From the IMG/VR virus record IMGVR_UViG_3300027917_000058, positions 1-52,168 of that record: a DNA stretch of 52,168 nucleotides. One strand, 5' to 3'. The stretch is from a virus (lineage: Duplodnaviria; Caudoviricetes). The notes below the pieces were generated by a model. The model did no database searches. It saw only the letters and a program-made list of their open reading frames with translations, and had not been told where the DNA came from. Positions within the stretch are counted from its first letter, which is position 1. Each line of letters begins with the position of its first letter. The translations under genes were made by a program, and so were the position numbers. Shown piece by piece: positions 1-52,168 of this stretch.

Positions 1-210
1 GGCCAGGGCCAGGGCCAGGGCGAAGACGAAGGGGAAGGGGAAGGACAGGGCCAGGGCGAAGGGGAAGGGGAAGGACAGGGCCAGGGCCAGGGCGAAGGGG
101 AAGGGGAAGGACAGGGCCAGGGCCAGGGCCAGGGCGAAGGGGAAGGGGAAGGACAGGGCCAGGGCCAGGGCGAAGGGGAAGGACAGGGCCAGGGCCAGGG
201 CCAGGGCCAG
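1..210 (+). repeat. Low-complexity coding tandem repeat (GGCCAG / GGGGAA hexamers encoding a GQ/GE linker)
   Basis: Directly visible hexamer repeats in frame with the DUF2201 ORF. Confidence 0.9.
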
Positions 211-921
211 GGGTCGAAACCTTGCACGAACCCGCTAGGGGAAGTCAGGGATGCCCCGAAAGAATCGGACGCCCCCGAAGCGGACGAAGACGATTGGAAG
301 CGGGCGATAATTGACGCGGTCAGGGCGGGCGAAATGCGGGGCAATATGCCCGGGTCGGTTCGTCGTTTCGCGGACGAAGCTACCCGACCGATTGTGGACT
401 GGCGGTCGGTCCTTCGTCGGTTCGTGCAAGACGCCGCCCGCGACGATTATGCATGGACCCGACCCAACCCCCGCTACCTTCCTGGCGGTCTTTACCTTCC
501 CGCCTTGCACGCCCCCGCAATGGGTCCCCTGGCGGTCGTTATTGACACTTCAGGGTCTTGCGACGAAGTCCTTGTGTCGCAATTCGGGGGCGAGCTTCGG
601 GGCATCTTCGAAGACTTGTCGCCCGCATCCCTGACGGTCCTTTACGCCGACTCCCGGGTTGCGGGTCGCGAGACGTTTTACCCGGGCGACTTCGTGACCC
701 TGGACCCTGTCGGCGGCGGCGGGACCGACTTCCGACCCGCCCTGGCGGAACTGGAAGACGAAGACGAAACGCCTGTCGCGGTCGTTTACCTGACCGACCT
801 ATACGGGACCTACCCGGAAGACGAACCGCCTTTTCCTGTCTTGTGGGCAACGACTTCCGACCCCGCGACCGTGTCCGAATACTACCGCCCGCCTTGGGGC
901 GAAGTCGTTGAAATACGTTGA
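1..921 (+). CDS. DUF2201-family putative metallopeptidase/VWA-like domain protein (5' truncated by window edge)
   Basis: Frame 1 is open from base 1 (GQGQGEGEG... linker) into the 334..921 ORF. It has W-RPNPRY, VVIDTSGS, GGGGTDF and YLTDLYG motifs typical of the DUF2201 C-terminal VWA domain. Confidence 0.85.
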   Translation, partial: GQGQGQGEDEGEGEGQGQGEGEGEGQGQGQGEGEGEGQGQGQGQGEGEGEGQGQGQGEGEGQGQGQGQGQGSKPCTNPLGEVRDAPKESDAPEADEDDWKRAIIDAVRAGEMRGNMPGSVRRFADEATRPIVDWRSVLRRFVQDAARDDYAWTRPNPRYLPGGLYLPALHAPAMGPLAVVIDTSGSCDEVLVSQFGGELRGIFEDLSPASLTVLYADSRVAGRETFYPGDFVTLDPVGGGGTDFRPALAELEDEDETPVAVVYLTDLYGTYPEDEPPFPVLWATTSDPATVSEYYRPPWGEVVEIR

Positions 922-922
922 A

Positions 923-980
923 ACGCCCGCCTTCGTGGCGGGACATTCGCCCCCGCTAGGGTTCGCCCTGGCGGGGGCAT
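923..980 (+). terminator. GC-rich hairpins downstream of the VWA gene (probable terminator)
   Basis: cccgcc-ttcg-tggcggg and gcccccgctaggg-ttcg-ccctggcgggggc followed by attt. Confidence 0.55.
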
Positions 981-1208
981 TTCCTGGCCCCTGGACGCCT
1001 GACAACGCCTTCCCGGGACCGCCCCCGCCCCTGGACCCCCGCCCCTGGCAACGTGTCGCGGGGCGTTTCCTGGCCCCTGGACGCCCGACAACGCCTTGGG
1101 GGCATCCCTGGCCAGGGCGAACCCCCGACAAGACATCGCGATGCCGCTATATAGTACTTCAACTATGAAGGCGCGGGGGCTTTTCGGCTCGATCCACCGT
1201 ACTCATCC

Positions 1209-1322
1209 CTGGCGGGTACTTGGTTCTGGCGGGTACTTACCTTCGGCGGGTACTTGTTCCTGGCGGGTACTCACCTTCGGCGGGTACCTGTTCCTGGCGG
1301 GTACCTGTTTTCGGCGGGTACT
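1209..1322. repeat. Seven-copy tandem repeat, exact 17-bp period, core GGCGGGTAC
   Basis: GGCGGGTAC starts at 1211, 1228, 1245, 1262, 1279, 1296 and 1313. Confidence 0.95.
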
Positions 1323-1348
1323 CAGAAATGTTGTCTCCGCAACACTTC

Positions 1349-1377
1349 TTGACTTCTTAGGGCAAATACCCTATCGT
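1349..1377 (+). promoter_or_regulatory. Putative sigma70-type promoter
   Basis: TTGACT-17 nt-TATCGT upstream of the GGAGG RBS of ORF 1424. Confidence 0.55.
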
Positions 1378-1423
1378 GTAGCATGACCCTAAACACCGGG
1401 GCCTTCCGGCCCGGAGGGGATTC

Positions 1424-2086
1424 ATGGGAAAACGATACGTTTGTGAACGATGCGGGACGGGGAGCATTGCCCCGGGGCGAATGGCCCCGGACGATGTCCG
1501 TCGTTTCTGCATCCCTTTTTCTGTTGCCACCGGCAAACTCCTGCCCCTGATCTGCCCCTCCCGGGAACGTGCCAAGGAAAGGACACGGCAACGTGCTGCG
1601 GAGAAGCGGGCCAAGGAACGGGACGCACTCGACAGACGGTTCGAACTGTCGGATGGGGTGGACGCCCGGGAGATCCTGAAGGGGCTGCAACGTCTCCGGG
1701 TGTGGAAGAACGAAGGGGAAGATGTGGTTCTGGCAGTCAAGCGTATGAAGCTGAAGAACGGGGGACTCGACCCCAATGTTGCAGCGAAGGACTCCGTGGC
1801 TTACGCAGTACAAGGTATTGCCACGTTAGCGGGAACCGCCGCATGGATCATCACAACCCGTGGGAAGACTCCCTGGGAAATGCGTAACACGATGATGAAG
1901 AGAAAGACAGACGAAGAGTCGGCCAAGCAATCATTGATTCGGGCCGCGTCCGTGGAGTACTTCGGTCTGGACGAAAGCGAACTGATTCGAATCCGGCAAG
2001 CGACGAACCGACTCATGGCCCGGGACGAAACGGGCTGGCTCACTACCGTACAACAAATTCTCACAGCTAGGAGGAACGATGCCTGA
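1424..2086 (+). CDS. Hypothetical protein (N-terminal Cys cluster, possible Zn ribbon)
   Basis: 220-aa ORF with GGAGG RBS and a CERC..C..C pattern. Confidence 0.65.
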   Translation: MGKRYVCERCGTGSIAPGRMAPDDVRRFCIPFSVATGKLLPLICPSRERAKERTRQRAAEKRAKERDALDRRFELSDGVDAREILKGLQRLRVWKNEGEDVVLAVKRMKLKNGGLDPNVAAKDSVAYAVQGIATLAGTAAWIITTRGKTPWEMRNTMMKRKTDEESAKQSLIRAASVEYFGLDESELIRIRQATNRLMARDETGWLTTVQQILTARRNDA

Positions 2087-2432
2087 CGCGATCAGAGGGA
2101 AAGAACGATGGGATATGGTCCTGAAGCTCCCGGGGGGACACAAGTACTTTCGGGAGAAGCTGACGGGACGAATCGGGGTGGCCGATCATTCGGGACGCTA
2201 CCCGGAAGACACCGACGATGGGGAACTGTTCTTGGACACCGAATCCGGCAAGATGTTGACGGTGGGAGACACGCGGTTGTGGGTTCCGCTGGTGAAGCTC
2301 AACGGGGAACTGACCGCGATGATGGAAGCTGCCGGGGATGCCCTGGTCCTGTCTTCCATGTTCGGGCTCCCGATTCTCGACGCCCACGATAGGGTCTGGA
2401 AGGTGGAAGAGATCCGCGCCCCCTGGAAGTGA
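2079..2432 (+). CDS. Hypothetical protein
   Basis: AGGAGG RBS; overlaps the upstream stop. Confidence 0.65.
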   Translation: MPDAIRGKERWDMVLKLPGGHKYFREKLTGRIGVADHSGRYPEDTDDGELFLDTESGKMLTVGDTRLWVPLVKLNGELTAMMEAAGDALVLSSMFGLPILDAHDRVWKVEEIRAPWK

Positions 2433-2476
2433 TTCCTGGCAACACGTTTCTGGGCGATGCCCGAAAGGAAAGAACG

Positions 2477-3007
2477 ATGAGCGCGATGAAGAACCATCTT
2501 GCCGATCTGGACATGGAAGCCGACCGACTTCTGAAGCTGGTGCGGGACGATATGATCCTGATCGCCCGTGGGGACATGAAGTGGGCTCCGTCTGGACATC
2601 TGATGCGAGTACTGGCCCACAACCTGAAGCGACTTGCCGACGTTGTGGGTCAAGGTGGACTCCCCGATCCCTTCCCCGTCTTCCGGCACGGGGAAGAAGA
2701 CACGATTACAAGGGATCTGCTGGAAGCGTTGAAGCTGATGACGCAAGAATTTTCCCAGAAGTTTCGTGTGAAGAGGGACTTTCACAAGATGCTGGCAATG
2801 GAAGCTGCCAAGAAAGCGATTGCCAAGGCTGAAGACGTTGACGCCGATGGGAACGAACTCACGCCGGAACCCGTGGCGTTTCTTGAGAGTGCGTTGTCAT
2901 GTGAACCGAACGAGGCTGTCGATCTCCTGACAAACTACGGTCCTGCGGTGCTGGATCGGTGGTACGAGAACCACCCTGAAGCCACGCGTGGGCCAGAAGG
3001 TACTTGA
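2477..3007 (+). CDS. Hypothetical protein
   Basis: In-frame ATG at 2477 after GAAAGGAAAGAACG, within ORF 2429..3007. Confidence 0.65.
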   Translation: MSAMKNHLADLDMEADRLLKLVRDDMILIARGDMKWAPSGHLMRVLAHNLKRLADVVGQGGLPDPFPVFRHGEEDTITRDLLEALKLMTQEFSQKFRVKRDFHKMLAMEAAKKAIAKAEDVDADGNELTPEPVAFLESALSCEPNEAVDLLTNYGPAVLDRWYENHPEATRGPEGT

Positions 3008-3055
3008 TCCCTGCGGGTACTCATTCTGGGCGGGTACGCCCGAAAGGAAAGAACG

Positions 3056-3536
3056 ATGGCATACAGAACATCGAAGAACGGGGGGGCTCTACCGGAAATG
3101 CGGGGGCTGTACGGAGTGCTGTGTGAACCAACCGATCACGCAACTCGACAAACCCGCGAAGACCCCCTGCAAACATCTCACGGCAAGTGGTTGTGGGATC
3201 TACGAAGACCGCTTCCCCGTCTGCCGGGAATACGGATGCCTCTGGTTGTGGGGCGAAGGGAGCCTGGAAGACCGGCCCGACCGGATGGGCGCGATGCCAA
3301 CGATGTCTGACAACGGGTTGTATTTGACGCTATACCTCAACGGAGACTCGACCCCGGAACAGCTTTCCCGGGGAGCCCTGAAGTGGCTGAGACGGTACTT
3401 CAACAAGACGGGTAGGCCCGCCCTTGTACTTCATGGCGACGGGTACGGCAAAACCACGGCGATCTACCCTGACGGGACGTACAAGGAACTCGAAACCAAG
3501 TGGGTAGGAGAACTGCCCGGGAGCATGGAACCATGA
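3056..3536 (+). pseudogene. YkgJ-like (CxxCxxCC) cysteine-cluster protein, apparently frameshifted at a G7 run (3080-3086)
   Basis: CGGCTECC...C-HL...C-IYEDR..VCR motif lies in the 2988..3536 frame. The RBS-backed ATG at 3056 joins that frame only if one G is removed. Confidence 0.6.
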
Positions 3537-3772
3537 AAGCCGAAATGCCGAAAACGAAGCACGAAGTCATCGAACTCCTGAAGAGGCGGATTCAGGAATC
3601 CGGCCTGAGCGTGCGTCAGTTTGCAATCCAAGTGATGATTCGGGAAGATCGGACGGTACGCCGCTGGTTATCCGGCGAATCCCCAACTCCCAACGTGGTG
3701 TTGGGATGGCTCATGGAGCCCTACGCGCCACCCTGGCCGACCCGAAGGCGTAGGAAGGGGAGAAAGGTCTGA
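3533..3772 (+). CDS. Cro/XRE-like helix-turn-helix protein
   Basis: SGLSVRQFA...DRTVRRWLSGE-P pattern; ATGA overlap with the upstream stop. Confidence 0.7.
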   Translation: MKAEMPKTKHEVIELLKRRIQESGLSVRQFAIQVMIREDRTVRRWLSGESPTPNVVLGWLMEPYAPPWPTRRRRKGRKV

Positions 3773-3963
3773 TGCCTTGGTTTCTGAAGGTGACGCTAAC
3801 CCTGGCGACCCTGGGGACCACCGTACTTGTATCAAAGCGGGTTGTCGTGAAGTATTGGCGATGGGCGCGAACGAACGCTGAATCGTTCTCCATTTTCCTG
3901 TTCTATTTGGCAGGGGTTTGGTACCTCGCGCTACTCTGCCTCTTCGGAATCATGGCGTCCTGA
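3772..3963 (+). CDS. Small membrane protein
   Basis: Two hydrophobic segments; TGATG coupling to the upstream gene. Confidence 0.55.
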   Translation: MPWFLKVTLTLATLGTTVLVSKRVVVKYWRWARTNAESFSIFLFYLAGVWYLALLCLFGIMAS

Positions 3964-3970
3964 GATCCTG

Positions 3971-3996
3971 CCCGGGGGTACTTCGGTGCCCCCGGG
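3971..3996. terminator. Hairpin between convergent transcription units
   Basis: cccgggggtac-ttcg-gtgcccccggg, filling the gap between the + and - gene blocks. Confidence 0.7.
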
Positions 3997-4683
3997 TTAG
4001 TCTTCCCAAGCGTAACCGAATCGCTCCATTTCCGCCCCGTAGGTATCCTCAATCCACAACCGACAATCCGTTGGCAGGAAATCTTGATACCGTTCGTCCC
4101 GTGGCTTCGCCTTGGTATGGTGCTGGGATGCGCTCCGGTGGAACTCATCCGGCTTCAGGGGATTCAGTCCCTCTTTCCTGAGCATGGCATCCAGATCGTT
4201 CCTCAAGTGGGCGAAACGCAACTCCTGGCAAGTAGCAATCTCAAAGAACGCCGGGAAGAGGATATGTTTATTCCGATAAAGGGCGGGATGTTTCCAAACG
4301 TAATCGGTGAACCTTTCCGGGGACGGTTCCTTGCCGCCGAGAACCCCGCGACCGATAGAATGGAATACCTCGAAATGGTTCCGGTGGGCCGCGTAGAAAC
4401 GCCAGTTGTATAAATCCTCATTGAACCACCACCACAAGTCCCCGTGGCGTCCTGTCTGGGGATGCCTGGGGTTGTCCCCACCCCAAGGGACGCCGTGGTG
4501 CCCTAACCACCGCTCGAAACCCCGGAGCTTCAGGACGTTGTAACCAATCTCCCTACTCCCGGTCCTGGGGTCAGCAATGAAAGCAATCCGCTTCTCTTTG
4601 AGAATCCACATAATCTCGTTGTCAGGTGATTCGATCCGAACGCCGCCACCACCGTCCAGGCGGATAACCCTGACGGGGCTCAT
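3997..4683 (-). CDS. Sulfotransferase family 2-like protein (divergent)
   Basis: FIADPRTGS (cf. FIHIPKTG), RNH..VFHS (cf. RNP..R..S), RFAHL..D and C-terminal Y..EMERFGY. Confidence 0.55.
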   Translation of the reverse strand: MSPVRVIRLDGGGGVRIESPDNEIMWILKEKRIAFIADPRTGSREIGYNVLKLRGFERWLGHHGVPWGGDNPRHPQTGRHGDLWWWFNEDLYNWRFYAAHRNHFEVFHSIGRGVLGGKEPSPERFTDYVWKHPALYRNKHILFPAFFEIATCQELRFAHLRNDLDAMLRKEGLNPLKPDEFHRSASQHHTKAKPRDERYQDFLPTDCRLWIEDTYGAEMERFGYAWED

Positions 4684-4738
4684 AGTACTTCATTTTGCGC
4701 GGGTACTGTACTAGCTGGGGGGCGGGTAGGTGCGCCGA

Positions 4739-5446
4739 TCATTTCGCGGTCCTGAAGGCCAGAAGGATTTTTTCTCTAATGACCCTACCCGCATGGCTGT
4801 GCCAAACCCGGGAAGCGTTCTCGTAGAAGTCGTATACCCCTTGGACCTGAGCTTTCGGGATGAGGAGATACCGGAACTCGACGTTCGGATCCTGTCTCAG
4901 CGTGAGTCGTTTGCCACTGCCAAGTGCCCTGTGAGAGTAAGCTGTCACGTATCGCTTGGAGCCTCGATAGTGCCGCTGGAAGACGCCGAAGATCCCTTTG
5001 CCGAATGGAACCTTGAATGAGCGTTTTAGCTTCTTCGGCTTGTATCGCTCTTGGATCTGACCGCCGCCAGTGCGGGGGATGTCATCGGCGGGAAGCGCGA
5101 GAGATTTTCGACCCCGGAGGGGACGCCGCGTACCACCGTACTGTTGCCTGAGAAAGATTTCGTACTTGGTCGGTCCTCCCTTGCGGCTCTTGGGGACCCA
5201 TGACACCCGGGACCAGAGCTTCTTCCGCTGGGCAAAATCGCCCCTGGCGATCTTCACCCCCTGCTGCCAGTACCGCTCCCCAGACGACCCGCTATATGTG
5301 AAAACCTTCCGCTGATGGGCTCGCTGGACCCGCTGAAACCTCAGAGCAAGATCGTTCAGGGCCAACATCGTCCCGTAACGTACCTGCTTCTCAAACGCCG
5401 CCAGGAAGGCGTTCACCTCCCTTGCGTCAATCTCAGCCTCAAACAT
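4739..5446 (-). CDS. Phage neck/tail-completion (gpZ-like) morphogenesis protein, basic
   Basis: KQVRYGTMLALNDLA N-terminus and Arg/Lys-rich composition resemble lambdoid tail-completion proteins. Confidence 0.5.
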   Translation of the reverse strand: MFEAEIDAREVNAFLAAFEKQVRYGTMLALNDLALRFQRVQRAHQRKVFTYSGSSGERYWQQGVKIARGDFAQRKKLWSRVSWVPKSRKGGPTKYEIFLRQQYGGTRRPLRGRKSLALPADDIPRTGGGQIQERYKPKKLKRSFKVPFGKGIFGVFQRHYRGSKRYVTAYSHRALGSGKRLTLRQDPNVEFRYLLIPKAQVQGVYDFYENASRVWHSHAGRVIREKILLAFRTAK

Positions 5447-5678
5447 TCGGCATCTTCTTCCAGTGCCTTACCCGGATCTCGACCATCGCATTACACAACG
5501 TCCTGTCCGGGAACTGGTTCGCACATTGGTACGTTTGTAGAATTGTGTTGGGACCATAATCGGGATTCTCCATCGCCAATTCAAGCATCTTGATAGCGAA
5601 CTCGGAATTTCGCAAGCGTACCGGGGCATGACATTCAGGGCAACGCGCTGTCAGACGCCAGACCGTGACCTCAACCAA
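5439..5678 (-). CDS. Small Zn-ribbon hypothetical protein
   Basis: CPEC...C...C; fills the gap after terL; TTG start uncertain. Confidence 0.5.
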   Translation of the reverse strand: MVEVTVWRLTARCPECHAPVRLRNSEFAIKMLELAMENPDYGPNTILQTYQCANQFPDRTLCNAMVEIRVRHWKKMPNV

Positions 5679-7602
5679 TGCCCACCCCCTGCGAGCGAAC
5701 CCGCCGCTTCGGCCCCTGGACCCGCTTGTTATTGATCGCCTCCAGAATCGTCTCCAGACGGACCCCTGCCAGGAAAGCCCCCTCGTGGGCTGCAAGGGCG
5801 TACACTCGGCAGTCCAGAGCTTCGGCCCGTCTCCCGGGACGCCGCATCCACACCCGCTTCATATACCCGTTGGGGCTCTGCCTCACCACAACAAGCTCTG
5901 ACGTAAGCTGCTTGAAGTACTCTTCGTCGTAGGGTTGCCTGGAAGGGAAGTGGGCGAAGCCGGGTATGGGTCCACCATCGTACTCATCTTCTGCGGGCTT
6001 CTGGATTCGGAGGTGGCTCATTACCACCGTCTTCGCTGTATCGACGCCAACCGGATAGAGCGGAACCTTGTACTTGTTTGATACCGTTGGCCGGTCCCAT
6101 ATCGGCCTTCCCTCCCCAGCGAGCCCCTTTATGGGCCAGATCCTCGCGGCCCTTCGGGTATGGCAGTACTTGTAGACGTTCTGGGACAGGAACCCGGAGT
6201 CTACCGCCGTCGAATAGACGCCCAGCATGAGACCGCTGGGATGCTTGAACTTTCGTGACAATACGTGGTCGAGTGTGTTCCAGGGTCCTCCCTCCAGTGT
6301 AGGATCACCCTCGATGCGGAGAAAATTCAGACTCCACGACTCGTAGTTGAGACCCCAGCCCACAAGCTCGACCTCCAGACGATCCGCCTGGATGTCCACG
6401 CCAGCCGTGATAAGCAGTACTCCCTCGGGCACGGGTTCCTCGGGATACACCTCACAACGCGCCAGGAGGGGGTGGGCGTCGAGCCGGTAGCCAGCTTCCT
6501 TGAAGACCTCGCCCAAGACCGTGTTGACCCACACCTGAAGACGCATCCGGTCCCCCTTCGCCCGCAGGAATCCGGCGACGATCTCCCGCCATTTCATCCA
6601 CGGGCTGAAGAGAGCGTTGATCTGGAAGCCGATGGACTTCGGATGCCGTACTCCCTTATCCTCGGGTTCCCATGCGCCCGTTTCGGCATCCACGGTCCCA
6701 TCCACCCACCGACCGTTCGCCAACATCCATGTCTTCTTACGCTCCGGGATCAGAGCCCCGCAGGAGACACAGGCGTACTCTGCCGTCTCAGGTAGGTGGC
6801 CCCCCTCTTCGTCCTTCTCCCAAATGAGTTGTGAGAAGATCAGGTATTGCTCATGGGCACAGTGAGGACAAGGCACGTAGTACCGGCGAACGACATCGCA
6901 GTCTTTGATCGCCGCCTCGATGCGGCTCAGGCCCTCCAGGGTTGGCGTCGAGAAGTATGCCTTTATCCGATTCCAGAACGTCCGCGTCCGCGCCTCTGCA
7001 AGCTCGATGGGATCCCCTTCCTGACCGGCAGACGGAGGATAGCCATCGATTTCGTCACAGAGCAGCAACCGGATCGCCCTAGAGCGGAGACCCGCAGGGG
7101 CGTTCGCCCCGGCAATCGCAAGATGCCCACCACGAAATGACTTCTGGAGAGTGGTGTTCTCTGAGCTTCTGGACTTCGATGTGGCGAAGCGATTTCTGAG
7201 TACCGGGGTCGCCTCGATCATGGGGGCGATGCGCTCTTTGGAATAGGCCTTCGCTTCCTTCTCCCCGATCTGTACCAGCAGCATGGGCGACGGGTCCTGA
7301 TGAGCGAAGTATCCCAAGATGTTGTTCAACGTCTCCGACTTCCCAACCTGGGCACACGCCTGGAAAACCACGGTCTCGATCCCCGGTTCCACGACCGCAT
7401 CCATGATGCCGACGAGATACGGCGTCCGGTCGTTCCTCCAGGGTCCCGGCTCTGCCGATGTCTCCGGGAGGTGCCTGTATCTTTCGGCCCACTCACTCAC
7501 CAGAAGCTGTTTTGGTGGCGTGAGGTGATCGATGATCGTCTCATATGCCGCCCGCCTCGCCCGCTGGCGGGACTGAAGTGGATTCAGGACTTCGGTTTCC
7601 AT
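5671..7602 (-). CDS. terL: Terminase large subunit, lambda GpA family
   Basis: PGPWRNDRTPY, AQVGKSE (Walker A), LLCDEIDGYP (Walker B), STPT, GVDIQADR and EALDCRVYA nuclease motifs. Confidence 0.97.
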   Translation of the reverse strand: METEVLNPLQSRQRARRAAYETIIDHLTPPKQLLVSEWAERYRHLPETSAEPGPWRNDRTPYLVGIMDAVVEPGIETVVFQACAQVGKSETLNNILGYFAHQDPSPMLLVQIGEKEAKAYSKERIAPMIEATPVLRNRFATSKSRSSENTTLQKSFRGGHLAIAGANAPAGLRSRAIRLLLCDEIDGYPPSAGQEGDPIELAEARTRTFWNRIKAYFSTPTLEGLSRIEAAIKDCDVVRRYYVPCPHCAHEQYLIFSQLIWEKDEEGGHLPETAEYACVSCGALIPERKKTWMLANGRWVDGTVDAETGAWEPEDKGVRHPKSIGFQINALFSPWMKWREIVAGFLRAKGDRMRLQVWVNTVLGEVFKEAGYRLDAHPLLARCEVYPEEPVPEGVLLITAGVDIQADRLEVELVGWGLNYESWSLNFLRIEGDPTLEGGPWNTLDHVLSRKFKHPSGLMLGVYSTAVDSGFLSQNVYKYCHTRRAARIWPIKGLAGEGRPIWDRPTVSNKYKVPLYPVGVDTAKTVVMSHLRIQKPAEDEYDGGPIPGFAHFPSRQPYDEEYFKQLTSELVVVRQSPNGYMKRVWMRRPGRRAEALDCRVYALAAHEGAFLAGVRLETILEAINNKRVQGPKRRVRSQGVGIG

Positions 7603-7832
7603 GTTTCCTCAAACCGATGGCGAGCCTCGATAAGATCCCGGTCTGAAAGTGTGAAGTTGTGGACCGCCGATTCAGACTCAGGACAGTGGTGATGGAACCT
7701 GTTGCACTCTGGGCAGAGATAGCCAAGGACCCGCTTTCCGCAGAAAGGTCTGGAGAACCTGAGTTTCCATCTCCCCAGGCAATCGGGGTGGGCGTGGCTC
7801 ATCCAGAAGCTCATTTCCCATCCTCCATCCAC
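7584..7832 (-). CDS. Hypothetical protein (Cys/His-rich) between terS and terL
   Basis: Fills the gap in the operon; CPEC motif; start uncertain. Confidence 0.45.
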   Translation of the reverse strand: MDGGWEMSFWMSHAHPDCLGRWKLRFSRPFCGKRVLGYLCPECNRFHHHCPESESAVHNFTLSDRDLIEARHRFEETWKPKS

Positions 7833-8452
7833 TCCCTGATTCTCTTCGCCCGCGCCTTCCCAATCCCAGGTACTTCCGTGAGTGCGGGTAAATCCAAAAG
7901 ATCGGAGAGGGAGTTGATCCCGGCACCCTGCAACTGTTTCCTGGCAGGGAGATCAGGTGGCAGCCCATCATCACTCACCCGCTGCTTCGATTCCCTGACA
8001 ATGGCTCGCAGTGCGTCATCTACCGCAGGAGACAGGATAGCCTGGACATCTCTCGCGTCATCGAGCCCCACGAGCCGGGGGGCAATCGATCCCGGGAGAT
8101 TCCGAATGTTGGACCTGACCATGTCGAAGGCTTCCGCCATCGCCGCCTTGTGGGACTCTACCGTGATAAGCGAGCCCTCCTGGGTAGCGAACTCAAGCTC
8201 CCGGCGTTTCCGTTCGATGCGTGCGGTGAGCAGCTTTTCTTCGGAGAGATCCGATTTGCGGCCCGTGCCTTCCGCAAGCCGTTTTTGGTGGGCGATGAAA
8301 TTCAGGACGGATTCCTTCAGACGATACCTCCCCCGGCCATCCTTCAGGACGATTCCCTCCTCGACCATCTGGATACACCTACGGGTTGTCACCCCCAGCC
8401 ATGACGCCAGTTCGTTCAACCCGACGTGGGTTACGCCATTCGACTTCGCCAT
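7811..8452 (-). CDS. terS: Terminase small subunit (Nu1-like) with C-terminal helix-hairpin-helix domain
   Basis: N-terminal wHTH (ELASWLGVTTR...GRGRYRL), coiled coil, G-LI motif, C-terminal VPGIGKARAKRI; upstream of terL. Confidence 0.85.
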   Translation of the reverse strand: MAKSNGVTHVGLNELASWLGVTTRRCIQMVEEGIVLKDGRGRYRLKESVLNFIAHQKRLAEGTGRKSDLSEEKLLTARIERKRRELEFATQEGSLITVESHKAAMAEAFDMVRSNIRNLPGSIAPRLVGLDDARDVQAILSPAVDDALRAIVRESKQRVSDDGLPPDLPARKQLQGAGINSLSDLLDLPALTEVPGIGKARAKRIREWMEDGK

Positions 8453-9316
8453 TTATCCGAAGCGACGATCCTTCCCTGTGAGTTGAATTGGGTCGTAAGT
8501 CGCGAGCCTGGAGCGGAACCGCTCCACCGATGCGGCATCCACCCACTTCTCGATTAACTGGTTCCGATTGAGGTTGGAAGTGATGATCGTAGCATGGCCT
8601 TCCCGGGCATCGATGATGTCCTCCACGATTCGAAAAGCATCCGTGGTCAGCTTCTCGGTTCCGGCATCTTCGTAGACCCAGAGCTTCGCCCGTCTTCGCC
8701 GCTCGCTGAACTCATCTACACGTCCTGTCGAGTAGCGATCCTGAAGCTGGGTTATCATGGCCCTCGCCCGATCGTACACCACGTTCCTCGCGTTGAGAAT
8801 CCCCATCTCCATGAGCTTTCGAACCACAGACACGGAGAGTTGAGATTTACCCGTCCCGGTCGGCCCCCAGATGTAGACGCCCCGGATGAATCCCATCGTG
8901 CCTTTGCTCGCGATCTGATCCATGAACTCCTGCATCGTGGATCCCGAAGGGCAGGGCTTCAAGGCTTCGAAGGTGAAGTGTCCATGCAGACGGAGATTGA
9001 TTCCGACCGTATCCATCATCGATAGGACGTTCGCCGTCGTCACCTCTCTGTACTCTGCCTTGGCGGGTACGACCATAACCTTCCGCGCCTTCAGGTAGCA
9101 CGGTCGGCAGATCATAGTACCGTCAGGTTCCCAGGGACCCGGGACTTGGAGCGAGAAGTTGTTACCGCACTCGCGGCAAGTGTACTCCGTGGCCTCGGGT
9201 AGTACTGAATCATCTTCGGGTAGGATCGGGGCGAGCCCCTTCCTCATCTCCTCCAGCCTCTCCTGAAGCTCCTCACACATAGTTGGTTTCCTTGGGCTCG
9301 TATCCTGGTACTTCAT
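8453..9316 (-). CDS. DnaC/IstB-like AAA+ helicase loader
   Basis: GPTGTGKS Walker A, WVYEDAGTE Walker-B-like, TIITSNL, RFRSRL, GKDRR; follows the initiator. Confidence 0.88.
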   Translation of the reverse strand: MKYQDTSPRKPTMCEELQERLEEMRKGLAPILPEDDSVLPEATEYTCRECGNNFSLQVPGPWEPDGTMICRPCYLKARKVMVVPAKAEYREVTTANVLSMMDTVGINLRLHGHFTFEALKPCPSGSTMQEFMDQIASKGTMGFIRGVYIWGPTGTGKSQLSVSVVRKLMEMGILNARNVVYDRARAMITQLQDRYSTGRVDEFSERRRRAKLWVYEDAGTEKLTTDAFRIVEDIIDAREGHATIITSNLNRNQLIEKWVDAASVERFRSRLATYDPIQLTGKDRRFG

Positions 9317-10251
9317 TCCCCCTCCAAATCTTCGGGAAAAAATTCTGGCTGGTTGCTACCGATCCCATCTTTCGAGACGAACGGCTGGGGCTTCCCGTCC
9401 CCCGGCTTCCGTCCGTTCGTATCCGACATCCGTTCTTCCTGTTCGTGGCGACGGATGTAGTATTCCAGCTTTGTCTTCAGGGTGAGGGGATTCCCCGCGA
9501 TCCCCCGGGAGGAGAGGTATCCCAGCTTCTCGTCCGTTGGGCTCACACTCAGCAACTCGTTCACCGCGCTCGCGATGAGAAGCCTCTGGTCTTTCGGTTT
9601 TAGATTGAAGAATCCCTTGGGTCCCGCAGAAGCCCCATCGAACCATGTCTCCACAGTCATCAGGTACCCCCATTGGTTCCCCGTCGTAACCCTGCTCTTG
9701 AAGTAATCCTTGAGAGCGTTCCTGAAGCCGCCCCACCTCTCCCCGGACAGCCGTTCATCTACCCTCGGATCCAACGCACACGGATCTCCCCCCCCAGACC
9801 CCCCCTTCTCTTTACTACTCTCTATTACTCTCTCTCTCTTCCTTATTTCGCGTGTGCGCGTAGTGCCTTCCGTTTTGGCAGGGTCAGTGCCCTGTGCCTT
9901 CCACTTTGGTGGTGACAGTGGTTTTGCTGTGCCTTCCATTTTGGCAGGGTCAAAGAGATCCCCTGTGCCTTCCGTTTCGGCAGTGACAGTGGCTTCTGAC
10001 TTGGGGTTAAATTCGTAGAAATCTGGACTTCCCCAGCCGCCCTTCGTCCGTGAGATCCACCCCGAAGATTCTGCTAAACGCAAGGCGAGAGAGACTTTCT
10101 TGGGTCCAGCCATGTGGAGGATAGTACGGAAACGGTCATTGGAAATCGGGTGTTTTCCCTTACCACGACTCTCGACAAAAATCACCACGCGGACGGCATC
10201 AGAATTTAACGCCATGTCTTCAGAAATTTTTTTCAGGTCCGCGTTACGCAT
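9313..10251 (-). CDS. Phage replication initiator (lambda O-like organisation)
   Basis: N-terminal wHTH-like region, internal DNA iterons, upstream of the DnaC-like gene; likely start ATG 10251. Confidence 0.7.
   Translation of the reverse strand: MRNADLKKISEDMALNSDAVRVVIFVESRGKGKHPISNDRFRTILHMAGPKKVSLALRLAESSGWISRTKGGWGSPDFYEFNPKSEATVTAETEGTGDLFDPAKMEGTAKPLSPPKWKAQGTDPAKTEGTTRTREIRKRERVIESSKEKGGSGGGDPCALDPRVDERLSGERWGGFRNALKDYFKSRVTTGNQWGYLMTVETWFDGASAGPKGFFNLKPKDQRLLIASAVNELLSVSPTDEKLGYLSSRGIAGNPLTLKTKLEYYIRRHEQEERMSDTNGRKPGDGKPQPFVSKDGIGSNQPEFFPEDLEGE
9806..9992. promoter_or_regulatory. Putative replication origin: four iterons plus a strand-asymmetric AT-richer tract
   Basis: (T)GTGCCTTCCrytttGGyrGkGwCA at 9863, 9893, 9928 and 9964, next to a pyrimidine-rich tract at 9806-9848. 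Confidence 0.75.
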
Positions 10252-10253
10252 TT

Positions 10254-10790
10254 CTACCGATCCCAGACGATCTTGGCAAGGTGGTCGCGATGCTCTGGCT
10301 TCGGACATTCCAGACCGGCCAGAGCGAAGAATTGCGCCTCGGTGTCGGTAGCAATGGGGGTCCCATCGTCTATCCGAATGGCCCGCCCCTCACTGTGCTT
10401 GAACCCCTTCTCTTGCATCTTTGTGACAACGTATTTCCCCAAGTCGTGGGGGCCGGTACGGATCGCAAAGATGGAGCCCCAGGTCGCCGGGGGCCAGACC
10501 AAGAAAATGTCTGCGTGTTGATCCGGCTTCGTGAGGTGGACCCGGATGTATCGGTTTCCGCCCTTCACGATGCTTCCCAGTTTCTGGAGTTCCAATCTGA
10601 GCGGGTCGAGTATCGGGGTCGCCTCATCAGAGAAAAGATCCGGGTTCATGTATGGCACCGCCACGATCTCGATGTCTCCAACGAACTCACGCTTCCGGCG
10701 TATCGACCCAGCGATCTCCACCCGTTTCAAGAAAGGCTCGATTCGCTTCACCAGATGTCCAGCCAGCCATTCGGCGTATTCAAGATTCAT
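10254..10790 (-). CDS. Minimal X-family DNA polymerase (palm + thumb only)
   Basis: IAGSIRRKREFVGDIEIV, DIF, IRTGP and TEAQFFALAGL...PEHR match PolX/Pol beta motifs. Confidence 0.85.
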   Translation of the reverse strand: MNLEYAEWLAGHLVKRIEPFLKRVEIAGSIRRKREFVGDIEIVAVPYMNPDLFSDEATPILDPLRLELQKLGSIVKGGNRYIRVHLTKPDQHADIFLVWPPATWGSIFAIRTGPHDLGKYVVTKMQEKGFKHSEGRAIRIDDGTPIATDTEAQFFALAGLECPKPEHRDHLAKIVWDR

Positions 10791-11020
10791 GGTCTGACCC
10801 CTAGCGGACAGATAACGGAATACCATTCCATCTCGGGTTCGTCGGTCCAATTCAGCGGGCCGGAAATGACCCTACAAGCCCCTCGGGGAGGTCGGGCGTT
10901 GATCGGCTCCAGGGAGAGGTCCGTTGACGGCGGTAGGGGCTCCCAGCGGACTCCAATGATGAATCCAGCCATGATGCAACACAGGTATGCGAACAGGAGC
11001 GCCCCCCCCCGGGCTCTCAT
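10787..11020 (-). CDS. Small membrane-anchored hypothetical protein
   Basis: N-terminal hydrophobic helix; ATGA coupling at both ends. Confidence 0.5.
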   Translation of the reverse strand: MRARGGALLFAYLCCIMAGFIIGVRWEPLPPSTDLSLEPINARPPRGACRVISGPLNWTDEPEMEWYSVICPLGVRP

Positions 11021-11280
11021 AGCACTGGTGGCCGGTCGGGTCGGAGTTTCTTCAGGTTCTCCTCGACCTCCGAGATCCGCACCTTCACCTCGGGAAGGTC
11101 GTGGTCCTGAGAGACGACATATCCCTTGATGAAATGAAAGAATCTGTCCAACACCTCCAGCTTCTCTTCCACCTTGAGCGTGTAGGTGAGGTGATCGAGA
11201 TGGATTCTCTTATGAGAGTCGGTCAGCGGGATTGTGCCCCTTGTACCCAGGTTAACCCGCTCTCTCAACTTGTGGTTCAT
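11017..11280 (-). CDS. Hypothetical protein
   Basis: 87-aa ORF with overlapping start/stop in the operon. Confidence 0.55.
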   Translation of the reverse strand: MNHKLRERVNLGTRGTIPLTDSHKRIHLDHLTYTLKVEEKLEVLDRFFHFIKGYVVSQDHDLPEVKVRISEVEENLKKLRPDRPPVL

Positions 11281-11447
11281 GTCACATTCCCTTCCGCCTT
11301 GGCGCGTTCGTATATCTCGTCAATCTTCCACTGGAGCCGCCTCTGCGAGATCAGGACCCGCGCTGTTGCCCGTCCAGCACGGAAACCCTGCCCCCAAGCG
11401 TAGGCAAAGAGCTTCAGATTCCTCCAGAATCTCCTGATGGTTTCCAT
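11277..11447 (-). CDS. Small hypothetical protein (56 aa, below ORF-track cut-off)
   Basis: Read by hand as METIRRFWRNLKLFAYAWG...AEGNVT*; fills the gap with an ATGA overlap. Confidence 0.5.
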   Translation of the reverse strand: METIRRFWRNLKLFAYAWGQGFRAGRATARVLISQRRLQWKIDEIYERAKAEGNVT

Positions 11448-11448
11448 C

Positions 11449-11997
11449 TCAGAACTCCATGTCAGGTACCGGCCACTCCACCTCGTCGTAGAGAGCCGTC
11501 AGGTTGACCTTGGGGAGCGTCACGGCTCCCGGGAGCTTGTAGTGGTGGAGGCCCATCTGGAGGAGCCAAAGGGCATCTGCTTCATCGTGACTATTCCCTG
11601 CGTAACCCAGACGACGAATCGCCTCGCCCACCATCACGATCTTCGTCTCCCCCTTCTTATGGCCGCCCTTTCCGCTGGCGAACTTCTTCAGCTTCGAAGG
11701 TGGCACCTCAACCAAAGGGATCTTTCCCTGATAGAACCCCAATCGGAGAACGCCACCAAGCTCCCCAATCTGGTGTGCCTTGAACCCCTTCGAAAAGGCG
11801 TAGCCCTCGATGATGACCACGTCACAATGGCTCGCCACACCCATGACTTTGGACAGGAGATCCCAGAGACGTTTCGGCCCCCGGTAGGATGACGTGATGA
11901 TCCCAGACTCCCAGCAGCTACCCAGGGCGGGCGCGGGATCGATGTTCCGCGCCCACCCCGTTGCCGTCAGCGATGGGTCAAATGCTGAAATCTTCAT
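11449..11997 (-). CDS. ruvC: RuvC-like Holliday junction resolvase
   Basis: AFDPSLTATGWA, VVIIEGY, ELGGVLRL, PSKLKKFASGKG and DEADAL contain the acidic catalytic residues. Confidence 0.9.
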   Translation of the reverse strand: MKISAFDPSLTATGWARNIDPAPALGSCWESGIITSSYRGPKRLWDLLSKVMGVASHCDVVIIEGYAFSKGFKAHQIGELGGVLRLGFYQGKIPLVEVPPSKLKKFASGKGGHKKGETKIVMVGEAIRRLGYAGNSHDEADALWLLQMGLHHYKLPGAVTLPKVNLTALYDEVEWPVPDMEF

Positions 11998-12452
11998 GCG
12001 ACGATCTTGGATACCCTGGCCTCTAGTTCAATGACCTCATCCTCCAACCCCAGGACTGCGGCGATGGAGCGGAGCCGTGCAATGGAAGCCTTGATTCTCC
12101 CTACCTCCGTCACCATCACGGCGCGAGCCTTGTCCAGATCATTCTGACAGGTAAGGATGCTGACGTACCCCTGCTCACGCTCACCAGCCCCCGGGTCCCG
12201 CACGTATGCGGGGGCCTTCAACACCCTGGTTTCCTCGACCACAACAAGGCTCACCTTACGAATGATCCTTCTGGCCTGATCGAGTCTATGCTGATGAGCA
12301 GCATGGGCGTCATCCCATTCAAACTCCCCGTGGAGTGGGCTGTCTGGGTCCTGGGCATCAGCGACAACGATCTCCGGGGTCAACGTCCCGTTCGCCCTGA
12401 GTAGGCCTTCCAAATGAGCGGCGATCATATCCCTCTTCGCTTCACCATTCAT
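11994..12452 (-). CDS. Conserved phage protein; putative accessory subunit of the RAMP/repeat-array system
   Basis: LTPEIVV..A.DPDSPLH..FEWDD..AA..HRL.QAR..IR motif; start overlaps the stop of the RAMP-like gene (TGATG). Confidence 0.75.
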   Translation of the reverse strand: MNGEAKRDMIAAHLEGLLRANGTLTPEIVVADAQDPDSPLHGEFEWDDAHAAHQHRLDQARRIIRKVSLVVVEETRVLKAPAYVRDPGAGEREQGYVSILTCQNDLDKARAVMVTEVGRIKASIARLRSIAAVLGLEDEVIELEARVSKIVA

Positions 12453-13228
12453 CAGGACGCCACCTTGAAGCCCCGACGCTTGACTTCAGCGTTGAAGAAC
12501 TCTAGCAGAGCTTCGGTTTCATGGTCGAAGGGCGTGGGGTTTTCCAGACCCGTATCCTGGGCCTCGCGTCCCCCCATCTTCTTAATCCTCGCGACCTCCG
12601 CATCCTCCTCCGCGTCAGCGATACGGAACTGACCGAAAGAGCCCTTCCCCTTCTCTGGCCGGTAGTCGCCAAGCCCTACCAGCATACCAGAAGCCGCGAT
12701 CAGTCTCGCGACCGTTTCAGCATTGAGGTTGGGGGTCACAAAACGAACGTGAAAGCGGGCACACCATTGGGGTAGAATTGCGCGAGTCCTGATGTCTGGC
12801 GCACGACTCTGTCCCGCCATTCGGACAACAGCCATGTGAAGCTGCGGCACTCCCCATACCGGCACCGTTGTCTCAACGACCTGCACCAGCCGCCCCAGCG
12901 CAGCCTTCGCCGCGCCGGGGACATCGACACCGGCTTGCATGATGCAGGATTTCACACCCCCACCGGGGAGGATCAAGCGTGTCTCAGCATCCTCCCCCGT
13001 CTCCCGATACACGCTGGCGCGGTACTCAGCAACGGGGTCATGCTTGAGGGTGTTTTCCTTCTCTGCGCGAGATTTCTTTTGTGATGGGAACAGTATTTCC
13101 TTCCGCACCTTCTCACTCATCGCGTTGAAGATGAGCGGGCTGGTGCCGACGATGTTTACCTCAAGGGTTTTTACCGTCAGTTCCAGAACGTCCATCGTCG
13201 TCGTATCCTTCTTCTTCTTAGCTGCCAT
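12452..13228 (-). CDS. Stand-alone RAMP/Cas7-like RNA-binding protein (Vipr-like)
   Basis: N-terminal strand V-IVGTSPL, LILPGGGVKSCI (cf. Cas7/Csm3 IPGS-lKG), RTRAILPQW and C-terminal G-rich loop GLGDYRPEKGKGSFGQF; AGGAG RBS. Confidence 0.75.
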   Translation of the reverse strand: MAAKKKKDTTTMDVLELTVKTLEVNIVGTSPLIFNAMSEKVRKEILFPSQKKSRAEKENTLKHDPVAEYRASVYRETGEDAETRLILPGGGVKSCIMQAGVDVPGAAKAALGRLVQVVETTVPVWGVPQLHMAVVRMAGQSRAPDIRTRAILPQWCARFHVRFVTPNLNAETVARLIAASGMLVGLGDYRPEKGKGSFGQFRIADAEEDAEVARIKKMGGREAQDTGLENPTPFDHETEALLEFFNAEVKRRGFKVAS

Positions 13229-13260
13229 TTTCCTAGCTCCTAGCGTTTGTGTGAAAAAAA

Positions 13261-13772
13261 TGCCATGCCGTGCCCACCCGATCCTTTCCCGGTTCGTCCA
13301 CTCCTTTCCCGGCCACTCCCAGACCGCCCCTCCAATCCGTTCCGTTCCACAATCGATCCCGGCCCTTCCGGTCCCATCATCCCTCGCCGTCCCACGCCAT
13401 CCACTCCGCGTCTGCGTTACCGATCCAGTGCGATCCTTCCAGTTCTAGCCTTTTCAGGCCACCCCCTTCCGTTCCTCGTCTGCGTTGCCACTCCTGTCCC
13501 TTCCAGGCCCAGGCGTCCCACGACCCCCCGCGACTGCGTTGCCTCTCCTCATCGCGCCACGCCATTCCCTTCCCGTCTGCTCCGCATCCCCGCCTCGCCG
13601 CTGTACTACTGCCCTTTCGCGCCAAGCCCTGTCAGACCACTCCTCGCCTGATCGTGCCACTCCCGTCTGAGTCTGCTTCGTCTTGCCTCGCCAAACCGCT
13701 CCCGATCACGCCCGCCCTTTCCCGGCCCCGTACAGCCTCTCCCCTCCGTTCCTTGCCTATCCCTGCCCAGAC
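13261..13772 (-). ncRNA. Pentamer-periodic (GGH-NN)n array; putative multi-unit guide RNA locus
   Basis: Plus strand parses as [DCC NN]n with 5-nt period. Anchors GTCTGC/GACTGC/GACCGC/TACTGC at 13322, 13410, 13478, 13532, 13575, 13607 and 13671. Ends in T7 on the minus strand (13254-13260). The repeat is seen; RNA status is inferred. Confidence 0.75.
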
Positions 13773-14537
13773 CTACTCTTCGTCTTCGAAGAGGGGAAGC
13801 TGATGTCGGTATGTAACCCGGGAACCGATCTCCACCACCCGCTGGAGTTCCATCATCTCGCGGAATACCCGGGGGCCGAAGATTACCGTCTCGTCGTAGA
13901 AGCCGGTGAAGTCTGGCTTCACCATTCTTCCATCACTCCCGACCTGACGGAGTTCGTGGTAGAGGGCGAAGACTCGCTGGAGAGGATTGAGTGTCTTCCA
14001 GTGGTGATAGTTGATCGCGACGGCAGCGACCTTCCCTTCCAGCAGGTATCGGACCCACAGCGGAAGGCTCTTGACGTTGCCCCTGACGGTCTTCCCGCCC
14101 TGGACCCACTTCGCCTTGTTCCTCCAAAGGAAGACAACGTCTCTGGGTGAGACGGTGATCCGCTTGCAGCCCTTCGCCAGAATCTCAGCCATCGAGTGAA
14201 GCCGGTCGGACTCACAGTACTCCTCGTCTTCCTTCCCGGGCCACTCCTCTGGCGGCGTGAATTGCGGGTGGACATCGATGAGTTGGATCAGACCGTTCAC
14301 CGTGGCGTCATGCCCCAGGATGTCAGCCTTCTTCAACTCCGTGTAAACCTCCTCCGCAGTCTTCTTGTCATCTGCGGACGGGGTGGGAGGGACGTACTCC
14401 GGTTGGTCGGGTTCGCCGTCTTCCTCCGGTGGGGCTCCGGTGTCCAGACCCTCTACTTCCGCTTCGACCCCTTCTGCCTCCCTGATCGCTACCTCGGCAA
14501 GGGTTTCCTCTTTGGATGCTGCAACTGTGACCGCCAT
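13773..14537 (-). CDS. Phage metallopeptidase-like domain protein with acidic N-terminus
   Basis: FLW...GKTVRG.VK, W..L...QR..ALYHELRQV and PDF.GF.DE...FG resemble the putative phage metallopeptidase family. Confidence 0.65.
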   Translation of the reverse strand: MAVTVAASKEETLAEVAIREAEGVEAEVEGLDTGAPPEEDGEPDQPEYVPPTPSADDKKTAEEVYTELKKADILGHDATVNGLIQLIDVHPQFTPPEEWPGKEDEEYCESDRLHSMAEILAKGCKRITVSPRDVVFLWRNKAKWVQGGKTVRGNVKSLPLWVRYLLEGKVAAVAINYHHWKTLNPLQRVFALYHELRQVGSDGRMVKPDFTGFYDETVIFGPRVFREMMELQRVVEIGSRVTYRHQLPLFEDEE

Positions 14538-14556
14538 TGTTCGAACTCCTCGTCTG

Positions 14557-14739
14557 TTAAAGAAAAGATGGGCTTGATCCGGTCAACCGCCCTACCGCTC
14601 TCTTGATCGTGATGACACGAGCCATGAGATCGCGATCAATCCATTGCCGCAGAACCCATCGCTTGATGCGTCTGGACGGCAGCGGAGTGGGGGATGACCG
14701 GCGCGGTGGCTCAGTCCGCGTATCGATGACGGGCACCAT
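14557..14739 (-). CDS. Small hypothetical protein
   Basis: ATG with upstream AAGGG; fills the gap. Confidence 0.3.
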   Translation of the reverse strand: MVPVIDTRTEPPRRSSPTPLPSRRIKRWVLRQWIDRDLMARVITIKRAVGRLTGSSPSFL

Positions 14740-14755
14740 CCCTTTCTGGCCTCGC

Positions 14756-15142
14756 TCAACCCCCCACCAGCTTCTCACGTTTCTCCCTCCTCCTGGCTTC
14801 CTCGATCCGTCGCCGGTTCTCCCCTGGGCTAGATCGTGGCGGCTGATGCCGGTGGGGCTTCCCACACATGATGTCCAGGGCAACGAGTTGTCCGTTGTAG
14901 TTGGTGGTGAACCTGATCGGGTCCCCGCATTGATGGCAGATCGAGCGACCGTTCGCCGTATCATGGCCCTTGTATTTCTGGACGTGCTTGACGGTCGCGG
15001 GCGTGGGCTTGCCCTTTCGGTCGTCTATCTTCCCAATCCCACGGTCCCTCCCGACGACACCCTTCGTCAGGTCCGTTCTCGGCCCCCTCCGCTTCTTCCC
15101 CTCGTATTCGTCATCAGATAGAAGGTGCTTCCATTTCGGCAT
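14756..15142 (-). CDS. Basic hypothetical protein with CxxC...C..H Zn-finger
   Basis: CHQCGDPIRF...ALD...PH pattern; GGAGGG RBS. Confidence 0.6.
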   Translation of the reverse strand: MPKWKHLLSDDEYEGKKRRGPRTDLTKGVVGRDRGIGKIDDRKGKPTPATVKHVQKYKGHDTANGRSICHQCGDPIRFTTNYNGQLVALDIMCGKPHRHQPPRSSPGENRRRIEEARRREKREKLVGG

Positions 15143-15196
15143 CTCACCCTCCTTCCTGTGGGTGGCGGTCAGCTTCCACGATACGCCGGTCCTCCA

Positions 15197-15412
15197 TCAT
15201 TCTTTGGCATCGGTGTCCTCCGGTGGCGCATAGTCCGCTTTCCACGATTTCCCGCATTTCGTACAGACGCCATATCCGTGAGGCGCTCCGTGGTCCCAAG
15301 TCTCGACAACCATGTAGCGACACTGAGGGTTCTGGCACGGTGCGCTCCGACGATAGACGATGGCGCTTTCCCATTCGCCGTAGAGGTGGCGTTGGTCTGT
15401 CAGGTCACTCAT
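15197..15412 (-). CDS. Small Zn-ribbon protein
   Basis: CQNPQC...CTKCG; ATGA overlap. Confidence 0.5.
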   Translation of the reverse strand: MSDLTDQRHLYGEWESAIVYRRSAPCQNPQCRYMVVETWDHGAPHGYGVCTKCGKSWKADYAPPEDTDAKE

Positions 15413-15705
15413 CGTCGGCCACCGTGTTTGAAGTGTTCGTGGCTATCCCTTACACCTATACCTATGGCCAAGATGCCACCAATTCCCTGAAGTCCAACCA
15501 ACGGATATAGGGGTGCGAGGTAGAGGGCGCGAATTTGAATACCCTCGTCATTTTCTAGGTGAATCGGGTATGATCGTGTCAGTCGCCACTCCTGATCCCC
15601 TCGCCACCTGTACCGCCACGCCACCGGCTCCTCTTCATCTCCGGCTTTCCGGCGTCCATCTTCGTCCTCCAAGATTTCCAACTCCACCGCCGGATCAAAC
15701 TTCAT
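15409..15705 (-). CDS. Hypothetical protein
   Basis: In-frame ATG (MKFDPAVELE) within ORF 15409..15975; PVAWRYR motif common in phage proteins. Confidence 0.5.
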   Translation of the reverse strand: MKFDPAVELEILEDEDGRRKAGDEEEPVAWRYRWRGDQEWRLTRSYPIHLENDEGIQIRALYLAPLYPLVGLQGIGGILAIGIGVRDSHEHFKHGGRR

Positions 15706-16027
15706 CGTCGGCCTTCTTTCTCGTTCTGGTCTGGACAAGCACACTCGCGAGATCATCCCAAAAGCCGTCCAGTTGTCTCTCACGAAGAAGCCGTGCGGCT
15801 TCTTCGTAGGGGATCCCCATGCGCTCAGAAAAGAACGCCGTGAACAGCCGCCGCGCCAGCTTCGGATAGCGGAGGGGCTTGGAGGCATCCCGGGCCAGGG
15901 AGATCGCAAGAATCGGCCCGTCCTGCTTCTGGACCCGCACCCACGCCTCACCATCCTCCCACCAGATGGCCCCATTCTTCGCCATGCCCATCGCGTACTT
16001 GGCTTCAGGCGGGTTCTTCTTCGACAT
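15695..16027 (-). CDS. Hypothetical protein
   Basis: ATG (MSKKNPP) preceded by GGAG. Confidence 0.5.
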   Translation of the reverse strand: MSKKNPPEAKYAMGMAKNGAIWWEDGEAWVRVQKQDGPILAISLARDASKPLRYPKLARRLFTAFFSERMGIPYEEAARLLRERQLDGFWDDLASVLVQTRTRKKADDEV

Positions 16028-16146
16028 CGATCGTCTCCCCGAAGACGTTTTCAGGGATCGAGATAGTAACCTCAAAAGCCTTGTCGGCATCGTTACGGAT
16101 GTAAGGGGCACGTCCGTAGGATCGTCGGACCCCTTCCATCATCTTA

Positions 16147-17457
16147 TCACCCATCCTCGACCGTCCTTCCCTCCACGATCTTGACCTCGCCCTCCAGCCC
16201 TTCCTGAATCCGGCAGATCCATGTCTGGAAGCCGCGCTCCCGGGACTCCGCATCGATCTGCTTCAGATAGTCGCCATCGAAGGCGTCCCCTTCGTCGGGG
16301 AGCAGGATGACCTTCAGGTTGGGGTTCAGGGCGAAGAGGGTATCGATCTGGAACTTGCCCTTCTCTGCACCGGACGCAGCATAGAGCCCCCGCCCGTGGA
16401 GGATGGGCTGGATCTTCGCCTCGCCTTCCGGCACCGTGAACGTGAGCCCATCCACCGCAGACTCGATCCCGGCGATGAACGCCGCCTTCTGCCGCTGGAC
16501 CTCCTGAAGATCCGCTGTCAGGCGTTCCGCTTCGGCCTTCGCTTCCTTCGCCTTCGCCTGAGTCTCGTCGTACCGCTTCCAGGCGTTGATGGCGTCTTCC
16601 TGCTCGTCGGCCCGGGTGATCTCAGCTTCGACAGCAGCTTTCTCCTCTGATTTGTCGGGGGTCCGCTCCAGTTCATCCAAGTGGTCTTCGCGCTCTTTCA
16701 TCGCAACTGCGCGGTCCTTCTTCACCCTCTCCAGCCTCGTCTCCAAGTCTTTGATGCCATCGTCATAGTTGGAGATTGTGGCGTTCAGGGCATCGATCTT
16801 TCTGGTGATCTCCCTGCGGTCGAAGTCGTCTGCGTTGAGTTCCTTGAGTTTGGCATAGAGATCCATCAGATCCACCGGCTCCGGTCGCTCGCCATCGGGA
16901 GCGTCCATCCTCTGAGCAGCCTGGATGATGGAGTTGTGCGGGGTACGCTCATCACGGATCGCCGTCTCCGCAGCATCGAACTCAGCCAGCTTGGCTTCCG
17001 CTTCCGGCTCCGTGGTGGTTTGCAGCAACACGTTGAGGAGTCTGTCGGCACGCAGCGACCAGAGATGGATGGGGTCGCCACTCACGCCCTCGATCCATTC
17101 GTTCAGGGTCCCCTGCTTGTATTGCCCGCCGTCTTCGCTCACCACGGTCAGGTACCGGCCCCGCTCCGTGAATCGCTGCTCGACGGTAAAGCCGTTGGAG
17201 AACTTCCCACGGACGAACGACTTCTCTCCCTCCCCGGCCTGATCGTTGATGGGGTCTGTGGGAGCTTCCTTCGCGCCGTGGACGAGAGAGAGGATTCCCT
17301 GGAGCATCGAACTCTTCCCCGCCTTGTTCTTCCCGGTGACGGGGATCAGACGCCCCTCATCGTCCAGCTTCACATGGGCGAATCTGAGCCCCCGGAAGTT
17401 CTGGATCGTGAGTTCCAGCAGCCGGATGGCCTCCGACTCGTTCGGTGTCTTCGGCAT
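16147..17457 (-). CDS. SMC/Rad50-like ABC-type ATPase with coiled coil
   Basis: IQNFRGL, TGKNKAGKSS Walker A, long coiled coil, ASGAEK signature, ILLPDEGD Walker B. Confidence 0.85.
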   Translation of the reverse strand: MPKTPNESEAIRLLELTIQNFRGLRFAHVKLDDEGRLIPVTGKNKAGKSSMLQGILSLVHGAKEAPTDPINDQAGEGEKSFVRGKFSNGFTVEQRFTERGRYLTVVSEDGGQYKQGTLNEWIEGVSGDPIHLWSLRADRLLNVLLQTTTEPEAEAKLAEFDAAETAIRDERTPHNSIIQAAQRMDAPDGERPEPVDLMDLYAKLKELNADDFDRREITRKIDALNATISNYDDGIKDLETRLERVKKDRAVAMKEREDHLDELERTPDKSEEKAAVEAEITRADEQEDAINAWKRYDETQAKAKEAKAEAERLTADLQEVQRQKAAFIAGIESAVDGLTFTVPEGEAKIQPILHGRGLYAASGAEKGKFQIDTLFALNPNLKVILLPDEGDAFDGDYLKQIDAESRERGFQTWICRIQEGLEGEVKIVEGRTVEDG

Positions 17458-17483
17458 CTCTTTCTCCTAGCAGTCATATGTGT

Positions 17484-17780
17484 TCAGTGGGCCGTCTCTT
17501 GTTCCCATGTCGGTTCGTAGGGGGAGAGCAGACGGATCATCGTCAGCCAATCTCCTCTGAGGGCTGCGCCGGTAGCTTCGATTGCCGTATGGCTCGGGAC
17601 ATCGCGCCAATCAACGGCATTGAGGAGCCTCCCCGCCTCATCCATAATAGCCATCTTTTTCCGATTTTTCCGATGCCGTATTGCGCTCACGATCAACACG
17701 ATCAAGTAGACGATGCAGGACACCGCGAACAGCCCAGTGACTATACCGAACATGATGGAAAACCATTCTATCGCGGCCAT
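17484..17780 (-). CDS. Membrane protein, hypothetical
   Basis: Long N-terminal hydrophobic stretch followed by a basic patch; GGAGG RBS. Confidence 0.6.
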   Translation of the reverse strand: MAAIEWFSIMFGIVTGLFAVSCIVYLIVLIVSAIRHRKNRKKMAIMDEAGRLLNAVDWRDVPSHTAIEATGAALRGDWLTMIRLLSPYEPTWEQETAH

Positions 17781-17915
17781 GTGGGCCTCCCGTTGCTTCA
17801 GACATACCAACGTCTGCGTGAATATCTCCTGGCCCTCTCGACGCGATCAAAAATGTAGAATCCCAGCGGTGGGATCACTAAAAGCGGAATCAGGGAGAGA
17901 ATCATTCTGAGCATT

Positions 17916-19031
17916 TTAACCTCCCGCATGGGTGGCCCTGTGATCTTCAGCGAGTTTGCGTTCAAGGGCCTTCAGCACCTTTTCCAACAACTCACCGCCC
18001 TGCCCCAGCCCCTCCTCGATGAATTGTTCGGCTCGGGAATCGAGCAGATTCTTTTTTCTCGCGACATCCCGAAGCTCAAGGACCATCGCCCCCAACTCTA
18101 TGTCGCCATCGTCATCATCGTCAGATTCCTCCACAGGCGCGTCCTGGCGGGGCTCAGGCTCCCCAACCGGCTTCAGCCCTTCCACCACCTCGTCCAGAGC
18201 CTCCTGGGTCGCCACAGAGGCATCTAGCTCTTTTGGCGGGGAGAACTCGTCAGCGATCTCACCCGCCTCCTCCTCGTCCATCCGATCGAGTTCCGCCTGG
18301 GACTGACCAGCAGTCAGCATCAGTCGCTCCCGGATCGCGCCCAACCGTTCCTTCGCCTCGGCCATATGGAGAGCGGCACGCTCATAGTTCATGTCGAGAA
18401 CGAGTGCGACCTTCCAAGATTTCCCGACCTTATCCTTCCCGTCCAGCGTGTACTGATCCTCGCTCTGGTAGCACATCAGCTTGACGGGTGCCTGATATAG
18501 GGTGCCGAAGGTGGCGTAGAAATCTTCCAGTGCCGTCTGGATGTTGTTCGTACTCTCCCAGCTTCGGGTACGGAAGACGTATCTGCCGCCGAAGTGTGGA
18601 CTCGCCACAAGCTGGACCTGAAGGCGGGTATAGGGTCGGCACTTGCAGGTACCCCCCTGGACTCGGGCACATGGAGATTCCTTGCCATGCGCGTTCCGCT
18701 GGATCTCGCCGTCGCAGATGACCTTCGGCTTTCGGCCAGCGTACTCGGCCATCACCGTCATCAGATTTTGCTCGATCTCCGGGTACATAAGAATCGCTGA
18801 AAGCTCCCGGGGTTCGTCGCCAACAACAGCATGGACCGCCTCATCCCTTACGAACGCGCCATCGGCCCCATCACGGGCGCGAGTGACCACCTCGAAATGA
18901 TCGAAGCGTTCGGGTTGGAACATATCCGACCCGCCCGATGTCCTCTTCTTCTTCCCGCGCCCCCCCAGCTTAATCTTGCCGATCTCCTGTGGGCGGTGAT
19001 CCATGAATGTTCGTTTGATGAGCGGGCTCAT
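17916..19031 (-). CDS. Gp3-like ('recombination directionality factor-like') phage protein, probable annealing/recombination function
   Basis: GKIKLG, P..FDHF, P.EL...L, CDGE, C.C.PYTRL and GG.YVFRTRSW motifs; acidic tail; lies in the YqaJ module. Confidence 0.65.
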   Translation of the reverse strand: MSPLIKRTFMDHRPQEIGKIKLGGRGKKKRTSGGSDMFQPERFDHFEVVTRARDGADGAFVRDEAVHAVVGDEPRELSAILMYPEIEQNLMTVMAEYAGRKPKVICDGEIQRNAHGKESPCARVQGGTCKCRPYTRLQVQLVASPHFGGRYVFRTRSWESTNNIQTALEDFYATFGTLYQAPVKLMCYQSEDQYTLDGKDKVGKSWKVALVLDMNYERAALHMAEAKERLGAIRERLMLTAGQSQAELDRMDEEEAGEIADEFSPPKELDASVATQEALDEVVEGLKPVGEPEPRQDAPVEESDDDDDGDIELGAMVLELRDVARKKNLLDSRAEQFIEEGLGQGGELLEKVLKALERKLAEDHRATHAGG

Positions 19032-19375
19032 GCGTCTACCCCCCCTTCTGACGTGTCCGTGAACATTTTGGACAGCTTCACGGATTCGCTCAGAAGTCCA
19101 CCCACCAGGGTCCCCGGCAGGTCTTCTTCTACCTTTGCCGTTGCAGCCGTGAGCCGGTCCCATGCGTCCATAAACGCACGAGCAGCGACAAGGGCGGAAC
19201 GGAGGTGATTAGCCACCTTGACCAGATCCTCACGCAGCAATCCCTTCGCCTCCAGCACATCGGCGTCGAGTACTCCAAGATGATCGCTGATCGCACCATA
19301 CGTCGGCAAAACCGCATAGGCATCTAGAAACGCGATGATCTCGGTGGACACAGCCGTTGGTTCGTCCATCTTCAT
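19028..19375 (-). CDS. Hypothetical protein
   Basis: Coupled ORF in the operon. Confidence 0.55.
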   Translation of the reverse strand: MKMDEPTAVSTEIIAFLDAYAVLPTYGAISDHLGVLDADVLEAKGLLREDLVKVANHLRSALVAARAFMDAWDRLTAATAKVEEDLPGTLVGGLLSESVKLSKMFTDTSEGGVDA

Positions 19376-20460
19376 GTCTCCGCAGGGTTGGGGCCGACCA
19401 CCTTCACCTCGACCTTTCGCTTCTGCTCATTCTTGTAGTAGAACTCTTCATCGGCGGGATCGAGAGCCAGAACGGCTTCAAGATCCTCGTTCATCTGAGC
19501 GAGTTTAAGCTTCGCTTCGAAACGGCCCCTGTCCCAATTCCGGCGAGCGTTCGGTTGCCACTTCTTCACCACGACACCACCCCCGACAACATGGCAATCC
19601 TTTTCATCATCTCCCGTAAGAGCCAGGAGAGCCTTTTCCGTGTCATCATATCCCTCCTGAGCCTCCAAAAGCTCGTAATACCTGAGCCTGAGAAGGGTTG
19701 CCGAATCCACCCATTCCGGGTCTTCCCTGACTGTGGCGATGCCTGGAACCTTGGCGGGCCAGACGGGAGGGGGAGGGATCGGTCGCATCGGCCTCTCGCG
19801 GGGCTCGACGTATCGCTCGTACCACGCCGGTATCTGCGTCCTGATCCACTCCCCGATCCTTGGCTCCCTCACGACCGGAAAGGCAATGCTCTGGTCGTAC
19901 TCCGGGTTGTAAAAAGTCAACACGCCCCACTCAAGACCGGCCACCTCAAGGTGATGCTGCATCTGGATCGCATGACTTTTCAGCATCCCTTCATCCCGAT
20001 AAGTGAAGTACTTCGGGGTTCTGGGTACCTTCGCCTCAAGCGCACCATCCCCGGAGCAATGGTCCCGCACATGATCCCACAGCGGGTTGTCACGAATGAC
20101 CTCGGGCCAGCGTTCGGGCCGGATGACCAGACCGTCCAAATCGGAGACGATCCGGCTGTCGTCAGGGTGGCGGATCATGCCTTCAGGGCGCACGGTCAGG
20201 TTGAACTCCTCATAGAACCGCATCAAGGCGTTCTGTTCCTGCCGGTTGCCGCGCCGGATGTCTGCGTTCTCAGGATCGTCCCAGATCCCCAGCGCAATCC
20301 TGTCCCATACCTGCCAGGGACCCTTATACTCGTCATGGCCCAGCAGGGCGGGTAGATCGGATGAGCCGATGAGCGGGCCGCGAACCTTCTTCCATTCCTC
20401 TCTGTTGCGTTGCGGGCTGACCCGCTCACCGGCTTCGTTCACGACGGGGAGGCCGTGCAT
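19372..20460 (-). CDS. YqaJ-like viral recombinase / lambda-exonuclease family nuclease
   Basis: EEWKKVR...IGSSD, RGNRQE, SDLDG, LEAK and IQMQHHL.V motifs. Confidence 0.88.
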   Translation of the reverse strand: MHGLPVVNEAGERVSPQRNREEWKKVRGPLIGSSDLPALLGHDEYKGPWQVWDRIALGIWDDPENADIRRGNRQEQNALMRFYEEFNLTVRPEGMIRHPDDSRIVSDLDGLVIRPERWPEVIRDNPLWDHVRDHCSGDGALEAKVPRTPKYFTYRDEGMLKSHAIQMQHHLEVAGLEWGVLTFYNPEYDQSIAFPVVREPRIGEWIRTQIPAWYERYVEPRERPMRPIPPPPVWPAKVPGIATVREDPEWVDSATLLRLRYYELLEAQEGYDDTEKALLALTGDDEKDCHVVGGGVVVKKWQPNARRNWDRGRFEAKLKLAQMNEDLEAVLALDPADEEFYYKNEQKRKVEVKVVGPNPAET

Positions 20461-20807
20461 TAGATCGCCCCCCAGAGATGGGCGCGGCGATTACTTCTCG
20501 TTTTCCGGGTTTCTTTCAGACGCTCGACCTTCCCGGCCTCCAGAAGTTCCGGCAGACGACGACCGGAGGAGGTCAGCCGGAAGTTGAGGGCATCGTCCAA
20601 TTCGTCTGCCGTCATTGGGCCATGCCCCTTCAGCCATGCGTAGATTTGGATTCGCTGGTTCTGGGCCTCGCTCACCATTGAGGATGCAGCCTCGTGCGAG
20701 GTTTCCGGGTCTGAATTTCGTGCCCGGGGATCGGGACCCGTGGTGATGGACCCGTTATCCTCTTCAAACATCCCGAAGGGCAGTTCCGGCTGGTCAAGAT
20801 CGATCAT
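20460..20807 (-). CDS. Winged-helix DNA-binding protein
   Basis: ARNSDPETSHEAA motif followed by GPMTADEL...RRLPEL...G.V. Confidence 0.7.
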   Translation of the reverse strand: MIDLDQPELPFGMFEEDNGSITTGPDPRARNSDPETSHEAASSMVSEAQNQRIQIYAWLKGHGPMTADELDDALNFRLTSSGRRLPELLEAGKVERLKETRKTRSNRRAHLWGAI

Positions 20808-21130
20808 ACTTCGGATTCCTCCGGTTGTGGGCCGACCTCTTCTTCCATGATTTTGGGGTTGGGATCTACGCCGGGGATGATGAGCCCCTTTTCGATCTCC
20901 AACATCTGATCGAAGAGACTCTTCGCCCTGACCCCGGCCTTGTAGGCGCGACTCACCGGCCCCATTTGCCTGAGAGCCGGATCGGTGCATTTCTCTGGGT
21001 TAATGCCGTGGGGCCACTTCGCTATCCAGTAGGAAATCCAGCGGTCCAGGCTTTCGGCAACGGGCTTGAAGATCCTGCCAGGAAGCTCGACAGGAATCCC
21101 CCGACGATCCTTCCTCCGTTTCCGGGACAT
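20804..21130 (-). CDS. Hypothetical protein
   Basis: Coupled ORF in the operon. Confidence 0.5.
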   Translation of the reverse strand: MSRKRRKDRRGIPVELPGRIFKPVAESLDRWISYWIAKWPHGINPEKCTDPALRQMGPVSRAYKAGVRAKSLFDQMLEIEKGLIIPGVDPNPKIMEEEVGPQPEESEV

Positions 21131-21136
21131 TTCAGT

Positions 21137-21337
21137 TCAGTTGTCGGAAGGATGCGAAACCCTTGCCCAATCGATTGCCTCTTTGGAGGAGAACCGAAGA
21201 GTCCCGCCAGCGGGACGGTAATGGGGCAAGGGATTTTCGCTGAGATTCATCCACCGATGGATGGTTTGGCGGCTGACTCCGAAGAACTTGCAGATGTCAG
21301 AGAGCCGCCAATCAAGCCTGATGTCAGGTTCGTTCAT
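21137..21337 (-). CDS. AlpA/excisionase-like HTH DNA-binding protein
   Basis: DICKFFGVSRQTIHRW...LP..R..GGTLRF....IDW; AGGAGG RBS. Confidence 0.8.
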   Translation of the reverse strand: MNEPDIRLDWRLSDICKFFGVSRQTIHRWMNLSENPLPHYRPAGGTLRFSSKEAIDWARVSHPSDN

Positions 21338-21409
21338 GGGGGGGCCTCCTAGCTGATGTCGCCTTGAAGCGTGTTACCAAACCCAACCCAACGCTTCACT
21401 CACTCCGAC

Positions 21410-21438
21410 ACTATACAACCCCCACTAACCAGACGCAA
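21410..21438 (-). promoter_or_regulatory. Putative sigma70 promoter for the early/recombination-replication operon
   Basis: Minus strand TTGCGT-17 nt-TATAGT; small inverted repeat (gtgtc..gacac, 21441-21455) abuts the -35. Confidence 0.65.
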
Positions 21439-21456
21439 CTGTGTCAGTGCGACACG

Positions 21457-21852
21457 CTAAGGCAGGATCCGTAGCCAGAATCTTCGGACGACCTTGATGG
21501 TGGCGGAATCGGAGCGGGAGCAAACGATCAGAAATGAGTAGTCGTCCCCGGGAGTGGGGACCCACTGGGCTTTCTGCTTGATGGTGAAGCTAATGGCGCA
21601 ATCTTCCCGCCCATTCTCCTCGTCGTCCACGATGGACAGGTTCTCAAACGTCACGAGCGAGGTGTAATCTTCCCATGTTTCCGGCCACTGGCTTTTCAGA
21701 TGGTGTAGCTTCACGACGGGGGCGGGCGAGAGATAAAGACCGTTCTGAAGATCCTCATCGTCGCCCAGATTGATGATGAACTCCTTCTGACTCAGGGAGC
21801 CCGAATACTGATAATCCGCCAGCCACTCCAGATAGGTCTTCTCGATTGCCAT
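21457..21852 (-). CDS. Hypothetical protein, possibly virion-associated
   Basis: Last ORF of the structural cluster; GAGG RBS. Confidence 0.55.
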   Translation of the reverse strand: MAIEKTYLEWLADYQYSGSLSQKEFIINLGDDEDLQNGLYLSPAPVVKLHHLKSQWPETWEDYTSLVTFENLSIVDDEENGREDCAISFTIKQKAQWVPTPGDDYSFLIVCSRSDSATIKVVRRFWLRILP

Positions 21853-21870
21853 TCATCACCTCAAGGACGT

Positions 21871-22164
21871 TTAGGAGGGATCTGGGACTCGCCGTGTTCT
21901 GACGGGATACTTCTTCTCGATGGCATTATACACATTGCTCCCGGCAGATGACCATCGCACCCAATAGTCACCGTCATCGTCAAAAACGAACTCCTTTTCA
22001 TAGATGCCGGTGGATGGATTCTGGATCCCTGACAAAGCTTCCACGGTCCCATCGGGATGCTTTACGAGACAAGTGACCGTGCCACCGACTGCCAAATCGC
22101 CATTGCTATCCCGCATCTCTGCTCTCAAGACCAGCTTGTCTCCCACGTCATAAATGTCACTCAT
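21871..22164 (-). CDS. Small Ig-like (BppU N-terminal-like) virion protein
   Basis: YDVGD.L...V..PDGT.....TGIY...F..DDGDYWVRW pattern. Confidence 0.55.
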   Translation of the reverse strand: MSDIYDVGDKLVLRAEMRDSNGDLAVGGTVTCLVKHPDGTVEALSGIQNPSTGIYEKEFVFDDDGDYWVRWSSAGSNVYNAIEKKYPVRTRRVPDPS

Positions 22165-22618
22165 CGCAAGCCCTCAAGTCCTTGATGGTGATGACCCCAA
22201 CAACGGTTTCCGAAACCTTAACCTCGCCCATCGGGATCGCGAAAGCCTGGATGGATCCGATACCCTCCAGCTTCTCCACCAAGCTCCCGATCAACTCTTC
22301 GCTGATCTCGATAGATCCAATCACAGTATCATTCAAAATGATGCCCCCCACAGCTTGTTCAGCGATAAGGATCTCACCGATGAGGGTGATTTCGGAGAGG
22401 CCGATCGAGCCCACGGTAGACTCTGATGGGAGAATAACGCCCCACGTTTCCTGCTGGACACGGATACTGCCGACCGCTTCCTCGGTGGCGAAAAGCGAAC
22501 CGACTTCGCTCTCGGAGAGCTTGATGCAGCCGACACTGAGGTAGAGGATCCGCTTTCCAAGACCCGCAGTGGCGAGGAGCCCGCTTTCCTTTCCAAAGCC
22601 CCTTGTGGTGACACTCAA
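22157..22618 (-). CDS. Hypothetical protein with ~10-aa G-x-I repeats (beta-solenoid/fibre-like)
   Basis: GSIRVQQETW/GVILPSESTV/GGIILNDTVI/GSIEISEELI periodicity. Confidence 0.55.
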   Translation of the reverse strand: MSVTTRGFGKESGLLATAGLGKRILYLSVGCIKLSESEVGSLFATEEAVGSIRVQQETWGVILPSESTVGSIGLSEITLIGEILIAEQAVGGIILNDTVIGSIEISEELIGSLVEKLEGIGSIQAFAIPMGEVKVSETVVGVITIKDLRACDE

Positions 22619-23172
22619 GTCAGCCTTTCCCTTCGCTCGATGCCTTCACCCTTGTATGGGATCGTTCCAGCCGCATCCTCATAGATTTCGCCGCTCAGGA
22701 ATGGTGTGGTATCGTCGTCGTCATAGATGGTCAGTATGCCGGTATCGGGATCCGTCACGGTCTTATTCATCAGCAGCTTCCGCATCTCTTCAGCATCGAG
22801 AAGGGACCCGGAAATCGATTGCCGGATCTGTGCGTTCACATAGGCCGATGGTTTGATAGGATCGTTGTCATAGGCATTGGACGCCACGAAAGTACCGCCT
22901 CGCACTACGCAATTGACCCAGCTAGGCCCAGCCCTGTCTTCGAATTGAAGCCTCCAATCGTCAGTCAGGATCAGGACGATCTCGGAAAACAACTCTGGCG
23001 TTCCGCCCAAGCTGACCTTTCCGGCCCATTCCGCAAACCATGTGATGTTGAGGTTCTGCGGGTCGTCCAGAAAGTCCGCGATCTGATCCACGAGATCCTG
23101 TACGGTGATCTCGGTATCCGGGGCCGGAACCTCGATAACCTTACTCGCCGGATGGAAAATCACTTTCGGCAC
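22615..23172 (-). CDS. Putative virion structural protein
   Basis: Acidic beta-rich ORF in the structural cluster; LTIYDDDDTTP motif. Confidence 0.55.
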   Translation of the reverse strand: MPKVIFHPASKVIEVPAPDTEITVQDLVDQIADFLDDPQNLNITWFAEWAGKVSLGGTPELFSEIVLILTDDWRLQFEDRAGPSWVNCVVRGGTFVASNAYDNDPIKPSAYVNAQIRQSISGSLLDAEEMRKLLMNKTVTDPDTGILTIYDDDDTTPFLSGEIYEDAAGTIPYKGEGIERRERLT

Positions 23173-23437
23173 GATCGCGCTCCCACTGAGCTATCTCGGC
23201 GTCTCTTTGACGGCAAAGTTGAATCTGTTGCCGACGCTCCGCAATCAGTTTCTCTTGGTCAGCGATATGCAGTTCGAACTGCTCGATGACGTTTTTCGCC
23301 CTGGCGACATCGGCCTCCAGCGCATCTATCTTCCAGAGCGGATACTTCTTCCGGGGATGCGGGGGGATCTCGTAAAGATCCACCCCGTTCCCACGGTCAA
23401 TGAGCTTCGCGCCCTTCGGAAGCCGTTTCTTGGTCAT
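23141..23437 (-). CDS. Small coiled-coil hypothetical protein
   Basis: ATG (MTKKRLP) overlapping the upstream stop; heptad-like C-terminus. Confidence 0.5.
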   Translation of the reverse strand: MTKKRLPKGAKLIDRGNGVDLYEIPPHPRKKYPLWKIDALEADVARAKNVIEQFELHIADQEKLIAERRQQIQLCRQRDAEIAQWERDRAESDFPSGE

Positions 23438-25821
23438 ACCGTCACCACGGCATCTTCTGTCCGTACCGCCGCAACACTCAACCCATTGCTCTGTACGGTC
23501 TGGTCGGAAGTGAACGGCTTCCATCCCTTCAGCCGGAAGACGAACCGCGCATAGACATCAGCGGAGTAGATGTAGGTGTTGGAGATCGAATCTGAGACCG
23601 CCACCTGGGCAAAGAACGGTACCCAGACCCAATCCGACGTTGTGGTGTCGAAGGGCAGCACGTTGATCGAATAACCGTCGCCGGAAGTCCATGTGAGCGA
23701 TTGCCCGGGAGCGGATACCGTTGTGATCTCATCGGTTGCATCGATGCTGACGATGAATCCCCATTCGCCGGTCGTGGTATTCAGGACTGTGTCCCCGACG
23801 CGGCAGTCATCGGTGCCGCCGAAGTCCGCAGCGGTATCCTCCAGCGTGTTTCCAGATGAGCCGCCCGTTGCCGTACCGGATCCAGCGTCAGTCTCCAGCG
23901 TGAATGTGCTGGTTGCCCAGGAGGCGTATCTGAGCAGTGCTTCCGGCTCCTCGGAGTCTGACTTGTCAATGATCTTGACCACGCCAGCAGCAGGTTCGTC
24001 GGAAGCAATGCTGGTGCCGATCACTACCGTAGTCGCACCCGCCGATTGAGCCGTTCCCAGGTAACGATCCCTCTCGATGGGTCCCGTGGATCCGTCGCGC
24101 CGGAAGCAGCCGCCCCGGTCGCCCGCCGTGAGCCCCGTCAGGGCGACGGCGATCTCGTTGGGCGGATCCTGCGTAACACCCAAATCATCGATCAACTGGT
24201 ACGCCTTGATGTCGCCGGAATCCAAATCCGTGACGTATACCCCGGCTGCGCCGAAGAAGGTGCCACCGGCAAAGGTGCCCAGCGGACTCTGCTTCTTCGG
24301 TGCGATGGTGCCAACACCGCCCGCATCGATCGTCGCTGAGTTCGTGCCGTCGCTCACGGTGTTTGTGGCTCCAAATGTCCCCCTGACATTGGAAAGGATG
24401 ACAATGTCTTCCGGTGAGGAGTGGTAGGCCACGATGATGCCCGTAGCTCCGCTCGTCTGGTCCGTGAGCGTATTGCCCTCGACAAACGAGCCAGGGGCGG
24501 GCGTGGCAGTCTTCAGGCGGATAACCGACCCGATGTACTGCTCACCATCTTCCTGCGAGCCAGAGACCCCGATCTGCGTACTGGAACCCCGTCTGGTGAT
24601 CCACTTCAGGTACTCGTAGACCGCAGCCAGGGTTTCAGTGTTGCAGTCGATTTCGATTGAATACGGACGGCTCCCGTTTCCGTTATTCAGATCACGGGAG
24701 ATCGCGCCGAAGCTCAGGGTCGCCGTCGAAAGGGCGGGACCATAGTTCGCCGGGGACCCGGATGAGGTGGCCGATTCCGTTGAATCTTCTCCGGTGATGA
24801 GTTCGCCAGATTGGAAGTCGGTCAGGTCCTTGCCGACGAGGTAATACTGGATTGAGGTGTCCGTGACGTAGCTGGTCAGGATGCCCTTCGCACCGGAGGT
24901 CCCGCCAGTAATCACCTCGCCCACCGTGAACGCGCCGGAATGGGCTCCGGTGGCGATTGACCGCCATCCGGTCTCATTGTTCAGGTCCACATCAGTAGCG
25001 AGCGGGGCGGGCTGGCGACCACCGCCACTCAGGTCAGCGGTGAAATGGTCGTAAAGGGTGTTGGCCTGTCTCGCGAAGACCGTCACCAGCCCAGAATCGA
25101 TCAGGGTGCCAGCCTCTTTGACCAGCACCAGTACATCTAAGTGATCCGCTTCGGCATCCAGCCACCAAGAGGTGAGCTTCAGGTCATCTTGGATCAGATA
25201 GATGTCCGTGTCGTTCTTGATCTGGGCCAGCGAGTAGAGGTTCGTCCACAGGTTCTCGCCGCTCTCGGCACCGTCGCCAGAATCGAGATCGAAGTCCCAT
25301 CCGGTCCCCGTGACATTCTCGGGCGTGGTATCATCAAATTGGGTCGAAGAGGTGTTTCTGACCCAAACGATGTCATCGCCGTTGTCTGCCCAAAGGATGG
25401 CACCAGTAGCCCCGGAGGTGCCTCCAGTGAGAACGACCCCCTTGTCAGTGTACCCGTCGTTGCCTTGGGTGGGCGCACCGTCTCCGGTGTACTTCAGCCT
25501 TGTGATGCCGAATCCGCCAATAGGGGAGGTGTCTTCGGTGCCGAACTTCGTCCAACCATTCGACTCGATTGCCCCCGCATAGAACGCCTTGGCAGACGTG
25601 GGATCCATGAACCACGGATACAGTAGCTCATAGTTCGTCGGCGTGAGCCCGTCCATCGGGGACGCATCGTCCAGGGTCCCGGGCTCATCGAAAACGTCCA
25701 TGAGATAGGAGTACAATTCGTTAGCAGTATAGGTCGAATCGGGAACCCCGTTCGTGAACCCGCCAACATAACTAAGGATGCCGTTGACATAATCAATGGC
25801 GAGGTCAGCACTCAAAGGCAT
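23434..25821 (-). CDS. Large virion structural protein (G/T/S/D-rich, repeated G.TSGA.G modules)
   Basis: 795 aa with three LTGGTSGATG / ITGGTSGAKG / LTDQTSGATG repeats typical of phage fibre or baseplate proteins. Confidence 0.7.
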   Translation of the reverse strand: MPLSADLAIDYVNGILSYVGGFTNGVPDSTYTANELYSYLMDVFDEPGTLDDASPMDGLTPTNYELLYPWFMDPTSAKAFYAGAIESNGWTKFGTEDTSPIGGFGITRLKYTGDGAPTQGNDGYTDKGVVLTGGTSGATGAILWADNGDDIVWVRNTSSTQFDDTTPENVTGTGWDFDLDSGDGAESGENLWTNLYSLAQIKNDTDIYLIQDDLKLTSWWLDAEADHLDVLVLVKEAGTLIDSGLVTVFARQANTLYDHFTADLSGGGRQPAPLATDVDLNNETGWRSIATGAHSGAFTVGEVITGGTSGAKGILTSYVTDTSIQYYLVGKDLTDFQSGELITGEDSTESATSSGSPANYGPALSTATLSFGAISRDLNNGNGSRPYSIEIDCNTETLAAVYEYLKWITRRGSSTQIGVSGSQEDGEQYIGSVIRLKTATPAPGSFVEGNTLTDQTSGATGIIVAYHSSPEDIVILSNVRGTFGATNTVSDGTNSATIDAGGVGTIAPKKQSPLGTFAGGTFFGAAGVYVTDLDSGDIKAYQLIDDLGVTQDPPNEIAVALTGLTAGDRGGCFRRDGSTGPIERDRYLGTAQSAGATTVVIGTSIASDEPAAGVVKIIDKSDSEEPEALLRYASWATSTFTLETDAGSGTATGGSSGNTLEDTAADFGGTDDCRVGDTVLNTTTGEWGFIVSIDATDEITTVSAPGQSLTWTSGDGYSINVLPFDTTTSDWVWVPFFAQVAVSDSISNTYIYSADVYARFVFRLKGWKPFTSDQTVQSNGLSVAAVRTEDAVVTV

Positions 25822-25853
25822 TGTTATTCTCCTCTCGTCGGGGTCCCAACCCT

Positions 25854-27716
25854 CTATGTGTTAATGGGATCTTCGATCAAAGTAACGATCACATCTAACC
25901 CTGTGCTTCCGACGACCTGGGGGCTGACCAGATGCTTATACTTCGGGTCGTCGGCTGCACTCGACTTCCTGCTCCTGACCTCAACCTCTAAGTCGCCCTG
26001 ATAGTTGAAGGCCGTATTCTGCACAATCCCACTCGCGTTCGTGTCCGAACCCCCGGTCCCACTGATAAGCTCATCCCCCTTCGTCACCGCACCAACTGTC
26101 TCCATCGCGTAGATCCCTGTCTGGGCGTTCTGGACCGGATCCCCGGCTTCGTCATAGACAGTGACCTTCAGCGTCACGGTCGTCTGGAAACTTACCGTCG
26201 AACCCGTATAGGTTTGGGCGTTCGAATTGGTGTTGCCGATGGTGATGGACGAACCGGACGTGTTGTTCACGTCATAGGTGTTCGCCCCGAACGTGAAGTT
26301 CACATAGCCATAGGGGGATCCCGCTGCGCTGGGATGCTCGATCGCCCGGGTATTCGCCAGGAAATTGCAATGGGAGATGTCTATCGATTCGTTCCAGAGC
26401 AGGGCCGCATCGCTGCTTCCCTCATAACCAGCGAAGGTACAGTTCCGCGTTTCTGCCTGTCCGATGTCCACCTGACCGCAACCGGAGAAGGTCACGGTCG
26501 TCATGTAGTGTCCGGTTGCCGCTGGCAGGGACGTAGTTCCCTCAATCCGGAGAAAGAGCGAGCCGAACAGGCCGATCTCGGTAATGGTTTGGTCCCAATC
26601 GAAATAGGCCGCTTGCCCGTGCGCTGGATTGTCTTGGGCGAATACGCTACCACCAAAGCCGACCCGATCCTCGTCGGTTCCAGAAGAATCGCCCACCAAT
26701 ATCCGCGTCACCGCTCCGGTGTCCTGCGCGGAAATCATGGAAAGCTGAGTATGATCCTGGTCCGCGAAGTAGACGACATCGCCCTCACTCAGGAACGCGG
26801 TGCGGTTGGTGCCACTCAAGTCTCCGATCGTGAGCGGGAAGTTGACCTCAAACTCCCCCAGCTTGGACTTCGTTACAACCCCATACAAATACGTTGAGGT
26901 GCCCTGGTCGTAGTCATAGATGTCCTGAAGCGTGATGCACTGATCGATGGTCCTACCGGATGCGCTTGCCTCGTCTGTCAGGGCCTCGTCCACAGTCATC
27001 GTAGTGGTGCCCACCGTGTTGACTGTCAGGATTAGGTCATTGTAGGTGGAACCCCTCACCACAATCCTATCCCCGGAGGAGTAGCCATCGGAAGAGAAAT
27101 CGCCGCTCGCCCGGGTGATGGTCTTCGTGCTGGCTGTGAAAGCGAGATTGACACCCGTGGTAGAAATGGAGCCCGTCACTTCATAGTAGCTCCCGAAACG
27201 GATCGCATCGATCGCCATCAGCGTTGACTTGGAAGATGTCGTCTGGAGGACGAACCCGACACCGATACGTCGGATGGCGGTGAGGCTAGGACTCCCGGAC
27301 CCACGGTCGGCGGTCTGGGAGGCATCCACGCATATGAGAGCCCAGCCACCGCCCACCCACGCCACATCACTGCCACCCACGCGGAAATCCGAATAGGTCC
27401 CGGTCCATGAGGAGGTCGAGTCTGTGATCCTTACATAAACGCCATAGTTGCTGAACGTGTCCACCGCGCCCTTCGAACCGACCCAAACCCAGATCAGGAT
27501 AAGGTTGGCGGTGACATCGATGTTGGAGCCATACTGATAGCCATACCCAGATTCAGCCTGGACGTTGGGGGTGCAGCCAATGGAGTTCGCGTTCTCGATA
27601 TAAATCTCCGAATCGAGGCTCCATTTCCCGGTATTCGAACCCCAAGCACTCCAGCCGGTAGTGGATTCCGCGTCCGCAGCCGTGGTCAAATCATGCGTGA
27701 TGGTAGGTGTGCCCAT
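25854..27716 (-). CDS. Virion structural protein (lectin-like N-terminus, beta-helix-like middle, Ig-like C-terminus)
   Basis: T/S/G-rich ~620 aa; VTLKVTVYDEAGDPVQNA Ig-like motif. Confidence 0.65.
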   Translation of the reverse strand: MGTPTITHDLTTAADAESTTGWSAWGSNTGKWSLDSEIYIENANSIGCTPNVQAESGYGYQYGSNIDVTANLILIWVWVGSKGAVDTFSNYGVYVRITDSTSSWTGTYSDFRVGGSDVAWVGGGWALICVDASQTADRGSGSPSLTAIRRIGVGFVLQTTSSKSTLMAIDAIRFGSYYEVTGSISTTGVNLAFTASTKTITRASGDFSSDGYSSGDRIVVRGSTYNDLILTVNTVGTTTMTVDEALTDEASASGRTIDQCITLQDIYDYDQGTSTYLYGVVTKSKLGEFEVNFPLTIGDLSGTNRTAFLSEGDVVYFADQDHTQLSMISAQDTGAVTRILVGDSSGTDEDRVGFGGSVFAQDNPAHGQAAYFDWDQTITEIGLFGSLFLRIEGTTSLPAATGHYMTTVTFSGCGQVDIGQAETRNCTFAGYEGSSDAALLWNESIDISHCNFLANTRAIEHPSAAGSPYGYVNFTFGANTYDVNNTSGSSITIGNTNSNAQTYTGSTVSFQTTVTLKVTVYDEAGDPVQNAQTGIYAMETVGAVTKGDELISGTGGSDTNASGIVQNTAFNYQGDLEVEVRSRKSSAADDPKYKHLVSPQVVGSTGLDVIVTLIEDPINT

Positions 27717-28132
27717 TAACCGATTCTCCTCCAACGATGCCAGCCGCACACAGCCGGTATCACGAGAGTCGCATACGTCTGGTCAGAGACCATTTCGTTC
27801 GCGAGCTTGACGCGCATCCCAGGATGGGCCTCCCCACCAAACCCGGTTACATCACTGCCGATACAGTAGATCACTTCTTCAAAGCTCGGCGGGGAGACCT
27901 CATCCAATGTTTGGGGTGCCTCGTGGTCCAACCATACCCAAGTGTACCCATCCCAACGCGGATCGCTTATCGCGTCCGTCAGGGTAGGGTAAAAGTGAGC
28001 GTCATAATGGGTTTCCCCCCTCGATGGATCAATCACGATCGGAACGAGTCCGAACATATTCAGTAGCCTATCGATGTAGGCCAGATCACGCCCCATCGCG
28101 TTTGATTCGTGAAAGAAGAGGAGGTGGGGCAT
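27716..28132 (-). CDS. SPOUT (TrmH/TrmL-like) methyltransferase-fold protein, putative
   Basis: WVWLD...TLDE...VIYCIGSD..GF...RVKL resembles the SPOUT knot motif (lvFGsE..Gl...v.IP). Confidence 0.45.
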   Translation of the reverse strand: MPHLLFFHESNAMGRDLAYIDRLLNMFGLVPIVIDPSRGETHYDAHFYPTLTDAISDPRWDGYTWVWLDHEAPQTLDEVSPPSFEEVIYCIGSDVTGFGGEAHPGMRVKLANEMVSDQTYATLVIPAVCGWHRWRRIG

Positions 28133-28839
28133 CAGTACCTCGCTTTGTGGAACTCGTCGTCGAACTGGTTCGCGAGCAACATCCAACCCGCGCCCTTCAG
28201 TAGCTCCCAGCCGATCCCCTTCCAACTGAGTTCCGGCAACCAACTGAAATGTCTTCCCGGGGGAGCATTGCAAACGTCCGGGTCCTGTGTCACACTCTCT
28301 GGGATCAGCGAGAATGGATCTTCCGCCGTGAGTAGCAAACTGGCAGAACGCACCCCGGGCTCATTGCCACAGGTGATCCTTGCCTCCACGGGCACGGGCC
28401 GCATCAGGTTCACACGCACATCGAAGACGCCACGCCAAGACGGATAGAAGATTTGGGCATCGCCATCGAAGGCGAATGGCCCATCAGCCCCGGCGAACTC
28501 GTAGGCTTTCGTCGTATCGTTTATCTCTGCCGGGACGTTGACCGTATCGATCATACGGATCGTGTCCACCCGGAGCTTCGCCCTCGCAAGGGCAACGGTG
28601 GTCTGATCCAGTTCTCGGTCAATCGCATCGCGTTCCGTCTCCGTCTGAATGATCCGAAGCTGGTAGGCATGGATCGAGTCGTTGAGCGAAGCGAGTTGGA
28701 GCAATCGCGCCGTATCCTGAGCCGCAGCCAGGGAATCGGCAGTGAACGCCTGTTCGCGGTATACCCTCGCCCGGGTAACGGCATAACCGAAACCGCTGGC
28801 GAGAGCCAAGAACAGAATGATGATAATCACCTTCTTCAT
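28132..28839 (-). CDS. Putative spanin (Rz-like)
   Basis: N-terminal TM helix then coiled coil; last gene of the lysis cassette. Confidence 0.5.
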   Translation of the reverse strand: MKKVIIIILFLALASGFGYAVTRARVYREQAFTADSLAAAQDTARLLQLASLNDSIHAYQLRIIQTETERDAIDRELDQTTVALARAKLRVDTIRMIDTVNVPAEINDTTKAYEFAGADGPFAFDGDAQIFYPSWRGVFDVRVNLMRPVPVEARITCGNEPGVRSASLLLTAEDPFSLIPESVTQDPDVCNAPPGRHFSWLPELSWKGIGWELLKGAGWMLLANQFDDEFHKARY

Positions 28840-29021
28840 GGTTGTCCCCTCAAGGCTCTGATGAGTCGTTCGCCAATCTCCCCAATGATCTCGATCTGGG
28901 TATAGCCTCTGACCACGAGAACGACGACGACGACGAAGATCAGGAAGTACCAGAACATCCTGTTGCCGAAGAGGGTGATGAAGACATCACTCAGATCGGT
29001 CGTCCCGGAGTCGTCACCCAC
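28836..29021 (-). CDS. Small single-TM protein in lysis cassette
   Basis: FWYFLIFVVVVVLVV hydrophobic helix. Confidence 0.5.
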   Translation of the reverse strand: MGDDSGTTDLSDVFITLFGNRMFWYFLIFVVVVVLVVRGYTQIEIIGEIGERLIRALRGQP

Positions 29022-29349
29022 TGGTTCCTCCAGAGCGTTCCTTATGGAACTGGTGGAGCAACATGGCCCAACCGGCAGTCACGAACGAACTGATCGTGGT
29101 CTGGTCCCACAAGCCAATGTCGGATGGAATCGCCGCATCCACGTACTGGCCTACGAAGCTGACGGCAACAGCGAGGACCGCCACAACGCCACGGTGGAGC
29201 CACGGATTCATCCCCTCAATCCATGTCCGCGCCTTTTTCACCTTCTGCCAGACGAACGCCACGACGAACGCACTCAGGAAAGGACCGATCGCTTCAGTGT
29301 TCCCACTGAGGATCATGTCCATGAGTTGTGACCAGAAATCCGCTTCCAT
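29014..29349 (-). CDS. Putative holin
   Basis: 111 aa with 2-3 TM segments, directly after the endolysin candidate. Confidence 0.6.
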   Translation of the reverse strand: MEADFWSQLMDMILSGNTEAIGPFLSAFVVAFVWQKVKKARTWIEGMNPWLHRGVVAVLAVAVSFVGQYVDAAIPSDIGLWDQTTISSFVTAGWAMLLHQFHKERSGGTSG

Positions 29350-29358
29350 TGGTTCCTC

Positions 29359-29835
29359 CTATGCCCAGGGCTGTATTTCGGTGACGTGCAGGACGACACG
29401 TTCACCAGCGATCAGTGCGGGGACTATCTCCTCATAGATCATCCAGTACCCATCCGTTGACCGTCCGACGTGGAACTCACCGTCAGGATATATCAAGGGG
29501 ACCATCCCGGGAAGGATGCAGCCCCGGGTATCGTCATCCGTATTTCCGATGTGGATGTAGACGTACTCGAAATCCGGGACGTTCTGGAGCCAGATCATCC
29601 CCTTGTGCCGGTCCCCGAAGCGATCTTGGTACCGACCGTGCATCCCGCCTTCCGTCCTGAGCTTCAATTCGTAAGAGCCGGTGGGGATGCACGTCTCGCC
29701 CGGGACTTTCGTATGCCTCCGCTCATCCTCCAGCGAGAAGCACATCTGCTCGTCCCGGTCATCCACCAACCTGTTGAAGAATGATAGCGTGGTGTTCCGG
29801 CCCAGCCCGTACCTTACGACTCGGTAGTTCCTCAA
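29359..29835 (-). CDS. DUF5675-family protein, putative endolysin
   Basis: CFSLED...KVPGETCIPTGSY...L.NVPDF....IHIGNT..DT.GCILPG is characteristic of DUF5675. Confidence 0.8.
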   Translation of the reverse strand: MRNYRVVRYGLGRNTTLSFFNRLVDDRDEQMCFSLEDERRHTKVPGETCIPTGSYELKLRTEGGMHGRYQDRFGDRHKGMIWLQNVPDFEYVYIHIGNTDDDTRGCILPGMVPLIYPDGEFHVGRSTDGYWMIYEEIVPALIAGERVVLHVTEIQPWA

Positions 29836-30083
29836 CCGTCACCCCCCCTCATGGATTCCCGAATGTGTTCGTCCAGCTTCCTCTCGACACCGCTGATGTC
29901 CTGTTGCTGGGCATTGAACTCCCGGCGTACCTCCGCACGGAAAAGGGTGACATTCGTATCGAGCGACCGGACGGCGGCATAGGTGCCGACGCTACCAATC
30001 ACCCCCGCGACAAGCAAGGTGCCGATGATCCCAAGAACCCACCAGAGGAACTTCACACCGTTTGAGGCTGTTTGTTCGGCCAT
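29832..30083 (-). CDS. Membrane protein with coiled coil (holin/antiholin-like)
   Basis: FLWWVLGIIGTLLVAGVIG TM plus C-terminal VERKLDEH. Confidence 0.55.
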   Translation of the reverse strand: MAEQTASNGVKFLWWVLGIIGTLLVAGVIGSVGTYAAVRSLDTNVTLFRAEVRREFNAQQQDISGVERKLDEHIRESMRGGDG

Positions 30084-30087
30084 TGCC

Positions 30088-32652
30088 TTAACTGCTCTCC
30101 ATCGTGAAAGGAGGAGTGACCCGTACCGTGCCTTCCTCCGACGAAGCCCCAATGGGAGTAATGCGAAACTCGACCCTCTTCGTGAGATCAGCATCGTCGC
30201 TAGTCCTTTGGGCGTAGGTATAAATCTGCGAGTTGCCCGTCAGGCCCGTCCATTCCCGTACTGACTCTCCGTCCAGCAAAACCTCGATCTTCAGTGTCCC
30301 AATCAGCGTATAATTCTGACTGTTCTCTTGAACAACGAGGTACCCGGGCTCCGTGTTCGAACGATGTGCCCAGGTCAGCGTAACATCGCCGGTAGTCGAA
30401 GAGGGCCATTCATCGTATCCGTAGCCATCGAGCCTCACATCCCCTGGGGGGGCGGGGGCGTAAGCTCTTTCACCTACGACATGGAACACAGGCGTAACCT
30501 GTTCCGGTGGGAGGGCTGCGCCCTCCGCGTCTACGATGACCGGCCACACATAGACGGAGTCGCCTTCGTCAAGATCGTCGGGAGCGGTGAGATCCTTGGC
30601 TGATTCTCCCCCTGCTGCGTTGTAGTAGAAAAACACCGGAGCCCCGGGAAGGTGATTGGCTGGGACCGTATCCGCCACGGCTCGCATGACGCCGCCGATG
30701 CGGTACTGGCCCGCGCCCAGATCGATGATCGTCGTCCAGGCAAAAATCTCATCATCGATCATCAACATCCGTTCGCCGTCGAGCATCCCCGGATGATCGG
30801 TATCGGTCAGTGAATCGAGATCCCCTGCGTCATGGACAGTGAACTCGATGTTCTGGCCCCAGGGATCGCCCTTCGTCATTTCCTCATCAAGGGTGCCGGT
30901 CGGCACGAAATCTACGGGTTCACTTAGTTGGGTCCTGGCAACCGCCTGGATGGAAACCCACGCCTCCCAATAGGCATCATCTTCTTTTGCCTTGGACTGA
31001 CAGACCCACACCCGCCTCGCTTGGCTGACGTGCCAATAGGGCACCTCAAACATCTTGGTCAGCCCTTCCGAATAGTAGACCCGTGGCTCATCACTGGAGT
31101 CATAACCAGGAAGGATCAGCGGGAGGGGTCCACACGGCTCCAGATCCTCCAAATCATCGGGGGACGCATAGACCAATCCAGAGAGATCCCATACGTCCTG
31201 AACCGCGTTGATCTCCATCTCCCCGGCGACCAAGCTCCCGTAGTTCACACTCACCACGCGGCAGACCATATCGGTGATGCCGTACTCGGTGGATGAGAGC
31301 TTGAATGGCTTTCCGGGATGGAAAGCATAAGCGATCCGATTGGTCCGCAGACGGAATCGGTTCAGGGGAACCGAAGTGGTCCGGTTGATCCGTTCAGCCG
31401 CAGCCTGGGCGAGTTCATGGGTGGAAAGCCCCTTCAACTCGTAGGTATTCGAAATCACCTCGCCATCCATCGCCTGGATCGCAGCAAGGTTCTGAGCCTG
31501 GGCGACACCATCACTGAACCGGCGAGCAATGTCCGTGTACTTGACCTGGGATTCGTTGACCGACTCTCCCCATGACCCCCGCGTGAACTGTTCGATGACA
31601 CTGTTCGTCTCGTCCAAGTCCACCAGATTGCCTACCGTGTAATCGTTGCGAATCAGCTTGAGGGTGATGAGGCCTGTCAGCGGGTCCTGATACATTACCC
31701 CATCGATATGGCGAAGGATGTCTGAGATCGTCTGCCACGCCTCACCCTTCGCCATCATGGTCCCGTTGAACCCCAACCCCTCGTCATAAAGGGTTTGACC
31801 GACCTCCACGAACGCTGCCTTATTGATGGTTCCCGGAGGCTTGCCCAATCCCCACACATCGTCCGTCAGGATCTCGTAAAGCACCTCCGCTGCATTGGCC
31901 GTCTCGTTGGAGTCATCATCGGTGATCGTGGCATAATCCGGTTGGCCCAGCACGTCAGGGATTCTCTTGATGGCAAACCGCCAAGGCTGGACCGATGGGC
32001 TTTTGCCTAGATTCATCCTGCGGAGGACCACGTAGCAGATTTCACGGTAGTTCGGGACGATGTCCACGCCCCACCATGTCGCGAGATAGTCATTCGGCGG
32101 CTGGACGGTCGAGCCCCAACAAATGTCCATCTCACCGACGATTCCGCCTCCCTCTTCCTTGCCTCCAAACAGTTTCGGAAGGTTGATGCCTACCCGGGTC
32201 GGGTAGCCACTCTCTGGGTAGTATTCTGGCAGGGTTGGATTAGAGGGAGACGGATAACCGCCCGCTGGAGGGGCCGCGCCGGTACCGATGTATTTTGCAG
32301 TCCTGACAACACGTTTCTCTCCGATATGGATGTCTAAGACCGCATCTATGGGACCGTGGCAGATCACGAACATGATTCCTGCATAGTACTCGTAACCCAG
32401 CGGGACCTCGTCCTTGATGAGTCCCGCCATCGTGGACACGGTCTTCTTCACCTTCTTCGCCTGAACATCCCCGAACCATGTGACTGCCGGTGAAATGAGG
32501 ACCGTGCCAAAGGCTACGGGGATAGGCTCACCCTCCCGGGGCTCGGGTGGCCGAAAGTCACCGGGGCTCGTTTTGACCTTCGGTTTCGGCATCAGCAAAA
32601 CCGAAATGATCGCGAACGCTACATAGATCGCCAGGAGTGAAAGGAATCCCAT
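30088..32652 (-). CDS. Tail tip / host-specificity (gpJ-like, Phage-tail_3) protein
   Basis: EGEPIPVAFGT, CHGPID, LFGG...GG..G, ANAAEVLYEILTD..WGLG, ILRHIDG, LKLIRNDY. Confidence 0.88.
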   Translation of the reverse strand: MGFLSLLAIYVAFAIISVLLMPKPKVKTSPGDFRPPEPREGEPIPVAFGTVLISPAVTWFGDVQAKKVKKTVSTMAGLIKDEVPLGYEYYAGIMFVICHGPIDAVLDIHIGEKRVVRTAKYIGTGAAPPAGGYPSPSNPTLPEYYPESGYPTRVGINLPKLFGGKEEGGGIVGEMDICWGSTVQPPNDYLATWWGVDIVPNYREICYVVLRRMNLGKSPSVQPWRFAIKRIPDVLGQPDYATITDDDSNETANAAEVLYEILTDDVWGLGKPPGTINKAAFVEVGQTLYDEGLGFNGTMMAKGEAWQTISDILRHIDGVMYQDPLTGLITLKLIRNDYTVGNLVDLDETNSVIEQFTRGSWGESVNESQVKYTDIARRFSDGVAQAQNLAAIQAMDGEVISNTYELKGLSTHELAQAAAERINRTTSVPLNRFRLRTNRIAYAFHPGKPFKLSSTEYGITDMVCRVVSVNYGSLVAGEMEINAVQDVWDLSGLVYASPDDLEDLEPCGPLPLILPGYDSSDEPRVYYSEGLTKMFEVPYWHVSQARRVWVCQSKAKEDDAYWEAWVSIQAVARTQLSEPVDFVPTGTLDEEMTKGDPWGQNIEFTVHDAGDLDSLTDTDHPGMLDGERMLMIDDEIFAWTTIIDLGAGQYRIGGVMRAVADTVPANHLPGAPVFFYYNAAGGESAKDLTAPDDLDEGDSVYVWPVIVDAEGAALPPEQVTPVFHVVGERAYAPAPPGDVRLDGYGYDEWPSSTTGDVTLTWAHRSNTEPGYLVVQENSQNYTLIGTLKIEVLLDGESVREWTGLTGNSQIYTYAQRTSDDADLTKRVEFRITPIGASSEEGTVRVTPPFTMESS

Positions 32653-33470
32653 CAGCTACCTTCCAAGTCCAAGATGGGGTTTCTCTCTGGATGGAGCGGG
32701 AATCCACCAAAGTTCTGGATGTTATCGAACTTGTCACGACAGGTCGTGTGCTTCCGATCACATCCAGCATAGGCAGAGACGGCATCGCTCACCGACCAAT
32801 TCACTGGCGGCTGAAGCAAAACGAAATAGTAGAGTCCGGCACTCTCCCAATAGTCCTGCACGAACGCACGCTGGCCCGTGTCAGTGTTCATCAGAATCCC
32901 GGCATTGTAGTAGTCGTTCCCATGCGGGGATCCCGTCAGGCTCGCCACCTTGACCAGCGTGTCGATGATTTCATTGACCGTCCCCGTCGAGACGTAGTCC
33001 GTTGGGTGCAGACGGCACCTGGGGCCATAAAGGACGTGAGGACACGTTCTCATAATGATGTGGCGCGGGATGGACTTCTCGTCCGCGCTGAGTGGGCTGA
33101 CGCACGCCAACGCCACTTCTTCGCCAACGAGTTCCGCGTTCGCGACGACCCCACGGAACAGAACGATATAATCCGCATCCGTCCGATGCTTTCGGTAGAT
33201 CGTGATGTTGACCGGCTCCGGGGTCGAGCCATCGAGAAACTGTGACGCAACCTTCAGTGTCCGATCGATCCGCACATGAACGGTGCTGGACCCAGCTTCG
33301 TCGTTCCGTTCGAACGCGCCCCGGGAGATCGTGACCGGCTGGAAGGTCTTCGATTGAAACTGCTGGGCCGCGTCCGCTGAAGTGTAGAGCCAGCAGGATA
33401 CGCCCCTGGTGAACGCAAACAGTTCGATCGGCGTCCCCAGCGCACCCGTCTCAATGGCTTGGTACGTCAT
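32652..33470 (-). CDS. DUF2163/BR0599-family tail hub protein (gpL-like, C-terminal Cys cluster)
   Basis: CPHVLYGPRC and AGCDRKHTTCRDKFDNIQNFGGFP. Confidence 0.9.
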   Translation of the reverse strand: MTYQAIETGALGTPIELFAFTRGVSCWLYTSADAAQQFQSKTFQPVTISRGAFERNDEAGSSTVHVRIDRTLKVASQFLDGSTPEPVNITIYRKHRTDADYIVLFRGVVANAELVGEEVALACVSPLSADEKSIPRHIIMRTCPHVLYGPRCRLHPTDYVSTGTVNEIIDTLVKVASLTGSPHGNDYYNAGILMNTDTGQRAFVQDYWESAGLYYFVLLQPPVNWSVSDAVSAYAGCDRKHTTCRDKFDNIQNFGGFPLHPERNPILDLEGS

Positions 33471-34153
33471 GGGGCCGGTGCCTCCCGTGGAACCTCGACA
33501 AATCCAATCTGGACCTCCGCGAGATCCTTCGTGATGTAGACGACCTTCACCTCGTCCCGCATCAGGCGAGCCAGGACAAGGAACGAGATGATGGTGTGTT
33601 CCTTCGTCAACGTGGTGCCCAGGGAGGACCCCAGCGTCAAGGTTTCCGTGGTACCGTTATCGGAAGCTCCTGTCACGCCCTTGGGGTAGATCGTTCCGTC
33701 ATAGGCAATGATCGCCAAATGCTTCCTGGCGTTGTGGGGATAGAGGTTGTCTTCGTACCCGATCGATTCGATGGTGATCGATGACCCACTCAGGTCCGCA
33801 GTCGGCTTCAGGTCCATGTTCCATGTCGGCACCCAAACCGGAACCTGCCTACCCTTCATCGCCCGCAGCCAAGACCGGAACTCTTTGATCTCGTCGCGCC
33901 CCTCAAGCGTGAACATCACGTCCATCGAACCGATCGGCCCAGCCGTGTGCGAGCGGACGAGCGGGAGCCCCGTGACGTTCTCAAGAATCGTCATGTTTCG
34001 GCTCAGACGTTCCGTGGGCTCATCAGCCCAATTCGGCTTCACTTCGAAGAGGTTGTAACCCTCATAGGGTTCGTAATGCCTCTCCTCGATTAAGGGGTCC
34101 CCGTCTTCGGTGACGAGTTGATCCCCGGCCTCAGTCGTCAGGTAGATTGCCAC
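33467..34153 (-). CDS. Distal tail protein-like
   Basis: PNW...ERL, FRSWLRAMKGRQVPVWVPTW, ISFLVLARL; position before the hub gene. Confidence 0.7.
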   Translation of the reverse strand: MAIYLTTEAGDQLVTEDGDPLIEERHYEPYEGYNLFEVKPNWADEPTERLSRNMTILENVTGLPLVRSHTAGPIGSMDVMFTLEGRDEIKEFRSWLRAMKGRQVPVWVPTWNMDLKPTADLSGSSITIESIGYEDNLYPHNARKHLAIIAYDGTIYPKGVTGASDNGTTETLTLGSSLGTTLTKEHTIISFLVLARLMRDEVKVVYITKDLAEVQIGFVEVPREAPAP

Positions 34154-34349
34154 GCTTCATCTCATCCAATCGGATCAACATTGCTGTCTGATCCTCGATG
34201 CTCATCACATGACCGGACACCAACGACTGCATCAGTCGCATTACTTCAGGTGACGGTCCCCTCAACAGGCCAGATACGTCGGTCGTTACCGGCACCTCCC
34301 CGATCATGTCTATGATCCGTTGCTTCTGCGCTTCAGAATCGAAAATCAC
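34131..34349 (-). CDS. Hypothetical protein (possible fibre chaperone)
   Basis: Small ORF after the fibre gene; GGAG RBS. Confidence 0.45.
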   Translation of the reverse strand: MIFDSEAQKQRIIDMIGEVPVTTDVSGLLRGPSPEVMRLMQSLVSGHVMSIEDQTAMLIRLDEMKRGNLPDD

Positions 34350-34361
34350 CGTGTCTCCCAG

Positions 34362-35330
34362 CTAGGCTGAAATGATGCCCTTGGTCTTGAGGTCTACGAT
34401 GAGCGTGCCCAGGATGTCGGCAAGCTCATCCACGGAACTGGAATCGGCATCGCACGTCCGGTCGGTCGAAAGATTCGTGAAAGTGGTATATCCGGTCTGG
34501 GGAGCGGAGGGGGTGGCACCACAGAACCCGTAGTTCGTGCCGTCATGGTTCAGGTCGCCATCCACTTCAAGCTCGCCGCCAAAGAGAACCTTGGCTGTCC
34601 CCTCCGTCTTGATGGCGTAGTTCGTACCGCCCTGGGTTTGGGCCTCAATCAGAAGCCCAATCAGTTCGGTGATCGTGGAGCCAGACCCCTTCGACGCATC
34701 CTGTACGACGACCCCAGCCGCTTCCGCACAGGTGAACGATGCGACCGCCGTGGCGATCTGCGCCCGAATGGCGTACCCAGCAACGGTAGCAGCGGAGGAG
34801 ACAACTGGAGCGAGATCCGCGCCGATCTGGCTTGTGCCCGTCAGGGCTGTGGGTGCAACATAAACCCCCTTCGATGCAGACGGCGCGGCCCCGATGCCCA
34901 GCAACGTACTCCTGAGTGATCCGCCGAATACCGCAGCCATGTCGGCCCGGGTGATTTTCAGCGCATCACCGATCTCCACACCAGAATCATCCACTGCGAC
35001 CAATTCGAAATCTGAGCCCGCATCAGAGCCGCCTTCCGCCGTGGCCTCGGCACGCATAAACCACCGATCTACCCCTGCCGTCTGGAAGCCGATCGAGCGG
35101 AGGTACCCTGCCACCGTGTTCAGGTCCAGTGAGACCGCCGCAGCCTTGGCATCGCCCCCCATCTCCACATCGTCAGTGAAGGCTCCGGTCGAAAACGCAC
35201 CAGCGATCCCACCAGCGAGAAGCTGGGTCAAGGTCATCCGTTTCGAGGTTCCGCTTTGGTTGACCGCGAACTGGTCAGTTCCAGCCGGGGTCGTTACTGC
35301 CGGAAGCTCACTGAATTTCTTGTCAGCCAT
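34362..35330 (-). CDS. Tail fibre / spike protein
   Basis: MADKKFSELP N-terminus, GSDAGSDF repeat-type motif, C-terminal LIVDLKTKGII. Confidence 0.7.
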   Translation of the reverse strand: MADKKFSELPAVTTPAGTDQFAVNQSGTSKRMTLTQLLAGGIAGAFSTGAFTDDVEMGGDAKAAAVSLDLNTVAGYLRSIGFQTAGVDRWFMRAEATAEGGSDAGSDFELVAVDDSGVEIGDALKITRADMAAVFGGSLRSTLLGIGAAPSASKGVYVAPTALTGTSQIGADLAPVVSSAATVAGYAIRAQIATAVASFTCAEAAGVVVQDASKGSGSTITELIGLLIEAQTQGGTNYAIKTEGTAKVLFGGELEVDGDLNHDGTNYGFCGATPSAPQTGYTTFTNLSTDRTCDADSSSVDELADILGTLIVDLKTKGIISA

Positions 35331-37848
35331 CTACCGCCTCCAGAACGAAGGTGACTTCCAAATCACCAATCTCCGGGGATGATCTAGGGAACTCCGCAGT
35401 CGGACCCATGCGTCCGATGCGGCACGGAATCACGTAAGTCCCGTAAGCATAATAGGTTCTGGACGTGCTTCCGGTGAGTGAAATCGAGCCGTCCGCATTG
35501 TAGGTGCAGGGGAGGAAGTCCCATGTGAACTGATCCTTCCAGATCGCCACATAGGTCGCCTCATCGAAACGGCGTCCATCGGTGTCCACCGAAGATGCCG
35601 GGATCGAGCTTGCTCCGCTGGTGAGATCCACATCGAGCCTCGCCGCATCCATCCAGAGCGGAACGCCCCATCGGCTCGGCTGCTCCTCCCAGATCAGTGC
35701 ATGGAGATGTCCGACTTCCCGCGATGTGGGCAAGGTGACGTTGAAGCTGATCCGTTCGTATGGGATCTCACGCAGGGAGATGCGTTGCTCGGTATCGTCC
35801 CGCGCTCGGATCAGGTCCGATGGATGGACCCATTCCTCTTCCACATCGCCGTTTGGAGGGGCCGGGAAGAAGACCGGAGTGGAGAGTGCATCTTCGGTTA
35901 TCGGCGTGCAAGGACCATCAGCGGGAGGTGCATACGGATCGGCTGGCGCATAGTTGTAGAGGTCTTCAATCCCCTCATCCCTGAGTGCCTGATAATTGAG
36001 TCCGAAGAAGACGAACCCGGAACTGATTTGTCCCTGTGCAAGCTGCTCATGCCACCACCCGGGCTTGCCGCAGTCGGTCAGGCAGTCGAAGGTTTCATCG
36101 ATGTCCCACTCATCCTCTGGCTTGCTGGTTAGGGCGAAATCCATACTGCCTTCAAGGACAGAATAGAAAAGTGGAGACAATGTGATTTTGCCACGGACGC
36201 GGGTTGTGTTGGTCGCCACATTCCTCTGGACCCAGAGCAATAGGGAGTACCAGTGCATCATGCCCAGGGTCACATACCACGAGGGGTCCCCAATGGGCTG
36301 ACCATAGATTGGAACCTCCACTCTGGAGCCGATGTATGCGATTTCCTCTGGGCCATAAACGACCCTGCTGGTGTAGTAAACACAATCTTCAAAGGTTGCC
36401 CTCAACATCAAACGGGCGTAATGCCCACCCGAAATACCGTCAGTATTCCCGAAACTCAGCCCCAAACCAACACCCTTTTGATCGCCCGTTTCCGCATATC
36501 CCTGGAAAACCCCCAATCCGCCCGTCATCATCTCGCTGTCCCGCCCAGGCCAGCCGCAGTAGCACCCATACCCCTGGACGGAGCCGGTCATAATGAACGA
36601 GCCCATGCCATCGGCCTCGGGGTCAACGATGGCTGATGGCAGTTGCGCCCCGTTAAGCCCCGCCCGAGAGGTGCCTTCCGCCCAACCCAGATAACCGCCA
36701 AACTTTGAATCAGCCCAACGCCTCTCAAGACGCTGATCCTCCGCTGATGTCATCCCGCCGATGATGAGGGAATATTCGCTCCAGCTATTGTTGTTGTCTT
36801 GGAACGCAGCCCGCACCATGAAGAAGAAACCGGCTTCAAGGTTGTTGAAGGTATAGGTGTACTGCTCGGCGGGATCGGTCGTGGTATAGCTCTCGATGGG
36901 ATTCGTCCAGATGCCTCCCAGCGGGATCATCTCGTACTTTGTCGCTTGCCAATCTCGGGGGGTTGGATGCTCGTAGGTGTCCAACGTGACGGTCACGGAG
37001 TTCTGAGTGAGTGCCGTCACGGAGATCCGGGGTCGGTAAGGCTGATCGGCATCTTGGACCGTGAAGTAAGCATGGTCATGGAGCGAGTCGCCCTCCCCAT
37101 CATTCGACCAGACCTCGACCTCGTAATCATCTTCAGCGAACCCGGAGAGATCCCAGGCATAAGGGCTCGTGTCATCCGTGAACAATGGGGTCCATGAACC
37201 GGCACCCACCGCCCGATATTGAGCGTTGTATGTGAGGGGATCATCATCCGGGTCAACGGACGGCTCCCAGGTCAGATCATGGCTCGATTTGTCCCATTCC
37301 TGACCGTCGTATGGTGCGGTGATCGTCGGGGCGGTCGGACGCCCATTGTGGATCGTGAACTCGACAGCAACGACCTGGGAGGAGTATCCCACCGTCTCCG
37401 CCCAGATTTCGAAGTCGTAATCGCCATCCGTGAGCCCACTGACATCGTAGTCGTAGACACTGTTGTAGAGGGCATCCGTGAAGATGGCCGTCCAGGCGGT
37501 GTCGGTCGTGAGCTTCAGCCGCGCCGTATACCAGATCGTCCCTTCCAGCGGGTCGGTGGATTCGTCATATGTGACGTAGAGCGTTTCGCTGACGATCTGG
37601 TCATCGTAAGGGACGATGAGGTTGGGTGCGGTGGGCGACGGCTCCGTGATGAGGACTACCCGGCCCAGCATCGTGACGCGAAGGTCGTTTTCCGCGAACT
37701 GCCCCGCCGCTTGCCGCCCTGCCTGAGTAACCCGAACGTCAGCCCCCTCCTGGGTAACGGCCTGACGCCCCGCTTGGGTGACGCGAACGTCGGCGTCCTC
37801 CTGGGTCGGGGCCTGACGCCCCGCTTGGGTTACTCTGATGTCTGTCAT
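35323..37848 (-). CDS. Tail protein with N-terminal RVTQAGRQ repeats, FN3/Ig-like domains and a distal-tail-like C-terminus
   Basis: Repeats seen directly; PTAPTITAP..LTW..S.DPD.D.LTY FN3 motifs; EQRISLRE.P and WGVPLW in the C-terminus. Confidence 0.75.
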   Translation of the reverse strand: MTDIRVTQAGRQAPTQEDADVRVTQAGRQAVTQEGADVRVTQAGRQAAGQFAENDLRVTMLGRVVLITEPSPTAPNLIVPYDDQIVSETLYVTYDESTDPLEGTIWYTARLKLTTDTAWTAIFTDALYNSVYDYDVSGLTDGDYDFEIWAETVGYSSQVVAVEFTIHNGRPTAPTITAPYDGQEWDKSSHDLTWEPSVDPDDDPLTYNAQYRAVGAGSWTPLFTDDTSPYAWDLSGFAEDDYEVEVWSNDGEGDSLHDHAYFTVQDADQPYRPRISVTALTQNSVTVTLDTYEHPTPRDWQATKYEMIPLGGIWTNPIESYTTTDPAEQYTYTFNNLEAGFFFMVRAAFQDNNNSWSEYSLIIGGMTSAEDQRLERRWADSKFGGYLGWAEGTSRAGLNGAQLPSAIVDPEADGMGSFIMTGSVQGYGCYCGWPGRDSEMMTGGLGVFQGYAETGDQKGVGLGLSFGNTDGISGGHYARLMLRATFEDCVYYTSRVVYGPEEIAYIGSRVEVPIYGQPIGDPSWYVTLGMMHWYSLLLWVQRNVATNTTRVRGKITLSPLFYSVLEGSMDFALTSKPEDEWDIDETFDCLTDCGKPGWWHEQLAQGQISSGFVFFGLNYQALRDEGIEDLYNYAPADPYAPPADGPCTPITEDALSTPVFFPAPPNGDVEEEWVHPSDLIRARDDTEQRISLREIPYERISFNVTLPTSREVGHLHALIWEEQPSRWGVPLWMDAARLDVDLTSGASSIPASSVDTDGRRFDEATYVAIWKDQFTWDFLPCTYNADGSISLTGSTSRTYYAYGTYVIPCRIGRMGPTAEFPRSSPEIGDLEVTFVLEAVDG

Positions 37849-38891
37849 CAGGCAGCGTGTTCGTAGGTGGTTTCAGCAGCGTCCGCAGCCGCAGCACTCG
37901 CCCAGGGTGAAGCTGTCGCCGGATCGTTCACATAGATCGAGCCACGGTATCCGTCGTAGGTATCACTCAACCCCTCTGCCGAAGCCTGATTGTGGGTGGT
38001 GCTGGACAACAGACCGACCTTGATATTCGCACTCCCGGTTGGGACGTATCTCGCGATGACCATTGGCTGGAGGGCAAGGGGCGCGACCGCCAGCGTATCT
38101 CCATGCGCGATCTGATCCAGCGTAGAGGTGGCGGTGCTGGAGTTGTAGGTGGTATCGCCGTCATGGCCGATGTCGTCCACATTCTGGTAGTTCGATCCAG
38201 CGGACGGCGTGAAGTTTGCCGCCGACCCCGCCGTATCCGCAGCCTGATACCAGATGTCCATCGGCCCGCGCTGGGTCGAGTCATCTACATAGATGTCAGT
38301 GATCCTGATTTCGTCGTTCCAGTAGGTGTCCCCCAGGTTCCCCATCCTGATCGCATCGCAGGAGGTACCGGCATAGATCGTGTCTAGGCTCGTGAAGCTC
38401 CCGACCGAAGTGCCGTTGATCCAGAAATCGACGGTGCCCGCAGAAGCGTGAAAGTAAATCTTCGCCTCGACATAGGCCCAGGTGTAGCCACTGATCGCCT
38501 TCTCCGATGTCGGATAGCTCGCCAGAATCCCTTGGTTCGATGAAGTGCTGACCTGAAGGCGTCCGTCGAGAAGCAGGTTGAGCGAGGCCAGATGTGATCC
38601 GCCATCCTCGAAACGGAAGAGGTGGTGGTGGGTCGTCATGTTGCCATTCATCCAGATTCGGCAACCGATGACCACCGTGGTCGAGTCCATCCCGCCCAGC
38701 TTCATATGCATATCGGGGTCAGCACCCGAACAGGTCAGATATTTCCGGTTGCCTTGGGACCCGGACGAGAGGGAGGTCAGTGAGGGTGTGCTGTTCCAAC
38801 TTGACCACTGGAGCAGCATTGGGGCCTCGCTACCATATGCCTGAGCCCCCGTGGCGTATCCACCGAATCCCTCCAAAAAGCGCAAACTCAT
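37848..38891 (-). CDS. Virion protein, concanavalin/LamG-like fold
   Basis: FLEGF, W.YVEAKI...GTVDFWING, ITDIYV; paralog of 38903..39976. Confidence 0.7.
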   Translation of the reverse strand: MSLRFLEGFGGYATGAQAYGSEAPMLLQWSSWNSTPSLTSLSSGSQGNRKYLTCSGADPDMHMKLGGMDSTTVVIGCRIWMNGNMTTHHHLFRFEDGGSHLASLNLLLDGRLQVSTSSNQGILASYPTSEKAISGYTWAYVEAKIYFHASAGTVDFWINGTSVGSFTSLDTIYAGTSCDAIRMGNLGDTYWNDEIRITDIYVDDSTQRGPMDIWYQAADTAGSAANFTPSAGSNYQNVDDIGHDGDTTYNSSTATSTLDQIAHGDTLAVAPLALQPMVIARYVPTGSANIKVGLLSSTTHNQASAEGLSDTYDGYRGSIYVNDPATASPWASAAAADAAETTYEHAA

Positions 38892-38902
38892 CTTCCGTCC
38901 CC

Positions 38903-39976
38903 CTATGTTGCGTGTTGGATCACTGTCTCCGCGTCATCGGCCCCGGACGCCGTCCAGGCAGAACTGGTAGCCGGATCCGTCTCGTAAATATCACCCTTGA
39001 GGGGCGTGTATTCAGAACCCACGTATTGGGCAGTGCCAAGATCCTCCGTGGTATCACTCAGGACCCCTAGCTTGACCTTCGCCGCCCCCTCGTCATCGAC
39101 CGCCTTCGCCCAAGCAACCGGCTGGATCGCTGTCGGGCCGAAGGTGTGGGTTACATCGTGGGCGATCTGATCCTTCGTCCCCGTGGAGGTAGAGTAGTTG
39201 TAGGTCGTATCGCCATCCGGGTCAGTCGTCTCGTCCACGTTCTCGTGGTTAGAGCCACTGAGCGGCGTGAAATTGGCGGCTGAACCGGCTGTGTCCGCTG
39301 GCTGATAGTAGCATTCTACCTTCCCCAACACATCGCCGTCAGAAACGTAGATGTCAGTGAACAACCAGTTGCCTACCGAACCGGATGAGGTCGCTGAATA
39401 TGACATCTCGATCCCGTTGGCATACTCCGTTCCGGCTGGACCCACCGTATCGATGCCGGTCTGCGAACTGTCCAGCGTGCCATCCAGATAGAAGTAGACC
39501 TCACCAACGGTGTTGCTTAGGACAATCTTGACCTCGCAGTAGGTCCAGATGCTTTGCGTCACAGTTCCCGTCGTACCCCAGGACTCGGTGCCGTCATTCA
39601 AGAGTCCAGCCGCATCCTTCGTGTACCGGAGGGTCCCGTCTGAGTGGATGCCGATGAACCCTACCGCAGTCGGTCCAGCACTGATTTGGAAGATACCGCA
39701 GACGTTCGCGTCATAGCGATATACCCGGACGCCGATCGTGAGCGTCGAATAGTCGCCGCCCAACGAACCCATGAGCCGGTAATCATGGCCGGTGTCCGGG
39801 AACTCGATGGACTTCTTCACGCCCATGTCACCGTCTTCCAGGGCGGCAATAGCGATCTCGTTGCTGGCCCCTTCGGTGTAGTAGTTCCAGTTGAGGGCTA
39901 GCCCCTTGTGGACTCCCCGGACCTGATCGCCGGTTGCACATTGGCCGAAGCCTTCATAGAAGATGACGCCCATCAT
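38903..39976 (-). CDS. Virion protein, concanavalin/LamG-like fold
   Basis: FYEGF, W.YCEVKI...GEV.FYLDG, FTDIYV; shares ADTAGSAANFTP and DGDTTYN with its neighbour. Confidence 0.7.
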   Translation of the reverse strand: MMGVIFYEGFGQCATGDQVRGVHKGLALNWNYYTEGASNEIAIAALEDGDMGVKKSIEFPDTGHDYRLMGSLGGDYSTLTIGVRVYRYDANVCGIFQISAGPTAVGFIGIHSDGTLRYTKDAAGLLNDGTESWGTTGTVTQSIWTYCEVKIVLSNTVGEVYFYLDGTLDSSQTGIDTVGPAGTEYANGIEMSYSATSSGSVGNWLFTDIYVSDGDVLGKVECYYQPADTAGSAANFTPLSGSNHENVDETTDPDGDTTYNYSTSTGTKDQIAHDVTHTFGPTAIQPVAWAKAVDDEGAAKVKLGVLSDTTEDLGTAQYVGSEYTPLKGDIYETDPATSSAWTASGADDAETVIQHAT

Positions 39977-42900
39977 ACCCCCAAGGATTTCAGCATGGTG
40001 CGCCGGTTCTTCTGGATGACCTTCATCACCAGCATCTCCCCCTCCGGTGTGTTCATTTGATCCACAACCAGCCCGTCCGCGAGGCCGATCGTCAACTCGC
40101 CTCGAAAATTCTTTGTCGTCTGTACTGGTCTGCTCCCGCCGACGATCCCGCCACTGGCGTACTGCTTCAGATTCGCGATCTCCCTCGGCATAGCTCCAGC
40201 GTTCAGCCGGTGGAAGAAATCAGTACCATACTTCCTGACCGATGCCGCCCTGACCACGAACTCCCCGGCAGAAAGACGTGCCAAGATGCTGTCAGACGTT
40301 GAGGTACCCGGGCCGATGACGGTCCCGCCGCCAGCACGACGGATGAACGGACCAGCGATGGAACGCGGTGCGACGTAACCGCCTCTCGCTGCCGCACCAA
40401 TGGTTTGAAATCCCGGGATCGATTGGAGGATTTTGAGCGCGATGGCGCGAGCGGCAAGTTCGACCATCTGCTGGGCGATTTGGCCCAAGAGGTTCCTGAT
40501 GCTTTCCAGAGAGCCGACAAGGTTCGTGAAGGCGTCCCCAAGGCTATCCGCTTCCGTTACAGCACGGGTCAGGTAATTCGCGAGTTCGGACGCGGCAGCT
40601 TGCCCCGCCGCCTGACGGAAATCAAACCAATGATCCCGGAGCCGTTTTACCGTATTCTCCAGCTTCCGCATCTCAGATTCCATCGCATCAACATTCGCAA
40701 TGGCGTCTGGATCACCAAGCAGTTCCGCCTGTTCTCGTATCAGAGGAAGCAGTTGTCGCATGATGCCCAGAAGCTTCTCGTACTGAGAAACCATCATCTC
40801 CTGGGCTTCCTCCTGAGAAACCGCGCCGACCTCACGAAGCTGCTCGATTTCGCTGATCGCGTTCCGTGTTGCCGCCTGAGCCCGCTGAAGCTGCTCCTCG
40901 TACATCCCCAGGCTTTCTCGCGCCACTTCAAAGCCGATATAGGCATCCAGTTGGGACAACCAATCTTTGGCATCTCGGGCAACCGCCTCATCCGTGTACC
41001 GCGCCATCGCTTCCAGTTCCAATCGATATTCGCGGTACTGCTCCGCCAGCCGTCGCCGTGTTGCTTCCGCCGCATCGCCAATCGCCTTGAGGGTGCCAAC
41101 CTCGATCTTCCCGGCTTCAGCCGCGAATTTGATCTGCTCGTTCCTGCGGGCGAGTTCGTTCTGGATGAGCTTGATCTGGGCCTGAGTCTGAAGTTGGAGG
41201 ATTTGGATGTCTTCCCGGCCAGCCTTCTTCGGGTCGTCCGCATACACCGCCTGAAGCTGTTGCCTGAGAGCGATCTGCAAGGTGATCGCTTCCTGTTGCG
41301 CCTGATTCAGAAGGTCATAGTAATCGAGATAGCTGATGATGTTGCGTTCGAACTGGTCCTTGAGTTCGGCTTCCCGGACCTGAAGCCGGTTCTGGATTCT
41401 GGCGATCTGCGTCTCGATGTCAGCCGCCCGCGCCTCGGCATCTTCTTCGGTCCCTCCCCTCCCCTCGATGCGGTACTTCTTCCCAAGCCGCCGCGCCCGC
41501 AATGCCTCCAGTTCCGCTTCCTCCCTTTTGATGTTCTCAGCGAGTTCGGAAAGCTGATTGGTCAGTTCGGCAATGGTGTTGTCGTCGCGGATCCCCCGCA
41601 ACCATCTCTGCACTGAGGCAAGCGGAGCCACGGTGCTTTCTTCCGCCACGCGGCCATATTCCTTCAACTGTTCAAGTTCGAACGTCTGCTGGGCCTGGAG
41701 TCTCCGGCTGGCGTCGAGTTTAGCCTGAACCTGCGCGATCTGGGCATCGATCACACGGTTGATCGCCGCCTCATAGGCTTCCTCGTCGCCCGTAGCATCT
41801 TGGACAGCACGCGCATAGTCTGGATGGAGTGCGTTGAGTTGCGTAATGATGTCTTCCATACGTTCATGCGCTGCGGCCACCTTCTCCGTCTGGACCTCAT
41901 TATTCTCCAGGGCATTGGCAAGTGTGGAATACTCCCTTGCAAGTTGCTGGGCCTGACCCGCCTGACGATCGAGACCGACGATCGCGTTCGTCTGCTCCTC
42001 GTTCGCCCTCGTCATGGCCTGAACAGCCTCGGCCTCGGTATCAATGAAGTGGTCGAGGGTCGTGACGAGAACCGTTAGTGCCGCCGTTACCCCTGCGATG
42101 GTCACGGCAACGGGACCCAGCACCGCATTGATGATGGCGAATGTTCCGATTCCACCCAGCCCAAAAAGCCCAGCGGCCAGTATCGGCTGGCGACCGATGG
42201 TCTTCATCGTGTCGGCAATCGACTCGATCACGTTCTGGACATGGTCCCCCTCTACACCCCATTTCGTGATTCCCAGCCCGATCTTTGTCACGCCGGTAAT
42301 CATCTCACCGAACCCCCGGGTGAGTTCACCGACAGCGAAGATCATTGCGTTGATCTGTTCTTGGTTCCGCTCTAGCCAGGAATTTAGGTTTATGGCTGTA
42401 TTCAGCGCACCTTCGAACGCCCCTGCGACCTGATCCCCCACTCCTGCAAAGACGTTTGAGATCGTCTTGACCAGCGTTGAGAACTCCTTACTGATCTCAG
42501 CCGTATCGAAGTCGAAGATCCTCTGGACCGCGCCCAACCCCCGCTGCCTGACGGCTTCGAACATGGGGAACGTCACCTCGCCAGCGAACAGTTCGAACGT
42601 CTCCTTCACGTTCGATTTCAGTGCTGCCCACGTCTCGACAATACGTTCTCCTGCGATGCCGAACGCTTCAAACGATTCCAACAGAAACTCGGCCAACCGC
42701 CCCTGTTCCTTGGCGAGCCGAATCTGCTCGTTCGTCAGACCCAGAGCCTTCGCGATCCGGGTGTTCTGATCGATGATCCCGCCCAGGATAGACCGGATTT
42801 CCTCGTTGAGTTGCCGATATGGGACCCCCAGGGCTCCCGCAGCCTGGGCGATACGGATGGTGACGGTTCGGATCTCATCAAGCGTGAGTCCGGTCGCGAG

Positions 42901-43386
42901 CCCTGCACCGACAGCCTGTTGGAAGGCATCCACCAATTCCTTCGTCGTTGCCGCCGTCTGGATGCCCGCGATCCTGAGCTTCCTGACCTGATCGGTGGCT
43001 GCCGTATAAGCAGCATCTAGGGCCTCGACGCCCTGAAGCTGTCTGCCCGTCTCGTCATAGAGGTCGGCCTGGGCAGTGATGAGGGAAGCGATGGCGAGCC
43101 GGGATTGCTCGATTACTTCATTGTATTCCAGCCCCGCAGCGGTGGCGTTCTTGAACGCGCCCGTGATCGCGCTGAATCCACGGACGACCCCAAGATAGGC
43201 AATGGTACGGAGGGCGATGTTGCGGAAGGACCGGCCAAGCTCATGGGTGTTCCGGGTGGTCCTTTTTACCTCATCGGCAGAGCCCCGGACGGCAGTTTTG
43301 ACCTTCCTGATGGAGCCCAACAGGGCGTTGAGGTTCTTTTCGGTGAAAACGACCCCGAACCGTACTTCCCCGCCAGTAGGACTCAT
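39973..43386 (-). CDS. Tail tape measure protein
   Basis: 1137-aa helical Ala-rich ORF after the chaperones; C-terminal GPGTSTSDSILARLSAGEFVV motif. Confidence 0.93.
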   Translation of the reverse strand: MSPTGGEVRFGVVFTEKNLNALLGSIRKVKTAVRGSADEVKRTTRNTHELGRSFRNIALRTIAYLGVVRGFSAITGAFKNATAAGLEYNEVIEQSRLAIASLITAQADLYDETGRQLQGVEALDAAYTAATDQVRKLRIAGIQTAATTKELVDAFQQAVGAGLATGLTLDEIRTVTIRIAQAAGALGVPYRQLNEEIRSILGGIIDQNTRIAKALGLTNEQIRLAKEQGRLAEFLLESFEAFGIAGERIVETWAALKSNVKETFELFAGEVTFPMFEAVRQRGLGAVQRIFDFDTAEISKEFSTLVKTISNVFAGVGDQVAGAFEGALNTAINLNSWLERNQEQINAMIFAVGELTRGFGEMITGVTKIGLGITKWGVEGDHVQNVIESIADTMKTIGRQPILAAGLFGLGGIGTFAIINAVLGPVAVTIAGVTAALTVLVTTLDHFIDTEAEAVQAMTRANEEQTNAIVGLDRQAGQAQQLAREYSTLANALENNEVQTEKVAAAHERMEDIITQLNALHPDYARAVQDATGDEEAYEAAINRVIDAQIAQVQAKLDASRRLQAQQTFELEQLKEYGRVAEESTVAPLASVQRWLRGIRDDNTIAELTNQLSELAENIKREEAELEALRARRLGKKYRIEGRGGTEEDAEARAADIETQIARIQNRLQVREAELKDQFERNIISYLDYYDLLNQAQQEAITLQIALRQQLQAVYADDPKKAGREDIQILQLQTQAQIKLIQNELARRNEQIKFAAEAGKIEVGTLKAIGDAAEATRRRLAEQYREYRLELEAMARYTDEAVARDAKDWLSQLDAYIGFEVARESLGMYEEQLQRAQAATRNAISEIEQLREVGAVSQEEAQEMMVSQYEKLLGIMRQLLPLIREQAELLGDPDAIANVDAMESEMRKLENTVKRLRDHWFDFRQAAGQAAASELANYLTRAVTEADSLGDAFTNLVGSLESIRNLLGQIAQQMVELAARAIALKILQSIPGFQTIGAAARGGYVAPRSIAGPFIRRAGGGTVIGPGTSTSDSILARLSAGEFVVRAASVRKYGTDFFHRLNAGAMPREIANLKQYASGGIVGGSRPVQTTKNFRGELTIGLADGLVVDQMNTPEGEMLVMKVIQKNRRTMLKSLGV

Positions 43387-43721
43387 TCTGGGTTCCCTCT
43401 CCTCAGAATCGACGGGAGTTTCGGAGGTTTCTTCAGCCCTCCCGCCACATGAAGACTCTGCTCATGCCTGAACTGCTCGATGGCACGGTCCCTCGCCTTC
43501 TGGACGAACGCCTCTAATCCATCCCGCATCCGTGTTCCAGCCACTTCGTCGTACTTGAGGGGGTCCCAGCCCGCAAGCTCCTGTATCACGACCCGAAAGT
43601 CGCCAAGTCGTCTGCCAGATCGGGCTCGCGCTCCATTTCCTCCTGAAGACGGACGACGAGATCCGGTGTCTTCGAAGAGTTCTGGAAAGTCTTCGTAGAT
43701 GCGAGCCCGCTCCAAAAAAAA
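43383..43721 (-). CDS. Frameshift extension of tail assembly chaperone (gpGT-like)
   Basis: The -1 frame is open from T TTT TTT (43721-43714) to 43383, ending on the tape measure start. Confidence 0.75.
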   Translation of the reverse strand, partial: FFLERARIYEDFPELFEDTGSRRPSSGGNGARARSGRRLGDFRVVIQELAGWDPLKYDEVAGTRMRDGLEAFVQKARDRAIEQFRHEQSLHVAGGLKKPPKLPSILRRGNPE

Positions 43722-44116
43722 CTGAGAATCGCTTCGGCAAGGACAGCGTTCGCCTTTCCGATGTCTTCCTTGCCCTTCAGACCGCCGAAGAACTGTTTCA
43801 AATCCTCGGCGTAGCTCGGGGACCATGTCTTCCCCTTTTCCACCAGCAAGCCCGCCAGCACATCGAGATGTGCCCTCTGCTGGTAGCACCGGGATACGAT
43901 CCTCGTGGTGAGGCTTTCCACCTCATCATCCGACAGGACTTGCTCGGTTTCCAGAACTCTCTTGAGCATTGGTTCCACCGCGCTCATAAGCTCGGATCCA
44001 AGCCCCGCCTTCTCTGATGCCGTCTGAATCCACGCGAACTGATCGAAAGTCATGTCGTCCTCCTGGGTCGGGACGAACACCCTTCCTCCTAGCGTGACCT
44101 CTTTCTTCGCGTCCAT
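43586..44116 (-). CDS. Tail assembly chaperone (gpG-like)
   Basis: Between the major tail and tape measure genes; AGGAG RBS; contains a T8 slippery site. Confidence 0.8.
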   Translation of the reverse strand: MDAKKEVTLGGRVFVPTQEDDMTFDQFAWIQTASEKAGLGSELMSAVEPMLKRVLETEQVLSDDEVESLTTRIVSRCYQQRAHLDVLAGLLVEKGKTWSPSYAEDLKQFFGGLKGKEDIGKANAVLAEAILSFFWSGLASTKTFQNSSKTPDLVVRLQEEMEREPDLADDLATFGS

Positions 44117-44204
44117 TTCCTCTCCTGATGAACGATGCCCCGGCACGGAGGGTCCGCACCGGGGCACCGGCAAACGTCACCCTCAAGCGACCATCAGCAG
44201 ATTA

Positions 44205-44984
44205 TCACCGATAGTCGTCGCGATCCACAGCCAGAAAGAACGGATCGTTGGGATGATTCGCGGAATCGTCCAGAGCCTCGCAGTTGAGGGTCCATTCCAG
44301 AAAATCATCGCCAATGAAGTCCAGCCCGCCTTCCGGCTCGATAGAAACATTGTGGACCTCTACGTCCATCGCTGGACCCGCTGCCGGATCCCCGATGAAG
44401 ACGAGTCTGCCGAAGATGTTCCCCGTGTCGCCGCCACGGATAGACATACTGCTGTCGGCGGCGTAGGAGTAATCGGCATCGATCTGGGTTGCGGCAGTGA
44501 GGTTGGCCCCACCCTCGATGATCTCAATGAGCCCCAAGGTGGCATCGGTGATGTTGTAGTCCGTGCCCTCGACCAAGGTGGTCGTGCCCTGAGTGAGTAC
44601 CACACTGCTGATCTGCCGGAACGCAGTCTGGTAGTACGCACCCTCGATCATCTGAGCAGCGGTCGCCAGCACCTCGCCCGTCACTGACGAAGAAGTCTGT
44701 GCGAGAGCGGCCAAGGACCCCATCGTGACGAGAGCGGCGTTCTGGGGGTTGAACTCCTGCCCGACGATGTTGACACGACAGGTCCGCTTGGACGTGACCT
44801 TCCGGTACGTGCCCAAGGACGCTGTCATGCGGTTGATGACCTCCCTCGTCTCGTCTTCGAAGGAGACTTGGAACTGTGTGCAGTTCCCCAAATGGACGAG
44901 CCCTTGATCCACGTCGCTTCGATCAAAAAAGACCTGGCCCGCCCCCAGAAGTAGGTTGGTGTTGTCCGGTGCAAGTGGTGACAT
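44205..44984 (-). CDS. Major tail tube protein
   Basis: LLGAGQVFF...LGNC, EGTDY, LVFIGDPAAGP, LDFIGDDF; canonical position. Confidence 0.85.
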   Translation of the reverse strand: MSPLAPDNTNLLLGAGQVFFDRSDVDQGLVHLGNCTQFQVSFEDETREVINRMTASLGTYRKVTSKRTCRVNIVGQEFNPQNAALVTMGSLAALAQTSSSVTGEVLATAAQMIEGAYYQTAFRQISSVVLTQGTTTLVEGTDYNITDATLGLIEIIEGGANLTAATQIDADYSYAADSSMSIRGGDTGNIFGRLVFIGDPAAGPAMDVEVHNVSIEPEGGLDFIGDDFLEWTLNCEALDDSANHPNDPFFLAVDRDDYR

Positions 44985-45000
44985 CGATCAATTCCTCGTC

Positions 45001-45246
45001 TCAGGGACTATGAAGTTCGGGCGTCTCTTCCGCGCCCTCCGTGGGTTCCTCTTGGGGCGTCTCCTCCTGCGGTTCGGACGCCGTACTCTTCTTCCGTGGT
45101 GATCGCACGGGCCGCGCCACTCCGATGTCGAGAAGCCATGCAGAACGAGCCGGGGTGACTTCGATCACATCACCCGCCTCGACAACCTTGCCTTTGTGGG
45201 TGTGACCAGCCCCCTTCTCCGTGATCTCCATTTTGACCAGATTCAT
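45001..45246 (-). CDS. Small hypothetical protein (DUF7210-like)
   Basis: HTHKG....GDVIEV....AWL...GVA motif. Confidence 0.6.
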   Translation of the reverse strand: MNLVKMEITEKGAGHTHKGKVVEAGDVIEVTPARSAWLLDIGVARPVRSPRKKSTASEPQEETPQEEPTEGAEETPELHSP

Positions 45247-45248
45247 GC

Positions 45249-45743
45249 CTAGCTCCTCACTTCGGGGTTATCTGTGCGCGTGTGGAAGTGGATCTGGATC
45301 GCGATCTCCCGCATGGACACCACCGCCGACGAATCGTCATACATCGTGACGAAATCCTCCTGCCCCTCCTCGCTGATCCAATGCGCGAGACCGCCCAGGG
45401 TCGGTTCGCTCTGCAACGCCTGGATCACCCAATTCGTTCCTTCGTCCACAGCGTCCGATGACAATAGCTCGTCCGCGTTTGCGGCGATGGCAATGGTCAG
45501 GTTCAGGACCCGTTTCAGGGCTGTACTCTTGTAATGGGAGCGTTCTGTCGGCTTCTGCCCTCCCATGTGGACGACCACCAGCGGCCCCTCTTGGACGTGC
45601 TTGGGCATGATCGGCCCGATACGTTCCCGCTGGACAGTCAGGTTGGATGGCGGGGTGAACGTATCCCCATCGATCGATACACTGGCTTCCTCCAGCCTTG
45701 TGACAACGGCTTTTTGGATCTGGAGTGCAACCGAATCAGCCAT
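45249..45743 (-). CDS. Tail terminator (gpU-like)
   Basis: Size, position and L.SEPTLGGLA motif. Confidence 0.65.
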   Translation of the reverse strand: MADSVALQIQKAVVTRLEEASVSIDGDTFTPPSNLTVQRERIGPIMPKHVQEGPLVVVHMGGQKPTERSHYKSTALKRVLNLTIAIAANADELLSSDAVDEGTNWVIQALQSEPTLGGLAHWISEEGQEDFVTMYDDSSAVVSMREIAIQIHFHTRTDNPEVRS

Positions 45744-46798
45744 CAGGGTCTCAGGTTCCGTTTCAGGGCGATATAGGCTACGCCGCCATCAAGAGGGGTT
45801 TTCCACTCAGCGACGACCCAAGATTCGCCTTCGATCTTTATCAAGGTGTTCTCTTCCAGATCGGGAAACACCGTGGCGTCACCGATCAGGATTTTCGCGA
45901 GCCCCTGCACGGAGCCAAAGTTGCCCATGATGTCGTCGTAGGTCGGATCTTCGACATGGAAGTAGGCCTCCTGGCCCCGGTATGTCACCAGCTTCCCATC
46001 CGTGGCTTGGATGATCGCCTGGAGGTGCGTGTCCGGGAAGAACTCGCCATAGTCTAGAGGAGAAGGGATGACAGCCTCGGTCACGGGACCGGAGACATCG
46101 GTATCCTTCACGATCTCCGCATAGGGAGATCCGCTCTGATGAATAGTGACCGTGGCCCCATAGGAACTCGACTCCTCAAACTCGGTGACTGCGAATGGCT
46201 GGATCGTGAAGTCGGGTTCGTAGACGATGCTGCCATCGATCCCGTTCTTCAGGACCACACAGAGGATGTCTGCCTCCGGGCTTTGAAAGAGGATGGTATC
46301 ACCAAACTCTGAGCGACCAATCAGTATGTCCGCCGTGGTGTCTGCGATCACCGTGGTCGAGCCCACCACCACCGTAGAGCCCAGTTGTACCCAATCGTCG
46401 TCGCTCTCGGCCTCCTCCACGGCAACAGACCGGGAGACGTTCTTGTAGTAGAACTTGGCTTCCCGTTGGCCAGATCCATTGTCCACTCGCAGGGTGCCGC
46501 GAAGGATCAGGAACCCGCCGTCTGCGATCGTCGGTTTCGCAGTGGAGATCATCGACCCCGAACTGGAGCCGGTATGCCAGAATATGGCGGGGAAGCCTCC
46601 ACTGCCGCTCTGGATCCTAAGCCCGAATCCGCCAACGCCATCCTCGTACTTACTCACAAGGACAGCGTGTTTTGTCGGCGTCCAATCCGCCATAGCCAAT
46701 GCAATTCTCACATCGAGATTGATGATGTCGAACGCAGGGCTATCAGGCGAGGATGTGTAATTGTCCTCGTTCCCTGGCAGGAAGAGTTTGGACGCCAT
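45743..46798 (-). CDS. LamG-like domain fused to a putative head-closure (gpFII-like) domain
   Basis: N-terminal LDVRI..AMADWTP...W.QLG lectin-like region; C-terminal ~100 aa (I.IEGESW.V.....DGG) resembling head-closure proteins. Confidence 0.55.
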   Translation of the reverse strand: MASKLFLPGNEDNYTSSPDSPAFDIINLDVRIALAMADWTPTKHAVLVSKYEDGVGGFGLRIQSGSGGFPAIFWHTGSSSGSMISTAKPTIADGGFLILRGTLRVDNGSGQREAKFYYKNVSRSVAVEEAESDDDWVQLGSTVVVGSTTVIADTTADILIGRSEFGDTILFQSPEADILCVVLKNGIDGSIVYEPDFTIQPFAVTEFEESSSYGATVTIHQSGSPYAEIVKDTDVSGPVTEAVIPSPLDYGEFFPDTHLQAIIQATDGKLVTYRGQEAYFHVEDPTYDDIMGNFGSVQGLAKILIGDATVFPDLEENTLIKIEGESWVVAEWKTPLDGGVAYIALKRNLRP

Positions 46799-46803
46799 CG
46801 GGC

Positions 46804-47109
46804 TTAGTCACTCCCTCCCAGAGCCGCTTCGATGGCGGCTGCACTTTTCGGCCCGATCCCCTTCAGCGATGTCAGGTCGTCCACTTTTAGGAGTGATTCC
46901 ACGGTAGCAAACCCAGCCGCCTCAAGGATCGAGCGGTACGGAAAATCATCCGGCAGCTTCACCTCCGTCAGTTCTGCCGGTTCCATGATTTCGACCGCGT
47001 GTCCGATCTTCTCCAGATCCTTCTGGCTCACGTCGAGGATTTCGGACGGCGTGCCGGGGATGTGCCATCGGCTTCCCCGCTTGATCGTTTGTAACGCTTT
47101 GGCCTTCAT
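46804..47109 (-). CDS. Small protein with C-terminal helix-hairpin-helix domain (gpFI position)
   Basis: LTSLKGIGPKSAAAI; directly after the major capsid gene; GAGG RBS. Confidence 0.7.
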   Translation of the reverse strand: MKAKALQTIKRGSRWHIPGTPSEILDVSQKDLEKIGHAVEIMEPAELTEVKLPDDFPYRSILEAAGFATVESLLKVDDLTSLKGIGPKSAAAIEAALGGSD

Positions 47110-47218
47110 CGTGCCTCTCCTCTCTTGCGATATGGCTGGGCTGAGAGCCCCCATCCGGGGAACTCCCAGCCGCAGCCGGTCAGCGGGTTGGCTAGGATCA
47201 ACCGGCTGACGCTACCGC

Positions 47219-48259
47219 TTACCCATTCAGAACGTCACAGAACAAGCTGGCGTTCGGGCGGTAAGGCACGACGAGCGGTGCGCTCTGCATGAGCAGCAAA
47301 CGCCGCGAAGGATCTTCCTCGACCCAGGACTTCAGGAAGAGGCGGCTGGCGCGATGGCTCGCGGCGTAGTCCTTGACCATGCCGTAGTGCCGCACGCCCT
47401 CCAGATCGTTGCCGTTGATGACGATGACGGAGCCGCTGGGCATCATATTCCCAGCCGTGCCGTCCTCATCAATGTACACATCGGAATAGACCCAGATGTT
47501 GAAGTCCCCGATGGAGCCTGGATTCCGAACGCGGTTGGCCGCGAGCGGACCCGTCTCAGCCCGGGAGGTGGAACCCCTCCGGGTTTCGAGCAGGGCAGTG
47601 ACCGCCGTATGCTGCCTGAACACAGCCCAGACATCCGGGGCCATGATGACATCGCGGGCCACCCCGCCTCCGTTGGTCTGGATCAAACCAGCCCATGTCT
47701 CGATGTCGCCAATCGGATCGGAGGCGGTGGTGTCCGACCACTTGTCCGTGCCGGTCAAGTCGGCAACAGTCAGGGCTGCGGCTCGCCCGAAGTCCACGAC
47801 CACATCATCGAACCCCTCACCGGAGATCGTGACCGTGCCCGTGCGAAGCACTTCGGAAGCCATCACCTCTTCCCGGCGCGTGAGCATCCGGTTCTGGTTC
47901 TGTACCGCCTGAGCGAGAAGACGCTGTGTCCGCTCCGCAGCCGAAAGGGAGCCCAAGGGCTGCTCGCCGGGGAGCCTCTTGACCGGAGCGTCTGGGTCCC
48001 AGAGCCGCTTGTCCTTGATGTACGCGGGCTTGAAGGTGTTGGTGGTGTACCCCTCATGCTCGACAATCCTGCCAGCCTTGAGAGGTGATACGAACGGGCT
48101 GATCCGGGGCTGTTCGTCCGTCACGTCGAAGTGAATCTCCTCCGACTCCTCAACCTGTTCGGTCCTGAAGAACGAGTTGAGGAAGAACGCAGCCGGATCG
48201 ATCTCCAGCTGCGCGACGACCCGGGCCAGCACGCCGGTTGTGAAAATATCGAGTGCCAC
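47219..48259 (-). CDS. Major capsid protein, lambda gpE family
   Basis: ISPFVSP, FKPAYIKDK, RREEVMASEVL..G, VDFGR, KSW.EEDPS...LMQSAPL. Confidence 0.95.
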   Translation of the reverse strand: MALDIFTTGVLARVVAQLEIDPAAFFLNSFFRTEQVEESEEIHFDVTDEQPRISPFVSPLKAGRIVEHEGYTTNTFKPAYIKDKRLWDPDAPVKRLPGEQPLGSLSAAERTQRLLAQAVQNQNRMLTRREEVMASEVLRTGTVTISGEGFDDVVVDFGRAAALTVADLTGTDKWSDTTASDPIGDIETWAGLIQTNGGGVARDVIMAPDVWAVFRQHTAVTALLETRRGSTSRAETGPLAANRVRNPGSIGDFNIWVYSDVYIDEDGTAGNMMPSGSVIVINGNDLEGVRHYGMVKDYAASHRASRLFLKSWVEEDPSRRLLLMQSAPLVVPYRPNASLFCDVLNG

Positions 48260-48314
48260 AGTGGTTCCTCCAGTTGAATGATCGCCTTAGCGTGTCTTGG
48301 CAGTGCTACCCGGA

Positions 48315-48710
48315 TCAAACCGGGGTCGCGGTCACTGGATCGACCAGATAAATCTGGTAGTCCCAGAGTCCTTGCTTGATCGACGCGGCAGTGTGGCCCG
48401 TGCCGATGGTGAGTTGATCCTGATTGAACCGGCCCCGGGTGTAGGCGTGCATCACCTTGTCCCCACCCGAAGCGTCCATGTCCTCTGCGGCGATGAGGCG
48501 CGGATTCTCGCTGCCGTCCGTGGAAGCGGAAAGCGAAGCAGCCGCCTTGCCGCTCGCTGTGATGATGCCCAGCACCGTGCCGCGCACCACGTTTTCTCCG
48601 CTGACCAGGGTAATCTCCTCTGCCTGTGCGCTGGGCTCACCGCCCGCCAACAGGTTGTCGGGAGTGTAGGTCCCCTGTGCAGCAAAAGACGGGTCCATTC
48701 CTTCAGCCAT
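48315..48710 (-). CDS. Head decoration protein (gpD-like)
   Basis: YTPDNLLAG, RGTVLG.ITASGK, DGSE.P..I.AED, G.FN. Confidence 0.9.
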   Translation of the reverse strand: MAEGMDPSFAAQGTYTPDNLLAGGEPSAQAEEITLVSGENVVRGTVLGIITASGKAAASLSASTDGSENPRLIAAEDMDASGGDKVMHAYTRGRFNQDQLTIGTGHTAASIKQGLWDYQIYLVDPVTATPV

Positions 48711-48765
48711 TGTGATTTCCTCCGAACAGAGTTCCCAAAAGGATTGCGATCAGATCACCACGTCA

Positions 48766-50088
48766 TCACCCGGCCACAGCAGCCGAAGCGAAATGACGGG
48801 TGACGGACGCGGCGACCTGTTCCTCCGTGACCCCTTCATCGGAGGTGACGGTGGTTGAAGCGACATCCTTCAAATCCTCCTCGTCGGCTGTCAGGGCCTC
48901 GTCGGTGGCTTGAAGTTTCCGCTTCTCCTGCTCCCCCTTGGCTGCGAGAATCGCTTCCGCAGCCCGACCGACCGTGCCGGTCGGATCCTGCATCATCCCC
49001 AGCTTCACCTTTTCGAACCCTGCGGCGTCGAGGGCGTGGATCTTGAGAATCCTTTCCCTCTCCCCGGAAGCCGCCTCTTCCCGGATCTCAGCCAGAAGAT
49101 CGGGATGGTTCGATGCCAGGAAAGCGCGATCGATTTCGACCGCTTCCAGCGTGGTTTCCACAACATCGGCCATGATTTGAGTCTCCCTGATTTGGTGATC
49201 GAGCCCTAACGAAGCCGCAAGGCTCTGTTGATTCGTCGGAGCCGAACCGGCCCCGTCAGAATATGCCTCTATCAGACCCTCAAGGGTCCCAACGCCATCT
49301 GCCAGACCTCCCGATACTGCGTCCGATCCAAGCAGGATGCCGCCCTTGTGTCGTGTGATCGCACTCTCCTCTACCCCCCGGTAGCTGGCGACGACCTCCA
49401 CGAAGACGTTCCCGATCCTGTCCACCAACCCCTGGATCTTCGCCTTCGCTCTCGCCGCCTCGTCAGCATCTTCGGAGAAGGGATCTACACGTTTGTCAGG
49501 GGAGACGGAGGATACAAACTCCATTCTCTGGATGCCCTCCATTTCGTCCTGCTTGCTGTAATCCACCACACTCAGGACGGCTCCGATGCTCCCCAACATC
49601 GAAGTCTTGGATGCCACGATCTTGTCAGTTGCAGCCGCCAGCCAGTACGCAGCCGAAGTACCGAGATGGGACACGTAAGCCGTTTGCGGCTTCACGCCCC
49701 GGAAGCTGTAAATGAGTTCGGCTGTCTCAGCCACTCCATCCACCTCACCCCCGGGGCTGTTGATGTCGTAGATGACGTGACGGACATCCGGGTTCGCCAT
49801 GACCGTTCCGATGTCGGTAGACAACCGTTCGAAGGAGGTCGCCCCGGAGATCGCGGTGAACAGGTTGGCGTACCGGAACAAGGGACCGGCGACAGGGATG
49901 ATCGCGACCCCGTTCCTGACAGTGGCTTCTACTGTGTTGGGGATCGGTTTTCCCCATTGCTTTTCGATGGCTTGCAGGATCGCGTCCCGGTGATTGAGAT
50001 CCCGGTCAGCGATTGCAGCCATGAGCCGCAGGTAGTCATCGAGAATGGCCCATTGCCTGGACTCGATGAACCGAAGTGCGAGACTCAT
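48766..50088 (-). CDS. S49-family prohead protease / scaffold (gpC/Nu3-like)
   Basis: DINSPGGEVDG, SAAYWLA, GSIG; C-terminal scaffold region with ERERI. Confidence 0.93.
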   Translation of the reverse strand: MSLALRFIESRQWAILDDYLRLMAAIADRDLNHRDAILQAIEKQWGKPIPNTVEATVRNGVAIIPVAGPLFRYANLFTAISGATSFERLSTDIGTVMANPDVRHVIYDINSPGGEVDGVAETAELIYSFRGVKPQTAYVSHLGTSAAYWLAAATDKIVASKTSMLGSIGAVLSVVDYSKQDEMEGIQRMEFVSSVSPDKRVDPFSEDADEAARAKAKIQGLVDRIGNVFVEVVASYRGVEESAITRHKGGILLGSDAVSGGLADGVGTLEGLIEAYSDGAGSAPTNQQSLAASLGLDHQIRETQIMADVVETTLEAVEIDRAFLASNHPDLLAEIREEAASGERERILKIHALDAAGFEKVKLGMMQDPTGTVGRAAEAILAAKGEQEKRKLQATDEALTADEEDLKDVASTTVTSDEGVTEEQVAASVTRHFASAAVAG

Positions 50089-51740
50089 GCCGCATCCTCC
50101 TGTTCATTGGACTCGGTCCCCGCGTCTTCTTCCCCACCCTCCTGGGCCGGGACAGACTGAGCAGCAGAACTCGCTGCATAGGCCATCCCGCTGTTTTCCA
50201 GCCGCGCCTTCTCTGCCTCACGCTGCGGCTGGACCTCGCTGTCCCAATCGCGCCCCGTCATCGCAGCGGTTTCTTCCGATCGCGTGGTGAAACCGCCGTC
50301 CACGCGAATGACCGCAGCCTGGGCGGAATCTTTCTCGTTGATCGCGCCGGGGGCATCGCCCACCCATGTCGAACCCAGCCACGCCATCTTCTTCATGTCA
50401 TCCACAAGGAAACCCGGGAGATCGATGAGCCCAGCGATCACAGCATCGATCATCACCCACTCATAGACCATCTGGAGGAAGTTCTGTGAGAGCCATGTCC
50501 GACGCCCCCGGAAGAACCGCCACGCATCGAGCAGTGCGGCACGGGAGGCCGAATAGCTCTGTCCGTAGACGTGCATAAGGATCTCGTAGGGGATCTCCAA
50601 TGCCATACCGATCTGCTGGACGATGGAACGGAAGAAGGGATCGTATGCGTTGTTCGGACGGTTGGGGGAAGCCGTTGTGATGTCCTCCCCGGGGAGTAGA
50701 TCAACCACACCTCCGGGATTGAGAAAGATGTCACCCGTCTTTGTGGGGATTTCTTCGGAGCCTTCAGGAGCGGAGGGGAGCCCACCCGTCTGGGGCTGCT
50801 CGGTTTTCACGAAGACCGTGAAGAGGGACGAGACGACCGATGCGGTGAGTTCATAATCGGTCAGGCGAGAAATCTGCTTCAACGGCTCCACCACGGGAGC
50901 CAACGCGGGGACGCCCCTCCGCTGCCCAGGACGCCTCTTGTCGAAGAGAAGCCTGGAAAGGGGAACACCGTTCCGGCCCGTCTTCACGATCCGGTACCAT
51001 CTCGCGTCCCCCGCCCTGTCCAGAAGAATCTGACCGGGATGACGGTCAGCAACATGATAGGCTCTGGTCACGCCCCGCGCATCGCACTCCACTCCCCCCG
51101 TGATCCGATCCGTGTCCATCGTGTTGTTCGGATTGCTGATCCGGTCTGCCTCGACAAGCTGAACCTTCAATGGGACCAGATTGCCAGGACGAGAATCACG
51201 CCGACGTACCACCAGCACATCGCCGGATTCGAACACGCCACGAAACGCCATCTGCTGGAGATCCATCATGGAAACGTCTCCCTCGAAATCGAGAGAATCC
51301 TTCACCCATTTCCAGATTCGCTCCATCTCCCGCTGCTTGCCCTGCGCGGCTTCCTCGGTGATTCCCAGGAATGTTGAATCAATCCGGGAGTGCAGACGCA
51401 TCCCGGTTCCCACCACGTTTGTTGTGGCGGTATTCGATGCGCCCGCAGCGATGGCACTGTTTCGAGTCAGGTCCCGGGAGCGACCACGGATCGTCTCTGC
51501 CTGATACAGAAAGTCCTCGTTGGGCTCCGACGCTAGAGGATGCCACTCCTGAAGACTCTTCTTCTCCGAAGATCCAGCGGTGTAACCCATCGATGAGGCG
51601 AGCCGGATCGCGTTCGCCTCTTGGATCCGTGCAGCCAGCCGCTTCACGCCCCCGGTGGGAGAGAAGAAGCTGACGACCTTGTCATAGAGTGTGGATTTGA
51701 TCTGAGTCTGGGGGGCGGGTCTGATCGTGACTCTGCTCAT
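50085..51740 (-). CDS. Portal protein, lambda family
   Basis: RGRSRDL.RN, LVEADRI.NP, GGVE.D..G...AYH, RPGQ.RGVP, YSASRAALL. Confidence 0.96.
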   Translation of the reverse strand: MSRVTIRPAPQTQIKSTLYDKVVSFFSPTGGVKRLAARIQEANAIRLASSMGYTAGSSEKKSLQEWHPLASEPNEDFLYQAETIRGRSRDLTRNSAIAAGASNTATTNVVGTGMRLHSRIDSTFLGITEEAAQGKQREMERIWKWVKDSLDFEGDVSMMDLQQMAFRGVFESGDVLVVRRRDSRPGNLVPLKVQLVEADRISNPNNTMDTDRITGGVECDARGVTRAYHVADRHPGQILLDRAGDARWYRIVKTGRNGVPLSRLLFDKRRPGQRRGVPALAPVVEPLKQISRLTDYELTASVVSSLFTVFVKTEQPQTGGLPSAPEGSEEIPTKTGDIFLNPGGVVDLLPGEDITTASPNRPNNAYDPFFRSIVQQIGMALEIPYEILMHVYGQSYSASRAALLDAWRFFRGRRTWLSQNFLQMVYEWVMIDAVIAGLIDLPGFLVDDMKKMAWLGSTWVGDAPGAINEKDSAQAAVIRVDGGFTTRSEETAAMTGRDWDSEVQPQREAEKARLENSGMAYAASSAAQSVPAQEGGEEDAGTESNEQEDAA

Positions 51741-51961
51741 CGCGGCACCACCGTTCTGACCCTCATTCCACCGGCTGTATCACGAGCCAATTCCTCATCG
51801 AGATCAGCCAGAAGCTTCCGAAGCTGATCGATGTCATGTTCCCGGTACCGGCGACCATTGAACTCTGCCTCCCGGAATCCCCCCAGGAGACGTAGGAGTG
51901 CGGCATAACACGCATCCCGCAACGCCTGAACCTGCGCTCGCTCTGCGTCTGTCAGTGCCAT
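51737..51961 (-). CDS. Head-tail adaptor (gpW-like)
   Basis: ~74 aa with NGRRY...DIDQLR; immediately upstream of the portal with ATGA overlap. Confidence 0.8.
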   Translation of the reverse strand: MALTDAERAQVQALRDACYAALLRLLGGFREAEFNGRRYREHDIDQLRKLLADLDEELARDTAGGMRVRTVVPR

Positions 51962-51978
51962 CTGGTATCCCATCCATA

Positions 51979-52018
51979 GAAAAAGCCCCCTTCCCCACCG
52001 ATCTGGTGAGCCGGGGGC
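51979..52018 (-). terminator. Intrinsic terminator upstream of the head operon
   Basis: Minus strand GCCCCC-GGCT-CACCAGATCGGTG-GGGAA-GGGGGC-TTTTT. Confidence 0.6.
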
Positions 52019-52061
52019 CATCATCAGGGCCAGTAGAAACCGCTGATCTGTCCTGACCACG

Positions 52062-52091
52062 AAGATATGTGTCTAATCAACACGCTGTCAA
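52062..52091 (-). promoter_or_regulatory. Putative late promoter
   Basis: Minus strand TTGACA-18 nt-TATCTT, about 40 nt upstream of the terminator. Confidence 0.6.
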
Positions 52092-52168
52092 GCCTTAAAT
52101 TGTCCCATGAAGTGAAACATTGCTTAGACAACCCATCAACTAGCGAAGTATCGCAGTCGTGCGTCACC

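Follow-up and report, generated by a model that had tools for sequence, protein, structure and literature searches.

A probable phage-borne VIPR locus with an adenine-rich pentamer array lying upstream of vipr

We report on the minus strand of a tailed phage record a locus that is, with a probability of about 0.9, a VIPR (Viral Interference Programmable Repeat) carried by the phage, made of a Vipr protein, a coupled accessory gene and an upstream array of several candidate vrRNA guides. VIPR is described in two 2026 texts as a CRISPR-like RNA-guided silencer (10.64898/2026.04.26.720920; 10.64898/2026.04.26.720927). Taken together, the homology to Vipr, the linked arrays and the accessory gene make the locus a member of this published kind and not a new kind. 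As the kind itself is already in print, what is specific to the locus is the predominance of GGA over GGC, the abutting units, the position of the array upstream of vipr only and an accessory protein unlike the SUSP1 vap1.

Results

Organisation of the locus in the phage record

The window (the whole stretch of DNA analysed, 52,168 nt) is the record of a tailed phage, in which terminase, portal, protease, tape measure and tail proteins were identified, and its completeness was estimated at 100% by CheckV. A preliminary description of this DNA had claimed three elements, a 258-aa gene, a 5-nt-periodic array and a 152-aa gene. All three were found on the minus strand with their coordinates unchanged: the vipr gene (12452-13228, 258 aa, recognised by its open reading frame, its homology to the SUSP1 Vipr and its RAMP fold model), the vap-like accessory gene (11994-12452, 152 aa, recognised by its open reading frame and its homologues in related loci) and the candidate vrRNA array (13263-13770, 508 nt, delimited by periodicity and parsing), which is composed of HNNGG pentamers (GGH/NN) distributed in 12 in-frame runs. 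The upstream gene (13773-14537) has its stop codon 2 nt before the first base of the array, which is closed by a run of seven T on the same strand (13254-13260), 26 nt before the vipr start codon. The coupling of the accessory gene, also claimed at the outset, is seen in the sequence TGATG, where the 152-aa reading frame starts on the last base of the vipr stop codon; the accessory stop in turn overlaps the next gene, which is RuvC-like (11449-11997), by 4 nt.

The announced absence of cas1 and of CRISPR repeats was confirmed, since neither Cas1 (PF01867) nor the Pfam RAMP family (PF03787) matched anywhere in the complete phage record and the Tandem Repeats Finder output contained no CRISPR-like repeat. 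A metagenome scan for closer relatives returned only a second assembly of the same phage (L081), 99.97% identical. The phage sequence was found in no RNA run and only in two DNA runs, both of one marine-sediment sample, which is the possible source.

The 258-aa protein is homologous to Vipr and has a predicted RAMP fold

The motifs first noted in the 258-aa protein (a G.SPL strand, LPGGGVK and a G-rich loop) were located at residues 28-31 (IVGTSPLIF, G28..P31), 87-93 (LPGGGVK, where a helix of the model begins) and 185-201 (GLGDYRPEKGKGSFGQF). When the single sequence was searched against the PDB, the sole match at E≤10 was the entry "SUSP1 Vipr protein" (E 0.012); with a profile of 42 family sequences (A1), the E-value of this match became 2.9e-5, the next match standing at 1.1. 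The comparison of the family with SUSP1 gp039 (translated from locus L136) using hhalign gave a probability of 96% and an E-value of 4.6e-9 over 170 columns (query 20-220, template 2-194), an alignment that spans nearly the whole SUSP1 Vipr with an identity of about 25%. No sequence similarity was detectable with the Cas7 chains of the PDB or with Pfam RAMPs, and Pfam and NCBIfam gave no Cas family for the protein. The Vipr family was sized at 696 proteins at E≤1e-3 and, in a separate count, at 2075 representatives at 50% identity, and the clade includes members from actinobacteriophages and from proteobacterial, planctomycete and Chloroflexi genomes.

The AF2 model (pLDDT 86.8, pTM 0.83) has the architecture of a single-RRM RAMP, with a helical bundle at about residues 38-71, extra C-terminal helices at 210-252, a G-loop G185-L-G-D188-Y189-R190-P (185-191) and a thumb beta hairpin at about 129-152 that bears R149. 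Foldseek retrieved 61 matches at E≤1e-3, those among the matches listed being CRISPR RAMP chains with Csm3 as the best (E 6e-6). With VIA-align, the best scores were those of Cmr4 (Z 9.3, 156 residues aligned, rmsd 3.7) and Csm3 (Z 9.1), and CRISPR RAMP proteins made up 48 of the 50 among the matches listed. Structure prediction and both structural searches thus bear out the RAMP/Cas7-like fold that had been proposed from the sequence.

According to the two published texts, the guanines are held in SUSP1 by D177, W178 and R138, and R179 lies beside the third base (10.64898/2026.04.26.720920; 10.64898/2026.04.26.720927). These residues correspond in the 258-aa protein to D188, Y189, R149 and R190, of which R149, D188 and R190 are invariant across 42 family members, and the text on the second published Vipr structure places a tyrosine at the W178/Y189 position (10.64898/2026.04.26.720927). 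In the hhalign alignment, SUSP1 H17 pairs with N35 and not with a histidine, and the helix-1 pocket residues E71/M72 pair with G90/G91 in a region where the alignment is of low confidence. Both vipr and vap are full-length and keep every family-invariant residue.

The array is periodic but slips between registers

The array of about 510 nt claimed on the 5' side of the 258-aa gene and on its strand was recovered at 13770-13263(-), where G shows autocorrelation maxima at lags 5 and 10 (0.35 and 0.29). When the minus strand of the 52 kb was ranked in 200-nt windows by the period-5 power of G, the top seven all started between 13151 and 13651. The pattern GGxNNGG occurs 56 times in the 511 nt of the array, or about 110 per kb versus 10 per kb on the rest of the minus strand, and chains of at least 5 in-register GG units number 7 in the array versus 4.65 expected per whole shuffled strand. 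The pair of bases ahead of each GG varies, as it would in guides.

The pentamer periodicity therefore stood, but the single register of a uniform repeat did not: the parsing yielded 12 in-frame runs offset from one another by slips of 1, 3 or 4 nt, with GG at the end of 72 of the 99 pentamer slots. Seven of the 12 slips are canonical, of 4 nt, and five are irregular, of 1 or 3 nt. The abutting units comprise about 9 to 17 pentamers and are joined by these register slips. Five runs, all on the minus strand, were clean, having 7 or more GG units and a GG share of 70% or higher: U1 (13686-13770, 17 pentamers, 15 ending in GG), U2 (13622-13666), U3b (13542-13586) and U4 (13488-13532), each of 9 pentamers with 7 ending in GG, and U7 (13263-13322, 12 pentamers, 11 ending in GG), next to the T7 run. 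Between U4 and U7, the parsing delimited a degenerate stretch (13337-13478, minus strand) formed of runs of 3 to 6 pentamers (U5a, U5b, U6a-c) with irregular slips.

Comparison with the junctions of the family brought out three related sites on the minus strand, each made of a 4-nt slip and the leading pentamer of the next unit: CAAC-GCAGT (13533-13541), CAAC-GCAGA (13479-13487) and TAAC-GCAGA (13411-13419). The family consensus, derived from 223 junctions in 71 loci, is YNNG-GCAGG, that is, a 4-nt slip followed by GCAGG, and an earlier tally had found the same combination in 177 of 189 junctions. It can be read as YNNGG overlapping GCAGG by one base. The three YAAC-GCAGW junctions of the phage agree with it at 7 of 9 positions. 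U7 is preceded by a CGGT junction (13326-13323), which is also seen in locus L001.

Over all 56 GGxNNGG occurrences, the third base is A in 29, C in 16, G in 9 and T in 2; within the clean runs the fractions are 0.58, 0.31, 0.08 and 0.03 (n=36). GGA is thus used beside GGC, as had been proposed, but not about as often, A being the commonest third base (0.58 vs 0.31 for C). The text of 10.64898/2026.04.26.720920 gives GGY/NN as the VIPR array consensus and also accepts "a related consensus" and NNNGG repeats. With a third base that is mostly not Y, the array fits this wider definition and not the strict GGY/NN.

Scanning the region 11400-14600 with Rfam produced only a chance snoRNA match, with no hammerhead or other ribozyme and no family for the array. 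The array RNA has no excess of structure (z -1.36, 11 of 100 shuffles folding at least as well). The terminator scan found nothing at the T7 run (13254-13260), no hairpin preceding it, and the promoter scan found no promoter-like site before the array, its only minus-strand match (13255-13227) lying after it. A protein-coding array was considered and rejected: the overlapping open reading frames have no Pfam match, and no reading frame can be kept through a 5-nt period interrupted by 4-nt slips.

Arrays and accessory genes accompany vipr in related loci

Control parsing of SUSP1 recovered the published set of one upstream and three downstream vrRNA tracts. Clean pentamer runs were found beside vipr in 106 of 116 related loci, with 545 runs sharing the strand of vipr as against 5 on the other, which answers positively the question raised initially of whether homologues adjoin period-5 arrays. 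Only 1 of the 545 vipr-strand runs falls beyond the three flanking zones. In these relatives the units have a median length of 10 pentamers (interquartile range 9-12), and in 75 of the 116 loci the array lies only downstream of the accessory gene.

A homologue of the accessory gene is present in all 80 viral loci, directly downstream of vipr in 79 of them, and in 106 of the 116 loci overall. The protein has a conserved SPLH..FEWD motif and a C-terminal helical hairpin, and it matches phrog_15946 (function unknown). It has no similarity to the SUSP1 vap1 (hhalign probability 0.4%), and nothing was retrieved from Pfam, from NCBIfam or by a profile search of the PDB. Its AF2 model (pLDDT 84.5, pTM 0.38) gave no Foldseek match at E≤1e-3, and with VIA-align only the C-terminal helical hairpin aligned, to generic coiled coils (Z≤5.8). 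The likeness to VIPR that the preliminary description had pointed out is therefore upheld by the SUSP1 Vipr as sole PDB match, by the RAMP fold and by the same-strand arrays and accessory genes of the relatives.

The third base was compared between the 97 loci with at least 15 informative pentamers. Its A fraction reaches 0.5 or more in five of them, L131 (1.00), L001 (0.89), L069 (0.64), the phage studied here (0.58) and L070 (0.52), and is at most 0.39 in every other locus among the top 20 and the bottom 25 of the 97. The A-dominant loci are scattered among relatives of C/T type in an unrooted tree whose branches were not tested, and the nearest relative, L099, has no third-base A at all. 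The published structures are described as having a third-base pocket that sterically excludes purines (10.64898/2026.04.26.720920; 10.64898/2026.04.26.720927); loci of the A type and of the C/T type are not told apart by the residues aligned with this pocket.

Searches for targets

Targets were sought under a one-base-skip rule for units U1, U2, U3b, U4 and U7 in the 52-kb record, and likewise in the 80 related viral loci (587 kb); in both cases the best matches equalled those of shuffled-order controls. Exact scans of IMG/VR gave 0 matches for all 12 NN of U7, and 8 and 9 matches for its last 8 and first 8 NN, respectively, extending to 16-20 of 24 bases, which is the chance level. In the text of 10.64898/2026.04.26.720920, a target is required to match 80% or more of the NN. 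As the scans of the public collection were exact-match only, their blank says little.

Discussion

Comparison with known systems

As described in the published texts, the VIPR of SUSP1 and that of Pseudomonas fulva (type II) share with the present locus a vipr gene followed by a small accessory gene on one strand, flanking non-coding pentamer arrays, carriage by a phage and the repeat grammar GG + 1 + NN. The SUSP1 Vipr is homologous to the 258-aa protein and has a comparable G-loop (GDWRP in SUSP1, GDYRP here) and the thumb arginine. The differences from SUSP1 concern the protein, of 258 aa with an extra C-terminal helical region here versus 195 aa; the array, which lies upstream only; the units, which abut with 4- or 9-nt junctions, whereas those of SUSP1 are followed by a tail of about 35-50 nt and spacer DNA; the third base, with A more frequent than C here and T/C in SUSP1; and the accessory protein, which has no sequence relation to vap1. 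Each vrRNA of type II is said to carry a conserved structured 3' tail, a pseudoknot (10.64898/2026.04.26.720920, in its text). Such a tail is absent here, with units separated only by the 4-9-nt junctions, no excess structure and no Rfam match; the SUSP1 tails are visible with the very parser used on the phage array.

Another likeness is with the "staggered" arrays of the fig. S18 legend of 10.64898/2026.04.26.720920, in that the arrays of the present Vipr clade, which may or may not be the one of the figure, consist of units of some 10 pentamers sharing a single base at their ends; the junctions of the phage differ by having diverged (GCAGW). According to the text of the same source, small-RNA sequencing confirmed other architectures but not the staggered arrays, and the VIPR experiments so far concern SUSP1-like systems (type II) and a small number of further ones.

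The subunits of the Cas7 family polymerise along guide RNA with a fixed step. The Cas7 backbone proteins Csm3, Cmr4 and Csf2 resemble the 258-aa protein by their RRM/RAMP fold, G-loop and thumb (VIA-align Z 7.5-9.3 over 122-165 residues). Unlike class 1 CRISPR-Cas systems built on Cas7, the phage locus has no CRISPR array, and Cas1 and Pfam RAMP are unmatched in the record. The step would also differ, being predicted at 5 nt with three flipped bases here and being 6 nt with one in Cas7.

The Vipr clade and its GGA form could already be among the published types I-VII or the 667 systems. GGA, GGR and GGN are not in the main text of 10.64898/2026.04.26.720927, nor is GGA in the main text of 10.64898/2026.10.15.759431.

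Proposed mechanism

Transcription of the array would follow the vipr strand, probably by read-through from the upstream gene, and the transcript would be divided at the register-breaking junctions into guides of about 9-17 pentamers. Vipr protomers would then polymerise at one per pentamer, by analogy with the structures and assays of SUSP1 and P. fulva. In each pentamer, the first guanine would be held by D188 of the G-loop and N35 of strand 1, the second by R149 of the thumb and Y189 of the G-loop, and the third base by R190 and helix 1. The two variable bases would remain free to pair with double-stranded DNA, every third target base being skipped, and the prediction is that a competing mobile element, or else the host, would be silenced. 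The subunit stoichiometry, the base flipping, the one-base-skip rule and the silencing are what we infer from the literature. Weighing against the VIPR reading are the greater degeneracy of this array when set beside those of the relatives, the lack of a promoter-like site before it, a mostly adenine third base in the face of a pocket described as excluding purines, the pairing of H17 with N35, the low-confidence pairing of E71/M72 with G90/G91, an accessory protein unlike vap1 and of no informative fold, and target searches at the chance level.

The boundaries of the guides may be set by the junction YNNG-GCAGG (here YAAC-GCAGW) instead of tails, ribozymes or separate promoters, and this junction could act as a processing site or simply as a break in the protein filament. 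That the clade as a whole reads a looser grammar, combining a third-base pocket tolerant of adenine with guide ends set by a conserved junction, is a tentative proposal that we hold to be somewhat doubtful.

Alternative explanations

A different state of the same kind of locus deserves the most attention: the proteins would be intact while the array has drifted, few or none of its units still being working guides. We judge such decay unlikely. It would account for the 27 of 99 slots devoid of GG, for the five irregular slips of 1 or 3 nt among 12, for the region 13478-13337 being occupied only by runs of 3-6 pentamers, for the loss of both junction guanines that are near-invariant in relatives (GCAGW in place of GCAGG), and for target searches that gave no match above chance. 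On the other hand, five units keep 7-15 GG pentamers, which is in keeping with the 9-16 repeats reported for working vrRNAs in the text of 10.64898/2026.04.26.720920, whose authors also note frequent internal degeneracy in vrRNAs. Moreover, vipr and vap are undamaged at all family-invariant residues, and the near-identity of the second assembly gives no sign of ongoing loss.

The two other alternatives deny the functional link with VIPR and are much less probable. Repeats of the GG-N3-GG form are able in principle to form G-quadruplexes, so that the G-rich tract could be a regulatory element (two-tetrad G-quadruplexes or protein-binding iterons) to which the RAMP-like protein is unrelated, and its position directly upstream of a gene would suit a leader or operator site. 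We consider this very improbable because the tracts of the relatives lie mostly downstream of the accessory gene, because the strand bias is strict and the unit length and junction rule are kept, because the positions before GG vary in a guide-like manner, and because the protein keeps the guanine-binding residues of Vipr. The best structural matches, which are all Cas7-family subunits of type III, IV and I complexes, would also be expected of a stray Cas7/Csm3 left by a degraded or minimal CRISPR-Cas system, or of a phage decoy of one; but the sequence matches Vipr and no Cas7 chain in the PDB, Pfam and NCBIfam recognise no Cas family in it, and the complete record lacks Cas1, a Pfam RAMP match and any CRISPR-type repeat, so that this origin seems scarcely credible.

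Implications

As a VIPR, the locus adds a complete and well-delimited example, from an uncultured marine-sediment phage, within a very large and diverse Vipr clade. Its accessory protein represents a conserved family in which neither a fold match nor a domain could be recognised. The abutting units provide a case for how such arrays become guides, staggered arrays having lacked RNA-sequencing confirmation in the published text, and array finders that demand GG[C/T]NN would under-call adenine-rich arrays. Whether the pocket excludes purines in all Viprs is a question to which the adenine-rich third position is relevant. If adenine is tolerated, the identity of the third base would be evolvable and could give orthogonal sets of guides; if this is true, such guides would be unusable by the Vipr of a competitor or by the decoy vrRNAs of a satellite.

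Identification of the Vipr protein

No named family was found in Pfam, NCBIfam or PHROGs for the 258-aa protein encoded at 13228-12452 (-), its sole match being phrog_4652, with no function assigned there. Among all PDB sequences it matched only the "SUSP1 Vipr protein" (E 0.012, improving to 2.9e-5 when a profile of 42 family members was used), from the characterised type II system of VIPR (Viral Interference Programmable Repeat), a published RNA-guided silencer. The SUSP1 gp039 sequence, translated from the phage SUSP1 genome record, was then aligned to the family profile using hhalign, with a probability of 96% and an E-value of 4.6e-9 over 170 columns, nearly the whole SUSP1 protein; the likeness to VIPR suggested in the preliminary description is supported. 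The RAMP/Cas7-like fold proposed there was also recovered: with the AlphaFold model (pLDDT 86.8), Foldseek detected Csm3 (E 6e-6) and a Foldseek-independent structure search matched Cmr4, Csm3, Cas7-11 and Csf2 (Z 9.3-7.5). Judged by sequence comparison and predicted structure, the 258-aa protein is a Vipr.

The residues reported to grip the repeat in SUSP1, D177, W178, R179 and R138 (10.64898/2026.04.26.720927), correspond to D188, Y189, R190 and R149 of the window protein, in a stretch aligned with high confidence, and the D188, R190 and R149 positions are invariant across the 42-member profile. SUSP1 has Trp at the remaining position, whereas the window Vipr has Tyr (Y189), as does the second published Vipr structure (10.64898/2026.04.26.720927). 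SUSP1 H17 corresponds to N35, near-invariant in the family. The SUSP1 helix-1 residues E71 and M72, reported to exclude purines (10.64898/2026.04.26.720927), are paired with G90 and G91, which is only a lead because this alignment segment is of low confidence.

Locus organisation

The record, from a marine-sediment metagenome, is a tailed-phage genome (CheckV completeness 100%) encoding terminase, portal, protease, tape measure and tail proteins. All genes around the array and vipr lie on the minus strand. The G-rich non-coding tract forming the array, 13770-13263 (-), begins 2 nt past the stop codon of a phage-metallopeptidase-domain gene (14537-13773 (-), PF18894, E 6e-9). This proximity suggests read-through transcription; a scan of the window found no promoter-like site preceding the array. 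Right behind the last pentamer, and 26 nt ahead of the vipr start codon, lies a run of seven T (13260-13254 (-)), ahead of which no hairpin was found; it could mark the 3' terminus of the final guide or belong to the vipr leader. An RBS-like GGAG/AGGA separates it from vipr. The accessory gene (152-aa ORF, 12452-11994 (-)) follows, the A of its ATG being that of the vipr TGA, and then a RuvC-like resolvase gene (11997-11449 (-), phrog_159, E 1.5e-30). The region 11449-12452 (-) forms an overlapping stop/start chain, with a 1-nt overlap between vipr and the accessory gene and 4 nt between the latter and the resolvase gene.

Pentamer array

The 5-nt-periodic non-coding array claimed 5' of vipr on the same strand proved real by autocorrelation, window ranking and motif density. 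Within the tract, the autocorrelation of G shows peaks at lags of 5 and 10; ranked by period-5 signal over the whole 52 kb, the first seven 200-nt windows all cover it, and its 511 nt contain 56 GGxNNGG motifs, eleven-fold denser than on the remaining strand. Parsing gave 12 runs of NNNGG pentamers, each in frame, with GG ending 72 of 99 slots and slips of 4 nt in 7 of 12 cases. Five clean runs of 9-17 pentamers each, U1 (13686-13770), U2 (13622-13666), U3b (13542-13586), U4 (13488-13532) and U7 (13263-13322), all (-), are candidate guides ("guides-in-waiting"). The two bases ahead of each GG are nearly evenly distributed. No Rfam match was found in the tract, nor any excess of RNA structure (z -1.36), nor any Pfam match for ORFs crossing it; a coding reading was ruled out, since 5-nt repeats broken by 4-nt slips are incompatible with a reading frame.

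Other repeats occur in the window. At 1-212, GGCCAG is repeated in tandem (6-nt period, 35 copies, 36-nt super-period) inside an ORF, 1-921 (+), that runs off the record start. At 1208-1324, a 17-nt unit, CTGGCGGGTACTTGTTT, is present in 6.7 copies, with periods 34 and 51 also read, and looks iteron-like or operator-like. A weak NNNGG chain at 983-1044 (-) (9 of 13 units), overlapping a 14-nt tandem repeat, may have arisen by chance, the strand being G-rich, or may be a stray guide-like tract. Short chains at 6091-6137 and 37692-37733 look like background.

Related loci

The Vipr family comprised 696 proteins at E<=1e-3 in a word-indexed search and 2075 representatives at 50% identity in an exhaustive search. 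We assembled 116 related loci, 80 viral and 36 genomic (usable out of 37), the latter mostly from Alphaproteobacteria, with Paraburkholderia, Planctomycetes, Actinobacteria, Chloroflexi and others. Under a strict run definition (a minimum of 6 GG pentamers, with GG in at least 70%), runs adjoin vipr in 106 of them, so that period-5 arrays do flank the homologues; 545 runs lie on the vipr strand versus 5 opposite, and only 1 outside the flanking zones. No strict run was found in L017, L020, L030, L041, L066, L071, L074, L117, L118 and L120.

The commonest layout places the array downstream of the accessory gene only (75 of 116 loci); the upstream-only array of the window recurs in 6 of 116. In 14 of 116 (including L009, L014, L022, L024, L026, L027, L033, L047, L062 and L065) pentamer runs separate vipr from the accessory gene; adjacency and translational coupling of the pair are therefore not universal. 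The longest pentamer tract among the 80 viral loci, by far, covers ~2.4 kb downstream of vipr-vap (L040, 5443-7894).

Actinobacteriophages in GenBank encode homologues at ~30% identity; the records listed number 31 (25 from Mycobacterium, 5 from Gordonia and 1 from Pseudomonas phages), and all annotate the homologue as "hypothetical protein". Mycobacterium phage Saal (NC_023580, 2074-2317 of its locus) carries five CNNGG units, each opened by GCAGG; they lie between its genes 50 and 51, next to the immunity and antirepressor genes. In Gordonia phage Pipp (MN234179, 3108-3332 of its locus) the array is covered by gene 43, an annotated CDS and hence possibly a spurious gene prediction.

Accessory protein

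The coupled accessory gene claimed at the vipr stop codon holds: its ATG shares an A with the vipr TGA, and 106 of 116 loci encode a homologue of its product, directly 3' of vipr in 79 of the 80 viral ones. Of the remaining neighbours in the window, neither the metallopeptidase-like nor the RuvC-like gene was found near vipr in any of the 80. The 152-aa protein combines a conserved SPLH..FEWD motif with a C-terminal helical hairpin; hhalign detected no similarity to SUSP1 vap1, and structure searches no informative fold match. The discovery preprint reports that vap1 enhanced protection, and predicts DNA-binding or nuclease activity for other vap proteins (10.64898/2026.04.26.720920).

Junctions between units

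In the Vipr clade, runs have a median length of 10 pentamers (interquartile range 9-12), and adjacent clean runs are joined by a 4-nt slip in 177 of 189 junctions. Counted more widely, 71 loci contain 223 such junctions, and their consensus, YNNG-GCAGG, reads as a YNNGG pentamer sharing one G with a conserved GCAGG. Three junctions of the window follow YAAC-GCAGW, a diverged form, and the last junction of its array, CGGT, is identical to that of locus L001. Going by the text of the fig. S18 legend, which names "staggered" vrRNA arrays (10.64898/2026.04.26.720920), the overlapping junctions of the clade fit this design; the architectures that the preprint reports as confirmed by RNA sequencing are the two others (10.64898/2026.04.26.720920). 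As a control, our parser was applied to SUSP1, where it recovered the published tracts, one upstream and three downstream, with a long non-repeat tail behind each. The window units, in contrast, have no such tails, and the array is thus not SUSP1-like (type II) in design.

Third base of the pentamer

The base after GG in the array (n=56) is A in 29 cases, C in 16, G in 9 and T in 2. GGA had been described as about as frequent as GGC; both are indeed present in quantity, but A is the commoner. Among 97 loci with at least 15 informative pentamers, A dominates the third base of clean runs in five: L131 (1.00), L001 (0.89), L069 (0.64), the window (0.58) and L070 (0.52). It does not exceed 0.39 in any other locus among the 20 highest and 25 lowest of the 97. 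These five are not grouped on the tree, the closest relatives of each being of C/T type; the common ancestors of A-dominant pairs span 68-113 of 117 tips (midpoint-rooted FastTree, branch support not assessed). The nearest relative of the window, L099 (53% identity), has C at 0.89 and A at 0.00. No aligned pocket residue separates A-type from C/T-type loci. A and C alternate within single window units, so one protein must accept both.

GGA, GGR and GGN are absent from the main text of the cryo-EM preprint (10.64898/2026.04.26.720927), and GGA from that of an October 2026 preprint (10.64898/2026.10.15.759431), whose array caller demands GG[C/T]NN. The discovery preprint allows "a related consensus" and NNNGG repeats (10.64898/2026.04.26.720920).

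Proposed function

The locus most likely works as in the published VIPR model. One Vipr would bind each pentamer, holding GG and the third base in a flipped-out position and presenting NN; DNA would be read with every third base skipped, and a competitor would be silenced. No guide targets were found in the window, the related loci or exact-match IMG/VR scans. The locus is a genuine VIPR locus, and hence of a kind already published, to which it adds a new member from a large Vipr clade with abutting arrays. Locally, it is set apart by a third base rich in A, by the divergence of its junctions, by an array confined to the upstream side of vipr and by an accessory family yet to be characterised.

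Follow-up and report, generated by a model that had tools for sequence, protein, structure and literature searches.

A putative VIPR locus in an integrase-less phage with a guide matching box II of tyrosine integrases

Described VIPR systems and the proteins of the locus

Systems termed VIPR (for Viral Interference Programmable Repeat) have been described in three 2026 bioRxiv preprints (10.64898/2026.04.26.720920, 10.64898/2026.04.26.720927, and 10.64898/2026.10.15.759431). A VIPR system comprises Vipr, which is a minimal RAMP protein, together with vrRNAs that contain 9-16 YNNGG repeats, for which the discovery paper also admits 'a related consensus' and NNNGG variants; the NN dinucleotides pair with double-stranded DNA, and one target base is skipped per repeat, usually the wobble position of a codon (10.64898/2026.04.26.720920). 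Cryo-EM placed one Vipr protomer on each repeat, with the two G residues held by the G-loop and the thumb and with formation of a gapped R-loop; in the system of phage SUSP1, the third-base pocket excludes purines, and the 3'-terminal repeat of the complex is flexible (10.64898/2026.04.26.720927). The SUSP1 system binds double-stranded DNA and silences from either strand, and seven VIPR types have been published (10.64898/2026.04.26.720920, 10.64898/2026.04.26.720927). One of the SUSP1 guides, vrRNA4, covers a stretch of six codons encoding part of the active site (catalytic serine) of the excision recombinase of F5 satellites, and this targeting immobilises the satellite (10.64898/2026.10.15.759431).

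The window, i.e., the whole stretch of DNA analyzed here (52,168 nucleotides), is the record of a complete phage (CheckV 100%) of 52 kb with a lambda-like head module, which was obtained from a marine-sediment metagenome. The sequencing runs listed for the stretch were two DNA runs of a single study of such a metagenome, and no RNA run was among them. The preliminary description of this DNA had stated that the window encodes no integrase, and the statement holds: a search of the complete record for PF00589 gave no match at E ≤ 1. Two minus-strand genes occur in this phage record without its own integrase, one for a 415-aa protein with a Gp3-like recombination-directionality-factor domain (17916-19163; PF18897, E 2e-24) and one for a 66-aa protein with an HTH_17 domain (21137-21337; excisionase/AlpA-like). 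The sequence comparisons given below suggest that the locus at 11994-13774 is a VIPR system of this integrase-less phage.

The vipr gene (12452-13228, minus strand; phrog_4652) encodes a 258-aa protein with the G-loop GLGDYRPEKGKGSFGQF, to which no Pfam family was assigned. Its AF2 model had a pLDDT of 86.3. Foldseek against the PDB yielded 64 matches at E ≤ 0.001, headed by Csm3/Cas7 chains (E ~2e-5), and among the matches listed, all were CRISPR RAMP chains. The VIA-wide comparison gave a Z of 9.6 (rmsd 3.7, 156 aligned) against a Cmr subunit and of 9.1 against Csm3. The protein is predicted from its model to adopt the RAMP fold of Vipr proteins, which has an RRM core, a thumb, and a glycine-rich loop, and its G-loop residues G185, G187, D188, and R190 were invariant across 36 homologues.

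The profile of these 36 homologues was aligned with the 195-aa protein agp039 of phage SUSP1 using hhalign (probability 95.7%, E 8.6e-9), and the alignment spanned 52 columns only, which contain a C-terminal strand, a helix, and the G-loop. The G-loops were paired as GLGDYR.. and GVGDWR.., with the common pattern GxGD[WY]R..FGxF. We took agp039 as the SUSP1 Vipr from its flanking NNGGT chains and not from published tables; the chain search of SUSP1 recovered four NNGGT chains flanking a pair of small minus-strand genes, one of them upstream and three downstream.

Directly beside vipr, the candidate vipr-accessory (vap) gene (11994-12452, minus strand; phrog_15946) encodes a 152-aa protein. Among 120 vipr loci, 108 contained a vap homologue, which was directly downstream of vipr in 91. 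In the window, this candidate would be the adjacent accessory gene expected of a VIPR system. The AF2 model of the candidate vap product had a pLDDT of 92. Foldseek found nothing in the PDB at E ≤ 0.001, and the best VIA-wide matches (Z 5.5 over 66 residues, or helical hairpins) were not informative as to fold. BLASTP showed no similarity to agp038, an ORF that lies downstream of the vipr candidate in SUSP1 and that we took to be vap1, one of the published accessory genes vap1-6.

The locus thus resembles VIPR systems in being phage-encoded, in its minimal two-gene operon with a RAMP-fold protein carrying the G-loop GxGD[WY]R, and in its gene-strand arrays of 9-16 pentamers, whose NN would be read with one base skipped at the wobble position and without a self-target. 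It differs from the SUSP1 system in the length of its Vipr (258 aa), which carries a C-terminal helical extension, and in its accessory protein. Class 1 CRISPR Cas7/Csm3 filaments are similar in fold (Foldseek E ~2e-5 to Csm3; VIA Z 9.6-8 to Cmr, Csm3, and Cas7-11), in having one protomer per guide period, and in thumb-induced base flipping. The period is five in VIPR and six in Class 1 CRISPR, with three guide bases sequestered and two pairing in VIPR, and unlike Class 1 CRISPR systems, the window has neither a CRISPR repeat-spacer array nor cas genes.

The repeat array and related loci

The vrRNA array (13255-13774, 520 nt) is intergenic, lies between two minus-strand genes, and carries period-5 NN-GG-N repeats on the minus strand, i.e., in gene sense. 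The lag-5 autocorrelation (identity) was 0.44 in 13240-13780 versus 0.26 in the neighboring gene, and the eight strongest period-5 sliding windows of the entire 52-kb sequence were all within 13261-13780. Tandem Repeats Finder detected the array as fragments only. No Rfam family was found at gathering score in the window or at E ≤ 5 in 13100-13900, and blastn of 11000-16000 against phages gave no match. TRAP-like ring binding, a CsrA sponge, G-quadruplexes, iterons, and parS were considered as the identity of the array and rejected because the flanking protein is a predicted RAMP protein and the VIPR papers match.

The gene-proximal vrRNA unit (13262-13321, minus strand) consists of 12 NN-GG-N pentamers (TG-GGA, GT-GGC, CG-GGA, AA-GGA, GT-GGA, CG-AAC, CG-GGA, AA-GGA, TC-GGG, TG-GGC, AC-GGC, and AT-GGC), of which all except CGAAC carry GG. 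On the plus strand, the same unit reads GCCAT GCCGT GCCCA CCCGA TCCTT TCCCG GTTCG TCCAC TCCTT TCCCG GCCAC TCCCA in 5-base steps from 13262, with CC at positions 2-3 in 11 of the 12 pentamers (the exception being GTTCG). The dinucleotides that had been listed for the plus strand (AT GT CA GA TT CG CG AC TT CG AC CA) were confirmed at pentamer positions 4-5, and, as had also been noted, no adjustment of the register was necessary, since the 5-base steps yield them without a shift. The target specified by the unit is ATxGTxCAxGAxTTxCGxCGxACxTTxCGxACxCA.

On the minus strand, the 5' edge of the unit directly follows GGGGC-GGTC (13330-13322). The GGTC boundary (13322-13325) belongs to the delimiter type GGCGGTC/GGCGGTA, which is also seen in related arrays; in these, GGTC is among the two boundaries used most often between units, occurring after 65 and before 47 of 574 chains. 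Directly after the last repeat, an A + T7 run (13254-13261, minus strand) may mark the end of the array transcript. A promoter/terminator scan found no terminator-like hairpin and a single promoter-like site at 13255-13227. As in the published vrRNAs, in which GGY is conserved and NN hypervariable, a unit of 12 repeats is present on the gene strand beside vipr. The third base is Y in only 23 of the 49 window repeats (A 21, C 21, G 5, T 2). Unlike in SUSP1, where the repeats are of the GGT type, A is as frequent as C at this position; the units of the window are arranged head to tail with the 4-nt GGTC boundary, and the ~40-nt structured tail of SUSP1 was not seen.

Well-formed units are found at the ends of the array, and the middle is more degenerate. 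The distal chain (13685-13769, minus strand) has 17 pentamers, 15 of them with GG, and no target was found for it. The middle contains chains of 9-11 pentamers, 7-8 of which carry GG, and these short degenerate runs are separated by a GCAGAC-type motif that occurs five times (13476-13680, minus strand; GGCAACGCAGAC, GGTAACGCAGAC, GGCAACGCAGTC, GGAGCAGAC, and AAGCAGACTCAGAC). Three copies conform to GGYAACGCAG(A/T)C. The motif was not seen in the related arrays inspected, which use GGCGGTC, GGCGGTA, or AGGC boundaries; it might represent a processing site or another type of unit end.

Besides at least 577 relatives in IMG/VR, the clade includes prophage-like loci from many bacterial phyla, and Vipr homologues were also found in phages of Mycobacterium, Gordonia, and Pseudomonas. 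In all four phage loci fetched, the strongest period-5 signal adjoined the homologue on the same strand and consisted of GGC-NN pentamers. Such arrays were located beside the Vipr homologue in cultured actinobacteriophages, among them Mycobacterium phage Saal (L003, 2560-2800) and Gordonia phage Ecliptus (L004, 3600-3830), and in the P. aeruginosa phage LESphi2 (L002, 2590-2910). The Saal units consist of 11 pentamers and GGCA, with a one-base register step between units. In Gordonia phage Pipp (L001, 3605-3874), the GGC-NN array is annotated as a hypothetical protein-coding gene (gene 43), which is probably spurious.

We surveyed 121 loci with a Vipr homologue, namely that of the window, 4 from phage records, 36 on genome contigs, and 80 on contigs of IMG/VR. 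Chains of at least seven NNGGN pentamers numbered 587 on the gene strand (113 of 121 loci) versus 10 on the opposite strand (5 loci). The third repeat base was C in 66%, T in 19%, A in 11%, and G in 4% of the repeats across the clade. Unit boundaries in the relatives were GGC-GGTC, GGC-GGTA, or a 4-nt A-GGC step. A length of 12 repeats was common (57 of 574 chains), and the mode was 10-11.

L041, which scored highest among the IMG/VR loci in tblastn with the window Vipr (49% identity), has GGA-type repeats in cleanly delimited units; A is the third base in most of its repeats (2769-4408), as it is in 21 of the 49 window repeats (13255-13774). As the SUSP1 pocket was reported to exclude purines and GGA is nevertheless frequent here, the sub-clade formed by the window and L041 may have a different third-base pocket. 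The frequency of GGA, which equals that of GGC (21 each of 49), could also be taken as a sign that the array is a decaying or non-functional remnant and the unit is out of use, as could the incomplete, interrupted chains in its middle. We find this scarcely credible: both genes, vipr and vap, are intact, none of the 36 homologues deviates in the G-loop, and the dinucleotide of the GG-less repeat (CGAAC) still agrees with the integrase target described below. GGA is regarded here as a feature of the clade and not of decay because the L041 units are of the GGA type and yet cleanly delimited.

Integrase box II as a probable target of the gene-proximal and other guides

Taken as codon positions 1 and 2, the dinucleotides of the gene-proximal unit had been decoded to [IM]V[HQ][DE][FL]RRT[FL]RT[HQ] in the preliminary description, with the HxxR box of tyrosine integrases as the proposed target. 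The decoding was correct when recomputed. The 10-dinucleotide core had 17 exact matches in the metagenome collection, and the proposed target is supported by 12 of them, which lie in codon phase in integrase-like ORFs reading ..[TR][VLP]HD[FL]RRTFRT[HQ]... The matched HxxR is presumably the catalytic His/Arg pair of box II of the tyrosine recombinases. PF00589 was above cut-off in all 13 ORFs tested, i.e., 11 of these 12 metagenome ORFs and two viral ones; the twelfth in-frame ORF (L250) was too short for the test.

The 12 integrase sites represent nine distinct sequences, which come from contigs of 49-69% GC, match the guide at 21-23 of 24 bases, and are of the ACGGTGCACGACTTCCGGCGGACCTTCCGGACGCAC type. 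Over these sites, codon positions 1 and 2 hardly varied (major-allele frequency 0.95 and 0.98, respectively), whereas position 3 did (0.66). Six metagenome loci matched the full guide at 23 of 24 read bases (96%), and in each of them the sole mismatch fell on the dinucleotide that the 3'-terminal repeat reads. This first target dinucleotide was missed by all 12 integrase matches, which have AC or CG instead of AT. No tRNA was found within the 12 short integrase loci, and the other window guides had no target within ±600 nt around the integrase matches.

The remaining five core matches were outside ORFs and represent two distinct sequences; their number is about the chance expectation for 20 specified bases, with the size of the collection being our own estimate. 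Four metagenome contigs (L242, L246, L247, and L254) carry the same site (GAGGTTCAAGAATTGCGTCGCACATTTCGAACGCAT), which looks non-coding, has stops close by in that frame, matches the window guide at 22 of 24 bases and may be either a chance match or a non-genic target.

A gapped-pattern search of the kind that had been proposed gave matches in the metagenome collection, as described above, and none in the genomes, where the full 12-dinucleotide pattern was found within three mismatches in 0 of 406. These were five genomes carrying related loci and 401 genomes taken as Alphaproteobacteria, the class of the MAG with the closest genomic relative. In IMG/VR, neither the full window pattern nor its last-10-dinucleotide core had an exact match. 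The backwards control of the 10-dinucleotide core also gave no exact match in IMG/VR, and therefore no collection offers a contrast between real and control patterns. Of the matches fetched from IMG/VR for the 7-dinucleotide core common to the window and L041, 43 of 80 were in-frame PF00589 ORFs, the best of which agreed with the window guide at 21 of 24 bases (L184).

The expectation that the target belongs to a prophage, satellite, or ICE of the phage's host was not confirmed; neither the host nor such an element was found. The gapped, wobble-ignoring recognition that had been proposed for the unit corresponds to the '1-nt skip rule' published for VIPR, and the locus agreed with VIPR in the membership tests that were run (fold, homology to the SUSP1 protein, accessory gene, vrRNA, and target). 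As judged by sequence, targets of the published kind appear to exist for this guide, in that they follow the skip rule with at least 80% agreement of NN bases, the skipped base is the wobble position, and self-targets are absent. The best self-matches of the window guides comprised 59-78% of NN bases, which was equal to those of shuffled guides and below 80%.

A genuine VIPR guide could decode to an integrase by coincidence, its true target being unsampled and HD[LF]RRTF ranking among the commonest conserved strings in mobile DNA. By our rough estimate, a random 24-base guide has about even odds of a 23/24 match in ~10^12 bases, the assumed size of the collection. Because of these even odds, the 23/24 match alone is not significant, and we placed the weight on codon phase, gene family, and recurrence. 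The failure in all 406 genomes, the first dinucleotide that never matches in the integrase sites, and the lack of a second window guide near the integrase matches are also compatible with coincidence. The first dinucleotide is, on the other hand, read by the 3'-terminal repeat, which was reported to be flexible in the SUSP1 complex (10.64898/2026.04.26.720927), and 12 of 17 exact matches share the codon phase and fall on a single catalytic motif of a single family, which a chance origin does not readily explain.

Since a 23/24 match in ~10^12 bases is not improbable, the test was moved to guides other than those of the window, all of which were scanned with a dinucleotide-level pattern of box II, H-x-[LFIMV]-R-[HR]-[TSA]. 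Three further guides (L025, L041, and L043) matched, all in the same orientation as the window guide. When the NN order was shuffled within guides, the mean number of box II matches was 0.21, and none of 1000 shuffles reached three. The L043 guide decodes to GVTPHVLRHSFAALA, and its 10-dinucleotide core had 18 exact matches in IMG/VR, all 18 of which were in frame (TPHVLRHSFA) and all 18 of which had PF00589. These recurrences argue against coincidence, which we consider unlikely, and in favor of box II as the genuine target of the window guide.

The other two guides decode to VVHD[FL]RRTAST[IM] (L041) and ..GLRFHD[FL]RHSF.. (L025). The L041 unit is identical to the window unit at NN positions 2 and 5-11 of 12 in the same register, and the difference falls where integrase subfamilies differ (..TASTL.. 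versus ..TFRTH..). The two units may share descent, and therefore the number of independent recurrences is two to three and not three. The full-length L041 pattern had no exact match in IMG/VR. For L025, there was no match within three mismatches in its own genome, and its 10-dinucleotide core had no exact match in IMG/VR. Decoding to box II was limited to 4 of about 550 unique guides. A comparison of the 550 unique guides with the fetched integrase-rich loci revealed no further integrase-targeting guides; the best site of the L025 guide there was box II (19/28), which is within the shuffle range.

The preliminary description had also placed the RNA complementary to the integrase sense strand, and this is correct, since the guide strand is the minus strand. 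All four integrase-box guides have this polarity, and the unit might accordingly be an antisense RNA acting on integrase mRNA instead of DNA. Four of four corresponds, however, to a one-sided p of 0.06. In a codon-prefix likelihood analysis (a crude model) of 463 unique clade guides, about three quarters had the polarity of the target's coding strand and therefore could not pair with mRNA, which fits DNA targeting, and the SUSP1 system binds double-stranded DNA and silences from either strand (10.64898/2026.04.26.720920, 10.64898/2026.04.26.720927). We consider an antisense role very unlikely and DNA the probable target. The four integrase-box guides all belong to the minority, antisense polarity of the clade guides.

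Proposed role of the locus and significance

We consider it probable that this complete phage without an integrase carries a VIPR locus, the gene-proximal guide of which reads integrase box II and silences the integrase of a competitor. By homology to SUSP1, the minus strand of 13255-13774 would be transcribed into vrRNAs, one Vipr protomer (12452-13228) would bind each GGN and present the neighboring NN, and the filament would pair with double-stranded DNA one NN at a time, with every third base of the target being skipped. As the sequence shows, the target specified by the guide is, in codon phase, the sense strand of ..[T]VHD[F/L]RRTFRTH.., i.e., of the tyrosine-recombinase box II with its catalytic His-x-x-Arg. 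By analogy with the targeting of a satellite by SUSP1, the phage would silence the integrase of a competing integrated element (a satellite, an island, or a prophage), and the element would therefore be unable to excise or integrate. Synonymous mutations would be ineffective as an escape route, and non-synonymous ones would strike the active site.

The window guide resembles SUSP1 vrRNA4 in that it reads codon positions 1-2 encoding a recombinase active site, with the wobble positions being the variable ones. The gene targeted by vrRNA4 encodes a 506-aa recombinase that has a catalytic serine and belongs to a competing integrated element (the F5 satellite), the footprint is six codons, and the effect was shown experimentally (10.64898/2026.10.15.759431). 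By its sequence, the window guide would cover 11-12 codons of box II (HxxR) of tyrosine integrases, and a target in a competing element is suggested by the analogy.

The guide may further be aimed at a protein-family signature and not at one competitor, which would give a non-integrating phage a broad-spectrum block; we put this forward tentatively, leaning slightly against it. As only codon positions 1-2 of the catalytic box are read, one vrRNA covers many diverged integrase genes. If this is true, the excision and integration of P4-like islands, satellites, and prophages would be blocked in whatever host the phage meets, and VIPR systems would have converged on the active sites of serine and tyrosine recombinases as a general weak point.

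The VIPR system, its gapped code, the wobble logic, and the targeting of recombinase active sites are already in print in the 2026 preprints. Three aspects appear to be new: the recurrent targeting of tyrosine-integrase box II by VIPR guides, a clade whose repeats are rich in GGA, contrary to the exclusion of purines reported for the SUSP1 pocket, and an accessory protein differing from the presumed SUSP1 vap1. The word 'tyrosine' is absent from the accessible text of 10.64898/2026.10.15.759431, the only paper in the library searched where vrRNA and integrase co-occur, and 'integrase' is absent from the main text of 10.64898/2026.04.26.720920; the supplements of the preprints may list such targets. 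'Integrase' is also absent from a language-model survey that mentions VIPR.

The locus and its relatives extend VIPR systems to a large clade that includes at least 577 IMG/VR relatives, prophage-like loci, and actinobacterial and Pseudomonas phages. The GGA-rich repeats predict a Vipr variant with a third-base pocket that accepts purines, which bears on the rules for reprogramming. With tyrosine recombinases, a second recombinase family would join the known VIPR targets. If confirmed, a single wobble-skipping guide would hold a whole enzyme family hostage at immutable residues, and targeting at the level of the enzyme family would be a testable general principle of the conflict between mobile elements.

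Follow-up and report, generated by a model that had tools for sequence, protein, structure and literature searches.

VIPR (Viral Interference Programmable Repeat) systems, as described in 2026 preprints, consist of a RAMP-like protein, Vipr, an accessory gene, vap, and vrRNAs built of 9–16 pentamers, each made up of a GGY scaffold and a variable NN dinucleotide (10.64898/2026.04.26.720920). Vipr sequesters the GGY, and dsDNA is recognized by a 1-nt-skip rule, in which every NN pairs with two target bases and the third, mostly a codon wobble position, is left unread. A match of at least 80% of the NN is used as the criterion for a target (10.64898/2026.04.26.720920). The same source reports frequent internal degeneracy of vrRNAs, with related consensus and NNNGG repeats, and other VIPR types with staggered or ribozyme-spaced arrays. 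The targets, mostly in coding DNA, belong to competing phages and satellites (10.64898/2026.04.26.720920; 10.64898/2026.04.26.720927), and the SUSP1 VIPR silences the excision recombinase of a satellite (10.64898/2026.10.15.759431). For SUSP1 and Pseudomonas fulva, the inferred targets are reported on both strands, the ribonucleoprotein (RNP) binds dsDNA in vitro, and silencing is obtained with either strand (10.64898/2026.04.26.720920; 10.64898/2026.04.26.720927). According to the cryo-EM part of that report, residues R138, D177, W178 and R179 of SUSP1 Vipr hold the G1, G2 and Y3 bases of the scaffold, both guanines are contacted directly, and the pocket for the third scaffold base excludes purines (10.64898/2026.04.26.720927).

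The stretch of DNA analyzed here (hereafter, the window) is the complete IMG/VR virus record IMGVR_UViG_3300027917_000058, of 52,168 bases, from an uncultured phage (Duplodnaviria; Caudoviricetes). A preliminary description, made from the letters alone, had noted that the dinucleotides of one repeat unit, read with a skipped base, spell the tyrosine integrase motif around LGH, and had proposed a skip-one code with an anti-integrase function. We consider it very probable that the minus strand of positions 11994–13772 constitutes a VIPR locus of a non-integrating phage, in which one guide, g6, is directed against integrases.

Results

Layout of the locus

The array occupies an intergenic gap of 544 nt (13229–13772, minus strand), flanked by minus-strand ORFs at 12452–13228 and 13773–14537, inside the replication/recombination module of the phage. 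The ORF at 12452–13228, vipr, encodes a 258-aa protein assigned to phrog_4652 and predicted to adopt a RAMP fold, and is followed by a candidate vap accessory gene (11994–12452, minus strand) encoding 152 aa and assigned to phrog_15946 (function unknown). Neither protein belongs to a Pfam family, and both reading frames are intact. The ORF on the other side (13773–14537, minus strand) encodes a phage metallopeptidase (PF18894). The locus DNA was present in three sequencing runs, all of them DNA runs. A blastn search with 12452–14537 against cultured phages gave no match, and an Rfam scan of the whole window at the gathering thresholds returned 0 families. In consensus scans, a single site resembling a promoter was detected, which overlaps the start of vipr, and the array showed no terminator.

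The 52,168-b phage genome gave no match to the domains of tyrosine or serine recombinases (PF00589, PF00239), although a Gp3-like recombination-directionality-factor domain (PF18897, E 1.9e-24) is encoded at 17916–19163. Several other repeats are present in the window. A 71-nt tandem repeat (1.9 copies, 9863–9992) lies within a 331-aa ORF (9313–10308) directly upstream of a DnaC-like helicase-loader gene (8453–9316), and looks like origin iterons within an initiator gene. There is also a GGCCAG-type hexamer/36-nt tandem repeat at the start of the record (1–212), a 17/34-nt repeat at 1208–1324 and a 51-nt repeat at 37715–37830.

Periodicity and parsing of the array

The 5-nt periodicity of the gap is far beyond chance: the period-5 power was 18.5, the 99th percentile for the window being 6.95, and among stretches of 200 nt, the eight with the strongest period-5 signal all start between 13151 and 13651. 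The plus strand of the gap is C/T-rich, with a GC skew of −0.38 to −0.49, and the autocorrelation of CC on this strand was 0.34, 0.33, 0.27 and 0.16 at lags of 5, 10, 15 and 20 nt, respectively. The minus (sense) strand reads as about 111 pentameric GGN/NN units, each with GG, a third base and two variable bases, which are arranged in about seven guide blocks of 7 to 17 NN. The third scaffold base is mostly A (0.48) or C (0.31), giving scaffolds of the GGA, GGC and GGG types. A scoring parse performed blind to the preliminary reading returned the same units.

The guide blocks are separated by a short recurring junction, with the vrRNA sequence GGYAACGCAGAC, found at 13410, 13478 and 13532 (a direct-repeat family of three copies, D2, with spacings of 68 and 54 nt) and in degenerate forms elsewhere. 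The copy on the 5' side of g6 (13410–13421, minus strand) reads GGUAACGCAGAC in the vrRNA, and the two further copies extend over 13478–13489 and 13532–13543. Between g6 and g7, the junction is degenerate (13322–13329, minus strand; vrRNA GGG-CG-GTC) and resembles both the AC-GG-CG-GTA junction of L002, the closest viral relative, and the AA-CG-CA-GAC junction of the window. We found no long structured 3' tail; short recurring junctions are present instead, both in the window and in L002 (AACGGCGGTA). RNA folding of 13229–13430 was no better than that of shuffled sequences (z +0.72).

The predicted Vipr protein

A profile of the family of the 258-aa protein (A1) matched the PDB chain 36pp_D, the SUSP1 Vipr protein, with an E value of 1.2e-4 over 48 residues. 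The HMMER alignment placed R149, D188, Y189 and R190 of the window protein onto the scaffold-holding residues R138, D177, W178 and R179 of SUSP1 Vipr. Three of these residues (R149, D188 and R190) were invariant in 30 homologues, position 189 being occupied by F, W or Y, and the protein carries the GD[W/Y]RP G-loop of SUSP1 Vipr, with residues of the thumb conserved as well; no residue of the window protein was aligned with H17 of SUSP1. The AF2 model (pLDDT 84.9, pTM 0.81) had Csm3/Cas7 chains as its top Foldseek matches in the PDB, with E values of 5e-6 to 4e-4 and a probability of 1.00. On the model, the 258-aa protein is a predicted Vipr with a Cas7/Csm3-like RAMP fold. Distant homologues (about 30% identity, E values down to 3e-17) were found in 31 GenBank phage records, those listed being annotated as hypothetical; they include the Gordonia phages Pipp and UmaThurman, many Mycobacterium phages and one Pseudomonas phage.

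The predominance of A at the third scaffold base is at odds with the purine-excluding pocket of SUSP1 Vipr. The G-loop reads G-L-G-D-[YF]-R-P in the window and L002, and G-[VI]-G-D-[WF]-R-P in the aligned relatives with GGY-type scaffolds. In alignment A4 (residues 181–191 of P0001), Leu 186 and Tyr/Phe 189 characterize the GGA phages, whereas the GGY relatives have Val/Ile and mostly Trp at these positions. It is possible, from the eight sequences compared, that residues 186 and 189 of the G-loop determine the preference for the third base.

Related loci

Database searches identified 696 relatives of the 258-aa protein at E ≤ 0.001, and 567 of the 582 candidate stretches from IMG/VR encode one; these relatives were found by alignment-based searching, and a single-protein search of viral contigs confirmed none. 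In 74 of the 80 loci examined (the best 80 of the 567), at least one period-5 GG array of at least 120 nt was present within 3 kb of the gene and always on its strand. These arrays total 39,430 nt, versus 210 nt of complementary CC signal, in the 526,253 nt examined. The third position of 4,163 pentamers from the relatives was C (0.60) or T (0.21) following GG, and the last two positions were near random. Some of these arrays are 0.7–1.1 kb long (L040/L043, 4871–5990; L017, 2171–2900), which is longer than the three to four vrRNAs of SUSP1.

In 79 of the 80 loci, the gene immediately downstream of vipr is a vap homologue, and no match to the metallopeptidase or RuvC neighbours was found in any of them. 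The conserved module therefore consists of an array, the vipr gene, the small gene and an array. The model of the vap product is helical (pLDDT 87.9, pTM 0.43), with no fold match in the PDB at E ≤ 0.001. A comparison of 7,944 guide windows from the 80 relatives with 150 integrase loci revealed no exact 9-NN word in common.

The NN of the probable guide g6 spell an integrase catalytic box

Guide g6 (13330–13409, minus strand) contains 17 consecutive NN matching its target, and its complement reads LKVVQERLGHSSVTMTA, corresponding to box II just before the catalytic Tyr. The NN are given here as they appear on the plus strand, which gives the sequence of the target strand paired by the guide, since the vrRNA is the minus strand: AA (13334–35), GT (13339–40), GT (13344–45), CA (13350–51), GA (13355–56), CG (13360–61), CT (13365–66), GG (13370–71), CA (13375–76), TC (13380–81), TC (13384–85), GT (13389–90), AC (13394–95), AT (13399–400) and AC (13403–04). 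This run is flanked by two more target-matching NN, CT (13330–31) and GC (13408–09). The blind parse, with NN followed by xCC, yields the same dinucleotides over 13330–13409 as the preliminary description, which had also correctly placed one extra base, at 13349, and scaffolds shortened to CC at 13382–83 and 13401–02. To these should be added a third such scaffold, at 13332–33, making three 4-nt units in all, and two scaffolds lacking CC on the plus strand, ATC (13352–54) and TCA (13377–79), which read GAT and TGA in the vrRNA. The fourth dinucleotide, left as CA or AC in that description, is CA (Gln) and not AC, according to the natural target, and the run of 15 dinucleotides recognized at the time was real but too short, as 17 match.

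The 30-base gapped pattern of the 15 NN, with one N between successive dinucleotides, had exactly two matches in IMG/VR (L082 and L083), the chance of such a match being 4^-30, or about 9e-19, per position. Both matches lie in a 396-aa ORF with a Phage_integrase domain (PF00589, E 1e-18). In L082, the ORF extends from 436 to 1626, with PF00589 over residues 185–377, and the guide site (1498–1548, residues 355–371) is matched in frame by 17/17 NN; the YGH tyrosine lies three residues past its end. As the ORF has 1,065 nt (355 codons) ahead of the match, the NN fall on codon positions 1 and 2. The extension by one NN on each side gave the 17/17 match to LKVVQERLGHSSVTMTA, and the next NN on either side, at the junctions, are mismatched. 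The residues read are L-K-V-V-Q-E-R-L-G-H-S-S-V-T-M-T-A, and on the sense strand, codon positions 1 and 2 are read and the wobble position is skipped. The skip-one code proposed initially is the published 1-nt-skip rule of VIPR, and the assignment of the unit to the LGH motif preceding the catalytic Tyr was also correct. That proposal would have been undermined by the lack of a natural target in codon phase; such a target exists, with 17/17 NN, in two provirus integrases.

Both target records are proviruses, one of 19.6 kb and 41% complete and the other (G002) of 57.2 kb and 100% complete, in which the match lies 71–96 nt from the end of the record. The phage and G002 have only two ORFs in common (25–31% identity), with similar G+C contents. 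The role proposed for the guide presumes that the phage and the targeted proviruses have a common host.

A 22-base core of the pattern was found in at least 120 bacterial genome loci and 12 viral contigs. Among the matches listed, the taxa include Actinomycetota, Alphaproteobacteria, Bacillota, Chloroflexota and others; LG[HQ]SS followed by Tyr was in frame in 116 of the 120 genome loci listed, and PF00589 was detected in 112 of the 118 frames scanned. The 120 genome loci listed and the two viral loci together gave 122 matches, which scored 15 (n = 2), 14 (n = 20), 13 (n = 70), 12 (n = 29) or 11 (n = 1) of the 15 NN, and the best imperfect matches listed were mostly to an alphaproteobacterial integrase type. 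At the skipped positions, the bases differ freely from match to match. In 15 of the 120 loci listed (L087, L090, L091, L106, L112 and 10 others), the open frame around the core is shorter than 100 aa; these frames appear to be integrase remnants or fragments at contig ends.

No exact match to the 30-base pattern was found in a genome collection of 185,579 species. Two of 301 sampled genomes of one order, including the chosen centre, matched it with at most two mismatches, and the pattern read backwards matched 0 of the same 301 genomes. The 17-NN pattern was not found, at up to three mismatches, in five genomes with targets of 14/15 NN.

Irregular units in g6

The irregularities of g6 (among its 17 units, three of 4 nt and two with scaffolds that lack GG, besides the extra base) could be taken as signs that this VIPR guide is in decay or no longer active, a relic in which the NN keep an old target and the irregular scaffolds stop Vipr assembly. 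The array is also weaker in periodicity than those of the relatives L017, L042 and L002, and SUSP1 Vipr, in the structural report cited above, contacts both guanines of the scaffold. However, all 34 read bases match the natural target despite the drift of the scaffolds, and neutral decay would not be expected to leave the read bases intact while the scaffolds drifted. Furthermore, 4-nt units are common in the relatives (684 of the 8,864 units parsed), the VIPR authors themselves report internal degeneracy and NNNGG-type repeats (10.64898/2026.04.26.720920), and the vipr and vap frames are intact. We therefore consider such decay unlikely and retain g6 as a probable working guide, although it may load poorly on Vipr, given its 4-nt units, its extra base and its two scaffolds without GG.

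Guide g7 and the relative L002

Guide g7 (13260–13321, minus strand; 13 NN), with a T7 run and the start of vipr after it, reads in the same orientation as g6. Its complement reads [IM][IM]VHDLRRTFRT[HQ], corresponding to the HxLR box of integrases. A 10-NN core of g7 had 18 metagenome matches; PF00589 was present in 10 of the 17 frames scanned (one frame of 14 aa was omitted), and an eleventh match, to a short fragment, shows the motif in the same context. The best integrase match to the whole guide had 11/13 NN, and four non-integrase matches reached 12/13. The single viral match to the core, in an unrelated 385-aa ORF and on the other strand, was taken as a chance match. The earlier observation that two adjacent units point to the two conserved motifs of one enzyme family is thus borne out, the g7 core matching the HxLRRTFRT box in 10 integrases confirmed by Pfam.

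L002 has GGA scaffolds, as in the window (third base A, 0.84). One of its guides has seven consecutive NN in common with g7 and reads VHDLRRTAST; at a threshold of 8/10, it gave 22 matches with HxLR-box loci, with 0 for the backwards control. Two related phages thus carry guides, both reading HDLRRT, that by sequence are directed to the same integrase box and appear tuned to different variants of it. In L002, positions 2680–3000 and 4030–4480 contain highly regular GGA arrays, with blocks of about 10–12 NN and an invariant junction (AACGGCGGTA), and L002 is a cleaner model than the window for the vrRNA architecture of this sub-clade.

As g6 and g7 are both complementary to the coding strand, they might act on integrase mRNA rather than on DNA, through gapped antisense pairing with the transcript. 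However, a strand bias cannot rest on two guides, and the inferred targets of the SUSP1 and P. fulva systems are reported on both strands, with binding of dsDNA in vitro and silencing through either strand. We consider action on mRNA very unlikely and favour DNA as the target of both guides.

Other guides and controls

No target was identified for the five other guides within the scans made: g1 (11 NN) and g5 (12 NN), compared with viral contigs, each had 0 exact matches, and none of the other guides of the array matched the target proviruses G001 and G002. Two local matches to g1 beside vipr (8/10; L007 and L011) were rejected, as neither is in codon phase or can be extended, and matches at this level are expected by chance. 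None of the 10-NN windows of the array matches the phage's own 52,168-b genome at 8/10 or more, so there is no self-target at this threshold.

The spacing of GG by N3 would suit a two-tetrad G-quadruplex, and the strong GC skew and the location in a replication/recombination module could suggest a non-guide array, such as a G-quadruplex/R-loop strand at a replication origin, or a track for a TRAP-like ring. Exact integrase codons in the spacer dinucleotides are not predicted by any such array, the adjoining protein, a RAMP, is related to Vipr, most scaffolds of the relatives have C as the third base, which is poor for G-quadruplex loops, and the 71-nt repeats at 9863–9992 are a better candidate for an origin. 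A non-guide array is therefore extremely improbable; a TRAP-like track, a CsrA sponge, a G-quadruplex/R-loop origin, a Rho site, a centromere and primase sites were all dropped, because the NN spell targets. That the integrase-like decoding arose by chance from a flexible parse, in which an extra base, scaffolds of reduced length and two-base codons of ambiguous meaning were allowed, has a negligible probability, since the independent scoring parse agrees, 30–34 specified bases match a natural sequence, the core read backwards matched 0 viral contigs (12 when read forward), shuffled NN orders gave 0 local matches, and g1 and g5, guides of similar length, also gave 0; the decoding is thus beyond chance, as had been surmised, with two exact matches to the 30-base pattern in IMG/VR.

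Discussion

By analogy with SUSP1, we infer that the array is transcribed and processed, and that it assembles with Vipr into an RNP that binds DNA and silences its target. In this scheme, transcription of the operon would include the vrRNA array, whose RNA would be cut at the short junctions, and each GG(N) scaffold would be bound by one Vipr protomer, the protomers forming a helical filament with the NN dinucleotides exposed. Of each three bases in a dsDNA target, two would then pair with the exposed NN. With g6 bound at box II, the integrase gene of a resident provirus or satellite would no longer be transcribed, and the silenced element would be unable to excise and compete during infection. 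Synonymous changes would offer the targeted element no escape. The phage thus probably uses g6 to silence integrated rivals, as SUSP1 does with its satellite.

Because only codon positions 1 and 2 are read, one guide could cover integrases across lineages of prophages, satellites and ICEs. We suggest, tentatively and with rather low confidence, that g6 and g7 are pan-integrase guides, directed to the LGH and HxLR boxes, respectively, that work despite their 4-nt and 6-nt units and GGA scaffolds. If this were true, the NN register in this Vipr clade would tolerate a variable scaffold length and the pocket for the third base would accept purines. The irregular units and GGA scaffolds provide a natural test of how strictly 5-nt GGY units are needed in Vipr filaments. 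VIPR systems have been described so far from E. coli and Pseudomonas phages, and the present results extend them to a large uncultured clade (567 viral loci), with a clean natural pair of guide and target in which 17/17 read dinucleotides are matched. They also provide independent support for the view that phages may immobilize integrated rivals by means of gapped guides, at sites that would be unable to mutate away.

Sites for TRAP, as in the trp leader of Bacillus, are triplets separated by spacers of 2–3 nt that carry no information. The array resembles them in its short conserved triplet, its variable 2-nt spacers and its unstructured RNA, but its spacers spell a target and the neighbouring protein has a predicted RAMP fold rather than a TRAP fold. 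The CRISPR proteins Csm3, Cmr4, type VII Cas7 and Cas7-11 share with this Vipr the predicted fold, and form an oligomer on a guide RNA that flips bases at regular intervals, as this Vipr would. Unlike them, however, the locus lacks a CRISPR array, cas genes and a second RRM, and its target would be read with gaps; three bases would be sequestered in each period of 5 nt, whereas the period is 6 nt in the CRISPR Cas7 family, with one base flipped.

The closest likeness is to the type II VIPR of SUSP1 and Pseudomonas fulva, with which the locus shares a phage-borne RAMP-like Vipr, a small accessory gene, sense-strand GGN/NN arrays, a 1-nt-skip code with the wobble position skipped, targets in competing mobile elements and the absence of self-targeting. 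Nevertheless, the Vipr of the window has 258 aa, as opposed to 202 aa in SUSP1, and the sequence similarity between the two is weak (E 1.2e-4 over 48 residues). In place of GGY, the scaffolds are GGA, GGC or GGG, the units are sometimes of 4 or 6 nt, g6 has 17 NN whereas 9–16 repeats are reported for SUSP1 and P. fulva, and a junction of about 10–12 nt (AACGCAGAC) was observed, with no sign of a structured 3' tail of about 40 nt. The target here is box II of the catalytic domain of a tyrosine integrase. A system of this kind, with its gapped code and its use against a recombinase, is already in print (2026), and the variant features of the locus are its GGA scaffolds, its variable unit length, the short junction seen in place of a tail, and the paired guides to both catalytic boxes of the integrase.
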